NCBI GenBank assembly: GCA_965223845.1
Contig: CBDCXR010000004.1
Span: 2,112,001-2,176,000, forward strand
DNA: 64,000 nt
Direction of reading: 5' to 3'
DNA from: Planctomycetota bacterium
GTDB lineage: Bacteria; Planctomycetota; UBA8108; SXIK01
Part shown: piece after piece, positions 1 through 64,000 of the stretch
How positions within the stretch are numbered: the first letter of the stretch is position 1
Layout: every line of letters begins with the position of its first letter
The notes under the pieces: model-generated
Seen by the model: the letters and a program-made list of their open reading frames with translations, nothing else
What the model was told of the DNA's origin: nothing
Database searches by the model: none
Program-made: the position numbers and the translations under genes

Positions 1-599
1 CGCATCATCTCTTCGTGAAGCCAAATCGCTTTCGCCGGGTATCCAGCCTGACGGAAGGCGTCGCGCGCCTTCGCCATGAGATCGCGGGTGTCCGGGTGAT
101 CGGGGTGCGCTTCGAGAAACGAAAGGATGCCGTTCGCCCCGACGGCGAACTTCTTCGCGGCGAGAAGCTCATCCGCGACCATGTAGCCGTCCTCCGAACG
201 AAACTGCTCCTCGCGCTTCTCCCGCAGCTTCGCGAACGCGAGCTCGTCGTTCATCTCCTTCATCGACGCGAGCGTCTTCTCGAGTCCGTCGATGCGGGCG
301 AGGACCTCGTCGAGCCGCCCCGCCAAACCTCCGCCGGCCGCGCCGCCGTCACCCGGTGCGGGAACGGCGTTGTTCCCGAGCGTCCGCGAGCGCTGGTCGA
401 GCGCGATCGAGAACTCGTCGACGTCAGCTCGGAGGTCACCGATGGCATCGAGAAGCGGAGCGAGAACCGCGTCGCCGTCATCGACGCCGGTGAATTCGAC
501 CGTCGGGACGGAGTTTCTTTGGTCGAGCAAGATCGCGATCGTGCTGGCGTTGCCCACGATGACGATCGCGATGACGAGCGCGGCGGCAGTTTTACTCAC
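1..599 (-). CDS. Membrane-anchored coiled-coil/TPR-like protein, 3' end outside the window
   Basis: Not in the ORF track because it runs off the edge. GTG at 599 preceded by GAGGAG; frame reads MSKTAAALVIAIVIVGNASTIAILL...FLEAHPDHPDTRDLMAKARDAFRQAGYPAKAIWLHEEMM with no stop; hydrophobic N-terminus and TPR-like helices. Confidence 0.7.
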   Translation of the reverse strand, partial: MSKTAAALVIAIVIVGNASTIAILLDQRNSVPTVEFTGVDDGDAVLAPLLDAIGDLRADVDEFSIALDQRSRTLGNNAVPAPGDGGAAGGGLAGRLDEVLARIDGLEKTLASMKEMNDELAFAKLREKREEQFRSEDGYMVADELLAAKKFAVGANGILSFLEAHPDHPDTRDLMAKARDAFRQAGYPAKAIWLHEEMM

Positions 600-689
600 G
601 GTTCACTCCTCAGAGACCTGCGTTTCCTGTCCCCGTCAATTGTGGCTCCCGCGTCCTCTGTCGTCACTCTCGAGTTCGGACAGGAGCCG

Positions 690-1388
690 TCAAAACTCCT
701 CGGTTTCTCCCACGACGACGACCCCGAGCCGTACCGGTTTTTCGTCTTTCTTTCGATTCGGGATCTTGCAGTCGAGCACCCAGAACTCTCGTTCTTCGTC
801 TTCCTCGAGCGCCGGCTTTTCCTTCGGTTCGCTGAAGAGCCGGACGAGATAGAGAATGGCGGGGTGTTTTCGGCCGGAGACCTTCGTCGCGAGCTCGAGG
901 AGGTCCTTCGCCGGTACCGGCCTGGGCGACTTGTCCTCTTTCGCTGCGCAGAGGAGCAGAAAGTCTCTAGTCTCAGAGACGCCCTGGTGATCCCCGTCTT
1001 CGGGCTGCGTCGCCTTTCGTAGCGTTACGACCCCGGCGGGAAAGCGCCGACCGCGAAAGTCCTTCGTCCTTGCGTGGTAGCGCGCGACGGCGACGAGCGC
1101 GCCCTCGGGGATGGTCCCGAAGTCGACCCCGTCCACTGCGATGTCGGGCTTCCTCGTCTCGATCGTCCGGCGAAGCCAGAGATCGAGATAGGGCTTCCCA
1201 TCGGCGCCGACGATCCGGAGTCCCTTCGGCGAGATCTCGGCGCGGACCTCCTCTGAAATCGAGTCTTTCGGAACGGGCTCGTCGAGCGCCTTCAGCTGGT
1301 AGGCGTCTGCCGCGTGGACGGCAGTCAGCGTCGAAGCGAGAAGGACGAATCCGGCGCACGTGAGAGTCGGTCGGAGCTTTCGAGTCAT
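690..1388 (-). CDS. Secreted hypothetical protein
   Basis: 232 aa ORF with signal peptide (FVLLASTLTAVHA); co-oriented with the neighbouring cluster. Confidence 0.75.
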   Translation of the reverse strand: MTRKLRPTLTCAGFVLLASTLTAVHAADAYQLKALDEPVPKDSISEEVRAEISPKGLRIVGADGKPYLDLWLRRTIETRKPDIAVDGVDFGTIPEGALVAVARYHARTKDFRGRRFPAGVVTLRKATQPEDGDHQGVSETRDFLLLCAAKEDKSPRPVPAKDLLELATKVSGRKHPAILYLVRLFSEPKEKPALEEDEEREFWVLDCKIPNRKKDEKPVRLGVVVVGETEEF

Positions 1389-1524
1389 GGCAAGGTGTAC
1401 GGAACCGCAAGGGGTGAGCGGGGACGGAATCGGTCGAGGAGGGTGAGACGAGAACGAGCCGGCTCTCCTTCACCGCTACGGGTGAACGAGCACCGGCTCG
1501 CACGTAGGACGAACGGGATCCGAT

Positions 1525-2220
1525 TCAGATTTTGAACCGGCCGACGAGCGCACTCCGCGCGTTCGGACTACTCCAGCGAGGCCCGAGAGTCTTGCCGCGG
1601 TAGAAGTGAACGACCGTCTTCGCGCACTCCGCGCCCGTGGTCTTCGCGAGCGCAGGGTAGAACTGGTCTTCGTTCCCGCAGATGAGATCGCAGTGGGCGC
1701 GAAGCGGGGTCGTCTCGAGCTTCACGACCGGGTTTTTTCCAACCTGCACGGCGACGCGCATCCCCTCTCGCCGGTACGAGATCTCAGCCGACTTGACCTT
1801 GAGAATCCGCTTCGTGTACGCCGGTGCGAGGTTCTGAACGAGCCCGACGAGCGCTCGCCGCTGGGCTTTCGTGGCGCGTGAGTCGCAGTAGGCGACTCCG
1901 CGGACGGCCCCCTCGACATCCGTGCCGAGCGTTCCCTCGGCATCGATCGAGAGGACGATGACGAGTCCGTCGAGTCGCGTTCCCAACCACGAGCCGCGGT
2001 CGATCTTCCACGCGAGTACGGCGTGGTCGCCCCGCAGGTTCATCTCGCCGTTCGCAAAACACGGCCCGGTCCACACATCGCAGGTCCGCGCTTCGGCGTA
2101 CTCGCCGACGATCGTCGGTGTGGGCTCGGAGCCGACGAGCGACCCCGCCCCGAGTGCGATCGAGAGGACGGCTCCGCAAGAGACGAGCTGCTTCCAGCTC
2201 GGAGATGAGTTCAGATTCAC
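1525..2220 (-). CDS. DUF1326 domain-containing protein (exported, putative metal-binding)
   Basis: EARTCDVWTGPCFANGE motif typical of DUF1326; GTG at 2220 preceded by GGAGGAG; signal peptide. Confidence 0.75.
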   Translation of the reverse strand: MNLNSSPSWKQLVSCGAVLSIALGAGSLVGSEPTPTIVGEYAEARTCDVWTGPCFANGEMNLRGDHAVLAWKIDRGSWLGTRLDGLVIVLSIDAEGTLGTDVEGAVRGVAYCDSRATKAQRRALVGLVQNLAPAYTKRILKVKSAEISYRREGMRVAVQVGKNPVVKLETTPLRAHCDLICGNEDQFYPALAKTTGAECAKTVVHFYRGKTLGPRWSSPNARSALVGRFKI

Positions 2221-2419
2221 GGGATCTCCTCCGTATCCGCAGGAATCGCGATCCCCAACTCGGGGAAGCACGCTCGGGCGTCCAGCGGTCCGAGCGGCAG
2301 ATTCAGCTATTCTCAGAAGAGACCGCCGAGCGATCAACCCCCGATTCCGCGCGCCGGCAGGACCGGGCCCACTGCCCGCGCGATCGACGGGCCGAGAACG
2401 CGGCCGGACTCGAGCGCGA

Positions 2420-2668
2420 TCAGGTCAGATCCGCCACGTCGACCGTCGTTTCGAAGCACGCGCGGCGCGCTCCGCACTCGCGCAGATTCACCGGGCGATC
2501 ATCGGGTCCGCGCCCCGTCTGCGTGCAGTCGCACCAGTACGCCGTCGTATCGGAAGACGACGACGGCACCTCGAGCTCGCGCGCCTCGTTCGGATCCAAG
2601 TCTTCGTAGAACATCTGCTTACACCGCAGGTGCAAGCACTTCTTTAGGTGGTCGAACCTCGTCGCCAT
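2420..2668 (-). CDS. Small Cys-rich hypothetical protein (82 aa)
   Basis: CLHLRCKQMFY...YWCDCTQTGRGPDD...C...RACF; AGGAAGGA upstream of the ATG at 2668. Confidence 0.7.
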   Translation of the reverse strand: MATRFDHLKKCLHLRCKQMFYEDLDPNEARELEVPSSSSDTTAYWCDCTQTGRGPDDRPVNLRECGARRACFETTVDVADLT

Positions 2669-2819
2669 CGGAGTGTCCTTCCTCGAACTATGTCCCAAAG
2701 CCTAGCGTGTTTCGGCAGAACCAACCTTTGTCCCATGGGGTGAAACGGGCCGAAGTCGGGGTGAATCCGCGCCGCCCCGCCGTGCCGGCGAGGGGGCGTC
2801 GCGAACGCCGCCTCTAGGG

Positions 2820-3797
2820 CTAGTGCCAAGCTCCATTCGCCGCGACGAGAACCGCACGCTCAACCGCTGTCCGCGTCGCGGTGACTTTGTACGCGTTCTG
2901 GGAGAGCGGCTGCGCGCCCGCGACCGCCGCCGCGGCAGCCGCGCGAGCAACTTCGGCGGTCACGCGCTTGCCGCGGAGAGCGCTCTCGGCCCCGGTCGCC
3001 CGCTTCGGCGTCGGCGCGACTGCGCCGAGACACACGCGAGCGTCCTTGCAGGTGCCGAACGACATCTCGAGCGCGACGCTCGCGAGCGTGATCGGCCAAT
3101 CGTGCGCCGCCTTCTGCCGAACGTCGTAGGTGGCGCTGTTCGCGCGCGCGGGTCCGACGACGACACGGGTGACGATCTGATCCGGCCGCGCCACGTTTTC
3201 GCGCGTGACGTCGCTGCTCGGGGACGCAAAGAACGACTCGAGAGGCATGCGCGAGCTCCCGTTCGCATCGGCGAGCTCAACCTCCGCGCCGAGCGCGATC
3301 AGCGCCGGTGCCAAGCTCGATGGATGCACCATCACACAGGGGCTCGACGTGTCGAAGATCGCGTGAAACTCGTTCTCACCGGTCTTGGCGGGGCAGCCGC
3401 CCGCGCCCTTCTTCGCGCAGTCGAAGTTGCCGTGCGCGTAGTACCAACACGACGGCCGCGCGCAGAGGTTGCCGCCGACCGTCGCCCGGTTGCGAATTTG
3501 GGGCGTCGCGATCGCCGCCGCGGCTTGGTGGAGCGCCGGATAGTCGCGCGCGACCGCGGCGTTTTTGAGTAGCGCGGTGAGCGTCACGTTCGCACCGATC
3601 GACAAGCCGTCGCCGTCGGGAGCGACGCTGTCGAGTCCGCCGATCGACTTCAAATCGACGACGACGTCCGGCTCGACGACGTGTTCCTTCATGAGGTTGA
3701 GAAGGTTCGAGCCGCCCGCGAGGGCGACGGCGTTTCCGCCGAGAAGCTTCGAAGCCTGGGCCGCGCTCGTCGCGGCAGTGTACTTGAACGATTTCAT
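2820..3797 (-). CDS. Xanthine dehydrogenase family FAD-binding subunit (PaoB/YagS-like, with probable 4Fe-4S insert)
   Basis: AGGSNLL, PQIRNRATVGGNL, Cys cluster CARPSCWYY...CAKKG...C, C-terminal LGAVAPTP. Confidence 0.92.
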   Translation of the reverse strand: MKSFKYTAATSAAQASKLLGGNAVALAGGSNLLNLMKEHVVEPDVVVDLKSIGGLDSVAPDGDGLSIGANVTLTALLKNAAVARDYPALHQAAAAIATPQIRNRATVGGNLCARPSCWYYAHGNFDCAKKGAGGCPAKTGENEFHAIFDTSSPCVMVHPSSLAPALIALGAEVELADANGSSRMPLESFFASPSSDVTRENVARPDQIVTRVVVGPARANSATYDVRQKAAHDWPITLASVALEMSFGTCKDARVCLGAVAPTPKRATGAESALRGKRVTAEVARAAAAAAVAGAQPLSQNAYKVTATRTAVERAVLVAANGAWH

Positions 3798-3874
3798 GAT
3801 CTGTCTCGTGGTCTCGTGGCTGGGGATTCCTCAGGTCGGATTCCGAGGTCGAGGAGCGGCGCCGGAGCGCGACC

Positions 3875-5989
3875 TCAACCCAGAGCTTCGAGCACCTTTC
3901 GCGGCGTGATGGGAATCGACGACACTCGGACTCCGATCGCGTTGCACACCGCGTTCGCGATGGCGGAGGCCGTCGGAATCGTAGGCGGTTCACCGATCCC
4001 GATCACCCCGCGCTCGGGGTAATCGAGGAGGTGGACATCGATGTCGCCGAGATCCGAATGCCCGGCGAGCTTGTACCACTCCATGTCGGCGTTGAGTTGA
4101 CGTCCCGTGTCGAGATCGAGTCGACGGTCTTCGAAGAGACCGTAGTTGATCCCCATGACGACACCGCCGATAACCTGGCTCTCGCAGAGGAGTCGATTCA
4201 TGACGAGGCCGCAGTCCGCGACCGCGACGAGACGCTCGAGGCGCACTTCGCCCGTCCCGACGTCGACGGCGACCTCGGCGAACTGAGCCCCTCCCACGCC
4301 TTGGCTCGACATGCCGCGCCCTTCGCGTCGATCGCCGCTCTCCGTCAGCGGATCGAGCCCGAGGTGGGCGCAAGCCTGCGCCCAGGTGAGCGACTTGGCC
4401 GGCGCACTCTTCGAGCGCACGCGGCCGCCGTCCGCAACGAGGTCGTCGGCGGCGACGCCGAGCGCCGGCGCGACGACTCCGAAGAGCTTCGTGCGGGCCT
4501 TCTCCGCCGCTACCGCGACCGCCAGGCTCACGCCGCCGCATGTCGTGCTCCCGCCGCTTCCCCCCGCAGCGGGGTACGCGGAGCTTCCGACGAAGCCGGT
4601 GATCTGCGATGGCTGGAGCCCGAGGATCTCCGCGGCGACCATCGGGACGAGAGTCGTCGTGCCGACGCCGATGTCCTGCGAGCCGCAGCGGAGCTCGACC
4701 TGTCCGGTCGGATAGATCGTGCAGCTCGCCTGCGCGCGTCCGGCGGAGCCGCCCCAGGTGCTGAGCGCACAACCGAGGCCGCGCTTGATCGGCCCGGACG
4801 TCGGATCGCCGCGTCCGTGACGCTTGGCGAACCAACCGATCTTCTCGGCGCCGAGCTGAAGCTCTCGCTCGTAGATCGGCTTGAGCGTTCGCATGCGGGC
4901 GTTGTGATCCGGCAGATTCTTCAACCGAAACTCGACCGGATCGACTCCGATCTTGTCCGCCAGGTCATCCATCACTTGCTCAGTGATGAGAGAACCCTGC
5001 GGGTGCCCAGGCGCTCGCATCGCGCGGCGATCGCCGGCATTCACCTTCACGTCCTTGTGCGCGCGGCGTTTCGATTTCGGCTCATAGATATAAGGAAGAG
5101 GAAAGCCGGCGCCGCCGGAGTGCCCGCCTGTTCCCCAACTGTCGGCATCGAATGCGATCAGCTTGCCGTCGGCATCGACCCCCGCCTTCACGCGAGCGTA
5201 GGCCGACGGTCGATTGCCGCCCGCGACGTGCTCTTCGTCGCGATCGAGCATCAACTTGACCGGCCGTCCGGCCTTCTTCGCGAGCTGAGCCGCGACGATC
5301 CCTTGGACGTCGGGTCCGAATTTGCTCCCGAAGCCGCCTCCCATGAAGGGCGCGTTGCAAGTCACCTTGAGATTGGGGATGTCCTTGAACGCCGAACGGA
5401 GGCCGTTCGCCGTTCCGCCGACGGCCTGGGTCGAGGCGTAGACGACGAGCTCGTCGGATGAGATCCAGTGCGCAACGAGACCGTGCGTCTCGAGACACAC
5501 GTGGGTGACGACGGGTGCGCCGTAAAATCCTTCGACCGTCGTCGCCGCGGACTCGAGAGCGGCCGCGACATCGCCCGCCTCCTCGGTCTCGCCTTCGCGT
5601 ACGCCTTCGCCGCCACCCTCGAGTCCCTGCGCCTCCGACGATACGTGCGGAAGAACGTCGAACTCGGCGCGCACGGCGCGGAGAGCGTCGCGTGCGACCT
5701 CCTCGGTCTCCGCGGCGATCGCGACGATCTCGTCACCGGCGTAGTGGAGCTCGCCGCCGGTGTCCTTGATGACGTGCGTCGCGCGCACGCCCGGCATCGC
5801 TTCGACCGCCGAAAGGTCCATGCTCTTCAGCCGCGCGTGGGCGTGCGGCGAGCGGTAAATCTTCGCGTGCAGCATCCCGGGAAGGTTGCGGTCGTACGAG
5901 TATTTCGCCCGACCGCTCACCTTGAGCGGACCGTCCATGCGGCGCACGCTCGACCCGATGACCTTGCGTTCAGTTGGCCAAGCTGGCAT
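3875..5989 (-). CDS. Xanthine dehydrogenase family molybdopterin-binding subunit (PaoC/YagR-like aldehyde oxidoreductase)
   Basis: DGPLKVSGRAKY, GGGFGSK, AMRAPGHPQG, QDIGVG, catalytic GIGEPP; ATG at 5989 with GGAGG RBS. Confidence 0.93.
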   Translation of the reverse strand: MPAWPTERKVIGSSVRRMDGPLKVSGRAKYSYDRNLPGMLHAKIYRSPHAHARLKSMDLSAVEAMPGVRATHVIKDTGGELHYAGDEIVAIAAETEEVARDALRAVRAEFDVLPHVSSEAQGLEGGGEGVREGETEEAGDVAAALESAATTVEGFYGAPVVTHVCLETHGLVAHWISSDELVVYASTQAVGGTANGLRSAFKDIPNLKVTCNAPFMGGGFGSKFGPDVQGIVAAQLAKKAGRPVKLMLDRDEEHVAGGNRPSAYARVKAGVDADGKLIAFDADSWGTGGHSGGAGFPLPYIYEPKSKRRAHKDVKVNAGDRRAMRAPGHPQGSLITEQVMDDLADKIGVDPVEFRLKNLPDHNARMRTLKPIYERELQLGAEKIGWFAKRHGRGDPTSGPIKRGLGCALSTWGGSAGRAQASCTIYPTGQVELRCGSQDIGVGTTTLVPMVAAEILGLQPSQITGFVGSSAYPAAGGSGGSTTCGGVSLAVAVAAEKARTKLFGVVAPALGVAADDLVADGGRVRSKSAPAKSLTWAQACAHLGLDPLTESGDRREGRGMSSQGVGGAQFAEVAVDVGTGEVRLERLVAVADCGLVMNRLLCESQVIGGVVMGINYGLFEDRRLDLDTGRQLNADMEWYKLAGHSDLGDIDVHLLDYPERGVIGIGEPPTIPTASAIANAVCNAIGVRVSSIPITPRKVLEALG

Positions 5990-5994
5990 GGCGA

Positions 5995-6699
5995 TCACCT
6001 CCCTCCTCGCATCCGCGCGGCGGCATTCTCGACCGCCTTCGCCGCGTTCGGCTGAGTGCCGCACCGGCAGATGTTTCCGTCGAGACCGCGCCGGATCTCA
6101 TCCTTCGACGGACTCGAGTTCTCGCCGAGAAGGGCGACTGCAGCCATGACGAATCCGGGAGTGCAGAATCCGCACTGCGATCCATCGCACTCGACGAACT
6201 CCTCCTGCACCGGATGGAGTTTCGCTCCGTCCGAGAGACCTTCGACCGTGGTGATCTCGCGTCCCTGCGTCTCGATCGCGAGCACGCCGCAGGCGTAGAC
6301 GATCTCGCCGTCCAGCATCACGGTACACGCGCCGCACGACGAGCGATCGCAGACGCGTTTCGGCCCAGTGACGTCCGCGACTTCCTGCGTGTCGATTTGA
6401 ATGTGGTTACGGATCGCGTCGAGAAGCGTCACCCGTGGCTCGAGCCGCATGGACAGCGTTTCGCCGTTCACGCGGAGACGCACCGGAACCGCGTCGGGCC
6501 CCCAGTCGTCGGCTCCCGTGCGCACGGCGCCCGGCCCCTTCGCGGCGAGCGCGTCGGCCGCCGGCAAGCTGGCGGCGGTGGCGCCGATGCCGAGGGTCTG
6601 GAGAAACGATCGTCGGCTGACGCTCGACGATTCTTCACTCGGCGCGGCTTCCGACTCAAGATCGGGGTCTCGGCCGCGGCGGTCTCGAGATTGCTTCAT
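5995..6699 (-). CDS. (2Fe-2S)-binding subunit with Tat signal (PaoA/YagT-like)
   Basis: SRRSFLQ twin-arginine motif; CDRSSCGAC, QCGFCTPG, GNICRCG. Confidence 0.93.
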   Translation of the reverse strand: MKQSRDRRGRDPDLESEAAPSEESSSVSRRSFLQTLGIGATAASLPAADALAAKGPGAVRTGADDWGPDAVPVRLRVNGETLSMRLEPRVTLLDAIRNHIQIDTQEVADVTGPKRVCDRSSCGACTVMLDGEIVYACGVLAIETQGREITTVEGLSDGAKLHPVQEEFVECDGSQCGFCTPGFVMAAVALLGENSSPSKDEIRRGLDGNICRCGTQPNAAKAVENAAARMRGGR

Positions 6700-7058
6700 C
6701 GGCGCTCCTTTCCGCACTTCGACTCGCGAGCTCGACAGTCGGGGACGAGACTCCAATCGCGGACGACAGTGCGCGGACAGCAGATCGTCCAGACCGAGAC
6801 GGCGTCTCGGTCCGGCGTGCTCTGAATCAGTTTTCGCTCATTGGAACCGCCCGGACCCCGCTCCGTCGTCCGGCGACGCACTCGGCGCGACCCAGTCCTA
6901 ACTCACCATCTCCGGCAGCAACGAATCCCGCGCACCGGAGCTCGACCCAGCCCCAGAGATCGAGTGCCGTCCGTGTCGGGACGCGCCTCGAGGATCTCCG
7001 GAGGCGAGTTCGTTGTAACGGCGGGAGGGAGACCCCAACAAGGAGAAAGTGCCGCGGA

Positions 7059-7751
7059 TCAGCGCGCTGCGCGGTCGACGGCCTTCTCTCGAAGCTCGAC
7101 CTCGCCCTGGCAGCACGCGCAAGGTCCGGGATCGACGCCGCGGATCGCGCACACCTCGCACCAGTAATAGACGTCGTACCGAACTCCGTCGCGAATCCAG
7201 AGCCAGCCGCTCACCTCGAGGAGCTGCGAGCCGGGAAAAATGCGACCGGAGAGAACGAGCGAGTGCTTGCGAAAGCGCTCGTCGACGAAGAGCGCTTCGG
7301 AGTGCGGCGTACGCACGAGTGTGAAGTAGCGCGGCCCATTCTTCGCGTCGACGCGAAAACCGTAGAGGTGATCGTGCACCGGATCGACCGCGGCACCGAA
7401 TCGGGCTCTCAATTCTTCGGCGAGGCAGACGACTCGGCCGGTCTCGCGAAACGCGCGCGGAGTCTTCGCCGCATCCGTCGAAGTGCGCTGCGCATCGTCG
7501 TCGGTCGGGTGGCTCGGGCGATCCGATTCGCTCGGCGATGGCGCAGGGTCCGTGACGTCGATCGGCGCGCTCGCGCGCCCGAAGAACGCATCGCCGCTCG
7601 CGCTCGGCGCGGACATCGTTCCGCAAGCCGAGAGACCGAGAGCGAGGGCACTTAGCACCATCGCCGATCGCGCGAACGATCCGATGCAAACACGGCCCGA
7701 ACGCGCGAACCGTGCGGAGGACGTGATCTCGGTGGAGAAGAGAATCGTCAT
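7059..7751 (-). CDS. Hypothetical lipoprotein with C-terminal Cys-rich metal-binding ribbon
   Basis: Lipobox LGLSAC; C-terminal YYWCEVC...PGPCACCQGEVELRE; start uncertain (7751 or 7661). Confidence 0.7.
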   Translation of the reverse strand: MTILFSTEITSSARFARSGRVCIGSFARSAMVLSALALGLSACGTMSAPSASGDAFFGRASAPIDVTDPAPSPSESDRPSHPTDDDAQRTSTDAAKTPRAFRETGRVVCLAEELRARFGAAVDPVHDHLYGFRVDAKNGPRYFTLVRTPHSEALFVDERFRKHSLVLSGRIFPGSQLLEVSGWLWIRDGVRYDVYYWCEVCAIRGVDPGPCACCQGEVELREKAVDRAAR

Positions 7752-7934
7752 CGCCTTCACGATAGGTGGTGGGTTTGAGTCCGTCAACGCCGGGCGATCG
7801 GCGGCTCCTTTCCCTCGAGAGGGACTCGAGTGCGGGCCGGAGGCATGAGCTCGAATCACTCTCCGGTCGTGCGTCGACCGCACCGACCAGGGTACACTCG
7901 AGATCTCACTCCCCACTCGGCTGAATGCCCATCG

Positions 7935-9077
7935 ATGGACAACGTCTACCGCACCGCTCATGAGCTAGCGGCGGCCCGCACGCCCTTCGCCCTTGCGACA
8001 GTCGTCTACACCCGCGGCTCGACGCCGCAGAAGCCGGGGGCGAAGCTCATCGTCGAGGCCGACGGCTCCGCCATCGGGACGCTCGGCGGCGGCTGCGTCG
8101 AGGCGGACGTTCGCACGGAAGCGCGAAAGATGCTCGCCGAGGCCCGCGGCGCCGAAGTGCGTCGATTTCGTCTCACCGAGGACATCGCCTACCGCGACGG
8201 ACTCGTCTGCGGCGGCAACATGGAGATCCTCATCGATCCGGTGCACGAGCCGGCGGACGTCGTGCACCTCCTCGAGGAGATCGTCTCGGCGCTCGAGGGA
8301 GGCGGTGATCGTGCGATCGCGTTCGCGTACGCGGCGGGCGAGAGCGACAACTCGCGAGACCGCACGAGCGACGATTCTTGCGCCAAGTCGTTCATTCGCC
8401 CCGACGGAGAGAGCACCGGCTCGCTCGAGCCCCCGAAACTCGACGACGAAATCCGCACACGCGCTCGCGCGCTCATGCCGCGCGGGGGAATCGAGAGCGT
8501 CCGAACCGACGACGGACGTCGCGTGTACGTCGAGACGTTTACGACTCCAGCGACGATCGTCATCGCCGGTGGGGGGCACGTGGGGAAGGCGATCTACACC
8601 TTCGCGACGCTCCTCGGATTCCAGACGATCGTGATCGACGATCGCGAATCATTCGCCAGCGCGACGCGTTTCCCAGAGGCCCGCGTGATCCACGACGACT
8701 TCGTCGCCGCGATTCGCGGACTCAGCCTCGGACCGAATCACGCGGTGATCGTCGCCACCCGTGGACACAAGCTCGACGACGTCACTCTTCTCGAGGCCGC
8801 GCGTTCCGGTGCGGGTTACGTCGGTCTGCTCGGCAGTCGACGAAAGGCGATGATGATCCTCCGAGACCTCCACCTGGCCGGCATCCCCGACGAGCGCCTC
8901 CGCGACATCCGTGCGCCGGTCGGACTCGATCTCGGCGGTCGGCGTCCAGACGAGATCGCACTCAGCATCGTCTCCGAAATCGTCGCGCTGCGAAACGCGC
9001 GCACCGGCGGAACGATGAGCATGGTCGACGATGAGATCCTCGCAAAGGTGAAATCTCTCGCCGAACGGGCACCGTGA
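7935..9077 (+). CDS. xdhC: XdhC/CoxF family molybdenum cofactor insertion chaperone
   Basis: GSTPQKPGAK, GTLGGGCVE, GLVCGGNM, AGGGHVG, YVGLLGSRRK, PVGLDLGG..PDEIALSI. Confidence 0.92.
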   Translation: MDNVYRTAHELAAARTPFALATVVYTRGSTPQKPGAKLIVEADGSAIGTLGGGCVEADVRTEARKMLAEARGAEVRRFRLTEDIAYRDGLVCGGNMEILIDPVHEPADVVHLLEEIVSALEGGGDRAIAFAYAAGESDNSRDRTSDDSCAKSFIRPDGESTGSLEPPKLDDEIRTRARALMPRGGIESVRTDDGRRVYVETFTTPATIVIAGGGHVGKAIYTFATLLGFQTIVIDDRESFASATRFPEARVIHDDFVAAIRGLSLGPNHAVIVATRGHKLDDVTLLEAARSGAGYVGLLGSRRKAMMILRDLHLAGIPDERLRDIRAPVGLDLGGRRPDEIALSIVSEIVALRNARTGGTMSMVDDEILAKVKSLAERAP

Positions 9078-9703
9078 GCGATCGTCGAGTGGCGGCGATT
9101 CTTCTCGCCGCCGGGGAGTCCTCGCGCATGGGGCAGCCGAAAGCGCTTCTCGAGTGGGAGGGCGTCCCGCTCATCGAGTATCAGATTCGACAGCTCGCCG
9201 GCGTTCCCGTGTCGTCGCAGGCGGTTGTTCTCGGGCACGAGGCGGACAGGCTCCGGTCCGTCGCCGAGCGTGCGCTCGGCGACGCTCCCGGAGTGATCGT
9301 CGAGAACGCGTCCTACCGCGACGGGAAAACGACCTCCATCATCGCGGGCCTCCGCGCTCTCGAGCTAGCGGGCGAGTCCGTTCTCATCCTCGCCGTCGAC
9401 GAGCCGCGCTCGGATACGTTCCTCCGGCGGCTCGTCGCTGCGCATCGGAGCGCGAGCCGCTCGATCACCGTCCCTTCGGTCGGCGAACGGCGCTGTCACC
9501 CCCCGGTCTTCTCGAGCGAACATCTGGAAGAGCTCTTCGCGATCGAAGAGCGAAGCTACGGCATTCGCGCAGTTCTAGAGCGCCACGCGGCCGCCATCGA
9601 CACGATCGAATTCGGCGCCGCGAACGTCCCCAGCTTCAATACTCCCGCGGAGTACGTGCGAGCGCGCGGCGGGGATTCTCCGAGAAGGAACCCGGACGAG
9701 TGA
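9074..9703 (+). CDS. mocA: Molybdenum cofactor cytidylyltransferase (MocA-like NTP transferase)
   Basis: ILLAAGESSRMGQPKALL N-terminal motif; GTGA overlap with xdhC. Confidence 0.85.
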   Translation: MSDRRVAAILLAAGESSRMGQPKALLEWEGVPLIEYQIRQLAGVPVSSQAVVLGHEADRLRSVAERALGDAPGVIVENASYRDGKTTSIIAGLRALELAGESVLILAVDEPRSDTFLRRLVAAHRSASRSITVPSVGERRCHPPVFSSEHLEELFAIEERSYGIRAVLERHAAAIDTIEFGAANVPSFNTPAEYVRARGGDSPRRNPDE

Positions 9704-9731
9704 GCGGGAAATACGAACCGTTCGTCGCGAT

Positions 9732-12104
<2,373 letters not shown>

Positions 12105-12290
12105 GGGCGAGCGGTGCGCGTACAAGAGTCGAGGACGAAACGGAGCTCGCCGGCGCCGGCGGTCAACTCGCGAACTCGATCGCTCAAGATACTCGAGCCC
12201 ATCGCAACGGAACAGAGAGCGCCCCGTCGACAGCCCAGGTCGGGGTAGAGATACCTTGCGGAGTCCGGGACAATAGCTTCCGGGATTGCC

Positions 12291-15284
12291 GTGTCCGGTC
12301 GATCCCGCATCGTGAAAGGAGTCCGAGCCGTGTTTCGACGTCCGATCGTCGCCGTCGCCTTCATCGTCGCGATCTCCGGATCGGCCGACGGCGGCGATCG
12401 CGAGCACTGGTCGTTCGCCTCGCTGTCGAAGTCCGCGCCTCCGGTGAGCCGTGACTCGTGGGGGCGGTCTCCGATCGACGCCTGGATCCTCCAGCGGCTC
12501 CGGGAAGCGAAGCTCGCCCCTTCGCGCGAAGCCGATCGATCGACACTCATCCGGCGCGTTCACTTCGTCGTGCTCGGACTCCAGCCGCCGCCCGACGTCA
12601 TCGCTCGATTCGTAAGCGATCCGCGGGCCGACGCCTACGACAAGATGGTCGATCGAGTGCTCGCGAGCCCGCGATTCGGGGAACGCTGGGCGCGGCACTG
12701 GCTCGACGTCGTCCGCTTCGGCGAAACTCACGGATTCGAGACGAATCGTGAACGTCCACACGCATGGCGGTATCGCGATTACGTGATCGACTCGCTCAAC
12801 GAGGACAAGCCGTACGCCCAGTTCGTGCGCGAGCAGATCGCAGGCGATACCCTCGGCGCTCCCGTCGCCACGGGGTTTCTCGTCGCCGGTCCCTACGACC
12901 TCGTGAAGAGTCCCGATCCGAAGCTCACGCTGAATCAACGCCAAGAAGAGTTGGCCGATATCGTCGGCACGACCGGGACGACGTTTCTCGGACTCACGCT
13001 CAGTTGCGCGCGCTGTCACGATCACAAGTTCGACCCGATCACCCAGACGGACTACTACGCGATCCAGGCCGTCTTCGCGGGAGTGGAGCACGGCGACAGC
13101 GAGCTCCCTCCGGTCGACGAGAGTGCCGCCGGCATCGCGCGGCGGAGTGCACGCGCACTCGAGCTCCACCGCACGCTCGCCCGATTTCTCGCACCGGGAG
13201 GTCGGAGCTCGATTTCGATCGACGACACGCCGTCGCCACCCGTGCCCGCGTTCACGTCGCTCCGGCCCGGCGCGATTCGCGCGCAGGTCCGCGAAGGGAC
13301 GGAGCGCGGGGCGAAGAGCGACCCCGGAAGCGAAACGCGACCGCCCAACCTAAACGGGGGAGCGTACACGTGGTGGAGGAACGTAGCCGGACAGGACTTC
13401 GCGGTCTACCACATGGCGGCGAGCGGGTCGCATCGACTCCAACTCTCTTGGGGCTGCGGGCGATCCACGCACTCGCCGAACGCCGAGTATCTTCTCGATC
13501 GCGACGGCGACCTCGATTCACGCGAGGATCAAACGCTTCTCGTCACGGTCGACCAACGCGCGTTCGCGACCGGAGAGCGACCGGATCGCGAGGGTGCCTA
13601 CTGGAGCGGCTTCTACGACGCAGGCGTTCACAAACTCCGACCGGAAACGACCCTCGTCGTCCGCGGCGGATCGGATGGGGACGTCATCACGACCGATGTC
13701 GTGTCGATCGAACGCGTCGGCGCCCGAGACGAAGAGCTCGAGCACGCGCCGGTGACGGCGCGCTACAACGAAGAGTCGTTTCCGCCCGCTCGAGCGCTGT
13801 TCGTCCGGTTTACGATTCTCGCGACGAACTCGGGCGAACCCTGCGTCGACGAGTTCGAAGTTTGGTCGGAAGGAACAAACATCGCCCTTGAGAGCGCCGG
13901 TACGAAAGCGCGCTCTTCGAGTACTCTCCCCGGACACGCGATCCATCGGCTGGAACACATCCACGACGGGCGCTACGGCAACGGACGGAGCTGGATTTCG
14001 AACGAACCCGGCCGGGGATGGATCGAGCTCGAGCTCGCAAAACCGCGGTCGATCGACCGCATCGTCTGGGCGCGCGATCGAGAGGGTCGCTTCGCCGATC
14101 GCGTCCCGACGCGCTACCGCATCGAGGTGTCGCTCGATCGAGAACGGTGGACGACAGTGGCGAGCTCGACGGAGCGGGCGCCGTTCGGCGAGCCCAACAC
14201 TCCGCAGTATCGATTCGTCGGCGACGCGGCAGACGACGGTGAGCGAGCGCTAGCGGAGCTCCGCAGCTTTGCGGCGGAACTAGGGGACTCCGCCGAGACG
14301 AGAAAAGCGTACGCCGGAACGTTTCGGCAACCCGACCCCGTCCACCGTCTCCACCGGGGAGATCCATTCGCGAAGCGTGAACGTGTCGCGCCGAACACCG
14401 TCGCGCGGCTCGGGAAGCTCGACCTCTCGGAATCGGCGAGCGAGCAGACGCGGCGGCGAATGTTCGCCGAGTGGATCGCGCGCGACGACCACCCGCTCAC
14501 GGCGCGGGTGATCGCGAATCGCATTTGGCAGCACTACTTCGGCACGGGGCTCGTCGACACTCCGAGCGATTTCGGACTCATGGGCACGACGCCGACGCAT
14601 CCCGAGCTCCTCGACTGGCTCGCGCGGGAGCTCGTCGGGTCGGGCTGGTCGCTCAAGCATCTCCATCGACAGATTCTTCTCTCGAGCACGTTCCGGCAGT
14701 CCAGTCGGCCGCGCGAAGACGGAGCGGCGGTCGATGCCGGCGCTCGGCTCCTCTGGCGATTTCCACCGCGTCGACTCGAAGCGGAGTCGATCCGCGATCG
14801 CATCCTCGAGGCGAGCGGAGCGCTCGATCTTCGTATGGGCGGACCGGGATTCAGCGGTTTCGAAGTCCAGCTCGAAAACGTTCGGCACTACTTCCCGAAG
14901 ACGACCTTCGGCCCCGAGGATCGACGCCGGATGATCTACATGACGAAGGTTCGTCAAGAGCAAGACTCCGTCTTCGGCGCCTTCGATTGTCCGGACGCGA
15001 GCCAGACCGCGCCGCGGCGCAGTCGTTCGACGACTGCGATTCAGGCGCTCAACCTCTTCAACAGCGAGTTCGTTACGGTGCACGCGAAGCTCTTCGCCGA
15101 ACGCTTGATCCGCGAGGCGGGAGATGACCCGAGAGCGCTCACGAATCGCGCCTATCGTTTGGCCTTCGGTCGTGTGCCGACAGCAGCGGAAGCGGAAGAC
15201 GCCTCGAACCTCGTCCGCGAGTACGGCGCCGCCGCGCTCACGCGCGCGCTGTTCAACACGAACGAATTCATTTTGGTTCCGTGA
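12291..15284 (+). CDS. DUF1549/DUF1553 (PSCyt2/PSD1) protein with discoidin-like insert
   Basis: [48 protein letters not shown]. Confidence 0.9.
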
Positions 15285-15294
15285 GGGAGAGCGG

Positions 15295-16797
15295 ATGAAC
15301 CCCGTCGACGCGCCGCCCCATCCTCTCCTCGACCGCCGTGGGTTCCTCGGCCGCTTCGGCACGGGTCTCGGTGGCGTCGGACTCACGCATCTCCTCGGCG
15401 CTCAGGGTCTCCTTGCAAGCGAGAGTGGGGAACGCGAACCCGCGAACGACGGACCGATCCGTCCGCGTCTCGACCCCGCTCGCCCACAGGCCCCGCGCGA
15501 TGCGCACTTCGCTCCGGCGGCGCGTCGCGTCATCGTGATCTTCTGCTCCGGAGCGTGCAGCCACCTCGATACGTTCGACTACAAGCCGGAGCTCGTCCGT
15601 CGGCACGGTCAGCCGCTGCCGGGCGGGAAGCTCATCACGTTTCAGGGCGAGCAGGGCAACCTGACGAAGAGCCCGTGGGAATTTCGGCCCTACGGCGAAT
15701 CGGGAAAGATGGTCTCCGACCTCGTCCCGCACCTCGGTGCGCTCGCCGACGACATGTGCTTCGTGCACTCGCTCACGAGCAAGACGAACACGCACGGGCC
15801 CGGCGAGAACTTCATGTCGACGGGATTTACGCTCGACGGATTCCCGAGCATCGGCGCGTGGATAACGTACGCCCTCGGGAGCGAGAGCGAGAATCTCCCG
15901 TCGTTCGTCGCGATTCCCGATCCGCGAGGGACCCCGCAGTCGAGTGTGAACAATTGGGGGCCCGGGTTTCTTCCGGCCGCGTTTCAGGGGACGGACTTCA
16001 ACGCCGCGAAGCCACTGCGAAACCTAGCTCGACCGCCGGCGGTCTCTCCCGAAGCGGACGCTGCGACGCGTCGATTTCTCGCGCGCCAGAACGCGCGTCA
16101 CCTCAAACGATTTCCCGGCGACACTCAGCTCGCCGCGAGGATCTCGAGCTACGAGCTCGCAGCGAAGATGCAGCTCAGCGTGCCGGAAGTCAGCGACATC
16201 TCTTCGGAGCCGGCGCACATCCTTCGTCTCTACGGCGCCGACGACACGCAGAACAAACTTAAGTCCGCGTTCGCTCGCAACTGCATCCTCGCGCGGCGCC
16301 TGGTCGAAAAGGGAGTTCGATTCGTTCAGCTCTTCAACGGCGCGTACCAAACGGGTGGGGAGGGAGTCAGCAACTGGGACGGTCACAAATACCTTCACAA
16401 GCAGTACAGCGTGCACGGGCCGGCGCTCGACCAGCCCGCCGCGGGCCTTCTCATCGATCTCAAGCAGCGCGGCCTTCTCGAAGACACCCTCGTCGTCTGG
16501 TGCACGGAGTTCGGCCGCATGCCGACGTTTCAAAAGGGCGCGAGTGGTCGCGATCACAATCCCTCGGGATTCACCGCGTGGCTCGCCGGAGCCGGCGTGA
16601 AGGCGCCGTTCTCATTCGGCGCCACCGACGAGTTCGGCCATCGTGCGGCGATCGACGTCTCGACCGTCTACGACTTCCACGCGACGATCCTCCATCTCCT
16701 CGGACTCGATCACGAACGGCTGACGTTTTACCACAACGGGATCGAACGACGGCTGACCGACGTCCACGGGCACGTTCTCACGCCGATCCTGAGCTGA
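15295..16797 (+). CDS. DUF1501 domain-containing protein (Tat, sulfatase-like)
   Basis: DRRGFL Tat motif, [29 protein letters not shown]; ATG at 15295 after GGGAGAG. Confidence 0.92.
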
Positions 16798-16830
16798 AGG
16801 CGACCCTGCCAGCCCCGCCCTCCTCCGAAA

Positions 16831-17196
16831 CTAGAGTCGATCGGGCTGAACGACCGTGCGATCGTTCTCGACGTTCCCCGTGTTGAGCGTCGTAGCAGGT
16901 TCGACCATCAGCACCTGAACCTCCTCCACCGCGACGGGCTTGTGCTCAACGCCGCGCGGAACGATGTAAAACTCGCCCTCCTCGAGGTGAACGACCTCGT
17001 CGCGGAAGTGAAGATCAAACTCGCCCTTGACGACGAGAAACATCTCGTCCTCGTCCGCGTGGTGGTGCCAGATGAACTCACCCTGAAACTTCACGAGCTT
17101 CACAAGCTGACCGTTCATCTCGCCCACGATCTTCGGCGACCAATGCTCGGAAAACAGCGCAAACTTCTCCGCAAGATTGACCTTAGCCGCCAGCAT
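16831..17196 (-). CDS. Cupin domain protein (mannose-6-phosphate isomerase-like)
   Basis: WHHHADEDEMF and VPRGVEHKP cupin motifs. Confidence 0.9.
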   Translation of the reverse strand: MLAAKVNLAEKFALFSEHWSPKIVGEMNGQLVKLVKFQGEFIWHHHADEDEMFLVVKGEFDLHFRDEVVHLEEGEFYIVPRGVEHKPVAVEEVQVLMVEPATTLNTGNVENDRTVVQPDRL

Positions 17197-17328
17197 TCAC
17201 ACTCTCCATTCACACTCTCCATTCACACTCTCCATTCACACTCTCCATTCACACTCTCCATTCACACTCTCCATTCACACTCTCCATTCACACTCTCCAT
17301 TCACACTCTCCATTCACACTCTCCATTC
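17194..17328. repeat. Tandem repeat, 10 perfect copies of CATTCACACTCTC (13 bp) plus a partial copy
   Basis: Counted directly: units start at 17194, 17207 ... 17311, then CATTC at 17324; the first unit contains the cupin start codon. Confidence 0.97.
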
Positions 17329-17334
17329 TCTTCC

Positions 17335-17456
17335 CTTCGTGTCCGTCGTGCCCTTCGTGGTCCACTTCCTCTTCCTTTCTCCCCGCTCTCCCGATCTCCC
17401 CGCTCTCGATCTCCTCCTTCGTCTTCCTTCGCGCACCTTCGCGCCCTTCGTGTAAA
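17335..17456. repeat. Pyrimidine-rich region with short ~9-nt periodic CTTCG(T/C)G motifs
   Basis: CTTCGTGTCCGTCGTGCCCTTCGTGGT (17335-17361), CTTCGCGCACCTTCGCGCCCTTCGTGTAAA (17427-17456) and TCTCCCCGCTCTC twice between them. Confidence 0.6.
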
Positions 17457-17471
17457 TCTCCCCGCACCGAC

Positions 17472-19628
17472 TCAAAACCGAATCGTCGCCCCCACCTTCA
17501 CCGCGATCTCCGTCTGATCGACCCGCGGACGCCCCTCGTTCCGGTCGACCTCCTGAGTCAGAACGACAAAGAGATCCGAACCGGGAACGAACTCCCAGCG
17601 AAGCCGACTGTTCACTCCAATTCTGTCGGAGACGTCGTCGTACTGAACGAGGTTGTACCAGATGAGCTCCGTCGTGAAGTTGATCTGCAGCCGCACGGAC
17701 GCGAGCCGCGTGTCGAAGTTCCCTTCGGGCAGTCGAATCTTGTTGAGCTCGTAACCCGTCGACACGCTGAAGTGCCGACTCGGATCGAGCGTAAGGTTCG
17801 CCACCCAGCGGTCGCGGTAGCCGTCGTAAAACGTGCCGATCTCGTACGCCGCATCGAGCTCGACCGGCCGTTTCGTCGCGCTGGCGAATCCGAAACGGTA
17901 GCGCTGCCACCAATACTCGTCCGGCGGGATTGTGACGCCGGGATGGATTTCGAAATCCGCTCGCGGCTCGTCGAAGCGAGTTTGCGTGTTGAAGAAGATT
18001 TCGTCACTCGATTCGAGAAGAAGAAGGATCGGGGTGAGTGAGTAGAGCGCGGTCTCGAGTTCGTCGTCGAGATCCGTCACGTGCTGCTGGAAGTAGCTGA
18101 CGAAGATCCGGCGAAGCCAATCGCTGTCGGGAGTGAAGAATCGGGAGGTCGCCTCGAGTTCGTACGCCCGAATGCCGCGTCTCGGGGCGAATCCGAGGGC
18201 GGGATAGAAATTCTCGTCGAGCTGGTAGTACTTCACGTAGGTGACGAGTTTCTCGTGCTCGGCCAACGCGACACCGGAGAACGCGAGGTTGTCGCTTCCC
18301 GCAACGCCTTCGGTCCAAGTGCCCGAGAGGAACGCGTTTCCACCGAGCGTCCAGTCGTCGATGAGCGTCGTGTTGCGAAAGTTGAAGTCGGTTCCGGCGA
18401 AGAGATTGTCGTTCCTCGAGTTCGGGTCGCCCGCAGTGACGAGCACGCCGAGGGTCGAGTTCTCGAGGACGTTTCGGCTGACGCGCCCGACGAACGCGTT
18501 CCGCGCCGGCAGCCCATCGTGCGAGTCGACGAGAGCGTCGATGACGCCGACGTTGTACTCGCCGACGCGGCCGGTGAGTTTTCCCGCGATGGTGATGGGT
18601 ACTGGCTCACCGCTCGCACTGAGTCCGATTCTCCGGCTGAAGAACGGAATGAGAGCACCGCGCACGTCGCCGAACTCGAAGATACTCGCGTCCTGAAGGA
18701 AGAACTCCCGCTTCTCCGGAAAGAAGAGGGGAAACCTCGTGAGATTGATCTGACGCGCGTCGACTTCGGTTTCCGCGAAGTCGGTGTTGTAGCTGAGGCT
18801 CGCGGTGAGATTCGGAGTGATCGAATAGCGCGCGTCGACACCGGCATCGAAGAGACGATCGACGTCGTCGTCGACACGGTCGTCTCGGTACCGCGCGGCG
18901 CCGTAGGGGCGAATCTCGAGACCGATTCCCTGCTCGAGGCCTTCCAACCCGCCGAGGTCGCCTGCCTCGGAGACATCGTGGTCGCGATAGCGGACCTGCG
19001 CACCGCTCCAGCGAACGATCTCGTCGCGCCGCTTGATGCCGCGAGAGAGATTGAATCCCCAGACCGTCGAATCCGCGGCGAACGCGATCGACGTGTGTGG
19101 AATCGCGACCTCCGCGTACCAGCCTCGCTCGTCGATCGTTGCGTGGGCGTGCCAGACCGCATCCCAGTCGTCATTCGGAATCGGGTGCGCGGAGATGAGT
19201 GCGTCATCGCGCGCGCCGTTCGGATTCACGCGAAAGATATAGCCGTTGCGGCGGTCGAGGAACGTGTCGAGAACGATGGCGACATAGTCGTTCCGAGTGG
19301 TTCGGCCGTCGCGAGCCATTTCGGTAGCGACGATCGCCGCGGGCTCGGTGTCGTAGCACCAAACTGCGACGTAAAGCGCGCGCCGGTCGTAAGCGACGGC
19401 GAATTCCGTCCGCTGCGTGGGCTCCGCACCTTCGTTCGGAAAGGCCTGGAGGAGATTCCCCGCCCGCGGAGTCGTTCGCCACACCGGGTCGTCGAGACGA
19501 CCGTCGATCTTGGGTGGCGTCGTCGCGCGAACTGCATCGATGCGTGGCCGCTCGGCGGAGACCGGCGAGCTCGCGATCGCAGCCAAGGCCACGACGGCGA
19601 TCTGTGCAAAAAGCCCAGACTCCCGCAC
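17472..19628 (-). CDS. CBM9-like/DUF5916 domain outer-membrane protein
   Basis: PKIDGRLDDPVW, NTDFAETEVD, NLTRFPLFFPEKREFF, FFSRRIG; C-terminal Phe; signal peptide. Confidence 0.88.
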   Translation of the reverse strand: MRESGLFAQIAVVALAAIASSPVSAERPRIDAVRATTPPKIDGRLDDPVWRTTPRAGNLLQAFPNEGAEPTQRTEFAVAYDRRALYVAVWCYDTEPAAIVATEMARDGRTTRNDYVAIVLDTFLDRRNGYIFRVNPNGARDDALISAHPIPNDDWDAVWHAHATIDERGWYAEVAIPHTSIAFAADSTVWGFNLSRGIKRRDEIVRWSGAQVRYRDHDVSEAGDLGGLEGLEQGIGLEIRPYGAARYRDDRVDDDVDRLFDAGVDARYSITPNLTASLSYNTDFAETEVDARQINLTRFPLFFPEKREFFLQDASIFEFGDVRGALIPFFSRRIGLSASGEPVPITIAGKLTGRVGEYNVGVIDALVDSHDGLPARNAFVGRVSRNVLENSTLGVLVTAGDPNSRNDNLFAGTDFNFRNTTLIDDWTLGGNAFLSGTWTEGVAGSDNLAFSGVALAEHEKLVTYVKYYQLDENFYPALGFAPRRGIRAYELEATSRFFTPDSDWLRRIFVSYFQQHVTDLDDELETALYSLTPILLLLESSDEIFFNTQTRFDEPRADFEIHPGVTIPPDEYWWQRYRFGFASATKRPVELDAAYEIGTFYDGYRDRWVANLTLDPSRHFSVSTGYELNKIRLPEGNFDTRLASVRLQINFTTELIWYNLVQYDDVSDRIGVNSRLRWEFVPGSDLFVVLTQEVDRNEGRPRVDQTEIAVKVGATIRF

Positions 19629-19648
19629 GACGCTTGGCTTCCCTCCGG

Positions 19649-20353
19649 CTAGACGTCCGCGACCCCGAGAAGACGAAGGACCGTTGCGAGATCGACTTCG
19701 GTGAGGCTGTCGACGATCGTGTCCGCGGCCCCGAGCTTTTCCCTCGGGACGGAGTTCGTCACGGCGATCACCCGGCAGCCCGCACGCCGCGCCGCCTCGA
19801 CGCCGTTCGGTGCATCCTCGATGACGACGCAGCGCTCGGGCGGGAGCTCGAGCCCCGCGGACGCCTTGAGGAAGAGTTCCGGATCGGGCTTCTTGTGCGT
19901 GACATCGCTGCCGGTGACGTACTCGAGCTCGGGGTACGGGACACCGGCGGAGCGAAGAACGGCTTCCGACTTCTCGCGCGTGCTGCTCGTAGCGATCGCG
20001 ACGCCGAATCTCCCGCTCGCACGCGCAGCCGAGATGAGCTCGAGAACGCCGGGGAACGCCGGGAGCGGCCGCTCCCGCAGGATCGCGAGAAAGTTCTCTT
20101 GCCGCCGCGTCGTCGCGTGCTCGACATCTTCACGCGAGAGTTCGAGCCCATGGACTTCGGCTGCAGCCCGCACGTAGGCAGCCGCGCCGCGTCCGAGCCC
20201 ACGCTCGAAGTCCTCGCGACGGACTCCGTCGAGGCCGAAGAGCTCGGCAAACATCCGGATCGACGCCGCGGCGTTGACCGCTTCGGTATCGGCGATGACG
20301 CCGTCGACATCGAAGATGAGTCCGCACGAGATCGGGTTCGATTCGATCGACAT
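19649..20353 (-). CDS. HAD-family phosphatase (beta-phosphoglucomutase-like)
   Basis: FDVDGVIADT, ATSS, KKPDPELF, VIEDAPNG motifs. Confidence 0.9.
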   Translation of the reverse strand: MSIESNPISCGLIFDVDGVIADTEAVNAAASIRMFAELFGLDGVRREDFERGLGRGAAAYVRAAAEVHGLELSREDVEHATTRRQENFLAILRERPLPAFPGVLELISAARASGRFGVAIATSSTREKSEAVLRSAGVPYPELEYVTGSDVTHKKPDPELFLKASAGLELPPERCVVIEDAPNGVEAARRAGCRVIAVTNSVPREKLGAADTIVDSLTEVDLATVLRLLGVADV

Positions 20354-20695
20354 CCTCTCGCTCCGAATTCCGACGCTGCGACGATCGTCGATGATCGAAG
20401 AGGAGGCCGCAAGCGATCAGATCGCGGTGTGACCAAACGCCACACGCGACACATCACCGCGGTACGGATGCGCGATCGAAGCGTGAGTGCCCTCCTCGGC
20501 CGTCTCGACGGCCTTTCGATCGCGCAAGCTAGAACGGAACGTAGAGCGACGTCCCAACGTAGAGCGCCGAGTCGTCGTTCTCGTCGAACAACCCGTCTGC
20601 GAAACGTCGCGCCACCGGCGGGAAAACCCAAACCCACCTGGACAGATCGATCGGCGGAGAATAGAAGTCACGGTGCTCCACGTCGCAGCCGATCG

Positions 20696-21853
20696 ATGTC
20701 CACCGAAACTCCCTCGACCGCCCAGCCGCCGCGCCTCGGCCTCCTCCTCGACGGAGGCGGTGCGCGAGCGGCGTATCAGGTAGGGCTTCTTCGGTTCCTC
20801 GCTTCCGAGGTTCCGGACCTCTCCGTACCGATCCTCACCGGCGTCTCCGCCGGCGCGATCAACACGGCGCATCTCGCGAGTCGATCGGGCTCGTTTGCGG
20901 AGTCGGTCGAAGAGCTTTCCGAGCTGTGGCGGCGTATCTCCGTCGACCAAGTGTTCGACGTTCACAGTTGGCAGATCGTGAAGACAGTGCTCCGCTGGGG
21001 CCTCGGTCTCATCTCGGGCGGGCGATTCTCGCCGAGCGAGCTTCGCGGCCTCACGGACACCGCGCCGCTCCGCAGGTTCCTCACCGACGCGCTCGAGCTC
21101 GAGGACGGAAAACTCGTCGGCATCGGGCGCAACATCGACCGCGGCGTCGTCGATTCCGTCGGAATCACGACGACCGATTACGCGACGGTACGCGCGACGA
21201 CGTGGGTTCAGAGTCACTCACCGGCGCTCTGGGAGCGGCCCAATCGCGTCGCCGTCGAGTGTTCGCTCGGTCTCGATCACGTGCTCGCAAGTGTCTCGCT
21301 TCCCCTCTTCTTTCCCGCGACGAAGATCGGCGAGGTGTGGCACGGTGATGGCGGTATCCGATTGACCGCACCGTTCTCGCCGGCCGTCTATCTCGGCGCC
21401 GAACGCGTGCTCGCGATCTCGACGCGATTCGCGTCTGAAGCTCGAGACGATACGGCCACGCTCAAGATTTATCCTCCGCCAGCGTACGTGGCCGGAGTGC
21501 TGCTCAACGCCGTGTTTCTCGACATGCTCGAGTACGACGCGCGAAATCTCGAACGGATCAACCGACTCATCGAGCACGTCCCCGTCGAAGAGCGAGGAGG
21601 ACTGCGCCGGGTGGAGACGCTGATTCTCCGGCCGTCTCGCGATCTCGGCAAGCTCGCCGCGGAGCACGAGCCCCGGCTGCCCGGTCTCTTTCGCTTTCTG
21701 ACCCGCGGCCTCGGGACGCGCGTGACCGAGGGATCGGATGCGCTGAGCATGCTGATGTTCCAGCACGAGTTCGTCGACCAGCTCCTCGCGCTCGGCGAGG
21801 CCGACGCGCGGGCGAGAGGCGACGAGATCATCGCGTTCGTGAACGGAGAATGA
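20696..21853 (+). CDS. Patatin-like phospholipase
   Basis: DGGGARAAYQVG, GVSAG nucleophile elbow, DGG motif; ATG at 20696. Confidence 0.9.
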   Translation: MSTETPSTAQPPRLGLLLDGGGARAAYQVGLLRFLASEVPDLSVPILTGVSAGAINTAHLASRSGSFAESVEELSELWRRISVDQVFDVHSWQIVKTVLRWGLGLISGGRFSPSELRGLTDTAPLRRFLTDALELEDGKLVGIGRNIDRGVVDSVGITTTDYATVRATTWVQSHSPALWERPNRVAVECSLGLDHVLASVSLPLFFPATKIGEVWHGDGGIRLTAPFSPAVYLGAERVLAISTRFASEARDDTATLKIYPPPAYVAGVLLNAVFLDMLEYDARNLERINRLIEHVPVEERGGLRRVETLILRPSRDLGKLAAEHEPRLPGLFRFLTRGLGTRVTEGSDALSMLMFQHEFVDQLLALGEADARARGDEIIAFVNGE

Positions 21854-22248
21854 ACGTGTCGCGGGATCGATCCGGACGACGAGTCCAAGCGCGCGGGCGA
21901 GCTCTCGCAGTCGCACTCGCTCTCTCTGCGCTCACCGGGTGCGCGGCAACGACGCTCGTCGAATCGTCACCACCGGGAGCTCGCGTCGAGATCGACAACG
22001 ACTACGTCGGCCGGACGCCGCTCGAGCACGAATGGAGCGTATCGGCGGCACAGCGCTACAACCCGCTGCGCTGGATCGGAATGCTCCTCCCGTGGAACTG
22101 GAGGGGACCTCGCCTCGGTCGAACGCGCATCGTTCGCGTGCTTCCGCCTCGGAGCGATCTCTTCCTTCAGTCGAAGGTGCTTCCCGGTGGAAGCACGCCG
22201 CCGACGCACGTCTTCTTCGACTTGACGATCCCGCCGGAGAAGCCCTGA
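21850..22248 (+). CDS. PEGA domain lipoprotein
   Basis: Lipobox ALTGC; VESSPPGARVEIDNDYVGRTPL; ATGA overlap with the patatin gene. Confidence 0.8.
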   Translation: MNVSRDRSGRRVQARGRALAVALALSALTGCAATTLVESSPPGARVEIDNDYVGRTPLEHEWSVSAAQRYNPLRWIGMLLPWNWRGPRLGRTRIVRVLPPRSDLFLQSKVLPGGSTPPTHVFFDLTIPPEKP

Positions 22249-22347
22249 GCGGATCGCGCTTACGCGTCGCGTGAGTACGCCAACGGGCCTAGGGGGCTTC
22301 TCCCCGTGCGCCCGGGTGCGGTAGACTAGCCGTCTCTGCAGAACGAG

Positions 22348-25300
22348 ATGCGACCCCTCGAGCGATCGGGAGCGCAGGTGGCCTTGAATTCCTTACGAAC
22401 GGTTCGAGTGGCCGGCTTCGGCCCCGCGTGGGCGATCGGGGCGATGCTCCTAGCATCCCCCGGAACCGAGCCCGCGAAGGAGATCGTTCCGCCGCCGAGA
22501 TCACCGGAGTTCTTCGAAACGCGCGTGGCTCCGCTCCTCGAGAGACGCTGCGTCTCGTGTCACAACGAGTCGAAACGGAAGGGCGGCCTCGCCCTCGATA
22601 CGCGCGCCGGACTCGATGCCGGCGCGGAAGGTGACGCAGTTGTCGTTCGCGGACGACCGGAAGCGAGTTCACTCATCGCCGCAGTGTCGGGTGACGATCC
22701 GGCGATGCCGCGGTTGGGCCCGAAGCTCGATCCAGCCGAGGTCGCCCGACTGCGAGAGTGGATCGCGGCGGGCGCGCCCTGGCCGGCGGGTCGACGTCTC
22801 GCGGCGAAGCTCGATGCCGATCTCGATTGGTGGTCGCTCCGTCCGATCGCGCGTCCTCACGTCCCTCTCGTCGCGGACGGCGACCCCGCGCCGGGCGTTC
22901 GAACGCCAATCGACGCGTTCGTGATCGCGCAACTAGAGAAGAACGGGCTCCGTCTTTCGCCGGAAGCGGATCGGCGGACTCTCATCCGCCGGCTCACCTA
23001 CGACCTCCACGGCTTGCCGCCGTCGCCCGAGGAGGTCGAGGCGTTCGTCCGAGACGATCGTCCCGACGCGTACGATCGACTCGTCGATCGCCTCCTCGCC
23101 TCCCCGGCCTACGGGGAACGCTGGGCGCGGCACTGGCTCGACGTCGTTCACTACGCCGACACCCACGGCTACGACAAGGATAAGCTGCGCCCGAATGCGT
23201 GGCCGTATCGCGACTACGTCATCCGGGCGCTCAACGAGGACAAGCCGTACTCTCGGTTTGTCGAGGAGCAGATCGCGGGGGATGTTTTGTACCCGGGCAC
23301 GCGAGACGGGATCGTCGCGACAGGATTCATCGCCGCGGGCCCGTGGGACTTCATCGGGCACGCCGAGGTTCCCGAGTCGAAGATCGACGGCAAGATCGCA
23401 CGCAATCTCGACCGCGACGACATGGTGACGACGACGATGCAAACCTTCGTCAGCACCACGGTTCAGTGCGCTCGCTGTCACGATCACAAGTTCGATCCGG
23501 TCACGCAGGAGGATTACTACAGTCTCCAGGCTGTGTTCGCGGCCCTCGACCGAGCCGATCGCCCTTACGAGCGGTCCGACGAAGTAGGGACCAAGCGAAA
23601 GCAGCTGACCGCCCGGCGCGACGAGCTCGTTCGCTCGAGGGAGCGACTTCTCGCCGAAACGCGGCAGAGGGCCGGTCCCGAGCTGGAGCGCGTGGAGCGG
23701 GAATTGGCGACACTCGAGCAAACGACCAAGCCTGCGGAGCCGCGCCCAGAGTTCGGCTATCACAGCGCGATCGAGGCCCGCCAGGACGTCGAGAAGTGGG
23801 TGCAGGTCGATCTCGGTGCACCGGTCGAGATCGAGCGCGTGATCTACGCCGGGTGCCACGACGACTTCGCGGGGATCGGCGCCGGATTCGGTTTCCCCGT
23901 TCGCTATCGCATCGCCGTCTCCAACGACGAGGATTTCGCCGAGGACGTTCACGTCCTCATCGACTCGACGGACGCCGACGCTCCCAACCCAGGGGTGACG
24001 CCGCAGCTCGCCAGCGGTGGGGGACGCACCGCTCGCTACGTCCGCGTCACCGCGACGAAGCTCGCCCATCGGCAGCGCGACTATATCTTCGCTCTCGCGG
24101 AGCTCTCGGTGGTCACGACGGACGGGCGGAACGCCGCGCGTGGCGGGAAGGTGACTGCGCTCGATTCGATCGAGGCTCCCGTCCGCTGGTCGAAGAAGAA
24201 TCTCGTCGACGGGTACTATCGCGGAGGGCGGGCGAACGCCGCCGACCTCGCGAAGATCGAACGTCTTCTCGGCGAACGAGAGAGGATTCTGAGCTCCGCG
24301 CAAGGAGAAGTCACGCGTCGTGAGCTCGCTGCGATCGCGAGCGAGATCGATGCCATCGACCGAAACCTGAAGGCTCTCCCGGCTCCCGGTCGCGTCTACG
24401 CGGGAACGATTCACACCGGAAGCGGCGCATTTCAAGGGACTGGAAGCGCCGGCGGCGCTCCCCGCGAAATCCGAGTCCTCCACCGCGGGGACGTGCAGTC
24501 GCCGGGGGCTCTCGTCGATCCGGGCGTCCCGCCTCTTCTCGCCGCGGCGACTCACCGCTTCGCGCTTCCGAAAGAACACCCCGAAGGAGAGCGAAGGCGG
24601 GAACTAGCCGCGTGGATCACTCGCCGCGATAACGTCCTTACGTGGCGGTCGATCGTGAACCGCGTCTGGCAGTACCATTTCGGCCGCGGCATCGTCGAGA
24701 CGGCGAACGACTTCGGGCGGATGGGCGAGCAGCCGAGTCACCCCGAGCTCCTCGATTGGCTCGCGGCATGGTTTCGCGACGACGGGGGTCAGTCGCTGAA
24801 GGCTCTTCACCGCCTGATTCTAAGGAGCGCCGTCTACCGCCAGCAGTCGGTCGACCGACCGGAGGCGAGTGCCGTCGACGCGGGCAATCGGCTCCTCTGG
24901 CGGATGCAGCGGAGGCGCCTCGAGGCCGAAGCGGTTCGCGATACGGCGCTTCTCCTCGCTGGGCGTCTCGGGAGAAGGATCGGTGGACCGGGCTTTCGTG
25001 CGTTCATCCTAGAGAAGCCGGAACACTCGCCGCACTACGAGTACGCGAAGCACTCGCCCAGCGATCCCGCCAGCCACCGCCGCACGATCTATCGCTTCAT
25101 CGTAAGATCGCAGCAGGATCCGCTCATGACCACGCTCGACTGCGCGGATCCCTCGCTCATGGTCGATCGCCGAAACGAGACGCTCACCGCGATCCAGGCG
25201 CTCGCGCTCCTCAACAATCGCTTCGTGACGTACGCGGCGGAAGAGTTCGCGGCGCGACTTGCGAGCGAAGAGACGCTCGAGGCGAAGATTCGCCGGGCGG

Positions 25301-25431
25301 TGTGGCTCGCTCTCTCCCGGAAGCCATCGCGCGAGGATGCGGAGCTCCTTCTCGACCACGCGAAGCGCTTCGGACTCGCGAACGCGTGCCGCGTTCTGCT
25401 CAACCTAAACGAGTTCTTATTCGTCGACTGA
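22348..25431 (+). CDS. Planctomycete cytochrome c (PSCyt1) + DUF1549/DUF1553 protein with discoidin domain
   Basis: CVSCH haem motif, [28 protein letters not shown] discoidin motif, HPELLDWLA; start uncertain. Confidence 0.9.
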   Translation: MRPLERSGAQVALNSLRTVRVAGFGPAWAIGAMLLASPGTEPAKEIVPPPRSPEFFETRVAPLLERRCVSCHNESKRKGGLALDTRAGLDAGAEGDAVVVRGRPEASSLIAAVSGDDPAMPRLGPKLDPAEVARLREWIAAGAPWPAGRRLAAKLDADLDWWSLRPIARPHVPLVADGDPAPGVRTPIDAFVIAQLEKNGLRLSPEADRRTLIRRLTYDLHGLPPSPEEVEAFVRDDRPDAYDRLVDRLLASPAYGERWARHWLDVVHYADTHGYDKDKLRPNAWPYRDYVIRALNEDKPYSRFVEEQIAGDVLYPGTRDGIVATGFIAAGPWDFIGHAEVPESKIDGKIARNLDRDDMVTTTMQTFVSTTVQCARCHDHKFDPVTQEDYYSLQAVFAALDRADRPYERSDEVGTKRKQLTARRDELVRSRERLLAETRQRAGPELERVERELATLEQTTKPAEPRPEFGYHSAIEARQDVEKWVQVDLGAPVEIERVIYAGCHDDFAGIGAGFGFPVRYRIAVSNDEDFAEDVHVLIDSTDADAPNPGVTPQLASGGGRTARYVRVTATKLAHRQRDYIFALAELSVVTTDGRNAARGGKVTALDSIEAPVRWSKKNLVDGYYRGGRANAADLAKIERLLGERERILSSAQGEVTRRELAAIASEIDAIDRNLKALPAPGRVYAGTIHTGSGAFQGTGSAGGAPREIRVLHRGDVQSPGALVDPGVPPLLAAATHRFALPKEHPEGERRRELAAWITRRDNVLTWRSIVNRVWQYHFGRGIVETANDFGRMGEQPSHPELLDWLAAWFRDDGGQSLKALHRLILRSAVYRQQSVDRPEASAVDAGNRLLWRMQRRRLEAEAVRDTALLLAGRLGRRIGGPGFRAFILEKPEHSPHYEYAKHSPSDPASHRRTIYRFIVRSQQDPLMTTLDCADPSLMVDRRNETLTAIQALALLNNRFVTYAAEEFAARLASEETLEAKIRRAVWLALSRKPSREDAELLLDHAKRFGLANACRVLLNLNEFLFVD

Positions 25432-25445
25432 GAGAGTTCGTTTCG

Positions 25446-26936
25446 ATGCGAGAATCCCGTAGTTCTTCGACTCCACCCGCCCTATTCGATCGGCGCAGCT
25501 TCCTTTGGCGATCGGGCGGCGGTCTCGGTGGCATCGCTCTCGCTACTATGCTGGCCGAGGCCGAAGCGCGGGCCGCGGGCGGCTCGGCGCGCAGCGAGGG
25601 GATTCACCATCGTCCGCGCGCGAAGCGAGTCGTGCAGCTCTTCATGGCGGGGGCGGCGAGTCACGTCGATCTCTTCGACTACAAGCCGCGACTCTGGCGA
25701 GACCACGGAAAAAAGTGGGACCCTGGCGAGAAGGTCGAGCTCTTTCAAAATGGCCTGGGCGCGACGTACGCTCCGCCGTGGACGTTCCGGCCGTACGGTG
25801 ACTGCGGGAAGCACCTTTCCGAGATCGTCGCGCCGCTCGGGAAGTGCGTCGATCGCATGGCGTTCATTCACAACCTCGTCGGCAAAACGGGAGTCCACAG
25901 CCAGGCGACGTTTCTCCAATCGACGGGCTTCCAGCTTCCGGGCTTTCCCGGCGTCGGGGCGTGGGTGAGCTACGCACTCGGAAGCATGAACGAAGACCTC
26001 CCGACCTTCGTCGTCCTTCCCGACCATCGCGGGTTCGCGTCGAACGGGCCGAAGAACTGGGACGCCGGGTTTCTCCCCGCTCAGCACCAGGGAACGATCG
26101 TTCAGCCGATCTCGGACGATCCGGTTGCGAATCTCTTCCCGCCCGAAGGGAGCTTCGTCACGCCGGAAAGCGATGCGGCGGCGCAACGACTTCTCGGTCG
26201 GCTCAATCGACGACACGCGGTGCTGCGCCCCGGCGACTCGCGCCTCGGTGCACGCATGCGTTCCTACGAGCTCGCCGCGCGCATGCAGCTCGCCGCTCCC
26301 GATGCGCTCGACATCACCCGCGAACCTGATCACATCCTCTCGCTCTACGGCCTCGATCACGGACAGAAACAGTTCGCGAAGACGATCAACCCCGTCGAGG
26401 AGATCGATTACTTCAGCCGCAAGTGCCTCGTCGCCCGGCGACTCCTCGAACGCGGCGTTCGCTTCGTCCAGATCTGGTCGGGCTGCGACAACGCCTTCCC
26501 GCGGAGAAACTGGGATTCGCACGAAGACATCGCGCGTGACCACGGCCCGCTCGCACTCGGGATGGCGAAGGGCGCGTCGGCGCTCATCGAGGATCTCGAT
26601 CAGCGCGGCATGCTCGACGACACGGTCATTCTCTGGACGACCGAATTCGGGCGCATGCCCTGCGCACAGGGCTCGAAAGGCCGAGACCACAATCCCTTCG
26701 GCTTCACCAACTGGCTATGCGGTGGGGGAATCCGCGGCGGCGTCACTCACGGCGAGAGCGACGAATGGGGGTATAAGCCGGCGGACCGCGCGAATCCGAC
26801 GTACGTCTACGACGTTCACGCGACGATCCTTCACCTGCTCGGCATCGATCACGAGCGCCTGACCGTGCGGCACAACGGGATCGACCGGCGGCTCACGGAC
26901 GTGCACGGGCACGTCATCCGCGACCTTCTCGCGTAG
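25446..26936 (+). CDS. DUF1501 domain-containing protein (Tat)
   Basis: DRRSFL, SHVDLFDYKP, TEFGRMP, GRDHNP, RLTDVHG; ATG at 25446. Confidence 0.92.
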   Translation: MRESRSSSTPPALFDRRSFLWRSGGGLGGIALATMLAEAEARAAGGSARSEGIHHRPRAKRVVQLFMAGAASHVDLFDYKPRLWRDHGKKWDPGEKVELFQNGLGATYAPPWTFRPYGDCGKHLSEIVAPLGKCVDRMAFIHNLVGKTGVHSQATFLQSTGFQLPGFPGVGAWVSYALGSMNEDLPTFVVLPDHRGFASNGPKNWDAGFLPAQHQGTIVQPISDDPVANLFPPEGSFVTPESDAAAQRLLGRLNRRHAVLRPGDSRLGARMRSYELAARMQLAAPDALDITREPDHILSLYGLDHGQKQFAKTINPVEEIDYFSRKCLVARRLLERGVRFVQIWSGCDNAFPRRNWDSHEDIARDHGPLALGMAKGASALIEDLDQRGMLDDTVILWTTEFGRMPCAQGSKGRDHNPFGFTNWLCGGGIRGGVTHGESDEWGYKPADRANPTYVYDVHATILHLLGIDHERLTVRHNGIDRRLTDVHGHVIRDLLA

Positions 26937-26960
26937 CGTGCGATTCGTCCGCGACTGCGA

Positions 26961-27122
26961 TCAGCAGGACACGCGGTCGCGCGTGCGCCGGGACCGCGAG
27001 GGGGCCGTGCGCGGATCGCCGTACCATTTGGCGTCCGACTGGGACGGATCCGCGGCCCCGAGCGCCGTGACGATCACGACCAACGAGACAGGAATCAGCA
27101 GCATGTAGATGAGTAGCGACAT
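26961..27122 (-). CDS. Possible small membrane protein
   Basis: MSLLIYMLLIPVSLVVIVTALG hydrophobic N-terminus in an intergenic gap; no recognisable family. Confidence 0.35.
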   Translation of the reverse strand: MSLLIYMLLIPVSLVVIVTALGAADPSQSDAKWYGDPRTAPSRSRRTRDRVSC

Positions 27123-27270
27123 CGAAGAGACCCTCGTGGGATTAGGAATCCCCTCCCCATCGGTCTCTTCGGCGAGATGGCCGCGACTTCTACACAAAAA
27201 AGCCGAACCGCGGCGCTGTCGTCCGGTAAACCGCAGCCGGTCCAGACGAGTCCGGTTCGAGCGGGCGCGA

Positions 27271-28827
27271 TCACCCGCCCTGGTGTTTCGATAGGTACTC
27301 CGCGACCGCCTTGTCGACGACGAGCTTCTTCACACCGAGCTCGGCCGCTTTCTTGCGCGTCACTTCGAGCGGGACGCCGTGCTCCATCCCGATGTAGAGA
27401 GCCCAGAGACCCCAGACCCGGTTCGCGTTCGAGCCGTGGATCAAAACGGGCCCCTTTTTCTTCGCCGCGCGGACGGCGGCGAGAAACTCGTTCGCCGCCT
27501 TTTCGTCGAAGGTCTGCGGTGCGACCGGCATGTGGATGTACTTGATCCCGAGCTCTTCGACCGCGACGTCCTCGTCGAATCCGAGTCCGAACAGCTCGCG
27601 TGCCATCCTCACGTTGATTACGGTCTTTACGCCTTCGTCCTGCGCGGTGTAGAAGTCCGGCTGCGCCGGCTGCCCGGCGAGATGGAAGTCGCCGAGTTGA
27701 TGCGAAACACCGCGCAGAACGCGGATCTTGGATGGCTTCGGCTCAAGCGCAGCGGGCCACTTTCCCCAGTCCTTGCCGCGAGGTTTTCGCGCCGCCCCGG
27801 GACCGACCGCTTTCGGCGGTGTCGCCGCCGCGAGGCTCGCTCGATCGACGCCGGCCTGGTATGGCGTGCCAACACCCGCCTCGGCGACCGCGCTGTTCCA
27901 GGTGCGGATTCCGAGGTCGCGGACGACGAGCGCCTGCGCCCAACGATCAGAGAGCTCGACTCCGTCCGGACCGACGATGGAGTAGGGGGGCGGACCGAGC
28001 TCGCTCTTAAAAACGAAGACGTCTCCCGGCCGAGCGTTCTTCAGCCATGCAACCATCGCCTGCTTCCACCAACCGGCAAAGCGGCGAGCTTCTTGGGTGT
28101 CGCCTTTGTCACCGACGTCGATTTGCGCCTGCGCTCCGTTCCCGATTCGCCCGTCGACCATGCCGGTCCGAGCGAGCACCGCGTCGAAAGCAGCCTTGAT
28201 CTCGCCCCGCACGGGCCCGTTGACGCCGTACGAAATCACGAAGTGGGAAAGATCGGCGTGAAGCTGGATCCCCGGGAGCTCCCTCGCCCAGCGCCCCGTG
28301 AGCACCAGATCCTGCGTGATGGTCCGGCGGTGAGTCTCGACGTAGAAGGGAAGCTTCGCTTCACGACAACGTGCCGACATCGCACGGATCTTCTCCGCTC
28401 CTTCGTCGAACGTAACGAAGGTCGGACGGATCATGGCGACGAGTCCGCGTGCGTTCATTTCTTTCGCCGCCGCGATCGCTTCGTCGAGCTCCGCGACCGT
28501 GCTCGGGGCGCACTGAAGAGTGAGAGCTAGACCGTGCTTCGCCGCGAGATCGCGGTAGGCGTTTCGCTCGCCCGGTTCTCGCGGAAGAAAGAGCATGAAG
28601 CCGTCGAACCCGGACTTCGCGATGTTCGAAATCTTGTCCTCTCGCGACCATTCCGGACCGCCGCGAGGGAGACCCCGCATCGCCCAGATCGCCTGTTCGA
28701 CGCTAAGGCGCGGGGCGCGTTCCGAGCCGTCGTTGATCCAGTGAGCCGGCTCGGCGCGAGTCAAGGTGGATTGAACTATGAGAAGAGCGAGGACCGAGAA
28801 CCGGGCAAAGCGTAGGAAGTTTCGCAT
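27271..28827 (-). CDS. Exported xylose-isomerase-like TIM barrel fused to a DUF442/PTP-like domain
   Basis: Signal peptide; ETHR and ADLSH TIM motifs, SELGPPPY; C-terminal LAGQP, GVKTVINVR, GIKYIHMPV, PVLIH. Confidence 0.8.
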   Translation of the reverse strand: MRNFLRFARFSVLALLIVQSTLTRAEPAHWINDGSERAPRLSVEQAIWAMRGLPRGGPEWSREDKISNIAKSGFDGFMLFLPREPGERNAYRDLAAKHGLALTLQCAPSTVAELDEAIAAAKEMNARGLVAMIRPTFVTFDEGAEKIRAMSARCREAKLPFYVETHRRTITQDLVLTGRWARELPGIQLHADLSHFVISYGVNGPVRGEIKAAFDAVLARTGMVDGRIGNGAQAQIDVGDKGDTQEARRFAGWWKQAMVAWLKNARPGDVFVFKSELGPPPYSIVGPDGVELSDRWAQALVVRDLGIRTWNSAVAEAGVGTPYQAGVDRASLAAATPPKAVGPGAARKPRGKDWGKWPAALEPKPSKIRVLRGVSHQLGDFHLAGQPAQPDFYTAQDEGVKTVINVRMARELFGLGFDEDVAVEELGIKYIHMPVAPQTFDEKAANEFLAAVRAAKKKGPVLIHGSNANRVWGLWALYIGMEHGVPLEVTRKKAAELGVKKLVVDKAVAEYLSKHQGG

Positions 28828-29175
28828 GATGGAGTCTCGAGGTAGCGGAGTTTTCGACCGGGAGCGGTGAAGATCGTCAGACTACCACTCGCTGTCGGCC
28901 TTTGCACGACGCCGCCCGCCCGAACGTAGCCCTCACCAGAGGTGATCGCTCGGACCGTTTGACGAGGCCGATCGAAGCGGCTTCATTTCAGCCCCGGGGA
29001 TCGCTGGACGCACGCGGGGACCTGCCGAGTCGCCGCCGGTACCCCGTCGTGAGCAGTTTCGATTCATGAGCTGATAGGGTTACAGGAACTGAACGGCGCT
29101 GTACACTCGTTCTATCGGCGGGTTCGCGCGCGGAGCGCGAGTTCTGGGGAGGAGAAGTCCGGAGCAGGAGATACT

Positions 29176-32100
29176 TTGAACCCATCGCACGCAGTGTCGT
29201 CGCGGGTCGGTTGGGGAATCCGTTTCACACTCGTCGTGATCGTGCTCTCGCTCGCGCCGGGTCTCGCCCGCGCGTTCTCGATCATCCCGCCGGCCGACCT
29301 CGGCCAGCTCGCGTCGCAGGCGGAGGCAGTGGTCTTAGCGAGCGCGGGAGAGTCGAGCGCTGCGAGTCGGGGAGCGCTCGTCTTTACGACGACCGAGTTT
29401 CACGTCGACGATGTCGTCGCCGGTCCGATTCGAGTGGGCGACGCCGTCGACGTCGTCTGTCCGGGAGGGATCGCCGACGATCGCGAGTGGATCGTCGATG
29501 GTTCACCGCGTTTCGTTTCCGGCGAGAGATATCTCCTTTTCCTCGACGCGCGTCCCGGCGGCACGTGGATCCCCAAGCTCCTCAGCTACGGCCTCCTGCG
29601 CGAAGCCGTCGCAGGCGACGGACGAGCGCTCCTCACCCCGATCGCCACGCGACCCGGCGCGAGCTTCCGCGCGCCGAACGGCGAGATTCCGGAGTCCATC
29701 GCGACATACGAGCGCGACGATCTTCTCATTCACCTCTCGCACGTGCTGAGCGGTCGAGATCGATGGACCGGCGAGACTCTCGCAGTCGAACCTGCGGTCG
29801 AGGATCTCCCGGGAATCGCGGGCGACGTCCCGGCCGGCTGCACCTACTTTGTCAGCAGCAATCGCAACACGCGCTGGCGCGCATTCGATTCGTCCGGCCG
29901 CGCCGAGATCCGCGTGCGCACTCCGGGCGATGGGCTCCTCACCGGCGGCGGTGTGAAGGAGGTCGTCCAGGCGATGAATCGCTGGATGGAGGTCGACGGA
30001 ACTGGCGTCAATCTCGTCCTCGAAGGAACGACGGCGGCGAGTGTCGCCTGCTCCGGAGGGAGCAACGACACGCTCGAGAACGCCATCGTCTTCAACGATC
30101 CGTGCTTCGACATCGCGGACTCGGAAGGTTGCGGCGGCGTTCTCGCCTTCGGCGGACCACTCCTTTCCGGTACACATTCCTTCGACGGCGCGTCGTGGGC
30201 GACGATCTCGGGCTGGGTCGTCGTCGTCAACAACGAGGCGAGCTGTATCGGCAGTCGCAACTTTTCGTTCATGCTAGCGCACGAGCTCGGCCACGGACTC
30301 GGCTTCGGGCACGTGAGCGATCCAAACGCGCTCATGTGGGAAGCGTGCTGCAATCCGGTGAACAGTACGGATCGCCGCTGCGTGACTTACACGTACCCGC
30401 AAGAAAACCCGGACAATGAGCGGCCGACGGTCGACGCCGGCTCCGACCTCGATCTCGCCCTTCCCGATCGCACTCTGCGGCTCGCCGGAACGGCGGACGA
30501 TGTCGACGGACCGCAGCCGCTCACGACGAGCTGGGCGCAGGTGAGCGGTCCCGGACTCGTAACGTTCGCGGACCCGAGCGCTCTCTCGACGACGGCGACG
30601 TTCTCCCGCTCGGGAGTCTACGTCCTCACACTTACCGCCGACGACGGCGAGTTGATTCGATCCGACGCGATTCTCGTCTCCGTCGCCATCGGAACCGGAC
30701 CGATTCACCGCCTGACATTTCGACAAGGCACCGATGGCTACACCGCGGCGATCGACACGATTCTCCGCGAAGCCTCTCCGCAGGCGACGGCGCCGAGCGG
30801 AACGGCGCTCACCATCGACGGCGAAGACACGAACGATCTCGAGGTCCATTCGCTTCTGCGCTTCGGGAGTCTCTTCGGAACGTCCGAACGTCAGGTTCCT
30901 CCGGGGGCCGAGGTGACACTCGCAACTCTCTCGGTCGCGACGACGGACGAAGGGAGCGGGGCGCGATTCTACCGTATGACGGAGCCGTGGGAGGAGCGGT
31001 CGAGCTGGTCGACGTTCGGTGCGACCGGAATTCGACGCGGAGTCCACACCCTGTCGAGCGCCGAAGACACCATCGAAGGACATCCGGGCGCGGTCACGAT
31101 CGACGTCACGGCGAGCGTCGCCGCATGGAGCGAAGAGCCGTGCGCCAACCTGGGATGGGCGCTCCTTCCGATCGGCACGAACGGCTGGACCTTTTCATCC
31201 ACTGAAGGCGGCGATCGCCCCTTGCTCGTCGTCGAATACGTCGCGGAGGACGATCTTCCGCTCATCTCGGTCGGCGACGATTGGAGATATTTGAAGGGAC
31301 GCGCTCCGCCTCCGGCCGATTGGCACGCGCTCGACTTCACTCCCGATGACGAGTGGCTCATCGGGCCGACCGGGATCGGCTACGGCGACGGCGATGATGC
31401 GACGATCCTCTCTGATATGGAGGACAACTACCTCACCGTCTACGCTCGGCGCGAGTTCGAGGTGACGAGTGCGGCCGCGGTCGGGCGACTCGTCCTCGAC
31501 ATCGACTACGACGATGGCTTTGTCGCGTACCTGAACGGAGACGAGGTCGCACGGTCGGCGTCGATGGGAGCGGCGGGCAGCCCCGTCGCCTACAACACTG
31601 CCGCGTCCTCGCACGACGCCGGCGCGGTCGAATCCTTTACCATCGGCACCGACTCGCTTCGTGACGGAACGAACGTCCTCGCCATCGAGGTGCACAACTC
31701 CACGCTCGGGAGCAGCGACCTTTCGCTGCTTCCCTCACTCTCCGCGGCGCGAAACTTCATCGAGCCGGGTGCCGAGTGGACGTTCCGTCGAGGGTCGGAG
31801 GCGATTCCGGTGGACTGGACGAATCCGGCGTTCGACGATGCCGACTGGGAACGCGGACGCGCGGGCATCGGCTACGGCGATGGCGACGATGCAACCGTCC
31901 TCGCAGACATGGAAGGCAACTACGCGTCCGTCTTCTGCCGGAAACGATTCTTCGTCGCGCCGGGAACCGCGTTCGATGAAGCGCTTCTCTCGGTCGTCTA
32001 CGACGACGGGGTGGTCGTGTATCTGAATGGAACGGAGATCGACCGGCGACAGATGCCGGGAGGGACGATCACACGGCAAACGACGGCCGCGGCGTCCGGC

Positions 32101-32538
32101 GAATCCAACGTCGCGACGTGGACGCTCCCGCGAGCCGAATTCGTGGAGGGGGAAAACGTGCTCGCCGTGAGCGTTCACAACGCGTCCCTCGGCAGCTCCG
32201 ATCTCAGCTTCCACGCGGTGCTCGTCCCGCGCGATGCTTCCACCGCCGTCGATTGCGACCCCGAATCGACGATCCGTCGCGGCGACGCGAACGACGACGG
32301 CGACCTCAACATCGCCGACGCGCTGTTCACTCTCGCCTATCTGTTCGAGGATGGGCCGCCGCCGGAGTGTCTCGACGCGGTCGACGCAAACGACGACGGG
32401 CGGGCGGAAATCAGCGATGCGCTCGCGATTCTCCTTCACCTCTTCGTCGGAAGGGCTCTCCCGCCTCCCGTAGGCACGTGCGCAGAGGATCCGACGCCGG
32501 ACGACATTCGGGATTGCGTACTTCGACAGTGTGAGTGA
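29176..32538 (+). CDS. Secreted matrixin (M10-like) metalloprotease with PKD-like, DNRLRE/CBM96-like, two jelly-roll domains and dockerin-like tail
   Basis: HELGHGLGFGH zinc motif with ALM Met-turn; two GIGYGDGDDAT...YDDG.V.YLNG.E repeats; RRGDANDDG...DANDDG C-terminus. Confidence 0.85.
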   Translation: MNPSHAVSSRVGWGIRFTLVVIVLSLAPGLARAFSIIPPADLGQLASQAEAVVLASAGESSAASRGALVFTTTEFHVDDVVAGPIRVGDAVDVVCPGGIADDREWIVDGSPRFVSGERYLLFLDARPGGTWIPKLLSYGLLREAVAGDGRALLTPIATRPGASFRAPNGEIPESIATYERDDLLIHLSHVLSGRDRWTGETLAVEPAVEDLPGIAGDVPAGCTYFVSSNRNTRWRAFDSSGRAEIRVRTPGDGLLTGGGVKEVVQAMNRWMEVDGTGVNLVLEGTTAASVACSGGSNDTLENAIVFNDPCFDIADSEGCGGVLAFGGPLLSGTHSFDGASWATISGWVVVVNNEASCIGSRNFSFMLAHELGHGLGFGHVSDPNALMWEACCNPVNSTDRRCVTYTYPQENPDNERPTVDAGSDLDLALPDRTLRLAGTADDVDGPQPLTTSWAQVSGPGLVTFADPSALSTTATFSRSGVYVLTLTADDGELIRSDAILVSVAIGTGPIHRLTFRQGTDGYTAAIDTILREASPQATAPSGTALTIDGEDTNDLEVHSLLRFGSLFGTSERQVPPGAEVTLATLSVATTDEGSGARFYRMTEPWEERSSWSTFGATGIRRGVHTLSSAEDTIEGHPGAVTIDVTASVAAWSEEPCANLGWALLPIGTNGWTFSSTEGGDRPLLVVEYVAEDDLPLISVGDDWRYLKGRAPPPADWHALDFTPDDEWLIGPTGIGYGDGDDATILSDMEDNYLTVYARREFEVTSAAAVGRLVLDIDYDDGFVAYLNGDEVARSASMGAAGSPVAYNTAASSHDAGAVESFTIGTDSLRDGTNVLAIEVHNSTLGSSDLSLLPSLSAARNFIEPGAEWTFRRGSEAIPVDWTNPAFDDADWERGRAGIGYGDGDDATVLADMEGNYASVFCRKRFFVAPGTAFDEALLSVVYDDGVVVYLNGTEIDRRQMPGGTITRQTTAAASGESNVATWTLPRAEFVEGENVLAVSVHNASLGSSDLSFHAVLVPRDASTAVDCDPESTIRRGDANDDGDLNIADALFTLAYLFEDGPPPECLDAVDANDDGRAEISDALAILLHLFVGRALPPPVGTCAEDPTPDDIRDCVLRQCE

Positions 32539-32610
32539 GCTCGGCGGATCCGAGCGACGGGGCCGTTCTCCGGCGCGCACGCCGCCGCGGATCTCGATGC
32601 GGGCTGCACG

Positions 32611-33207
32611 ATGAAGAGACGGCTGTTCGACCAGCGCGTAAACGTTGAGGAGAACGCGCGCGGCGTCACCATCGAAGCTCGCGCCGACACTTCTCGCTGG
32701 CTCACGGCGCTGTTCTTTCTCACGATTCTGGCCGCGATCTCCGCGCCCGTATTCTATGGATTCAGCCGGACCACGATCGATCCGGGGAACCGCATCTTCT
32801 TCGTCGCCGGTGCCGCGGCCGGCGGATTCGCTCTCATCCTCGGAGTCGCTGCGTGCTTCTTCGCGTTCCATCTTCGGCGCGTGCGAGTCGAAGTTGATTC
32901 CGCCGCGGGAGTCTGTCGCATAACGCGATTTCGCAGCGTTTCGATTCCGCTGGGGGAGATCTCCGCCGTCGAGCTCAAGACCGGCGGTGACGGGGACGCG
33001 GGCGCCGCATGCTTCTCCCTTCGCCGCCTCGATTCTCGATCACTGCCCCTCTTCCATTGCTCGTTCGTGGAATCGGACGGATCGCTCCCTGGAATGGAGG
33101 GGTGTCGCGATTTCGGTCAGTCGCTAGCGGAGCGACTCCGGACGCGACTCATCGAAGCCGACGCTCGTCCGCGACGAGCTACGCGAAGAGTGGAACCCGA
33201 AGATTGA
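32611..33207 (+). CDS. Hypothetical membrane protein (two TM helices)
   Basis: Two hydrophobic segments followed by a soluble beta-rich domain. Confidence 0.65.
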   Translation: MKRRLFDQRVNVEENARGVTIEARADTSRWLTALFFLTILAAISAPVFYGFSRTTIDPGNRIFFVAGAAAGGFALILGVAACFFAFHLRRVRVEVDSAAGVCRITRFRSVSIPLGEISAVELKTGGDGDAGAACFSLRRLDSRSLPLFHCSFVESDGSLPGMEGCRDFGQSLAERLRTRLIEADARPRRATRRVEPED

Positions 33208-33234
33208 CTCCCTCGGGTGTACTCCCGATCCCGT

Positions 33235-35238
33235 TCAGAGCGACTCGATGAACGCGACGAGATCCCGCAGTTCGTCGTCGCTCAGTCCTTCGGCTTCGCG
33301 ATGAAACTCAGGTACCGCAGTTCCGCGGAAGACATCGCCGATGGACCTCGCGTTCGCGCCGTGAAGGTGACGCGGGACGTCACGGATTCCGCGTAGGGCG
33401 GGAGGATTGAACGTAGGCCGCAACACGTCCGTCGCGAGTGCGGGGTTCGCCGGCCGACGCGAAGTGTAAGTCGGCGGCCGATGGCAGCGCCCGCACCCGA
33501 GGTCGTCGAAGCGCGCGCGGCCTCGCGCGACGGACTCGCCGTTCGCGCTTTCGGCGAGAGCGGGCGATGGAAACCTCAGAGTCTTCAAGTACGCGATGAC
33601 GGCGTCGACTTCATCCCGCGTCGGCGGTGAGTCCGCCGCCATGGTGTGGTGAAGAGATGACTCGACCTTGTCTTCGAGCGTTTCGAAACGTCCCAGCCAA
33701 GACCATGGTCCAGTTTCCGCAACGCCGCGAAGACTCGGAACGCGGAGCGGACGCCACGCGAGGATATCGGGAACGACGAAGCGGTGGCCGTCGCTGCCGC
33801 CGCCGGGATGGCAGCTTTCGCAGCTGTACCAAGCGCCGCGCGAACGACGCGCGTCGAAGTAGATCGTCGCGCCGCGGTGCGCGAGCGTCGGCCGCGGTGG
33901 GGGACCGAGCCGGATCGTGCGGCGCACCTCGCGCCGAATGAGATCGACCTCGACGATCGTGTCGTCGAGGTAGCAAGAGACGAATACGCTCTTCCCGTCC
34001 GGATGGAGGGCAAGCGCCGAAGGACGCCGCCCCACGTCGACCGAGGGAAGCGCCGAGCCGCGAGTGAGCGAAGCCGCGCGCTCGGCCGATGCCGGCTCGA
34101 CGTCCGCGAAGACGAGACGATCCGTGCCACCCGAAGCGACGACGATCGTCCGCGCCGTGTCCGCGTCTTCCGATCCAGCTCGGGTGGTTCCGCGCGGAGA
34201 GTCGACGACGACGAGGTCCGTCGGATCGCCAATCGCGCTCTCCCGTTGGTCGAGTGCGACGATCCAATCGAAGTCTCGCGACTTGGCGCCGGGACCCGGC
34301 GCGTCCCCGAGTCCGGAGAGCGCGACACCGGTAATTCGATTCGCGAGGATCTGCCCCCAGGAGAGCGCCTCTTGCGAGATCGGACACTCTGTCGCCTGGA
34401 CCATGTGCGAGACGGCGACCCAATCCGCGAAGCGAGCCAGTCCAGAGATATTCCGGGCGCCGCGATGCGCGAACGCGAGAACGTGCGACCGAACCGCGCC
34501 GCTCTCGAGGTCGATGACGCCGAGATCCGTTCGACCGGCGACGAGCGCTCGCACGGAACCATCGCGCCGAGCGCCGACATCGTCCACGACGAGCAATCGA
34601 CGCGCACCTTCGACCGCGCGAATTCGGCGGACGAGTCGCATCGCGCGGGCATCGACATCCCACACCTCGCTCGAACCTCGGCAGGCGACGAGCAATCCCT
34701 CGCCGCCGCGCCAGAAAACGACGTCGGCCGGCAGCCGCCCCACGACGAGCGAGCCGCGGTGAACCCAACGATCCTGCGCCGCCTCGAGTAGAGTCACTCG
34801 GTGGGCGAACGACTCCGCTACGGCGACCGTGAAACTCTCGCCCTTCTTCGCAAGCGCCAGTCGTGCGGGTCGTCCGCCGGGAACGAGGGCGATTTCATCC
34901 ACCACGCTTCCCGCCCGTGCGTCGACGAGCGAGACCGTCCCCGACTCCTCGTTAGCGACGGCGAGCCACCGTCCGTCGGGAGAGACGACCACGTCGGCGG
35001 GGTATCGCGGGCGGGCGATCTTGGCTTCAGCGCCCGAACCGGCGCGCGGCGACGACGTCCGCGGGGAATCATCCGGAAGCGCGACCCTCCCCGAAAAAGT
35101 GAGAAGGATGCTCATCGCTGCGATGCAGAGCAGACGGAGAGATCGTGCGCGCGACGGACTCCGTTCCTTGGGGGATTCCTCGCGCTCCGTTCTCGCCAAC
35201 TTGATCGCTCCTCGAGATCGTCGTCGAATCTGGCTCAT
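33235..35238 (-). CDS. YncE/YVTN beta-propeller protein with di-haem cytochrome c (peroxidase-like) C-terminus
   Basis: VSPDGRWLAVANEESGTVSLVD-type propeller repeats; CESCH and CGRCH; PSLRGVAETGPW; start may be further downstream. Confidence 0.82.
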   Translation of the reverse strand: MSQIRRRSRGAIKLARTEREESPKERSPSRARSLRLLCIAAMSILLTFSGRVALPDDSPRTSSPRAGSGAEAKIARPRYPADVVVSPDGRWLAVANEESGTVSLVDARAGSVVDEIALVPGGRPARLALAKKGESFTVAVAESFAHRVTLLEAAQDRWVHRGSLVVGRLPADVVFWRGGEGLLVACRGSSEVWDVDARAMRLVRRIRAVEGARRLLVVDDVGARRDGSVRALVAGRTDLGVIDLESGAVRSHVLAFAHRGARNISGLARFADWVAVSHMVQATECPISQEALSWGQILANRITGVALSGLGDAPGPGAKSRDFDWIVALDQRESAIGDPTDLVVVDSPRGTTRAGSEDADTARTIVVASGGTDRLVFADVEPASAERAASLTRGSALPSVDVGRRPSALALHPDGKSVFVSCYLDDTIVEVDLIRREVRRTIRLGPPPRPTLAHRGATIYFDARRSRGAWYSCESCHPGGGSDGHRFVVPDILAWRPLRVPSLRGVAETGPWSWLGRFETLEDKVESSLHHTMAADSPPTRDEVDAVIAYLKTLRFPSPALAESANGESVARGRARFDDLGCGRCHRPPTYTSRRPANPALATDVLRPTFNPPALRGIRDVPRHLHGANARSIGDVFRGTAVPEFHREAEGLSDDELRDLVAFIESL

Positions 35239-35453
35239 CGCCGATCGATTCTCACCGCGAGAACGGAACGGCGCGATTCCTTCGTCCGACTGAGTTTACT
35301 CGGCGCGGGGCGGCAGTGTAGATGTTAGTGACCGTTTCCGAGCTGACTCTGACGGTGGCGATGGCCTCCGGCCGGGCACCGAATGCCCGCCGGAGTCTCA
35401 GGCGCGGCCGGGCTCTCTCGGCTCGAGCAGTTCCCTCTCCCGAAAGGACTCCC

Positions 35454-36593
35454 ATGACGAAGCAAATGACGGCCGCCGTGCTGGCCTCTTTCATCGCGCT
35501 CACCGCGCCCTCCTGCGAACTCGTGCGCGAGCTCACGTCGTCCTCGAACATCGATGTCGACGACTTCGGCAAGCTCGAGGATGGCACCGAGATCAAGATC
35601 TATACGGTCACGAACAAGAACGGCGTCCGCGCCAAGCTTACGACCTACGGCGCGATACTGACGGAGCTCCACGTTCCCGATCGCGAAGGCAAGCTCGCCG
35701 ACGTCGTTCTCGGCTTCGACACGCTCGAGGGGTATCTCGCCGGGCACCCGTTTTTCGGGGCGACCACCGGCCGCGTTGCCAATCGCATCGCGAAGGGGAA
35801 GTTCACGCTCAACGGGACGGACTACCAACTCGCCGTCAACAACGGCCCGAACCATCTTCACGGTGGCAACGTCGGACTCGACAAGCGCGTCTGGGAGTCC
35901 GAGCCCTGGACCGGGAACGCGGAACGCGGCGTCCTATTCTCGTACGTGAGTCCCGACAAGGAAGAGAACTACCCGGGGACCCTGACCATCGCGGTCAAGT
36001 ACGTCCTCACCGACGAGGACGAACTTCGCATCGAGTACACCGCAACGACCGACAAGGCGACGCCCGTCAACCTCACTCACCACTCGTACTTCAACCTGGC
36101 GGGAGCGGGCGCCGAGACGGTTCTCGATCACGAGCTGAAGATCGTCGCCGAGAACTACACGCCCGTCGACGACACGCTCATTCCGACCGGGGCAATCGCG
36201 CCGGTCGAGGGGACGCCGCTCGATTTCCGTACGGCGAAAGTCGTCGGAGCGCGCATCGCTGAGCTCGACGGGCCGACGAACGGCTACGACCACAACTTCG
36301 TGCTCGACAATCAGAACGGCGACCTCGCGCTCGCGGCGGTTCTCCGCGACCCTGCGAGTGGACGCACGATGGAGCTGTGGACCACGGAACCGGGGCTCCA
36401 GCTCTACACGGGGAACTTTCTCGACGGCTCGAACGTCGGGAAAGGCGAGAATCCGTACCCGCACCGGTCGGCGCTCTGCCTCGAGGCCCAGCACTACCCG
36501 GATTCAGTCAATCGCCCGGAGTTCCCGTCGACGATTCTGAAGCCCGGGGAAACCTACACGCAGACGACGGTGCATAGATTCATCGCGGAGTGA
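35454..36593 (+). CDS. galM: Aldose 1-epimerase (galactose mutarotase), probable lipoprotein
   Basis: GRVANRI, NHLHGG, VNLTHHSYFNL, GYDHNF, QLYTGNFL, CLEAQHYPDS; N-terminal LTAPSC. Confidence 0.93.
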   Translation: MTKQMTAAVLASFIALTAPSCELVRELTSSSNIDVDDFGKLEDGTEIKIYTVTNKNGVRAKLTTYGAILTELHVPDREGKLADVVLGFDTLEGYLAGHPFFGATTGRVANRIAKGKFTLNGTDYQLAVNNGPNHLHGGNVGLDKRVWESEPWTGNAERGVLFSYVSPDKEENYPGTLTIAVKYVLTDEDELRIEYTATTDKATPVNLTHHSYFNLAGAGAETVLDHELKIVAENYTPVDDTLIPTGAIAPVEGTPLDFRTAKVVGARIAELDGPTNGYDHNFVLDNQNGDLALAAVLRDPASGRTMELWTTEPGLQLYTGNFLDGSNVGKGENPYPHRSALCLEAQHYPDSVNRPEFPSTILKPGETYTQTTVHRFIAE

Positions 36594-36796
36594 TGGGTCC
36601 GGACGTGAGTCCTCCGGCCGGTACACGAGAGGGAGATTGTTCGGTCGAATCGACCCGAAGCTCGCGGAGGACGGGCGACTCTTTAGCGTCATAGAGCCAC
36701 GATGTCACGTACGATGCGGAGATCCTGTAGTTCGACATGAGCGAGCCTTCGGCTCGTATGCACCTGAAACGACGCGCCGCCTGGTCCGGAGGTGTC

Positions 36797-38268
36797 CGGT
36801 GAACAGAACCGAGAATCGAGCGGACTCTCGCGCTGATTTCAGAAGGAACTCTGCGCCGAGCAGAACTCACGGCCTGGGGTGGCGCCGCGGCTGGGTGCTG
36901 CAGTTCTTGTGCTCGTTCCTTTTCGCTCTCGATGTCCCTTCACTCTTCGCTCAGGGCGACGGTCCGGATTTCACGCGGCCCACGGCCGTCGCGGCCGAGT
37001 CATCGGGGGATACCGCAGGCTCGCTCGTCGTGATCGACGGTAAGAGTCTCATCCGAGTCGACCCGCGCTCCGGCGATCGGACGATTCTCTCGGGCTTAGA
37101 CCCCGAGGAATTGGATCTCGTCGGCGAGGGTCCGGAATTGCGAACCCCCACGGCGATCGCCGTCGAGCCAGCGGGTGAAACCGCGGGCCAGCTCGTCATC
37201 GCCGGCAACCGCGTCCTTCGTGTGGACCCCGCCTCGGGCGACCGCACGGTTGTTTCGAACCGCACCGGGATCAACGCGATCGCGGTCGAGACGTCGGGTA
37301 GAACCGCGGGCCAGCTCGTCGGCGTCCAGACGGACTGGGAGAATCTCGTTCGTTTGGACCCTCAGACCGGCGAAATCTCGATTCTCTCTGGATTCGACCC
37401 CGATCAGGAGCGCGTAGTCGGAGACGGACCGGGTCTTGATCCCACTTCCGGTTTTAACAACGATCTCGGCTACGATACCAGCGAGTGGAGGACCGTGGCG
37501 ATCGCGGTCGAAACCGCCGGCGAGACCGCCGGTCAGCTCGTCGTCGTTGAGCATAGCCTCAATCAGGCCGCTGCTCCGAGCGTGCTTCTTCGAGTCGACC
37601 CGGAGACGGGTGACCGCGCGATTCTCTCTGGATACGCGAGAGAACTCATCGGCGAAGGAACGGACTTTGACAAGCCCGTGGCGATCGCGGTCGAGGCATC
37701 CGGGAATCTCGTCGTCGTCAATCAATCGAACGGTCGACGCCCAGCTTTCCTTCTTCGCGTGAACCCATCGACGGGGAACCGGACGCTTCTTTCCGGTGAG
37801 GTGAGAGGAGGAGAGACAGCAGGCGAGGGGCCGGAATTCGACGAGCCCGTGGCGGTTGCGGTCGAGACCACCGGCGAGACGGCGGGGCATCTCGTCGTCG
37901 TCAACCGCGGGTCGAAACGCCTCCTCAGTGTCGATCCGATGACGGGCGATCGGACCGCGCTCAGCTCCGCCACCGCCTCGCTGCCCATTTTTCTTCGCGG
38001 GGACTGTAACGGCGACCGCCGGCTCAATCTCGCCGATCCGATTTTTCATCTTCTGTTTAACTTTGTCGGCAACGTGGAGTTGATCTGCCGCGCGGCGTGC
38101 GACGCCAACGGAGACGCGGAGCTCGGAGGGAGCTCGGATGCGCTCTATCTGCTCAACTTTCTCTTTCGCGGCGGCCCCGCTCCGCCCACGCCGTTTCCTC
38201 GTTGCGGGAGGAGCTCGGACGCCGCGGACGCGACGCTCGGCTGCGAGATCGAGCGTTTGTGCCCGTAG
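36797..38268 (+). CDS. Secreted beta-propeller repeat protein with dockerin-like tail
   Basis: About six repeats of GEGP.F..P.AIAVE..G.TAGQLVV...LLRVDP.TGDR..LSG; FLRGDCNGD...CDANGD C-terminus; start uncertain (ORF opens at 36637). Confidence 0.78.
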
Positions 38269-38270
38269 AG

Positions 38271-38350
38271 GATCGGAGTTGCGTCCGACGGCCGACGATA
38301 GCCCGCTCAGAGAGGACGATAGCCCGCCCAGAGAGGACGGCGCTCCGATC
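38271..38350. repeat. Inverted repeat enclosing a 21-bp tandem duplication
   Basis: GATCGGAG...CGTCC / GGACG...CTCCGATC arms; GACGATAGCCCGC(T/C)CAGAGAG twice at 38294-38335. Confidence 0.7.
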
Positions 38351-38462
38351 GGACGAATCCAGGTTCTTTGCTCGGGCTCCCGGAGATCGTTCGGCTACCA
38401 TGAGAGCCTCGAGCCGGAAGAACCGGCCAACGATTTCTACTCCATTCGACACGGTGGATCTC

Positions 38463-39347
38463 ATGCGAGCTTCGATCCTCATCGCGCCCCTCCTCCTCAC
38501 CGCCTTCAGCTCCCTCGCAGCGGACGAGTCCGCTCGGAAGTCTTCGGCCGCGGCGAAGGACGCGAACACGCCCCCGCTCAAGGCTCTCCTCATCACCGGC
38601 GGCTGCTGCCACGACTACAAGAACCAGATCAAGATCCTCACCGAGTCCCTGAGCGCGCGAGTCCGCGTCGAGTGGAAAGTCGTCCACGGACCAAACGAGC
38701 GGAAGAAGCTACTCGACGTCTACGCGAAAGATGACTGGGCGAAGGGCTTCGACGTCATCGTTCACAACGAGTGCTACGGAGCGGTGGACGACATCGAGTA
38801 CGTCGAGCGCATCGCTCGCGCGCACTTCGAAGGGACGGCGGGCGTCGCGATCCACTGCTCGATGCACAGCTACCGCGCCGCGGCCACCGACGAGTGGCGG
38901 AAGTGCCTCGGCGTGACGTCACGCCGGCACGAGCGCCACCGTCCCGTCGAGGTGAAGCGGGTGGCGAAGAAGCACCCCGTCCTCCGCGGATTCCCGGACA
39001 CGTGGAAGACACCCAAGGGCGAGCTCTACATGATCGAGAAGGTCTGGCCCGAAGCCGAAGTCCTCTGCACTGCGTGGGGCGCCGACACGAAGAAGGATCA
39101 CCCCGTCGTCTGGACGAACACGTACGGCGCCGGACGCATGTTCGTCACGACGCTCGGCCACCATAACGAAACGATGTCGGAGAAGGTGTACCTCGATCTG
39201 GTCGCGCGCGGGCTCCTCTGGGCCTGCGACAAGCTCGACAAGAACGGAAACCCGCTCAAGGAGTACGTGGCGAAACCGGCGGGCGGCAAGAGCGGCTCCG
39301 CCGGAGAGAAACCCGCAGGAACGAAGCCCGAGAAGGACGAGTCATGA
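38463..39347 (+). CDS. ThuA (trehalose utilisation-like) domain protein, secreted
   Basis: LITGGCCHDY, VHNEC, IHCSMHSYR, GELY, FVTTLGHHNETM. Confidence 0.85.
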   Translation: MRASILIAPLLLTAFSSLAADESARKSSAAAKDANTPPLKALLITGGCCHDYKNQIKILTESLSARVRVEWKVVHGPNERKKLLDVYAKDDWAKGFDVIVHNECYGAVDDIEYVERIARAHFEGTAGVAIHCSMHSYRAAATDEWRKCLGVTSRRHERHRPVEVKRVAKKHPVLRGFPDTWKTPKGELYMIEKVWPEAEVLCTAWGADTKKDHPVVWTNTYGAGRMFVTTLGHHNETMSEKVYLDLVARGLLWACDKLDKNGNPLKEYVAKPAGGKSGSAGEKPAGTKPEKDES

Positions 39348-40702
39348 GCGAGATCAACCGCCGACACTTCCTCGCGCGATCCACGCGAACGATCGTGGGC
39401 CTCGGTGCTGCAGCGGCGACCGGTCCGGGCCTCGCGCGCGCGACCTCCGCGTCCGACAAGGTACGTCTCGCGGCGATCGGAATCGGCGGGCGCTGCTCAT
39501 CGCTCATCCGCGGTTTCCTCGAGCGCTCCGATGTCGAGATCGTGAGTCTTTGCGACGTGTATCCGGCGCGCGACACCGTCCAATCGATGGCGAAATACGT
39601 CGAGGACAAGCAGAGCCGTCGCCCGGAGGTCGTTCAAGAATTTCGCCGCGTGTTAGACAGTCAAGACGTCGACGCCGTCATCGTCGGCACCCCGGACCAC
39701 TGGCACGCGCCGATGTCGATCTTCGCCTGCCAAGCCGAGAAGGACGTCTACGTCGAGAAACCGCCGTCCCACAACATTTGGGAAGGGCGAAAGATGGTCG
39801 AGGCGGCGCGACGCTACAACCGCGTCGTCCAAGTCGGCACGCAGAATCGTAGCGCGCCCTACGTTCAGGCTGCGGCGGAGATGATCGCCGCGGGTGAGAT
39901 CGGAACGATCCATCTCTGCAAGGTCTTCAACATGAAGCCGGGCGGACCGTACCGGAAGACTCCCGACGGGAAGCCGCGGGCGGGAATGGACTACGCCACT
40001 TGGCTCGGCCCGGTGAGTCCGCGACCCTACAACGACCGAATCGTCTACGGCGGCGGCTGGCACCAGTACTGGGACTTCTCGGGCGGCGACATGGCGGACG
40101 ACGGCGTTCACCAGCTCGACATCGCGCGCTGGCTCATCGGGCGCGACGTCCCGCACGCCGTCCATGCGACAGGGGGCAACTTTGCGTTCGACGACGATCG
40201 CGAGACACCGGACCTTCAAGTCGTATCGTTCGACTTCGATGATCTCGTCATGACGTTCGAGCTCACGCAGTACCTCCCGTACATGAAGAAGACGAACGGA
40301 CAGATCCGCTTCGGCAAGGCGTTCCCGCACTGGCCGCAGAACGCGACGCGCATCGAGCTCTACGGCACGAAGAATCTGATGGTCCTCGGTCGCCACGGCG
40401 GTGGGTGGCAGGTCTTCACCGGCGACGGGAAGGTGGTGAAGCAGCAGTACGGGAGTTTCCCGGATGACGTCCACAAGGAAGACTTCATCCGCGCCATCCG
40501 GAGTCGCGAGCGCCCGAGCGCCGACGTTGAAGAAGGACACCGGAGTGCGATGCTCGTTCACCTCGGGAACATCGCGTACCGCGTGGGACGGCGGAAGCTG
40601 GCCTTCGACAAGAAAGCCGAGCGATTCGTGGGTGACGACGATGCCAACCGCCTCGTCCGGCGTGACCACCGCGGGCCCTTCTCCGTTCCGGACACGGTCT
40701 GA
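39344..40702 (+). CDS. Gfo/Idh/MocA family oxidoreductase (Tat)
   Basis: NRRHFL, IGIGGR, TPDHWH, DVYVEKP, QVGTQNRS, DDGVHQLD. Confidence 0.92.
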   Translation: MSEINRRHFLARSTRTIVGLGAAAATGPGLARATSASDKVRLAAIGIGGRCSSLIRGFLERSDVEIVSLCDVYPARDTVQSMAKYVEDKQSRRPEVVQEFRRVLDSQDVDAVIVGTPDHWHAPMSIFACQAEKDVYVEKPPSHNIWEGRKMVEAARRYNRVVQVGTQNRSAPYVQAAAEMIAAGEIGTIHLCKVFNMKPGGPYRKTPDGKPRAGMDYATWLGPVSPRPYNDRIVYGGGWHQYWDFSGGDMADDGVHQLDIARWLIGRDVPHAVHATGGNFAFDDDRETPDLQVVSFDFDDLVMTFELTQYLPYMKKTNGQIRFGKAFPHWPQNATRIELYGTKNLMVLGRHGGGWQVFTGDGKVVKQQYGSFPDDVHKEDFIRAIRSRERPSADVEEGHRSAMLVHLGNIAYRVGRRKLAFDKKAERFVGDDDANRLVRRDHRGPFSVPDTV

Positions 40703-40961
40703 GCTTGCGCTCGGCGCCGCGGCGAGCCCCACACGACCGCGGTGTCCCGGAGGGGATCTCGGGGTTGTTCGGTACGGCTCCTCGTCGGCGCGCGCGAGCG
40801 GGGAATCCCGTATGGAAATGGCTCGATCGCTCGCGTATCGTGGGGGAGCGTGAGGATGGAAGGGTTTCGCGGACCACGTGCTCGCCACCGGCGAGCCGAG
40901 ACGCTGTCCGCCCACACCGAGTCACGAATTGCCTGTCCTAGGAAATGGAGAAACGAGCGCA

Positions 40962-42287
40962 ATGAAACGGCAAACCAGTCGTCGCGATTTCCTTCGCACC
41001 TCCGCCGCCGCGGGGCTCGCTGGGGTCGGTTACTGGACCTCGAGCTCGAGCGTCGTCGCCGCGAGCAAGTCGCCGAACGAGAAGCTCAACATCGGCTGTA
41101 TCGGTGTCGGTGGGAAGGGCTACAGCGACATGCGCGGCGTGAGCAGCGAGAACATCGTCGCGATCTGCGATGTCGATGAAGCGAACGCAAGCCGCGCGTT
41201 CTCCGAGATGACGAAGGCGAACAAGTACCACGACTACCGCCGCCTCATCGACATGGAGAAGACGCTCGACGCGGTCGTCGTCTCGACACCGGATCACCAT
41301 CACGCGCCGGCGAGCCTGCGCGCGATGCGCCGCGGGCTCGGCGTCTACTGTCAGAAGCCGCTCACGTACTCGGTCTACGAAGCGCGCCTCATGCGCGACA
41401 CGGCGCGGCAGATGAAGGTCGCGACGCAGATGGGAAACCAGGGGACGTCGACCAAGGGACTCCGCGAGGGCGTCGAGGTCGTTCAGTCCGGCGGGATCGG
41501 CGAAGTCAAGGAAGTGCACGTCTGGACCAACCGTCCGGTGTGGCCGCAAGGCATCAAGACCGCACGGCCGTCGTCGCAGAAGATTCCTTCGACGATGAAG
41601 TGGGACCTCTGGCTCGGCCCGGCGCGCGAGCGACTCTTTAACGAGGCGTACTGCCCGTTCAAATGGCGCGGCTGGCTCGACTTCGGAACGGGCGCACTCG
41701 GTGACATGGCGTGCCACACCGCGAATCTGCCGTTCATGGCGCTCAAGCTCGAGCATCCGACGCGCGTCGAGTGCCTCGAGAACGAAGGGAAGAACGCCGA
41801 GACGTTCCCTGATCGCTCGAAGATCAAGTTCGACTTCCCCGCGCGCGGTGGTCTGCCCGCCCTCGAGTTCTTCTGGTACGACGGCGGCGCGATGCCGTCG
41901 AAAGAGCTCACCTCGAAGCTCGGCGAGGTCGCGACGAGTGGTTGCCTCCTCATCGGAAGCGAAGGCTGGCTCTACTCGCCGAACGACTACGGCGCTCAGT
42001 ACGTCCTCTTCCCGCGCGACAAGTTCGCGGAGTACAAGGAGCCGGAGCCCTGGCTCCCGCGCTCGAAGGGCCACTACCGCGAGTGGATCGACGCGCTGAA
42101 GGGCGGTGCACCGGCGATGTCGAACTTCGACTACGCGGCGCTCCTCACCGAGACGATCCTTCTCGGGAACGTCGCCCTGCGCGCCGGTCACGCGATCGAG
42201 TGGGACGGTCCGCGCATGCGCGTCAAGAACTCGCCGTACGCCGACCAGTTCGTATCGCGCGAGTACCGTAAGGGCTGGGAGGTCTGA
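40962..42287 (+). CDS. Gfo/Idh/MocA family oxidoreductase (Tat)
   Basis: SRRDFL, IGVGGKG, TPDHHH, YCQKPL, QMGNQG, GDMACH. Confidence 0.92.
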   Translation: MKRQTSRRDFLRTSAAAGLAGVGYWTSSSSVVAASKSPNEKLNIGCIGVGGKGYSDMRGVSSENIVAICDVDEANASRAFSEMTKANKYHDYRRLIDMEKTLDAVVVSTPDHHHAPASLRAMRRGLGVYCQKPLTYSVYEARLMRDTARQMKVATQMGNQGTSTKGLREGVEVVQSGGIGEVKEVHVWTNRPVWPQGIKTARPSSQKIPSTMKWDLWLGPARERLFNEAYCPFKWRGWLDFGTGALGDMACHTANLPFMALKLEHPTRVECLENEGKNAETFPDRSKIKFDFPARGGLPALEFFWYDGGAMPSKELTSKLGEVATSGCLLIGSEGWLYSPNDYGAQYVLFPRDKFAEYKEPEPWLPRSKGHYREWIDALKGGAPAMSNFDYAALLTETILLGNVALRAGHAIEWDGPRMRVKNSPYADQFVSREYRKGWEV

Positions 42288-42346
42288 TCGCCGCGACGAG
42301 CGCGGCGCGCGCCCTCTGACGGGCAGCGCGTTCAGACCGCGAAGCG

Positions 42347-42387
42347 AAATGAGAGCGGGCCGCTCGCCGAGCGGCCCGCTCTCATTT
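42347..42387. terminator. Probable bidirectional intrinsic terminator
   Basis: 19-bp perfect stem AAATGAGAGCGGGCCGCTC / GAGCGGCCCGCTCTCATTT between convergent genes. Confidence 0.8.
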
Positions 42388-42407
42388 TCGTAGCGCGAAG
42401 GATGGTC

Positions 42408-43523
42408 TCAGTCGTCGGACGATTCGCCCGCGGCGACCGCCTGAGACTCGACGGCCTCGCTCTCACCGGAGTTGGTGACGTTGTCGGCGACTTCGGCGAT
42501 CGAGGAGAACTCCTTCCAGTAGTCCTCCGGCATGTCGAGCGCGATCTTGAGCGCACCGTTCGAGCCGGCGTACTGAGGTTCCTCGACGGTCGTGACCCGG
42601 CCGCCCCCGTACTCGTCGAGCGCCTCTTCGATCGCGCGGCCGAGGCCGCGAATCTGCGAGCCACCGCCTCCGAGGAGGACGTTGTTGCGCATCTTCGCCT
42701 GGAATTCGGGATCGTAGGTCGCGATGAGATCCTGGAGCGAGGCGACCGTCGGCGGAACGATCGAGTAACAAGCCTCGTAGACGAGATCGGTGATCTCGAA
42801 CTCCTGCGGCTTACCGGCGACGGGCATCGTCACCATGGCGCGATCCATGTTGCGACTGACACTCGCATGCCGCTCCTTGAAGCCGCGCACCATGTTGATC
42901 GAGAACTGCGCCTCGGAGTGGTTCTGGCGAATGAGCTCGCAGAGCTTTTCGTCGACCGCGTCACCGGCGACTTCGTGAGTCCGCTGATCTTCGGGGCCGG
43001 GCATGGTTCCGTGGACTCGACAGAGGTCCGTCGTACCGGCACCGAGGTCGACGACGAGCGTGTCGTCGAGAAAGTCGAGGCCGTACGCGACGGCGAACGG
43101 CTCGGAGCAGATGATGACGCTGTCGGTCGAATTGGACGCGGCCTCGAGAATCGCGGACTTTCCTTCGACGCTCGCCTCGGCCGGAGCGCCGATGACGGCG
43201 TAGACCGTCGCGCCCGACGGTGCCTGAGCGAGGCTGACGGCGTACTCGACGAGATCGCGGAGAGCGCGGCGGCGCTCGTCGGAATCCTGCGCGCCCTTCA
43301 CCTTGATCGACCCGCCGGCGAGCGGACGATGCAGGTTGAGCGACATCCGGTTCTCGACGGCTTCCTTGCCGTAGATGACTTCGCGGCCGCCGAACTTCTT
43401 CCGTGCGACGTGATCCTTCGGATATCCGACGTACGACCAGACCGTTTCCCGGATTCCGGTCGACGCGGTGACGGAAGTGCGACTCGTCCCGAGGTCGATC
43501 CCCAGGTAAACGGTCTCAGACAT
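42408..43523 (-). CDS. mamK: MamK/Mad28-family actin-like ATPase
   Basis: LGIDLGTS, VGYPKD, AVIGAPA, SEPFAVAYGL, VDLGAGTTDLC, GTMPGPEDQ, AGKP, DPEFQ, GGGSQIRGL, GALKIALDMPEDYW match MamK as recalled, not MreB; strong GAGGAGG RBS. Orthology to magnetosome MamK is not established. Confidence 0.85.
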   Translation of the reverse strand: MSETVYLGIDLGTSRTSVTASTGIRETVWSYVGYPKDHVARKKFGGREVIYGKEAVENRMSLNLHRPLAGGSIKVKGAQDSDERRRALRDLVEYAVSLAQAPSGATVYAVIGAPAEASVEGKSAILEAASNSTDSVIICSEPFAVAYGLDFLDDTLVVDLGAGTTDLCRVHGTMPGPEDQRTHEVAGDAVDEKLCELIRQNHSEAQFSINMVRGFKERHASVSRNMDRAMVTMPVAGKPQEFEITDLVYEACYSIVPPTVASLQDLIATYDPEFQAKMRNNVLLGGGGSQIRGLGRAIEEALDEYGGGRVTTVEEPQYAGSNGALKIALDMPEDYWKEFSSIAEVADNVTNSGESEAVESQAVAAGESSDD

Positions 43524-43707
43524 GAATCCTCCTCCTCTGAAGGTTTCTCAGCATCCCGATCGTGTTCGGGTCGGATTACGCGTAGGTGTGGTTCGATCTC
43601 TTCGGAACCGGCGATCGGGTGCCACTCAAGGATGACATCGTTTTTCGAGCTGTCCCACCCGAGCCGCAATCGGTCGGATTTTCGGAATTCGCTGCCCCGA
43701 CGATGAG

Positions 43708-45081
43708 CTACGACTTGAGTGCGGCGACTTCCTCGCGCATCTCTTTGTTCTCGCGGAAGATCGTCGCGAGCAGCTCCTTCTTCTTCTCCTTGAGCGGATC
43801 CTTGTCGATCGTCGAATGAATGACGTTTCGGAGTCCGCTTCCGGACGCTTCGAGCGCGGCGGCCAGTTCGCGAGCTTCGTCGCGCTCGCGCGTGATCGTG
43901 TCGAGGTTTCGCGCGAGACGCTGGATCTTTCGCTCGAGGAGAGTGATTTGATCCTGTTGAGCTCCGCGGCGTTCGCTTTCAACGCGTTCGCGCTCCTGCT
44001 CGAGAAGGCTTCCGATGAGGCTCCGCATCTCTTCGGCGACGTCCTCGGCGACTGGCGTGCGGCGGAGAGCCCGCGCGAGAACGCGTTCGAGGCGTTCCTC
44101 GAGCGCGATCACCGCCGCCTCGGGAAGCGTCTCAGTCTCGCCGACGAGTCCACGCTGAGTCTCGACGGCGGCCTGTGCGCGCTCGAGCTGCTTCCGGAGC
44201 ACCTCCGTCTGCTTCTCTAGACCGTAGCGCTCGGCTTCGAACGTCTCGAAACGCTCGCGGAAGACGTCCTCCGTCTGCGCGAGCATCTCCTTCCGTTCTT
44301 CGTCGGTGATCGCGCGTGTACCGATCGCTTCGGTGACCGCGCCTTGGATCAGCTCCTTGATCGTCTGGGTGTTGAGCACCTTGACGGTCTTGTGCCGCGC
44401 CGCGAGCTCGGCGGCGCTGACCGTGCGCGCCTCGCGGTGGAGGTGAACGGAAACCTCCTCGGCGACGTCGCGAGCTCCCGAGAGCACGGGCGGAGTGTCG
44501 GGATCGATTTCCGCCGGACCCATCCCCGGTAGGAGCGGCGGCAACTCCGTTTCGGATTCCGGCAGTCCCTCCGCGAGCGGCTGGATCGCGGTGGATTCTT
44601 CGGGCTCGCTTTCCGCCAAGACCGGTGGGGCACTCTCGCGCGCCCTCGGGATGCGGATCAAGGTGGACTCGTTCGGATCGGGCAGATCGATCTCTGAGGA
44701 AGCTTCCGCGCCATCTTCGCCTTCTTCTCCGTCTTCCGGGAGGAGGTGATCGCGCACAAAGCGACCGAGCTCGGTCTTTTGTTCCGGGTCGGAGTGCACC
44801 CAGCGGAGGGCGTAGGTCCGAATCTCCTCGTCCACTTCCTGATCGGACGAGAAGACGTCGTCTTCGCATTCGAGAATCTGCGCCGCGAGGTTCTTCCGAG
44901 CGGTCTTCCCGATCTGAAGAATCACGTCGACGTACATTCCGAGCGTCAATTCTTCGAGCGTGAGGACGATTCCCTTCCGCGTGCTGATGGCGGCGAGCGT
45001 GACGCACTGCGGCCCGACCCGAGGGTCGTCGAAGAAGCACGTACAGCGAAGATCGGTCGCGTCGGCGGTGGAGTCTTTCAC
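43708..45081 (-). CDS. Hypothetical protein: degenerate PilZ-like N-terminus, acidic Pro/Glu-rich linker, C-terminal coiled coil
   Basis: Beta-rich N-terminus ending YALRWVHSDPEQKTELGRFV; EDGEEGEDGAEASSEIDLPDP linker; heptad-like C-terminus LLERKIQRLARNL...KKKELLATIFRENKEMRE; start uncertain (GTG 45081 or ATG 44937). Confidence 0.75.
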   Translation of the reverse strand: MKDSTADATDLRCTCFFDDPRVGPQCVTLAAISTRKGIVLTLEELTLGMYVDVILQIGKTARKNLAAQILECEDDVFSSDQEVDEEIRTYALRWVHSDPEQKTELGRFVRDHLLPEDGEEGEDGAEASSEIDLPDPNESTLIRIPRARESAPPVLAESEPEESTAIQPLAEGLPESETELPPLLPGMGPAEIDPDTPPVLSGARDVAEEVSVHLHREARTVSAAELAARHKTVKVLNTQTIKELIQGAVTEAIGTRAITDEERKEMLAQTEDVFRERFETFEAERYGLEKQTEVLRKQLERAQAAVETQRGLVGETETLPEAAVIALEERLERVLARALRRTPVAEDVAEEMRSLIGSLLEQERERVESERRGAQQDQITLLERKIQRLARNLDTITRERDEARELAAALEASGSGLRNVIHSTIDKDPLKEKKKELLATIFRENKEMREEVAALKS

Positions 45082-45443
45082 GCGGGGCCGCTGGATCGTG
45101 GGGGCTGGATCGTAAGGATCGGCCGTCTGCGCCGCGAACGGACGACGAACGGCAGGAGGGCGGCGAGATCGCCGAATCGGTCCGAGCTCGACTCGAGACG
45201 GGATCGCGAGTCGCTGGACGACCCCCCGGCACGATGCGAACGGACAGCTACCGAAATATAGGACAGTCGCGCACGATCCGGCAAACCGGCGCAACGGCGG
45301 ACGGGGAGTCGACACAATCCCGTCACGCGAGGAGAGATACGTCCCGCCCGCGTGACCTCGATCGCGGCGATGAGAGAGTTATCGGAGAAACGGCGTGATT
45401 GGCCCGGGAATTGCCTTCAAGAGCCGGCACCGCGCACCGGGTC

Positions 45444-47870
45444 TCATCTCTCCGCGAGCTCCTCGAACGATCGGTTCTCGATCGCGTAGCTCTTCCAGCT
45501 CTGAAAGTCGAAATGCCACCACTCGTACTCGTAGACGGTGAAGCCCGCATCCGCCATCGCGCGCCGAAGGAGCCCTCGCAGGTATCGCTGTCGCGACGAG
45601 CCGCCGACGTAGTTCGGGTACGCGCGCTCGGTGAACTCGTCGTAGCCGCTCAGCATCGCGACGGGCTCCCCCGTAGCGCGATCGTAAAGCGTGATGTCGA
45701 CCGCGCAACCGCGGTTGTGACGCGAGCCCTTCGCGGGATCGGCGACGAAGTCGCGCTTCGCCTCGGGCGTTCCGTCCCAGAACATCTTCGTCACGCTCCA
45801 AGGACGATACGCATCGTGGACGAGGATCCCGTACCCGCGCGCCTCGAGCGCCCGGTGGACGCGGACGAGTGCCTGGGCCGCCGGGCGCTGCAGATAGGCC
45901 GCCGCCGTGCGATAGAACGCTGCCCCCATAAAGTTGTTCGTGCCGGCGTAGCGGATGTCGTAGCGGAGGGTCGGGTCGAGGGACTTCAGCTCCACGAGAT
46001 CGGACGGTAGAAACTCGCCGTCCTCCGCGGGCGGTGTCGCCTCCCGAGCCGCGGCGCGAAGCTCCTCGATCGGCTGTGTCAGCTCGATGCGGAACGACTC
46101 TCCCAGAGATGAACTTTCGGGCCGCCGACGGAATGCGATTCCCGCCGCGGTCACCTGTTCGACGGTGCCGTCGGCACCGCGCGAAAACACGAGGCGTTCG
46201 CCGTGGTAGAGACCCCAATCGGGAAAGCGGAAGACGTCCGGAGAAATCTCGTCGATCGGGTAGAGATCGATCCACTCGATGAGAACGAAGAGCTGACCGT
46301 AGCGCTCGAGGACGAAAAGGACGTTGTGATCCTGACCGTACTCCCCGAGAAGCGGTCGCCACTTCTCCGGCGCGGGCGCAGGGAGCGCGTCCGCGATGCG
46401 AGTGAAGACGCGGCGTCCGACGCGGAGGCCGCGCCCGACCTCGACCGAGACCGGAACTCCGAAGTGGTGGCGATCGTCGGTCTGGAGCTCGCCACCGACG
46501 AGTCGCAGCTCGGCGATCGACTGGCGGCCGTCGATGAGAACGAGGCGATCGTCCCGGCGCTCCAGCTCGACGAAGCGCTGGCCGTCGCGATAGAGTCCCG
46601 CCCATTCGAGATGGCGGGGTTCCGGGGGGCGGGACGGTGCCGGCACCGTGAAAGTTCCACCGCGGCTGGTCTCGAGAAGCCCTTCGAGCGCCGTACGGGC
46701 GATGCGCCCGACCACCGCGTTCGTCACGTCGAGGGACGACGCGGCGACGACCGCGAGACGTCGATCGGGGAGAACTTGAAACGAACTCGAGTACCCGTAG
46801 ATCGCGCCATCGTGCGAGACGCGGCGTTCGCCCTGAAACTCGGACACGAAGAATCCGAGTCCGAATCCGCGCTCGGCGCCGGATTGAACCTTCCACATCG
46901 ATTCGAGCACGGGCCGCGAGACGCCGGGAACGCCGGGGCCATCGTCGTCCGAGAAAAGCGCGATCGCGAATCGTGCGAGATCCTCGACGCTCGAGTAGAG
47001 ATTCCCGGCCGAAGACGTTCCGAGCGCGAACCCGGGCGCGGCGAATCGGCGCCCGTCGAGACTCCACATGAAGGCGGAGGCGAGTCGTTCGCTCGGGATG
47101 TCACTCGCCTCGAACGAGCTCGCCGCCATTCCGAGCGGCAGTAGGAAGCGCCGTCGAATCTCTGCGGCGAACGGGCGATCCCAAGCTACCTCGAGCGCGC
47201 GACCGGCGACCGCGAGCGCAGCGTTCGAATACTTCGTCCGCGAGCCGGGTCGATAGACGAGCCGGGTCGAGTTCAAGCTCGCAACCGTATCGGCGAGCGA
47301 AGGCGACGTGGCGTCGAAATAGTGGCCGACGGGAGGCTCTCGGACTAGTCCGGAGCGGTGGGAGAGCACCTGGCGAAGCGTGAGCGGCGGCGCGTCGAAC
47401 GGATCCTGCGGAGAAAACTCGGGCAGAACATCGGTGATGGGCGCATCGAGATCGAGCTTGTCTTCGGCATCGAGCTGGGCGAGAGCGAGTGCGGTGAAGA
47501 GCTTCGATACGGATCCAACACGGTAGATCGTCTCGCCGGAAGCTCGGCGGGTACGTGCGTCGTCTTCCCACCCGAAACCGCGTGACCAAAGAAGTTCACC
47601 GTCGCGAACGAGCGCGATCGAGAGCGCAGGGATCTCCTTTGCCTCGCGTTCCGCTTCGATCCAGCTCGCCAGGTCGTCGAGCCAGCCCTCGACGGGGGCG
47701 ACTCTCGCCGCGTCGCGCGCGCTTTCGCCGGTATCTGAAGTCGAGCGGCACGAAGCTGCCCCGGCGATGATCGCCGCGACGAGAAGATACGATGTCGCCG
47801 AAGGATCGCGCCCGGTCGCGATCGAACGGAGACGACAGCCGATGCGGTAACCGCGCCTACTCCAAATCAC
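45444..47870 (-). CDS. Serine hydrolase (beta-lactamase/PBP family) fused to D-Ala-D-Ala dipeptidase (VanX/M15)
   Basis: SVSK, YSN, HDG serine-hydrolase motifs; DAYRP, SRHNRGCAVD, EWWHF VanX motifs; lipobox GAASC. Confidence 0.9.
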   Translation of the reverse strand: MIWSRRGYRIGCRLRSIATGRDPSATSYLLVAAIIAGAASCRSTSDTGESARDAARVAPVEGWLDDLASWIEAEREAKEIPALSIALVRDGELLWSRGFGWEDDARTRRASGETIYRVGSVSKLFTALALAQLDAEDKLDLDAPITDVLPEFSPQDPFDAPPLTLRQVLSHRSGLVREPPVGHYFDATSPSLADTVASLNSTRLVYRPGSRTKYSNAALAVAGRALEVAWDRPFAAEIRRRFLLPLGMAASSFEASDIPSERLASAFMWSLDGRRFAAPGFALGTSSAGNLYSSVEDLARFAIALFSDDDGPGVPGVSRPVLESMWKVQSGAERGFGLGFFVSEFQGERRVSHDGAIYGYSSSFQVLPDRRLAVVAASSLDVTNAVVGRIARTALEGLLETSRGGTFTVPAPSRPPEPRHLEWAGLYRDGQRFVELERRDDRLVLIDGRQSIAELRLVGGELQTDDRHHFGVPVSVEVGRGLRVGRRVFTRIADALPAPAPEKWRPLLGEYGQDHNVLFVLERYGQLFVLIEWIDLYPIDEISPDVFRFPDWGLYHGERLVFSRGADGTVEQVTAAGIAFRRRPESSSLGESFRIELTQPIEELRAAAREATPPAEDGEFLPSDLVELKSLDPTLRYDIRYAGTNNFMGAAFYRTAAAYLQRPAAQALVRVHRALEARGYGILVHDAYRPWSVTKMFWDGTPEAKRDFVADPAKGSRHNRGCAVDITLYDRATGEPVAMLSGYDEFTERAYPNYVGGSSRQRYLRGLLRRAMADAGFTVYEYEWWHFDFQSWKSYAIENRSFEELAER

Positions 47871-47987
47871 CGAATCCTCCTGGGTTGAGCTCGAGCGCGG
47901 CGATGCTCGAGCGCTGCTTCTTCGTCATCGAAACCGCGGCGGACGCACGCGTCTCCTCCGCGCGGGGAGAGAATTCGGCGCTCGGAC

Positions 47988-48302
47988 TCACTCGTCAGCG
48001 AGGCCATCCAAATACTCTGCCATTTCCCGAGCGGCGTGCGCATCGCCGGTGGCACTCGCAATCTCGATCCCCTTCCTCAATACCGATCGCGCGTCGGTCG
48101 CGCGTCCGGTAGACGCCAGAAGACGACCCTTGTGGAAATACGCTGCGACGTAATTCGGATCGACGTCCATCGCACGGTCGAAAGAACCGAGCGCGTCGGC
48201 GTCTCGCCCTTCCTTCGCGAGCGCCATCGCGAGACCGAAGTGGAGGAAGGGGTCGTTCGGATCTCGCTCGAGGAGCGCGCTCAGTTGTTCGATCGTCGGC
48301 AT
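47988..48302 (-). CDS. Small tetratricopeptide repeat protein
   Basis: DPNDPFLHFGLAMAL, DPNYVAAYFHKGRLL, GDAHAAREM. Confidence 0.85.
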   Translation of the reverse strand: MPTIEQLSALLERDPNDPFLHFGLAMALAKEGRDADALGSFDRAMDVDPNYVAAYFHKGRLLASTGRATDARSVLRKGIEIASATGDAHAAREMAEYLDGLADE

Positions 48303-48405
48303 GAGACCAACCTTCGCGAGTCGGAGAGTGGATTGCAACGAGGTTCCGCGCAAAAGCAGTCCCCGAGTGATCCTAGGCCGGGAAAAGGTATAATGATCGG
48401 CGAGA

Positions 48406-50577
48406 ATGGACCTCGGGCGCGTACCGGGAAAGCGAACGATGCCAAGATCTTCCGAATTCGTGCGGCGAGGATTCGTACTCGCATTCGCGCTGTCACTGCT
48501 CCCGGTCGAGACGCCGGAGGCGCGTTGCGCGGAAGAGACTGCACCCGAAGACTCGGGTGCAGTGAATCCTGCGGACGAACTTCTCCGTCGCGCGGCAGAG
48601 TCTCACGCACGCTGCAGCAAGAAGCTCGACGACGACGCCCGCACCGAAGCAGAGTCGATTCTCGCGCGTCTGTCCGAGCGGAACGACTCACCGGCGGTTT
48701 ACGCGGTGCGTCGCTTCTACTCGATCGAGGAACTCGCGGACCGGGTGACGGAAGCGCTTCTCGAGATCGGCACCCCGGCGGCTCACACGGCGCTTGTCGG
48801 CCGAGCGGAGTCGCACGTCCGTCGCGGCCGGAGTGGAGAACGGCGCTGCCCGAACGTCGCGCTGTTCGACCGCTTCATCAAGAACGGAGTCGCTCTGCCG
48901 GCCACCGTTCTGCGCGCCCTCATCCTCTCCGATCCCCATGTGAAAGGCATCGCCGCCGGGCTCGAAGTCCCGGCCGAGTCGACGGCCGATTCAACCGCGG
49001 TCATCCTTTCGCTACTCGATGCGGAGGATTGGGGCGCGAGTCGATCGCTGCGAGTATTCGCACGCGATGACATCGTCGATCTCTTCGTCCCCTTCTTCGT
49101 TGCGCAGCTCGAGTTTCTCGAACGCACGGCCTCGTCGCGCGAGAACGCCTCGAAGCCGGCGGACGCGAAGCCGGAAGGGGACGACGCGGCAAACTCGGCG
49201 GGCACGAAATCCACAGAGACGAACTCACCGGGAGCTGGGACGGCGGTCGAGGATGCGGGAGAACCAGAATCCGGCTCCGCGGTCGATCGAACCGTCGAGG
49301 CGGAGCTCGAGGAGTTCCGTCGTCGCCGCGCTGCCCGCGCGATCGTCGAGCGACTGCGCAAAGTCGCGATGGACGTCGAGCGTTCCTCCTCCGCCCGTCT
49401 CACCGCGATCGGGACCCTGCGCACTCGGCCCGTGGTAGACCGGAGCTCCGTCGGCGTCGAGATTCTCGGATCGGAGATCGAACCGGACATCATCGTGGCC
49501 GCGGCGAGCCTCGTCGCGGTGCAGGACGCCGAAGCCGCACGCCCACACATCGCCGCTCGGCTGAAAGAGTGGACTCGCAGCCGCAAAGACGCGTCTCTCG
49601 AGGACTCGATCGCAGCCCTTTTGGAGATGGTGATCCCCCTCGGGGTCGAAGACGCCGCGCCTGCGGTCGAAAAGCTCGCGAGGTCGTCGAGCTCGATCCT
49701 ACGCGGCGCCGCGATCGCGGCGCTGCCGATCGTCGGCGCCGAGCGGGCCTACGGGCGTGTGCGCGGCGCACTCAAGGATCGGGTTTGGCGCGTACGCGAG
49801 GGGGCGATCGAGGCCTGCCGCGCGATGAAGACCGCCAAGGCCGTCTCGCTTCTGATCGACCGAATGGACAAGGAGGACGGCGAGCTGCGCGTCGCGCTCC
49901 TCGGAGCGCTCCACGATCTCACGGGAGCACCGATGCCCTACGCGCCCGACGACTGGGAAAAGTGGTGGTCCTACTCAAAGGATTCCTACCGCCCTCCGGG
50001 AGCTCGCCGGAGCGGGAAGAGCACGGTGCTCACGTTTCCCGACGCCGCCACGTACTTCGGACTCGAGGTGCTCTCGAAGAACGTCTGCTTCGTCGTCGAC
50101 GTATCCGGAAGCATGGCGGCGGCACTCGAATACAAAGGAAAAGAAACCACGCGCCTTCGCGTTCTCAAGGAACAACTCCACGGAATCCTCGACGGCTTAG
50201 CGAAAGAGGCGCGCATCAACGTGATCCACTTCCACTCGGAGTTTCGCCCGTTCTTCTCCCAGCTCGTCCCCTTGACGAAGCGAAACCGCGCCGTCGCGCG
50301 CGACCTCGTCCGCCGATTGAACGCGAGCGGCGGAACGAACATCTTCGACCCGCTCGCCGCCGCGCTTCGGGACTCGCGCGTCGACACGATCTTCCTCCTC
50401 TCGGACGGAAGGCCGGGAAGCGGAAAGTGGGTGGACACGGAGGACATCCTCGGGGCCGTGCGAGCGCTGAACCGAAAGCGACTCACCCGCATCCACACGA
50501 TCTCGATCGGCGAAGACTCGAGCCTCCTCCGGCGACTGGCGCGACAGAACTTCGGCACGTACGTCGCGTTCGACTGA
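48406..50577 (+). CDS. HEAT-repeat protein with C-terminal VWA domain
   Basis: LKDRVWRVREGAIEAC HEAT repeats; MIDAS motifs DVSGSM, GGTN, LLSDG. Confidence 0.82.
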   Translation: MDLGRVPGKRTMPRSSEFVRRGFVLAFALSLLPVETPEARCAEETAPEDSGAVNPADELLRRAAESHARCSKKLDDDARTEAESILARLSERNDSPAVYAVRRFYSIEELADRVTEALLEIGTPAAHTALVGRAESHVRRGRSGERRCPNVALFDRFIKNGVALPATVLRALILSDPHVKGIAAGLEVPAESTADSTAVILSLLDAEDWGASRSLRVFARDDIVDLFVPFFVAQLEFLERTASSRENASKPADAKPEGDDAANSAGTKSTETNSPGAGTAVEDAGEPESGSAVDRTVEAELEEFRRRRAARAIVERLRKVAMDVERSSSARLTAIGTLRTRPVVDRSSVGVEILGSEIEPDIIVAAASLVAVQDAEAARPHIAARLKEWTRSRKDASLEDSIAALLEMVIPLGVEDAAPAVEKLARSSSSILRGAAIAALPIVGAERAYGRVRGALKDRVWRVREGAIEACRAMKTAKAVSLLIDRMDKEDGELRVALLGALHDLTGAPMPYAPDDWEKWWSYSKDSYRPPGARRSGKSTVLTFPDAATYFGLEVLSKNVCFVVDVSGSMAAALEYKGKETTRLRVLKEQLHGILDGLAKEARINVIHFHSEFRPFFSQLVPLTKRNRAVARDLVRRLNASGGTNIFDPLAAALRDSRVDTIFLLSDGRPGSGKWVDTEDILGAVRALNRKRLTRIHTISIGEDSSLLRRLARQNFGTYVAFD

Positions 50578-50595
50578 GGATCTTCCCGCGGGTGG

Positions 50596-51030
50596 TTACC
50601 GTGAGAGCTTTCCGAGCGCGGCGGTCAGCACGGCGCGCGCGCCGTCCGCACTCAGCTCGCTCGATTCGTCGATGCGATCGAGGACTTCACCCTCTGGAGA
50701 AAGAAGAACGACTTCCGGGACGTACCTCGTGCTCTTCCACTCACTGGCGGGGGCGCCGGCACCGGGATTTCGGGGGTCGACCTTCAGGAGCACGAAACGG
50801 TCGAGCAAGGAGCGAACTTCGGGGAGGGAGAACACCCGGTTCTCCAGCTGAACGCAAGCCGGTCACCACGGCCCGCCGAAGTTGATCAGCAGCGGACGGC
50901 CGCTGGCGCTCGCTTCCGCCCGCGCCTCGTCGTAGCTCGACAGATAGCCGAGCGCGTCCTTCGTCGTCGACTCGCCGGCCTCGCAACCGAGGAAAAGGAG
51001 AGAAACCAGGGCGCCGAAAACCCATTTCAT
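50596..51030 (-). CDS. Thioredoxin-family lipoprotein, probable selenoprotein (UxxC)
   Basis: Two listed ORFs are one frame: ...RPLLINFGGPW-TGA-PACVQLENRVFSLPEV...; TGA at 50863-50865 sits at the first Cys of WCxxC; lipobox LFLGC; RYVP cis-Pro loop. Confidence 0.85.
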
Positions 51031-51199
51031 GGGAAGACTCCTCGCCAATCGGCGGTCTTGCTGTGTTCCGATTCGATCGTCGTGTCCCGGTCGGGGCACG
51101 ACGCGTCCGACCGATCAGTGTAACATCCCCCGACCGGAGGGCGTCGGACGGGACAGGAGCGCTCGCTTGCGAGTCGAGCTCGCCCACCCTCAAAAATGG

Positions 51200-51227
51200 G
51201 TGAAACCGGCCCTCGACCGTCTACAAT
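51200..51227 (+). promoter_or_regulatory. Putative sigma70 promoter for the structured RNA
   Basis: GTGAAA (51200-51205), 16-nt spacer, TACAAT (51222-51227), just upstream of the predicted 5' end. Confidence 0.55.
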
Positions 51228-51230
51228 CAC

Positions 51231-51602
51231 GAGGTGCTGGGCGAGACGCGGCGAGCGGAGTCGAAGACGGATTCGGCGCCGGAGGAGCAAAAACGTGCGC
51301 GCCGGGTGGGGCCCCAGCGGTATCGGACGCGCTGGACGGATCGCTTCGAGAGACCGGAAAGGCCACCAGAGTGACGGTTGGGATCGCCTTCGGTGTGTCC
51401 GCGCGGCGCGTGGATTCCCCGTGCCCTGCAGAACCCCGTCGAACGTGGAAAACGGGGATTCTCGAGAGGGCTCCGATGAAGCCTATACCGTCCGTTCGCA
51501 TTTGAACTGAGGAGACCCGCCGCCGTGATCTGAGATCGCGGCGAGGGCGTTGCCGGGCTGAAACGGACGATCGGGCGCAGGCTCGGAGACCGTTCGCGCC
51601 TC
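51231..51602 (+). ncRNA. Large structured non-coding RNA with OLE-RNA-like motifs
   Basis: Terminal stem GAGGTGC(51231-37)/GCGCCTC(51596-602); long-range stem GCGAGCGGA(51251-59)/TCCGTTCGC(51491-99); hairpins 51274-51304, 51434-51457, 51521-51543; motifs AGCGGTATC, GGAAAGGCCACCAGAGTGACGG, CCTGCAGAA..GAAC resemble the OLE 5' half as recalled; no credible ORF. Confidence 0.6.
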
Positions 51603-51632
51603 GAGAGCAGAACGAGCAGAATCAGGGTCACC

Positions 51633-54600
51633 GTGTCTCGAATCGTCATCACGTTCCCAGACGGCTCTCAGCAGCAGGCGACGCTTCCGCACAGCGGAGT
51701 CGTGCGAATCGGACACAATCCCGCGTGCGAGGTGACCCTCGACGACCCGCAGGTGCGGCCGGTTCACTGCGCGCTCAAGTGCGCCGACGGGCGAGTCGTT
51801 CTCGTCGTTCCGGAGGGCGGCGGGTTCGTGACCCTCGGGGACGAGCCCGTGACAAAGCGTGCAATGGAATCGGGCGATGAGCTGAAGATCGGCCGCCTTC
51901 GGCTGAGCTTCGTGATCACGGACACCGATCCGAACGTCGGCACCACGCTCGCCGGCTACCACGTCGAGGCGCGGCTCGGAGCGGGAGCGATGGGGACGGT
52001 GTATCGGGCGAAGCAACTCTCGCTCGATCGACCCGTCGCGCTGAAGCTTCTTTCGCCGTCTCTCACTCAGGACCACAAGTTCGTTCAGGGCTTTCTCAAG
52101 GAGGCGCGAAACGTGGCGCGCCTCAACAATCCGAAGGTCGTCCAGATCTACGACGCCGGACAGGAAGACGGCCGATTCTACTTCTCGATGGAGTATCTTC
52201 CCGGCGGCACCCTGGAGAGCTTGCTTCGAGGCGGACAGCGCGTCGAAGTCGAGCGCGCCCTCGAGATCGCGCTCGACGCCGCCGAGGCGCTCGCGTGGGC
52301 GGAAGAGCAGGGCATCGTTCACCGCGACGTCAAGCCGGCGAACCTTCTGATCGCCGACGACGGATCGGTCAAGCTGAGCGACCTCGGCATCGCGTTCGAC
52401 GTCTCGGGCGCGACGGCGGAGCAGCAGCGCCGCGTCGGATCGCCGAAGTACATGGCTCCCGAGCAGGCGGCGGGTGAACGCGTCGATCACCGCGCGGACG
52501 TCTACGGACTGGGCGCCACCCTGTTCCATCTCATCGCGGGGCGCCCGCCCTTCAAGGGACGCACCCACGCCGAGGTCCTCAAGCAAAAGCTCGCCCACGA
52601 CGCGCCGCGTCTCTCGTCGGTCGTTCGAAACGTCTCGCCGGAAGTCGACGACCTCGTCGCAAAAATGCTCGCGCGGTCTCCCTCCGCCCGGTTCGGCAGC
52701 TGCGCGGAAATGCGGGCTGCCGTTGCCGACGTCTACGGCGTGCTCACCGGAACCGGGGAGCAGACCGACGGAGTGCGCGGTCTCGCCTCGGAGGCTTCGG
52801 CTCCGACATCGAAGCGCCACAACGAGGCGATCGTCATCGGGATCGCCTCGCTCATCGTGGTCATCGCCGGATTCTGGGCGTTCTCGGGTGGAGGCGACGC
52901 GCCTTCGCCGACTCCCGCCGATTCCGGGGGCACTGCGACGGCCGGAGAAACCGGAGACGGGACGAGTCAGCCACCCCTGAAAGGCACAACGACTCCCGGG
53001 GCGGAGACGGAGTTGCCGTCGGAGCTCGCGGACCGACTCGCGCGGATGCGGCAGCACACGACGGGCGATGGCGGGGACAGCCCGGGCAACAACGGCGGTT
53101 CGGGAGCCTCCTCGTCGACGCTCGAGGACGCCGACCTCGCCGTCACGCGCGAGTTGGGCGACATCGCTCGAGTGTGGAGGAGCGGTCTCATCGACGATCG
53201 TTCCGCCCTCCGGCGGATTGCCCGCTTTCGCGAACGCCACCCGGAGCCGAAGTACGAAGCAGACATCCGCCAGGTTCTCACCGATATCGAGAAGAGCGTC
53301 CGCGAAAAGAACGAGAAACGGCTCCAAGAGGAGCTCGAAAAGACGATCGCGCCGCTCATCGCGGCGTCGAACTTCGCTGAAGCCGAGACACAACTCGGCG
53401 AGCTAAGGGACGCATTCCCGGATCAGACGGTAACGATCGAGCGCGAGCTCCAATCGCTCGCAGAGAAGGCCTCGGCCCTCTGGGGAGAGGTCTCGGAGGC
53501 CGCCGCGACGGCCCTCAACGCCGGTAACTTCGACGTTGCGGAGCACATTCTCCGCCCTCTCACAAAATCGTTTCCGACGGTGCTTCAGGGGGAGATCGAA
53601 GCGAAGCTCGCCGAGATCACCGCGGCGAAGACGGACTACGAAACTGCCGCGGCAGGATTCGTCGGAGTCGAAGCGGAAATCCAGCACGCGATGGCGCTCG
53701 CGCGTTTCGACGAAGCGCTCAAGCTCGCGGAGACGCTCCCGCAGCCTTCGGGGGACGCACTGAGTGACCGGATCCTCAAGCAGCGCCGCGCGCTGACGGT
53801 TGCCGAAACGCAACTGTGCGCGGACGCGTGGAATCGACTCGAGCGCGGCGTCGCAGAGCTCGCGAAGGAGTCCTCTACGGTGCAGCTGCGACTCGTTGGT
53901 CAGTCCGTAGATGATGGCGCCCCGGTAAAGTTCAAGTCGGTGGACGGTCGCTTCCTCGTCTATGTCGAGCGCGACCGGACGAAACGAGTGCCGGTGCTCG
54001 ATCTAGACTCGCAGGTTCTCGAGAACGCGACGAAGAAAGCAGTCGCGGACGGAGGGGGCGAGACGCATCCGGTCGAAGCGCTCGGTGTTCTGGTCCTCCA
54101 CACTCAGGGCCCGCACCGCGCGGAGGGTTTTCTCACGAACGCGGCGGTCTTGGGCGCCGAGCGCCAAGGAGAGTACCTCCTCCGCCTGAAGATGGATGAG
54201 GCGCCGTGGCTCAAGCGCACGGTCGGATCGCTCGAGCGTCGCCGGGACGAGCTTCGCGGCGCGCCGGGCGAATCAGCGAGCGGGAAAGCGCTCGAGCGCT
54301 GGAGGGGACTCCTCGAGGTGACGAGCCGGACCATTCGAGCGACGCGCTCACGACCGGCGTACCGAGGCTACCGCGATCGGCTCGCCGCGCTCTTCCTCGA
54401 CGGTCACGCGGCGCTCGCCGGCCCCGACGGACTCGCTTCGCTCGTCAACGGCAAGGTAAAGAACAAGAGAAACGGCCTAGTCGAAATCTCGTACGACTTC
54501 AAAGAAAAGTCTCAGCTCCGCGACTTCCACCCCGTCCACCGCTCCTCGAGCAGTGTTTCGCACTATCAAAAATCCGCTCGCATCCGCGGTGAGATTCGCT

Positions 54601-55289
54601 ACCTCCGCGGGGAGCCGTTCCGCCGGCGGCTCACCGTCACCGGCCTCGTCCCCGCGAAGGGGTATTCCTTGGCGGCCCCCAACATCAACATCGCGCTCTG
54701 GACGCACGACGATGATCGCGTGTCCACGATCGGAAGCACCATCAGCAGCTCGTCCTCGTCGTCGTCATCGATCACCACGTTCTTCGATGACGATGGCGCG
54801 AGTCCAAACGACTTCATGGTCTTCGGGATCGGCTACCACTACGACACGCGCGGCTATCTGAGAGTTCGCGGCATCAACAACATCGTTCCGATGCCGGCGA
54901 TGGCGTTTCTCGGCGGCGAGCGAGGTAAGCGCCTCAGCGTCTACTCGTCGTCGCAGTGCGTCTGGGCTCGCGGGGTGAGCTCGCAGGTCAAGGGCGCTCA
55001 GGCGTTTCGCATCGCGGTCGCCCCCGAGCGCATTTCGTGGCAGGTGAACCGAAAGACGATCCCGATTCACAAGTCGGACGAATACGATCGCTTCGATCGC
55101 GAAGAGCCGTACACCGGTTCGATCACGATCTTCACGAATCGGCAGACCGTCTTCTACAAGATGCTGACCTTCGAGGGCGAGCTCAACCCCGACTGGGTCG
55201 GAAAAGAGCTCCGCCGCCGGGCGGAGAGCGACTTACGCGCGATCGAGCCATCGTTTCCGTTCAAGTCCTCCCGCAGCCGCTCGCGGTAG
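51633..55289 (+). CDS. FHA-domain membrane Ser/Thr protein kinase with large extracytoplasmic region
   Basis: FHA-like N-terminus; LGAGAMG, VALK, HRDVKPAN, DLG, YMAPE; TM helix IVIGIASLIVVIAGFWAF. Confidence 0.9.
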   Translation: MSRIVITFPDGSQQQATLPHSGVVRIGHNPACEVTLDDPQVRPVHCALKCADGRVVLVVPEGGGFVTLGDEPVTKRAMESGDELKIGRLRLSFVITDTDPNVGTTLAGYHVEARLGAGAMGTVYRAKQLSLDRPVALKLLSPSLTQDHKFVQGFLKEARNVARLNNPKVVQIYDAGQEDGRFYFSMEYLPGGTLESLLRGGQRVEVERALEIALDAAEALAWAEEQGIVHRDVKPANLLIADDGSVKLSDLGIAFDVSGATAEQQRRVGSPKYMAPEQAAGERVDHRADVYGLGATLFHLIAGRPPFKGRTHAEVLKQKLAHDAPRLSSVVRNVSPEVDDLVAKMLARSPSARFGSCAEMRAAVADVYGVLTGTGEQTDGVRGLASEASAPTSKRHNEAIVIGIASLIVVIAGFWAFSGGGDAPSPTPADSGGTATAGETGDGTSQPPLKGTTTPGAETELPSELADRLARMRQHTTGDGGDSPGNNGGSGASSSTLEDADLAVTRELGDIARVWRSGLIDDRSALRRIARFRERHPEPKYEADIRQVLTDIEKSVREKNEKRLQEELEKTIAPLIAASNFAEAETQLGELRDAFPDQTVTIERELQSLAEKASALWGEVSEAAATALNAGNFDVAEHILRPLTKSFPTVLQGEIEAKLAEITAAKTDYETAAAGFVGVEAEIQHAMALARFDEALKLAETLPQPSGDALSDRILKQRRALTVAETQLCADAWNRLERGVAELAKESSTVQLRLVGQSVDDGAPVKFKSVDGRFLVYVERDRTKRVPVLDLDSQVLENATKKAVADGGGETHPVEALGVLVLHTQGPHRAEGFLTNAAVLGAERQGEYLLRLKMDEAPWLKRTVGSLERRRDELRGAPGESASGKALERWRGLLEVTSRTIRATRSRPAYRGYRDRLAALFLDGHAALAGPDGLASLVNGKVKNKRNGLVEISYDFKEKSQLRDFHPVHRSSSSVSHYQKSARIRGEIRYLRGEPFRRRLTVTGLVPAKGYSLAAPNINIALWTHDDDRVSTIGSTISSSSSSSSSITTFFDDDGASPNDFMVFGIGYHYDTRGYLRVRGINNIVPMPAMAFLGGERGKRLSVYSSSQCVWARGVSSQVKGAQAFRIAVAPERISWQVNRKTIPIHKSDEYDRFDREEPYTGSITIFTNRQTVFYKMLTFEGELNPDWVGKELRRRAESDLRAIEPSFPFKSSRSRSR

Positions 55290-55338
55290 CGCAGCCCATC
55301 GAACCGGCGCTGAGCTTCGGCCTGAGTCGCGTCCGGCT

Positions 55339-56019
55339 TCAAGCGTGAGCGAGTCGTACGAAGGTTCGCGTTCCCGCTCCCGACGGGAGCGCACGCGATC
55401 CCACGAGCTCGGCGGAGAGGCCGAGCCGCCGAGCGAGCGGTCGTGCGGCTTCGAGTTCGGCGCCGACGCGGGGGCCCTTGTAGAGAAAGAGCTCCTTAAA
55501 CCGGTGGTGAACGGGGCGGAGGACCCGAAGCAAGCGCTCGATCGGGGCAACGGCTCGCGCGACCACGACGTCCACCGAACGCTCCGCGAGGACGAGCTCC
55601 GCTCGCGCCGCGACGACCTCGACGTTCGTTCGCCGGGGGATCGGCTCCGCCGCGAGGGCGTCGCGGACTTCGGTGAGGAATGCAGCCTTCTTCTGTACGG
55701 ACTCGACCAAGACGACCCGCGTCTCCGCCAGAGCAAGTGCCAGCGGGACGCCCGGAAATCCGGCTCCGCTCCCGAGGTCGAGGATCGTCGAGGCATGCGC
55801 GAGCTCGCGCCATGGGAGGAGGCTGTCGAGCGCGTGCTTGATGACGAGCTCGGCGTCGTCGCGAATCGCGGTCAGGTTCAGGCGATGGTTCGCCGCGGCG
55901 ACGAGCTCGAGATGACGATTCGCCAGATGGACTACGTTCGCTCGATTGGGAAGGTCGGACGGAAGGAGCCGGTCGAGCGACTCGGCGAATCGCCCGCCCG
56001 TTTCGGCCGCTTCCCTCAT
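55339..56019 (-). CDS. rsmG: 16S rRNA (guanine(527)-N7)-methyltransferase
   Basis: NLTAIRD, KHALDSL, DLGSGAGFPG, VESVQKKAAFL, VVARAVA, YKG; ATGA overlap with the upstream ATPase. Confidence 0.92.
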   Translation of the reverse strand: MREAAETGGRFAESLDRLLPSDLPNRANVVHLANRHLELVAAANHRLNLTAIRDDAELVIKHALDSLLPWRELAHASTILDLGSGAGFPGVPLALALAETRVVLVESVQKKAAFLTEVRDALAAEPIPRRTNVEVVAARAELVLAERSVDVVVARAVAPIERLLRVLRPVHHRFKELFLYKGPRVGAELEAARPLARRLGLSAELVGSRALPSGAGTRTFVRLAHA

Positions 56020-57746
56020 GAGACGCCGGAAGTCGATCCGTGTGTCTCTTCCGTGCCCGGCTCGCGGTCCGCCAGCCACAGCTCGACGCCGTCACCGGGA
56101 CGACTCAGGATCTGGGGGGTTACCGGGAACGACTCCCGCCCGGTTTCTTCGCGAAGCTTGACGAGAAACTCGGTGTGATCGTCGAACACCTGCTCGAGAT
56201 ACTCGACGACGTCGAGCGACATCTCCTCGGCGATCGCCCCGGCCATCGTCGACGCCGCTTCGTCCAGCTCGAGTCTCACCCCGTGTCGCCGGGCGAATTC
56301 GCGCTCGAATCGGCGCACCTCGAGCAAGGCGAATTCCCGCTCGACGGACGACGGATCCGCGATGAGACGATCGAGAGCACTACGGGGGTCGGCGATGAGC
56401 TCGGATGTGACGACGAAGCGCTCGATGTGGCGCTGGGAGGGGAGCTCGAACTTGAAGTCACGCAGCGCCGCTTCGAGGATCGTCATCAGTCCGCGCGCCC
56501 CGGTTTCTTCATCTTTCGCGAGCGCAGCGACCGCTCGAAGCGCTCCGTCATCGAAGGCGACGTCGATCGAGTACCCGCGAAAGCTCTCGACGTGTTGCCG
56601 CAGAATCGAACCTTCCGAAGTCGCGAGAATCTCGAAGAGGTCGTCTTCCGTCAGTCCCGAAAGGGCGACGCGAATCGGCAATCGACCGATGAACTCGGGC
56701 TCGAAACCGTAGTCGACGAAATCCTTCGTCGCCACCTCGCCGAGGACGAGCTCCGTTCGCGGCTCAGTAGTGGCCGGCTGCTTCGCGCCGAATCCGACGC
56801 GCTGCGCGGAAAGTCGCTTTTCGACGATCTCGTCGAGACCGGAAAACGCTCCACTGACGACGAAGAGTATGTGTTTCGTGTTGATCATCCGCCGCGCGAC
56901 TGCGCCGGAGCGTGACTGCATGAGCTCCTGAAACTGCGCGCTGATGTCGTTCGGGCTCCGCGCCGGAACATCGGTGTCCTCGAGAAGCTTCAGAAGTCCG
57001 GTCTGAACGCCTCGTCCGCTGACGTCACGACCGGTCGAATTCTGAGCGGCCGCGATCTTGTCGATCTCGTCGAGAAAGATGATCCCGTATTCGGCGAGCT
57101 CGATGTCGCCGTCGGCAACGCGGACGAGCTCGCGGACGAGCTCGTCGACGTCCATACCCACGTAACCCGTCTCCGAGAACTTCGTGATGTCCGCCTTGAC
57201 GAACGGGACGCCGAGAAGCTGGGCGAGAGTGCGGATGAGATAGGTCTTTCCGACGCCGGTGGGCCCCAGCAGGATGACGTTCTGCTTGACGTAGTCGATG
57301 TCGTCGGTCGCGCCTTCGTGCGCCCGGCGCGCGTGGTTGTAGTGGTCGCATACCGCGACCGCCAGCGTGCGCTTCGCTTGCTCCTGACCGATGACGAACC
57401 GATCGAGATGCGCTTTCACTTCGGCCGGCTTCATCGAGAAGTCGAGGGCTTCGCTGCGTCGATGCCTCAGCTCCTCCGCGTCCTCGACTTCGTCGGTCGG
57501 CGGCGATGGCGCGGCCCCGACCGGAGAGAAGAAAACATTCGTCTCGCCGAACCGATCCTTGAAGAACTCTTGAAGATCTTTTTGGATCTCCTCGGGCGAA
57601 GGAGTCTTCGGCCCCTCTTCGCGGCGATCGCCACCCGGATCGCGCTCCACATCCCCCGAGCCGTCGCCGCCCGAGGCGGAGTCGCCCGACTTCTGAGTGT
57701 CGTCTTGGTCGCTCGTGTCCGGTTCCGTCGTCATCGCGGTTCTCAT
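56016..57746 (-). CDS. clpX: ClpX-like AAA+ ATPase lacking the N-terminal zinc-binding domain
   Basis: LDRFVIGQEQAK, GPTGVGKT, ETGYVG, IFLDEIDKIA, RDVSGRGVQ, VGF loop, PEFIGRLP, TGARGL. Confidence 0.8.
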   Translation of the reverse strand: MRTAMTTEPDTSDQDDTQKSGDSASGGDGSGDVERDPGGDRREEGPKTPSPEEIQKDLQEFFKDRFGETNVFFSPVGAAPSPPTDEVEDAEELRHRRSEALDFSMKPAEVKAHLDRFVIGQEQAKRTLAVAVCDHYNHARRAHEGATDDIDYVKQNVILLGPTGVGKTYLIRTLAQLLGVPFVKADITKFSETGYVGMDVDELVRELVRVADGDIELAEYGIIFLDEIDKIAAAQNSTGRDVSGRGVQTGLLKLLEDTDVPARSPNDISAQFQELMQSRSGAVARRMINTKHILFVVSGAFSGLDEIVEKRLSAQRVGFGAKQPATTEPRTELVLGEVATKDFVDYGFEPEFIGRLPIRVALSGLTEDDLFEILATSEGSILRQHVESFRGYSIDVAFDDGALRAVAALAKDEETGARGLMTILEAALRDFKFELPSQRHIERFVVTSELIADPRSALDRLIADPSSVEREFALLEVRRFEREFARRHGVRLELDEAASTMAGAIAEEMSLDVVEYLEQVFDDHTEFLVKLREETGRESFPVTPQILSRPGDGVELWLADREPGTEETHGSTSGVS

Positions 57747-58058
57747 CGTCGACCCGTCCCGCGCGCGGAGCGGGGCGAGCGTCGGGAGACTCCTTCGTAG
57801 AAAAGAGAAACGCCGCGGGCGCGGCGGGGGAGTGACACCGGGGATAGAATACCGCGTCTCGAGTCCTGCTCCCGAAGAATCTCGGCGATCGCGCCGCTTC
57901 TCCTCCGTGCGTTCGCCCGTTCCGTTCGCGGCTTCGACCGCCGCTCACGGAACGAAATCCTAACGCGCGCCGGCCGGTGACGGTGACCCGCCCGCGCGTC
58001 TCTCGCACGGGATACACGACACTGTTTCGACTAGCGAACGATTCGGAGATACGAATTC

Positions 58059-59279
58059 GTGGAAAGCGACGCGGACGACCTGGTCACAGGCCCGGGAGAA
58101 CACCCAAGGAGAGACGAATCGTTGAACCGGGCTCGTCCATCGGCGGACCGAGCACCTCGTCTCCGCGTTCTCTGTCTCGAGCCCTACTTCGGCCTCTCGC
58201 ATGAGACGTTCCTCGAAGGCTACCGGCGGTTCTCGCGTCACGAGGTGGAGATCTGGAGTCTCCCGCCGCGGAAATGGAAGTGGCGGATGCGAGGAGCCGT
58301 GTACGAGTTTTGCCGTCGCGCGCGCGAGGAGAGTTCGCCTCCAGATGTGATTCTCGCATCGGACTACGTTCACCTCGCCGAATGGAAGGCCCTCGCGCCG
58401 GCGGGCTATCGCGAAACGCCGAGTGTCATCTACTTTCACGAGAACCAGCTCACCTACCCGCTATCCGAAGGCGCGCCGCCCGATTTTCACTACGGCTGGA
58501 TCAATCTGAGCTCGGCGCTCGCCGCCGAGCGCGTGCTCTTCAATTCGGGCTATCACCGGCGCGAATTCCTCGGCGGAGTCGCCGCCGCGCTCGGGCGGAT
58601 GCCGGATTTCGTTCCGGAGCATCTTCCCGCCGAGATCGAGCGGAAGTCCGGCGTGTTTCCCGTCGGAAACGATTTCTCCGTTCACCGCAAGATTCTCGCC
58701 GCCGCGGAGGAGCGTTCGAGCGAGACGCCGATCATCGTCTGGAATCATCGCTGGGAGTACGACAAGGACCCCGACCGCGCGGTCGAGGCGCTCATCGCTC
58801 TCAAGCGCCGGGGGATCCCGTTCCGCGCCGATCTTTGCGGGGAGGTGTTCGAGCAGCGCCCGGCCGCCTTCGAACGCGCGCGGCGAGAGCTCGAAGGATG
58901 TCTCGTTCAAATCGGCTACTACGAGGATCACACCGCGTACCTCGAAGCTTTGGTGCGTGCCGACTTCGTCCTATCGACGGCCCGGCACGAGTTCTTCGGG
59001 GTTGCCGTGGTCGAGGCGATGTACATGGGCTGCATCCCGATCCTGCCGCACGATCTCAGCTATCCCGAAATCGTCCCGGCCGCCTGCCACGCCGATCTTC
59101 TCTACGAACGTAAGGCGCCGCTCGATCGCGTACTCGAGCGCGTGCTCGCGAGCCCCCCGATTCAGCATCGCGAGGCCCTCCGAGCCGCGGCCGCGCGGAG
59201 CGATTGGACCCACCTAGCGGGCGAGCTCGACGCGATCGTCGACGAGACGGCGGGGCGGGCGAACCGCCGGGGAGCGTGA
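58059..59279 (+). CDS. DUF3524/GT4 glycosyltransferase (GTDC1-like)
   Basis: LEPYFGLSH, RKWKWRMRG, YFHENQLTYP, FNSGYH, WNHRWEYDKDP, HEFFGVAVVEA, LSYPE; start uncertain. Confidence 0.88.
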   Translation: MESDADDLVTGPGEHPRRDESLNRARPSADRAPRLRVLCLEPYFGLSHETFLEGYRRFSRHEVEIWSLPPRKWKWRMRGAVYEFCRRAREESSPPDVILASDYVHLAEWKALAPAGYRETPSVIYFHENQLTYPLSEGAPPDFHYGWINLSSALAAERVLFNSGYHRREFLGGVAAALGRMPDFVPEHLPAEIERKSGVFPVGNDFSVHRKILAAAEERSSETPIIVWNHRWEYDKDPDRAVEALIALKRRGIPFRADLCGEVFEQRPAAFERARRELEGCLVQIGYYEDHTAYLEALVRADFVLSTARHEFFGVAVVEAMYMGCIPILPHDLSYPEIVPAACHADLLYERKAPLDRVLERVLASPPIQHREALRAAAARSDWTHLAGELDAIVDETAGRANRRGA

Positions 59280-59352
59280 CTCCGTTGCCGGATGCCGACC
59301 GTCGCTCCTTCCCCCTTTTCTTGCTCCGGTCCTGCGCTAAACTGTCGCCCTT

Positions 59353-60474
59353 ATGGAACCTCAGCCTGCTTCAGAACGACGCGCGACCGTCCGCGAGCTC
59401 GCTGAAATCGCGGGAGGCGAACTGATCGGGGGCGGCGATCGCGAGATTCGCCGCGCGGCCTCGCTCGATTCCGCCGACGCCGACGCGATCGTCTTCGTCG
59501 ACGGCCCTCGGTACGCGTCCTCCCTCGCGAGTTCGAGGGCCGGTGCGGCGATCGTCCCGCCGGACACGGATCTGCCCGAGAACATGAGCGGAATCGTCCA
59601 CCCGATGCCCGCGCTCGGAATGGCGAAGGCGTCGACGTACCTCCACCCGACCCCGCGGCGCTACCGCGGTGTGTCGCCGCAGGCGATCGTCGACGAATCG
59701 GCGGAGATCGGCGAGGACGCGGGAGTCGCGCCGGGCGCGGTTGTCGGGCCGGGCGCTCGCATCGGAGCTCGCTCCGAGATCCACCCGACGGCGACGATCG
59801 GACCGGGAGCAGTCGTCGGTGAGGACTGCATCGTGCACGCCGGCGTGCACGTCTACGCCGGCTGCACTCTCGGCGATCGCGTGATCATCCACAGCGGTGC
59901 GGTCGTCGGCGCCGATGGCTATGGATTCACGCAAGAGCCTACGCCGGACACGGCTCCCGAACTTCCGGTGCGCCATCGCAAGGTGCCTCAGATCGGAACG
60001 GTGATCATCGAAGACGACGTCGAGATCGGCGCGAACTCGACCATCGATCGCGCCGCCTTCGATACGACGCGGATCGGGCGCGGAACCAAGATCGACAACC
60101 TCGTCATGATCGCCCACAACTGCGAGATCGGTCGGCACTGTCTAATCGTCGGGCAGGTCGGGATCTCCGGTTCGACGCGAATCGGCGACTACGTCACGAT
60201 CGCCGGCCAGGCGGGACTCACCGGCCATATCGAAATCGGCGATCGCGCCATCATCGGCGCCCAAGCGGGCGTGACGAAGAGCGTTTCGAGTGGCTCTGCC
60301 GTCCTCGGGAGCCCGGCGATCGATCTCCGGCGCGCGCGGCGGATGTTCGCCGTTATGGAGAAGCTTCCGGAGCGGATGCCGGATCTTCGCGCTCGGGTTG
60401 CGGAGTGCGAACGCCGACTGGCGGAGTCGTCTCCTCCTCTCGCGGCGGAAAACGACGACGCTTCTCCCGAGTGA
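59353..60474 (+). CDS. lpxD: UDP-3-O-(3-hydroxyacyl)glucosamine N-acyltransferase
   Basis: Hexapeptide repeats, [39 protein letters not shown]. Confidence 0.95.
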
Positions 60475-61363
60475 GCCCAGGGGTTTCGGTCGACTCGGCT
60501 TCGGCGCCCACGGCAGCGGCCCCTTCGGCCGCCGCCTCGTCTGTCCCTGCTGCCGGAGTCGGCGCTTCGCGAGGTGCGTCGGCTTCGGGACGTGCGTAGC
60601 GCATTCCGCCGAGGATCGATTCGAAGCGCGGTACGGCGGCGGCGAAGCGCGACGCGCTCGATCGGAACGAGAACATCGGCCGCGCGAAGCCGAAGTCGAG
60701 GAAGAGGCGCCGCTCGCGAAACCGCGTCCCGTTCGCATCGAACCGAAAGTCGATCTCCCACGTCTTCACGGCACCCCAGAGATTGCCGAAGCGCTCGCGA
60801 TCGACCCCGAAGTTCTCGCGCTCATCCGCGTACTCGCGGCGAAGACGCGATGGCAGCCCCCAGAACGCGGACGCGGTCTCGAGCGGGCGCACGGCGAACT
60901 CGGCCGCATCGCCGTCGACAGCGAAACGCAGCTCGCCGGCGGCGGTCGGCTTCTCGGCGGTCCAGCTCCGCGGAATCTCGAGCCGGAGGACTCCGCGGCG
61001 CTCGGCGTCGCCTTGAAGTGGCACGACGAGAGGTCGAGTCTCCGGCGCGCCGCTGCTTTTCGACTCCGAAGCTTCCGCGTCTTCCGCAGAGCTCTCCCCG
61101 TCGGGCGCCGTCGCGCTCGGAGGTTCTGCGCTGGTCTCCGCGCGCTTGGCGTCGTGGAGCCGCGCAATCCGCCGCTTCGAGAACCTCATCTCGCCGCCCG
61201 TCACGGCGATGACCACCGTGCGCTCCGTCTCCTCGATGAGCCGCCCGGCGATGCGGTATCCGTTCTTGAGTTCGACGACGATCTCCCGCCGCGCCGGCGC
61301 GATGCTCTCGGCGGATTCCGTACCCGGGTTCGTCAATAGAAGGACGGCGAAGAGAACGCTCAT
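60353..61363 (-). CDS. Secreted hypothetical protein
   Basis: Signal peptide; [17 protein letters not shown] small beta domain; low-complexity tail overlapping the lpxD 3' end. Confidence 0.65.
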
Positions 61364-61477
61364 GCGGCACCTCAACTCGCGAGTGGACGGGCGCCGAACG
61401 GGCGCACCTTCTCGGACATCGGTCCGCCGCTCGTTGCGCCTTGCGCTATCGCCGTTCCCGGAACGTCTCCCGCGGGC

Positions 61478-62563
61478 TCACTTGCGCTTCGGGGGCTCCG
61501 CGAAGAAGCCGAAGAAGGGGAGCGTCACGCGAGGCTTTTCCGGATGGTCCGTCGTGACGATCACGTCCCCCGAAAACGAGCCGCGCTGCCCCGGCGACTC
61601 GAGACGCGCCGTGAGGATGTGCACGCGCCCCTCGCGTCTCTCCACCGCACTGACTTTCACGCGGAACTTCGCCCCCGCGGGCTTTCGGATCCGGACCTTG
61701 GTGTCGAGGATCTTGAACGGTCGATCGGCGACCGACTCGAGCCTCGCCGTCTCCATCCACGTCTTCGGATCAGTGCGAACGACCCGACTGAAGTTGAATT
61801 GCTTTGGGCGGAGCACGATCCCTTTGAACACATCTCCGGCCACGGGAACGACGAAGGGCCTGCCGTCGAGCTCACCCTCCAGCTCACCCCAGATGCGCCC
61901 TTCGGGGTGACCGGGGAGAACGGTGACCGAGACCGCGTACCCGCCCTCGATCTCGGCGACCTCGGCCTTGAACCATTTGGCGCCTCTCGGCGGGCGCTTA
62001 CCGAGGACCTTGACGCCTCGGATGGTGAGCTTACCGCCTTCGGAGCGCTTCTCGCGGCTCTTCACCTCGAGGCGGGCCGTCGCGGGCGGACCACCGACGC
62101 TTCCCACGAGGCGGATCTCGCGCGGCTCGACCGCGTGATCGGGGAAGACCCGCAAGACGACGCCGCAATTCAACGTACCGCGCTGACCGTCCGCCCGCTC
62201 GACGTCGACTTGGATCCGCTTCCGCAGCGTTGCGCCGACGGAGCGCCCGCTTTCCATCGTGACGTCGATCCGACTCGAGCCCCCGGGAGGAATCGGGGCA
62301 GGAAATCGGTTCGGCCGGACCGAGAGGCAACTGCACGACGGACGGACGCCGGTGATCCGGATCGCCATCTGGTCGTCGTTCTTGACTTCGAACGACGTCT
62401 TCACGCGCTCGCGATGGCCCCTCTCGCCGAGATCGAGAAGCGAGGGGACAACACGCACCTGCGCCTGGAGGACAACGCTGAGTCCCATCACTCCGCCTAG
62501 GGCCGCCACCCACATCCCTGCGTGCACGCCGTCGCTTTGAAGCCTTAGTGTTCGTCGCCGCAT
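61478..62563 (-). CDS. DUF1573 domain-containing (Ig-like) secreted protein
   Basis: SFEVKN...IRITGVRPSCSCL...IPPGGS motif; further beta-sandwich repeats. Confidence 0.8.
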   Translation of the reverse strand: MRRRTLRLQSDGVHAGMWVAALGGVMGLSVVLQAQVRVVPSLLDLGERGHRERVKTSFEVKNDDQMAIRITGVRPSCSCLSVRPNRFPAPIPPGGSSRIDVTMESGRSVGATLRKRIQVDVERADGQRGTLNCGVVLRVFPDHAVEPREIRLVGSVGGPPATARLEVKSREKRSEGGKLTIRGVKVLGKRPPRGAKWFKAEVAEIEGGYAVSVTVLPGHPEGRIWGELEGELDGRPFVVPVAGDVFKGIVLRPKQFNFSRVVRTDPKTWMETARLESVADRPFKILDTKVRIRKPAGAKFRVKVSAVERREGRVHILTARLESPGQRGSFSGDVIVTTDHPEKPRVTLPFFGFFAEPPKRK

Positions 62564-62774
62564 ATTGGACCGTTTCCGTGGTTTCTCGAGACGATCGCGC
62601 CGATCCGCCGCCGGAACATTCACCGCCGAGGATTCCGGACGAAGGCTCGGTCGAAGAGTCATGATAGTCTACACCCATCGCGAGTCGTGCGGCGAGCGGA
62701 CCGCGAGGCCGAAGACGGGTTTGCCCACCGGCGCCGAACGTCGCTCCGCACCGAGATCTCTCCGCCCCAGTGTT

Positions 62775-63998
62775 ATGGACCTGATGTCTCCCGCCGATCG
62801 ATGCGTCATCGCGTTCGTCGCGCTCTGCGGAGTCGGCGCGTTCGCTGCGGAGCTGAGCGGCGCTTCCGCGGAAGACCGGCTCGCGCCGGCGAGAGCGGCG
62901 CTCGCACGCGGCGATTGGCCGAAAGCCGTGGAGCTCCTCCGACCCGTGATCGCAGAGGGAGGAGCTCCCGCCGATCGTGCCGCGGCGTTCGCCCTCTGGG
63001 GCGAGATCGAGCTCCTCGGTGGGGATCCCGAGGCCGCGATCGCGACGTGGGAAAAGGCCCACGCCCTCGCGCCGTCGGCGGGCCTCGCGGAGAGTCTCGC
63101 CGACGCTGCGCTGTCGGTCGGTGACCCGAAGGCGGCGCTTCGTTGGCTCGAGGCGGCGAAGGTGCAAACCGACGGAGGTACGATCCTCCGCGCGATCGCC
63201 CGTCTCGCGCTCGGTGAGCGAGACCGTGCCGAGCGCGAGCTCACCGCCGTCACCGGCCCGGCCGCGGGAATGGCCGCCCACTATCTCGGTGTCATCGCGT
63301 TCGAGCGCGGCGAATCCGAGACCGCCCTCGTCCACTTCGATCGGGCCGCGACCGGCGGTCCCGACGACTACTACGCCGTGATCTACCGCGCGCGCGCCCT
63401 CCTCGATCTCCACCGGATTGCGGCAGCCGAGCGCGAGCTCACGCGAATCGAAAGCGTCCGCGCCAGCGCTGAGGTTGCCTACTTGCGCGGACTCTCCGCG
63501 TTGCGCGCTCGACGTCCCGGCGAGGCCGTGCGGCACTTTCGCGCCGCGCTCGAGCGTCGCGAAAACTACCCGGAGGCGCTCTACGGCCTGGCGACGGCGC
63601 TCAAGAAGGCGGGGGAAACCGCGTCCGCTCGCTCGGCGTTCGAGCGATTCCGCGCCGCGCGGACAAAGGAGTCGAAACTCCGAGGCCGGGTCGAGATGCT
63701 CGAGCAGAAAGTCACGCGGACGCCGAAGGAGCTCGCCCCGCGCCTCGAGCTCCTTCAGCTCACGCGCGAGCTCGGCGATCTTGAATCAGCCGAGCGCCAT
63801 GCTTGGACCGCCGTCCGGCTCGCGCCGGATTCGCCTGCCACGCGCCTTGCGCTCGCACGGACGCTCGTCCTCGTCGGCCGCTTCCAGCGCGCTTCGGTAC
63901 AGTACCAGCGGATCCTCACCGCGCAGCCATCCCACCGAGCGGCTCGCGAGGAGCTCGATCGACTCGTGCGCGAGCACGCCCGCGGGGCGACGCCGTGA
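62775..63998 (+). CDS. Exported tetratricopeptide repeat protein
   Basis: Signal peptide and multiple TPR motifs (AAHYLGVIAFERGE, VAYLRGLSAL, EALYGLATAL). Confidence 0.85.
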   Translation: MDLMSPADRCVIAFVALCGVGAFAAELSGASAEDRLAPARAALARGDWPKAVELLRPVIAEGGAPADRAAAFALWGEIELLGGDPEAAIATWEKAHALAPSAGLAESLADAALSVGDPKAALRWLEAAKVQTDGGTILRAIARLALGERDRAERELTAVTGPAAGMAAHYLGVIAFERGESETALVHFDRAATGGPDDYYAVIYRARALLDLHRIAAAERELTRIESVRASAEVAYLRGLSALRARRPGEAVRHFRAALERRENYPEALYGLATALKKAGETASARSAFERFRAARTKESKLRGRVEMLEQKVTRTPKELAPRLELLQLTRELGDLESAERHAWTAVRLAPDSPATRLALARTLVLVGRFQRASVQYQRILTAQPSHRAAREELDRLVREHARGATP

Positions 63999-64000
63999 GG

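Follow-up and report, generated by a model that had tools for sequence, protein, structure and literature searches.

A conserved gene pair of Planctomycetota predicted to encode a saltatorellin-type actin and its adaptor

A planctomycete chromosome carries, within the 64,000-nucleotide stretch of DNA analyzed here (the window), a gene for an actin-like ATPase directly downstream of a gene for an acidic protein with long helices. The locus raises the question of whether the two genes form a cytoskeletal system of their own and how such a system is related to the magnetosome actin MamK. Planctomycetota, to our knowledge, lack FtsZ. How these bacteria organize their shape, division, and internal membranes is largely open, and the module described below is a concrete, testable cytoskeletal candidate. 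The reading that we favor, with a probability of about 0.6, is that of a two-gene unit encoding a saltatorellin-type filament protein and a dedicated adaptor, independent of magnetosomes.

The features of the locus are collected in Table 1. All coordinates and features given by a first-pass annotation of this DNA were present in the sequence, including the actin of 371 residues, its strong ribosome-binding site, and the 184-bp gap to a co-oriented gene. The purine run GGAGGAGGA lies 3 nt 5' of the actin ATG; the partner gene has no strong ribosome-binding site in the upstream sequence inspected. The partner reading frame spans 43708-45315 on the minus strand, and translation from the GTG at 45081 yields a protein of 457 residues that is identical to the database gene call (P0001). 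No promoter-like and no terminator-like site was found on the minus strand of the 184-bp spacer. One sigma-70-like site was observed in the region, with 0.3 expected by chance. The strong terminator annotated at the end of the unit corresponds to a stable, GC-rich hairpin of 16 bp (z = -7.25) lying 22 nt past the actin stop codon, albeit with a weak U-tract behind it. Its stability was matched by none of 200 shuffles, and it separates the converging actin and oxidoreductase genes. The neighboring genes are of housekeeping type, namely oxidoreductases and a beta-lactamase/peptidase M15 fusion. Three of six flanking proteins recur, solely in the closest relative (L005), and the beta-lactamase/M15 gene recurs in none of the compared loci; L005 excepted, the neighborhood beyond the actin-partner pair is not conserved. 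An Rfam search of the whole window gave no family matches.

Table 1. Positions of the features of the actin-partner locus within the window
Feature	Position	Strand	Basis or remark
Terminator-like hairpin	42345..42390 (core 42350-42384)	-	fold energy -46.8 kcal/mol, z = -7.25
Actin-like ATPase gene, putative saltatorellin / MamK-sister type	42408..43523	-	ORF, 371 aa, ATG start
Spacer between actin and partner genes, 184 bp	43524..43707	-	direct sequence reading
Ribosome-binding site of actin gene, GGAGGAGGA	43527-43535	-	inside spacer
Partner (candidate adaptor) gene, 457 aa	43708..45081	-	GTG start; ORF list and database gene call
Conserved helical domain, partner residues 203-457	43711..44475	-	alignment A2
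C-terminal helix, predicted actin-binding, partner residues 430-455	43717..43794	-	complex model
Shared domain, partner residues 205-286 (about 85 residues)	within 43711..44475	-	profile-profile comparison
Acidic Pro-rich disordered linker, partner residues 114-202	44476..44742	-	pLDDT < 50
PilZ-fold head, partner residues 5-113	44743..45069	-	AF2 pLDDT about 95; Foldseek
Sigma-70-like promoter match, weak evidence	45255..45284	-	9/12 consensus positions; 5' of partner gene

The actin contains the phosphate- and adenosine-binding motifs of actin-fold ATPases. Its nucleotide-binding motifs (D10, G12, D159, G161-T164, and G286-G288) are invariant among 40 aligned relatives, in which E141 is nearly invariant, and its C-terminal 33 residues form an acidic tail with a pI of 4.05. 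MamK is both the best family model for the protein and its nearest solved relative by sequence (5jyg, E 9.7e-75). The score against the NCBIfam MamK model (NF040964) was 384 bits, below the curated cut-off of 400, compared with 510 and 518 bits for the true MamK proteins of magnetosome loci L060 and L063; identity to MamK of magnetosome loci is 39-41%. The protein shares 56% identity over 339 residues with saltatorellin, a MamK-like actin of Saltatorellus ferox Poly30 that formed filaments on expression in E. coli and M. gryphiswaldense, as reported in the accessible part of a 2019 preprint (bioRxiv 10.1101/817700). On sequence grounds we place the actin with saltatorellin, in a group that is sister to MamK. 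The first-pass description of an orphan, undescribed actin does not hold; the protein has a close counterpart in a common Planctomycetota radiation, and that counterpart has already been named and reported to form filaments in the accessible part of the same preprint.

Other family assignments were considered and rejected. Scores against the MreB family models were 58.7 bits (cut-off 293) and 46.7 bits (cut-off 365.75), and in a tree rooted on the MreB of the same genome, a separate gene located ~21 kb past the end of the window, the actin falls in the MamK-type clade, so that its expected separation from MreB is borne out. BeeR is a three-stranded tubular actin of Verrucomicrobiota whose family hallmark is a disordered N-terminal extension of 30-50 residues (accessible part of PMC11929497). 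Against the BeeR model (NF053558; cut-off 530 bits) the actin scored 194.7, with a match of E 2e-38 to the BeeR structure 8r2n. The actin starts only 5 residues before its conserved core, which opens with a GIDLG motif at residue 8, and the BeeR-type extension is absent; the protein is not a member of the BeeR family. A separate BeeR-like paralog (386.6 bits) is encoded elsewhere in the genome. The sub-cut-off score, the absence of a magnetosome cluster, and a position outside the sampled MamK clade speak against membership of the MamK family proper. The lokiactin homolog of Uabimicrobium is a different protein.

Trees were built by a quick method with SH-aLRT support values only, and MamK was represented solely by three alphaproteobacterial sequences. 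The first tree excluded two truncated actins (L046 and L053); the second also excluded L064, six near-identical Verrucomicrobiota rows, and L020, L036, L014, L058, and L003. L064, one of ten primer matches, does not encode an actin (branch length 10), and L003 is a very divergent paralog in the same genome. The actin and saltatorellin belong to a single radiation of Planctomycetota (51 rows, SH-aLRT 89), the actin in a subclade of its own with a support of 100 and saltatorellin in a separate sister subclade with a support of 98. The radiation stands apart from the three MamK sequences, with the base of the tree not resolved. Of the 401 Planctomycetota genomes sampled, 142, about a third, contain close relatives of the actin, which is strongly conserved, with identities of 67-82% over most of the close clade. 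Their occurrence tracks genome families across the phylum.

One rival reading takes the pair to be a remnant or detached part of a magnetosome system. In its favor, MamK is the best-scoring family model, and reports of magnetosome clusters from metagenomes of Planctomycetes are mentioned in the accessible part of PMC12748827. The 7.9-Mb genome, which is 91.7% complete, was searched as a whole and contains no magnetosome genes, so that the lack of mam-like genes noted at first for the window extends to the genome, and no complete magnetosome cluster was found elsewhere in it. With queries taken from two true magnetosome loci (ten Mam proteins and a MamJ-like ORF), tblastn returned only scattered generic protease, LemA-like, and TPR matches, and nothing at all for MamM, MamP, MamN, MamL, or the MamJ-like ORF. 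Scores of the family models likewise fell far short of the cut-offs (MamB 33 bits versus 350, MamP 24 versus 300, and MamO 70 versus 800) and were no better than in non-magnetotactic control genomes. A profile of the partner protein gave no match, even at E<=10, in L060, L061, or L063, the magnetosome loci in which the ORF preceding mamK stood in for a reference MamJ. Together with the position of the actin outside the clade of the three sampled MamK sequences, these results already largely refute an origin as a magnetosome remnant, which we consider extremely improbable. The filament-plus-adaptor module is real, conserved, and unrelated to magnetosomes.

The partner gene is linked to the actin gene in relatives. 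Among 59 loci fetched, 53 were from Planctomycetota or Verrucomicrobiota, and the partner adjoins the actin in 47 of these, counter to the lack of linkage that would have refuted the first-pass interpretation. It lies upstream in 39 loci and 79-80 bp downstream in 8 Verrucomicrobiota loci, showing that the pairing survives a change of gene order. Of the six partnerless loci, five extend no more than 387 bases upstream; in the sixth (L047), 5.2 kb of sequence on that side yielded no partner. In the 401 sampled Planctomycetota genomes, a partner match lay within 3 kb of 41 of the 44 close-clade actins listed and of 50 of the 106 more distant actins listed, and in 90 of these 91 pairs the partner was upstream and co-oriented. 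When 20 additional loci with more distant actins were examined, the partner model matched the upstream ORF in 13. Of the remaining seven, three (L102, L112, and L113) have a C-terminal module visible by eye only, and at the four loci of one genome family (f57) the actin gene is preceded by unrelated genes. The partner is not universal.

The partner protein was predicted by AF2 to consist of a globular head, a disordered linker, and long helices (residues 203-456), in agreement with the beta-barrel-like N terminus and acidic linker described earlier from the sequence, the helices corresponding to the long coiled coil noted there. The linker (residues 113-205) contains 26% Asp plus Glu and 17% Pro, with a pI of 4.05. 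The head is a beta-barrel of six strands followed by a helix and was modeled with a pLDDT of about 95. A Foldseek search with it gave 23 matches at E<=0.001, the matches listed being PilZ domains. The top PDB matches are all PilZ proteins, namely MotI (5vx6), YcgR (5y6f), and Alg44 (4rt0), the last with a TM-score of 0.74 on the target. The early suggestion of a PilZ-like head is thereby upheld at the level of fold. The partner had no matches in Pfam or NCBIfam, and the Pfam PilZ model (PF07238) gave no match at E<=0.1. The same model matched 5 of 41 homologs (best E 1.9e-5), and one database homolog carries a precomputed PF07238 match.

PilZ domains bind c-di-GMP through RxxxR and [D/N]xSxxG motifs. 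RxxxR is absent before the barrel in the partner and in the gene-called homologs P0003-P0008, and any RxxxR within the first 35 residues was seen in only 14 of 96 head-bearing representatives. At the second motif the partner has AISTRKG, which departs from the consensus, and relatives have EISxxG. Given these two departures, canonical c-di-GMP binding by the head appears doubtful as judged from sequence.

The helical domain belongs to no family known so far. What is new in the system is the partner, whose family is undescribed in the searchable literature. In a set of 1.84 billion representatives, a profile of the domain matched 889 proteins (E<=1e-3), and in the last helix of the domain K434 and N445 are nearly invariant. 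Against the PDB, the partner profile gave weak coiled-coil matches only (E >= 0.09) and no solved relative. Residues 205-457 returned generic coiled-coil clusters in the ESM Atlas at 0.85, below the meaningful level of 0.9. Many homologs carry extra short motifs at both ends, suggesting further binding partners; GTRRVxRP repeats are present in a long-form homolog.

A model of the actin-partner complex scored 0.71, and the best of three controls scored 0.00. Of 80 solved complexes, 58 attained the mark for this score, as did 2 of 110 mismatched pairs, a calibration that is only rough here, with custom alignments. At least 59% of contacts agreed among three model runs, with a partner pLDDT of at least 57. 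The modeled interface is formed by the last helix of the partner, which is predicted to dock on the hinge helix (residues 137-153), the hairpin (172-174), and the C-terminal helix (327-339) of the actin. We take these residues, from actin-fold topology, to be the IA/IIA cleft. With the ORF that precedes saltatorellin in S. ferox, the partner shares residues 378-454 only, a stretch that spans the interface helix. The structure model supports binding in the proposed pairing of filament and adaptor. Were the two genes adjacent for regulation only, with products that make no contact, adjacency would hardly have outlasted deep divergence and an inverted gene order, and the most conserved part of the partner would not be expected to coincide with the part predicted to touch the actin. 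The case for contact comes from the structure model alone, and adjacency for regulation only seems to us quite unlikely.

In the favored reading of a filament protein with a dedicated adaptor, the actin would polymerize with ATP into dynamic filaments, an extrapolation from the Poly30 saltatorellin, for which filaments were shown in heterologous hosts. The adaptor would hold the actin through its last helix, residues 430-455, seated in the predicted cleft of 137-153, 172-174, and 327-339. Its long helices probably pair into a dimer, and the flexible acidic linker would bear the PilZ-fold head as a cargo-binding or signal-input end.

In other actins, the cleft in question takes part in contacts along the filament. 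A helix seated at the same predicted site could cap filaments or sequester monomers, and the partner might then be mainly a regulator of polymerization (a cap, nucleator, or monomer binder) switched by its head rather than a cargo tether. The title of a work referenced in PMC12748827 names MamJ and LimJ as regulating MamK dynamics. However, a head on a long flexible linker followed by long helices is the architecture of a bridging protein, and the extra terminal motifs of many homologs speak for additional partners. We regard a mainly regulatory partner as a minority possibility that deserves consideration; the roles of regulator and tether are not mutually exclusive.

The terminal helix of ParR-type adaptors binds the cleft of the actin ParM, and the present pair, an actin gene with an adaptor gene whose product is predicted to place a helix in the actin cleft, has the layout of a ParM/ParR-type DNA segregation system, in which the partner would link DNA to a pushing filament. 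Such a role is very unlikely here. No DNA-binding domain was found in the partner with Pfam or NCBIfam, its head has the PilZ fold, and the ParM_N model matched the actin only below its cut-off (E 9.5e-4). Moreover, the locus is chromosomal with the G+C content of its surroundings and housekeeping-type neighbors, and the presence of the actin follows genome families across the phylum.

The head of the partner differs among lineages. The partners at loci L102 and L106 of other genomes have GGDEF domains (55.7 and 65.4 bits) with a degenerate active-site signature and an RxxD kept five residues upstream, which we take to be the c-di-GMP inhibitory site. The occurrence of a PilZ fold, a degenerate GGDEF domain, or no head according to lineage points to an exchangeable module of the c-di-GMP-signaling kind, and a link of the module to c-di-GMP is possible. 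In addition, proteins whose genes precede those of volactin-like actins, including one in this genome, contain the domain represented by partner residues 205-286. Profiles of the partner (A2) and of the volactin-linked proteins (A4) matched with a probability of 98.9% (E 3.4e-17, 84 columns). The domain is detectable by profile methods only; BLASTP of the partner against the volactin-linked protein of the same genome gave nothing (E 7.1). Against the PDB, the volactin-linked profile returned weak coiled-coil matches only (E >= 0.005). The volactin literature, judged by title and abstract start, deals mostly with Haloferax or haloarchaea, and none of the matches listed is on bacteria.

We tentatively raise the idea that Planctomycetota possess an adaptor superfamily for actin-like filaments, coupling c-di-GMP to filament placement or dynamics. 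Such adaptors might combine the ~85-residue shared domain, long helices, and a terminal helix specific to one actin family, saltatorellin-type or volactin-type, and in some lineages their heads could derive from the c-di-GMP toolkit, as a PilZ fold or a degenerate GGDEF domain with RxxD. If this idea is correct, c-di-GMP would be coupled to cytomotive filaments in an FtsZ-less phylum. We know of nothing comparable described for bacterial actins.

The conserved pair points to an unstudied internal skeleton system in a bacterium without magnetosome genes. It may, as the first-pass annotation proposed, position an organelle or act in cell shape or division. The partner supplies a predicted binding peptide and a predicted binding site that are directly testable, and experiments are within reach in S. 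ferox Poly30, a cultivable carrier of the pair in minimal form. With heads of the PilZ and GGDEF types, the partners may offer c-di-GMP a way to influence a bacterial actin, and the related partner beside a volactin-like actin suggests one adaptor design for several filament systems.

Several known systems resemble the pair in part. In Desulfovibrio magneticus, a network of coiled-coil Mad proteins is described with MamK and Mad28 (accessible part of PMC12748827). The likeness lies in the idea of coiled-coil proteins working with actin-like filaments; the Mad proteins, in contrast, are encoded in the magnetosome cluster. BeeR belongs to the same MamK-related superfamily and is found in non-magnetotactic relatives of the present phylum, but the actin described here falls well short of the BeeR model (194.7 bits versus 530), matches 8r2n at E 2e-38, and lacks the N-terminal extension. 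ParM/ParR resembles the pair in joining a filament-forming actin to an adaptor, whose terminal helix in that system lies in the actin cleft; in the present case, no DNA-binding domain was found in the partner, the gene pair is chromosomal, and the ParM match is below cut-off. YcgR, MotI, and Alg44 have the same PilZ fold as the partner head, whereas both c-di-GMP motifs are non-canonical in the partner. Judged by title, the searchable literature contains no PilZ protein tied to an actin-like filament.

MamK/MamJ provides the nearest structure (5jyg) and likewise has an acidic protein encoded directly upstream of the actin gene. The present genome differs in having no magnetosome genes, the actin in its score (384 bits versus 510-518) and identity (39-41%), and the partner in having no detectable homology to the gene in the MamJ position of magnetosome loci. 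In saltatorellin of S. ferox, the 33-residue acidic tail of the present actin is missing, and its upstream ORF lacks the PilZ head and most of the helical domain. The terms coiled, operon, upstream, neighbo-, and PilZ do not occur in the main text of the preprint, as far as accessible (bioRxiv 10.1101/817700). Saltatorellin nevertheless belongs to the same Planctomycetota radiation as the present actin at 56% identity, and its co-oriented upstream ORF shares the C-terminal module of the partner (E 1e-5).

The actin gene and the gene for its partner lie on the same strand (see table), the partner upstream and separated from the actin by a spacer of 184 bp. Translation of the partner from its GTG codon gave a protein identical to the protein-database gene call P0001. 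Upstream of the actin the purine run GGAGGAGGA ends 3 nt short of the ATG; no comparable ribosome-binding site was seen in the sequence upstream of the partner GTG. A GC-rich 16-bp hairpin (-46.8 kcal/mol, z = -7.25) lies 3' of the actin stop codon, in the interval that separates the actin from a converging oxidoreductase gene, and none of 200 shuffled sequences folded as well. On the minus strand of the spacer, a consensus scan detected neither promoter-like nor terminator-like sites; ahead of the partner gene it picked up a single weak promoter-like site. The region is uniform in G+C content. The locus described in the first-pass annotation was borne out, with the ORFs, the gap, the purine run and the closing hairpin all in the sequence. 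The neighbouring beta-lactamase/M15 fusion is kept beside the pair in none of the relatives.

Features of the window, its genome and the comparison loci. Unprefixed positions refer to the window; C4 is a contig of the window's own genome, G000; L-numbers are loci fetched for comparison.
Feature	Location	Strand	Details
Actin ORF	42408-43523	minus	371 aa, ATG start
Partner ORF	stop side 43708, GTG at 45081	minus	457 aa from GTG; longer ORF reading exists
Fusion protein directly upstream of partner	45444-47870	minus	808 aa; serine beta-lactamase-type (E 7.2e-61) and D-Ala-D-Ala dipeptidase M15 (E 5e-30) domains
G+C dip	16001-18000		G+C falls to 0.605, GC skew to -0.17
Segment within the dip	16797-17472		~675 bp; no ORF ≥200 aa, no Rfam match
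GGDEF-headed partners	L102:1617-2780; L106:1584-2666		other Planctomycetota genomes
Seemingly split partners	L112:1643-3606; L113:1815-3958		two adjacent ORFs each, by eye only
Further partner-profile match	C4:7734496-7735575		E 1.8e-7, profile positions 6-77
Volactin-like actin and preceding helical protein	G000:C4:7734496-7736639 (L093:4536-6640)		PF25216; ~85-residue domain in common with partner
BeeR-like actin paralogue	G000:C4:500532-501560 (L002, L094)		BeeR 386.6 bits, cut-off 530
Very divergent actin paralogue	C4:7149024-7150094 (L003, L095)		BeeR 130.6 bits, MamK 109.2 bits

The linkage between partner and actin is strong. Among 59 loci fetched with the actin as query (53 from Planctomycetota or Verrucomicrobiota, three archaeal and three magnetotactic), a partner homologue adjoins the actin in 47 of the 53 (46 found by clustering and one, L038, by profile search), and the upstream gene is thus tied to the actin in relatives, in keeping with the pairing first proposed. 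It lies upstream in 39 loci and 79-80 bp downstream in eight Verrucomicrobiota loci (L028, L030-L035 and L044), where the partner has no PilZ head. In five of the six partnerless loci the sequence upstream of the actin is no longer than 387 bases; the sixth, L047, has room upstream of the actin, yet no partner match. The archaeal and magnetotactic loci gave no partner match even at E ≤ 10. L005, the closest relative, is the only locus to share any other neighbouring gene. Across 401 evenly sampled Planctomycetota genomes (244 high-quality), the actin was found at E ≤ 1e-60 in 142 (83 of the high-quality set), with presence mostly all or none within genome families, and 131 genomes matched the partner helical-domain profile at E ≤ 1e-6. 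Among the matches listed, a partner match lies within 3 kb of at least 41 of 44 close-clade actins and of at least 50 of the 106 more distant actins, and in 90 of these 91 pairs the partner is upstream on the same strand. With the partner profile as query, 1.84 billion representative proteins yielded 889 matches at E ≤ 1e-3, of which 177 reached E ≤ 1e-30.

The partner itself has no match in Pfam or NCBIfam. An AlphaFold2 model from 41 aligned sequences (mean pLDDT 74) predicts a six-stranded barrel plus helix at residues 5-113 (pLDDT about 95), a disordered stretch at 114-202 and long helices at 203-456; the linker (residues 113-205) is 26% Asp+Glu and 17% Pro. The top Foldseek matches of the modeled head in the PDB were all PilZ domains (MotI, YcgR, Alg44, PlzA, BcsA, MrkH and MapZ), with target-normalised TM-scores up to 0.74, so that the earlier guess of a PilZ-like head is correct as to fold. 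The Pfam PilZ family is matched by 5 of 41 homologues but not by the window partner. The RxxxR motif before the barrel is absent from the window partner and its gene-called homologues, and the second PilZ motif reads AISTRKG in the window partner as against EISxxG in relatives; the sequence points only weakly to c-di-GMP binding by the head. Motifs were counted in 153 partner-family proteins, comprising the window partner, eight word-search homologues and the top 150 from the search of representatives, overlaps included. Of these, 35 have GTRRVxRP repeats in the linker, 84 have DPDDxxW and 40 have PPPLER-like tails. The window partner is a short form, because it is without the extra short motifs of many longer homologues. 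Long homologues (e.g. the gene calls P0003-P0008 and those at L006, L007, L012 and L016) repeat GTRRVxRP in the linker, and their acidic C-terminal tail carries one or two copies of DPDDxPWE ... VKKI ... PPPLERK, of which the window partner has none.

Twenty further loci of more distant actins were fetched, all of which contained the actin. In 13 of them the ORF next upstream was matched by the partner helical-domain profile; a PilZ-like head was found in none of the 20. At L102 and L106 the upstream protein begins with a GGDEF domain (55.7 and 65.4 bits; cut-off 23.8); the C-terminal module of the L102 protein was recognised by eye only. The catalytic signature of both domains is degenerate (TGDRL and QDDRI), and an RxxD motif is kept five residues upstream, the pattern of domains that bind c-di-GMP and do not make it. 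At each of the seemingly split loci, one ORF holds the shared N-terminal domain and helices, and the other helices and the predicted C-terminal actin-binding module. At the four loci of genome family f57, unrelated genes lie upstream of the actin. Judged from these loci, the partner head appears exchangeable. The heads found in relatives suggest a c-di-GMP link, but the window partner's own motifs lend it no support.

The actin was modeled in complex with partner residues 200-457, with a separate alignment for each. The complex scored 0.71, as against 0.00 for the highest of the three controls. This mark is reached by 58 of 80 solved complexes and, among mismatched pairs, by 2 of 110; these counts are only a rough guide here as our own alignments were used. 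Contact agreement between runs was at least 59%, with a partner pLDDT of at least 57. The predicted interface comprises partner residues 430-455, the last helix, and actin residues 119-127, 137-153, 172-174 and 327-339, which we take from the usual actin-fold topology to be the IA/IIA subdomain cleft. Within the helix, K434 and N445 are nearly invariant. The helix also falls within residues 378-454, the only stretch that the partner has in common (E 1e-5) with a short ORF upstream of saltatorellin, the MamK-like actin of Saltatorellus ferox Poly30. The model supports binding of the actin by the partner's last helix.

The product of the gene following the one further partner-profile match in the genome is an actin of the Volactin family (PF25216, E 1.4e-86). 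Actins of this family are present in 147 of the 401 genomes of the sample, and at least 29 of 52 partner-profile matches not beside a saltatorellin-type actin, among the matches listed, lie upstream of a volactin-type gene on the same strand. Profile-profile comparison of the partner alignment with an alignment of 16 volactin-linked upstream proteins gave a probability of 98.9% (E 3.4e-17, 84 columns), matching partner residues 205-286 to their N-terminus; these proteins have a conserved last helix of their own. By title and start of abstract, the volactin papers listed are mostly on Haloferax or haloarchaea and none of them on bacteria, and Planctomycetes are absent from the main text of the defining paper. 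With MreB, the saltatorellin-type actin, the BeeR-like and the divergent BeeR/MamK-like paralogues and the volactin-like protein, the actin-fold genes of this genome number at least five. Large ORFs beside both paralogues have no Pfam match.

Among the alphaproteobacterial loci retrieved, two are true magnetosome clusters, with ORFs scoring as MamE, MamM, MamO, MamP, MamA, MamQ, MamN and MamL in NCBIfam. Ten Mam proteins and one MamJ-like ORF from these clusters were searched by tblastn against the whole genome (91.7% complete). The only matches, scattered over the chromosome, were actin paralogues, generic HtrA-type protease domains, one LemA-like protein and one TPR protein; MamM, MamP, MamN, MamL and the MamJ-like ORF had none. 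Family models for MamB (33 bits, cut-off 350), MamP (24, 300) and MamO (70, 800) scored no better than in non-magnetotactic control genomes. The first-pass annotation noted no mamA/B/M/E/O/Q-like genes in the window, and neither search found a magnetosome system in the whole assembly.

The actin has only distant Pfam matches (MreB_Mbl, E 1e-17, then Salactin and Actin) and in NCBIfam scores 384 bits with MamK (cut-off 400), 194.7 with BeeR (530) and 58.7 with MreB (293). The nearest solved chains by sequence are MamK (5jyg, E 9.7e-75), BeeR (8r2n, E 2e-38) and MreB (E 6.9e-9). Its nucleotide-binding motifs are invariant over 40 aligned relatives. Two quick maximum-likelihood trees were rooted on the genome's own MreB. 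In the second (71 rows), a Planctomycetota radiation (51 rows, SH-aLRT 89) holds a saltatorellin subclade (support 98) and that of the window actin (36 rows, support 100); outside it fall three alphaproteobacterial magnetosome-locus MamK sequences, two archaeal sequences and two more Planctomycetota groups, in unresolved basal order. Because the eight Verrucomicrobiota actins are near-identical and nest within the Planctomycetota subclade, a single transfer between phyla is suggested; together with the downstream, PilZ-less partner this looks like transfer followed by rearrangement. Archaeal MamK-like actins from Methanosarcinales and ANME-2 metagenome genomes (L057-L059) are 41-42% identical to the window actin and adjoin no partner homologue; the one scanned, from L057, scores 370 bits with MamK.

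On the evidence, the pair is best read as a filament-plus-adaptor module unconnected with magnetosomes. No description of the adaptor family, of its predicted docking helix, of the PilZ and GGDEF heads or of the kinship to volactin-linked proteins appears to exist in the searchable literature. Saltatorellin was named in the Saltatorellota preprint, which reports filament formation by a saltatorellin-mCherry fusion in E. coli and in a mamK mutant of Magnetospirillum (bioRxiv 10.1101/817700). The S. ferox locus was retrieved via a published primer, and the window actin and saltatorellin share 56% identity over 339 residues; the window actin is a new member of this named but hardly studied family.
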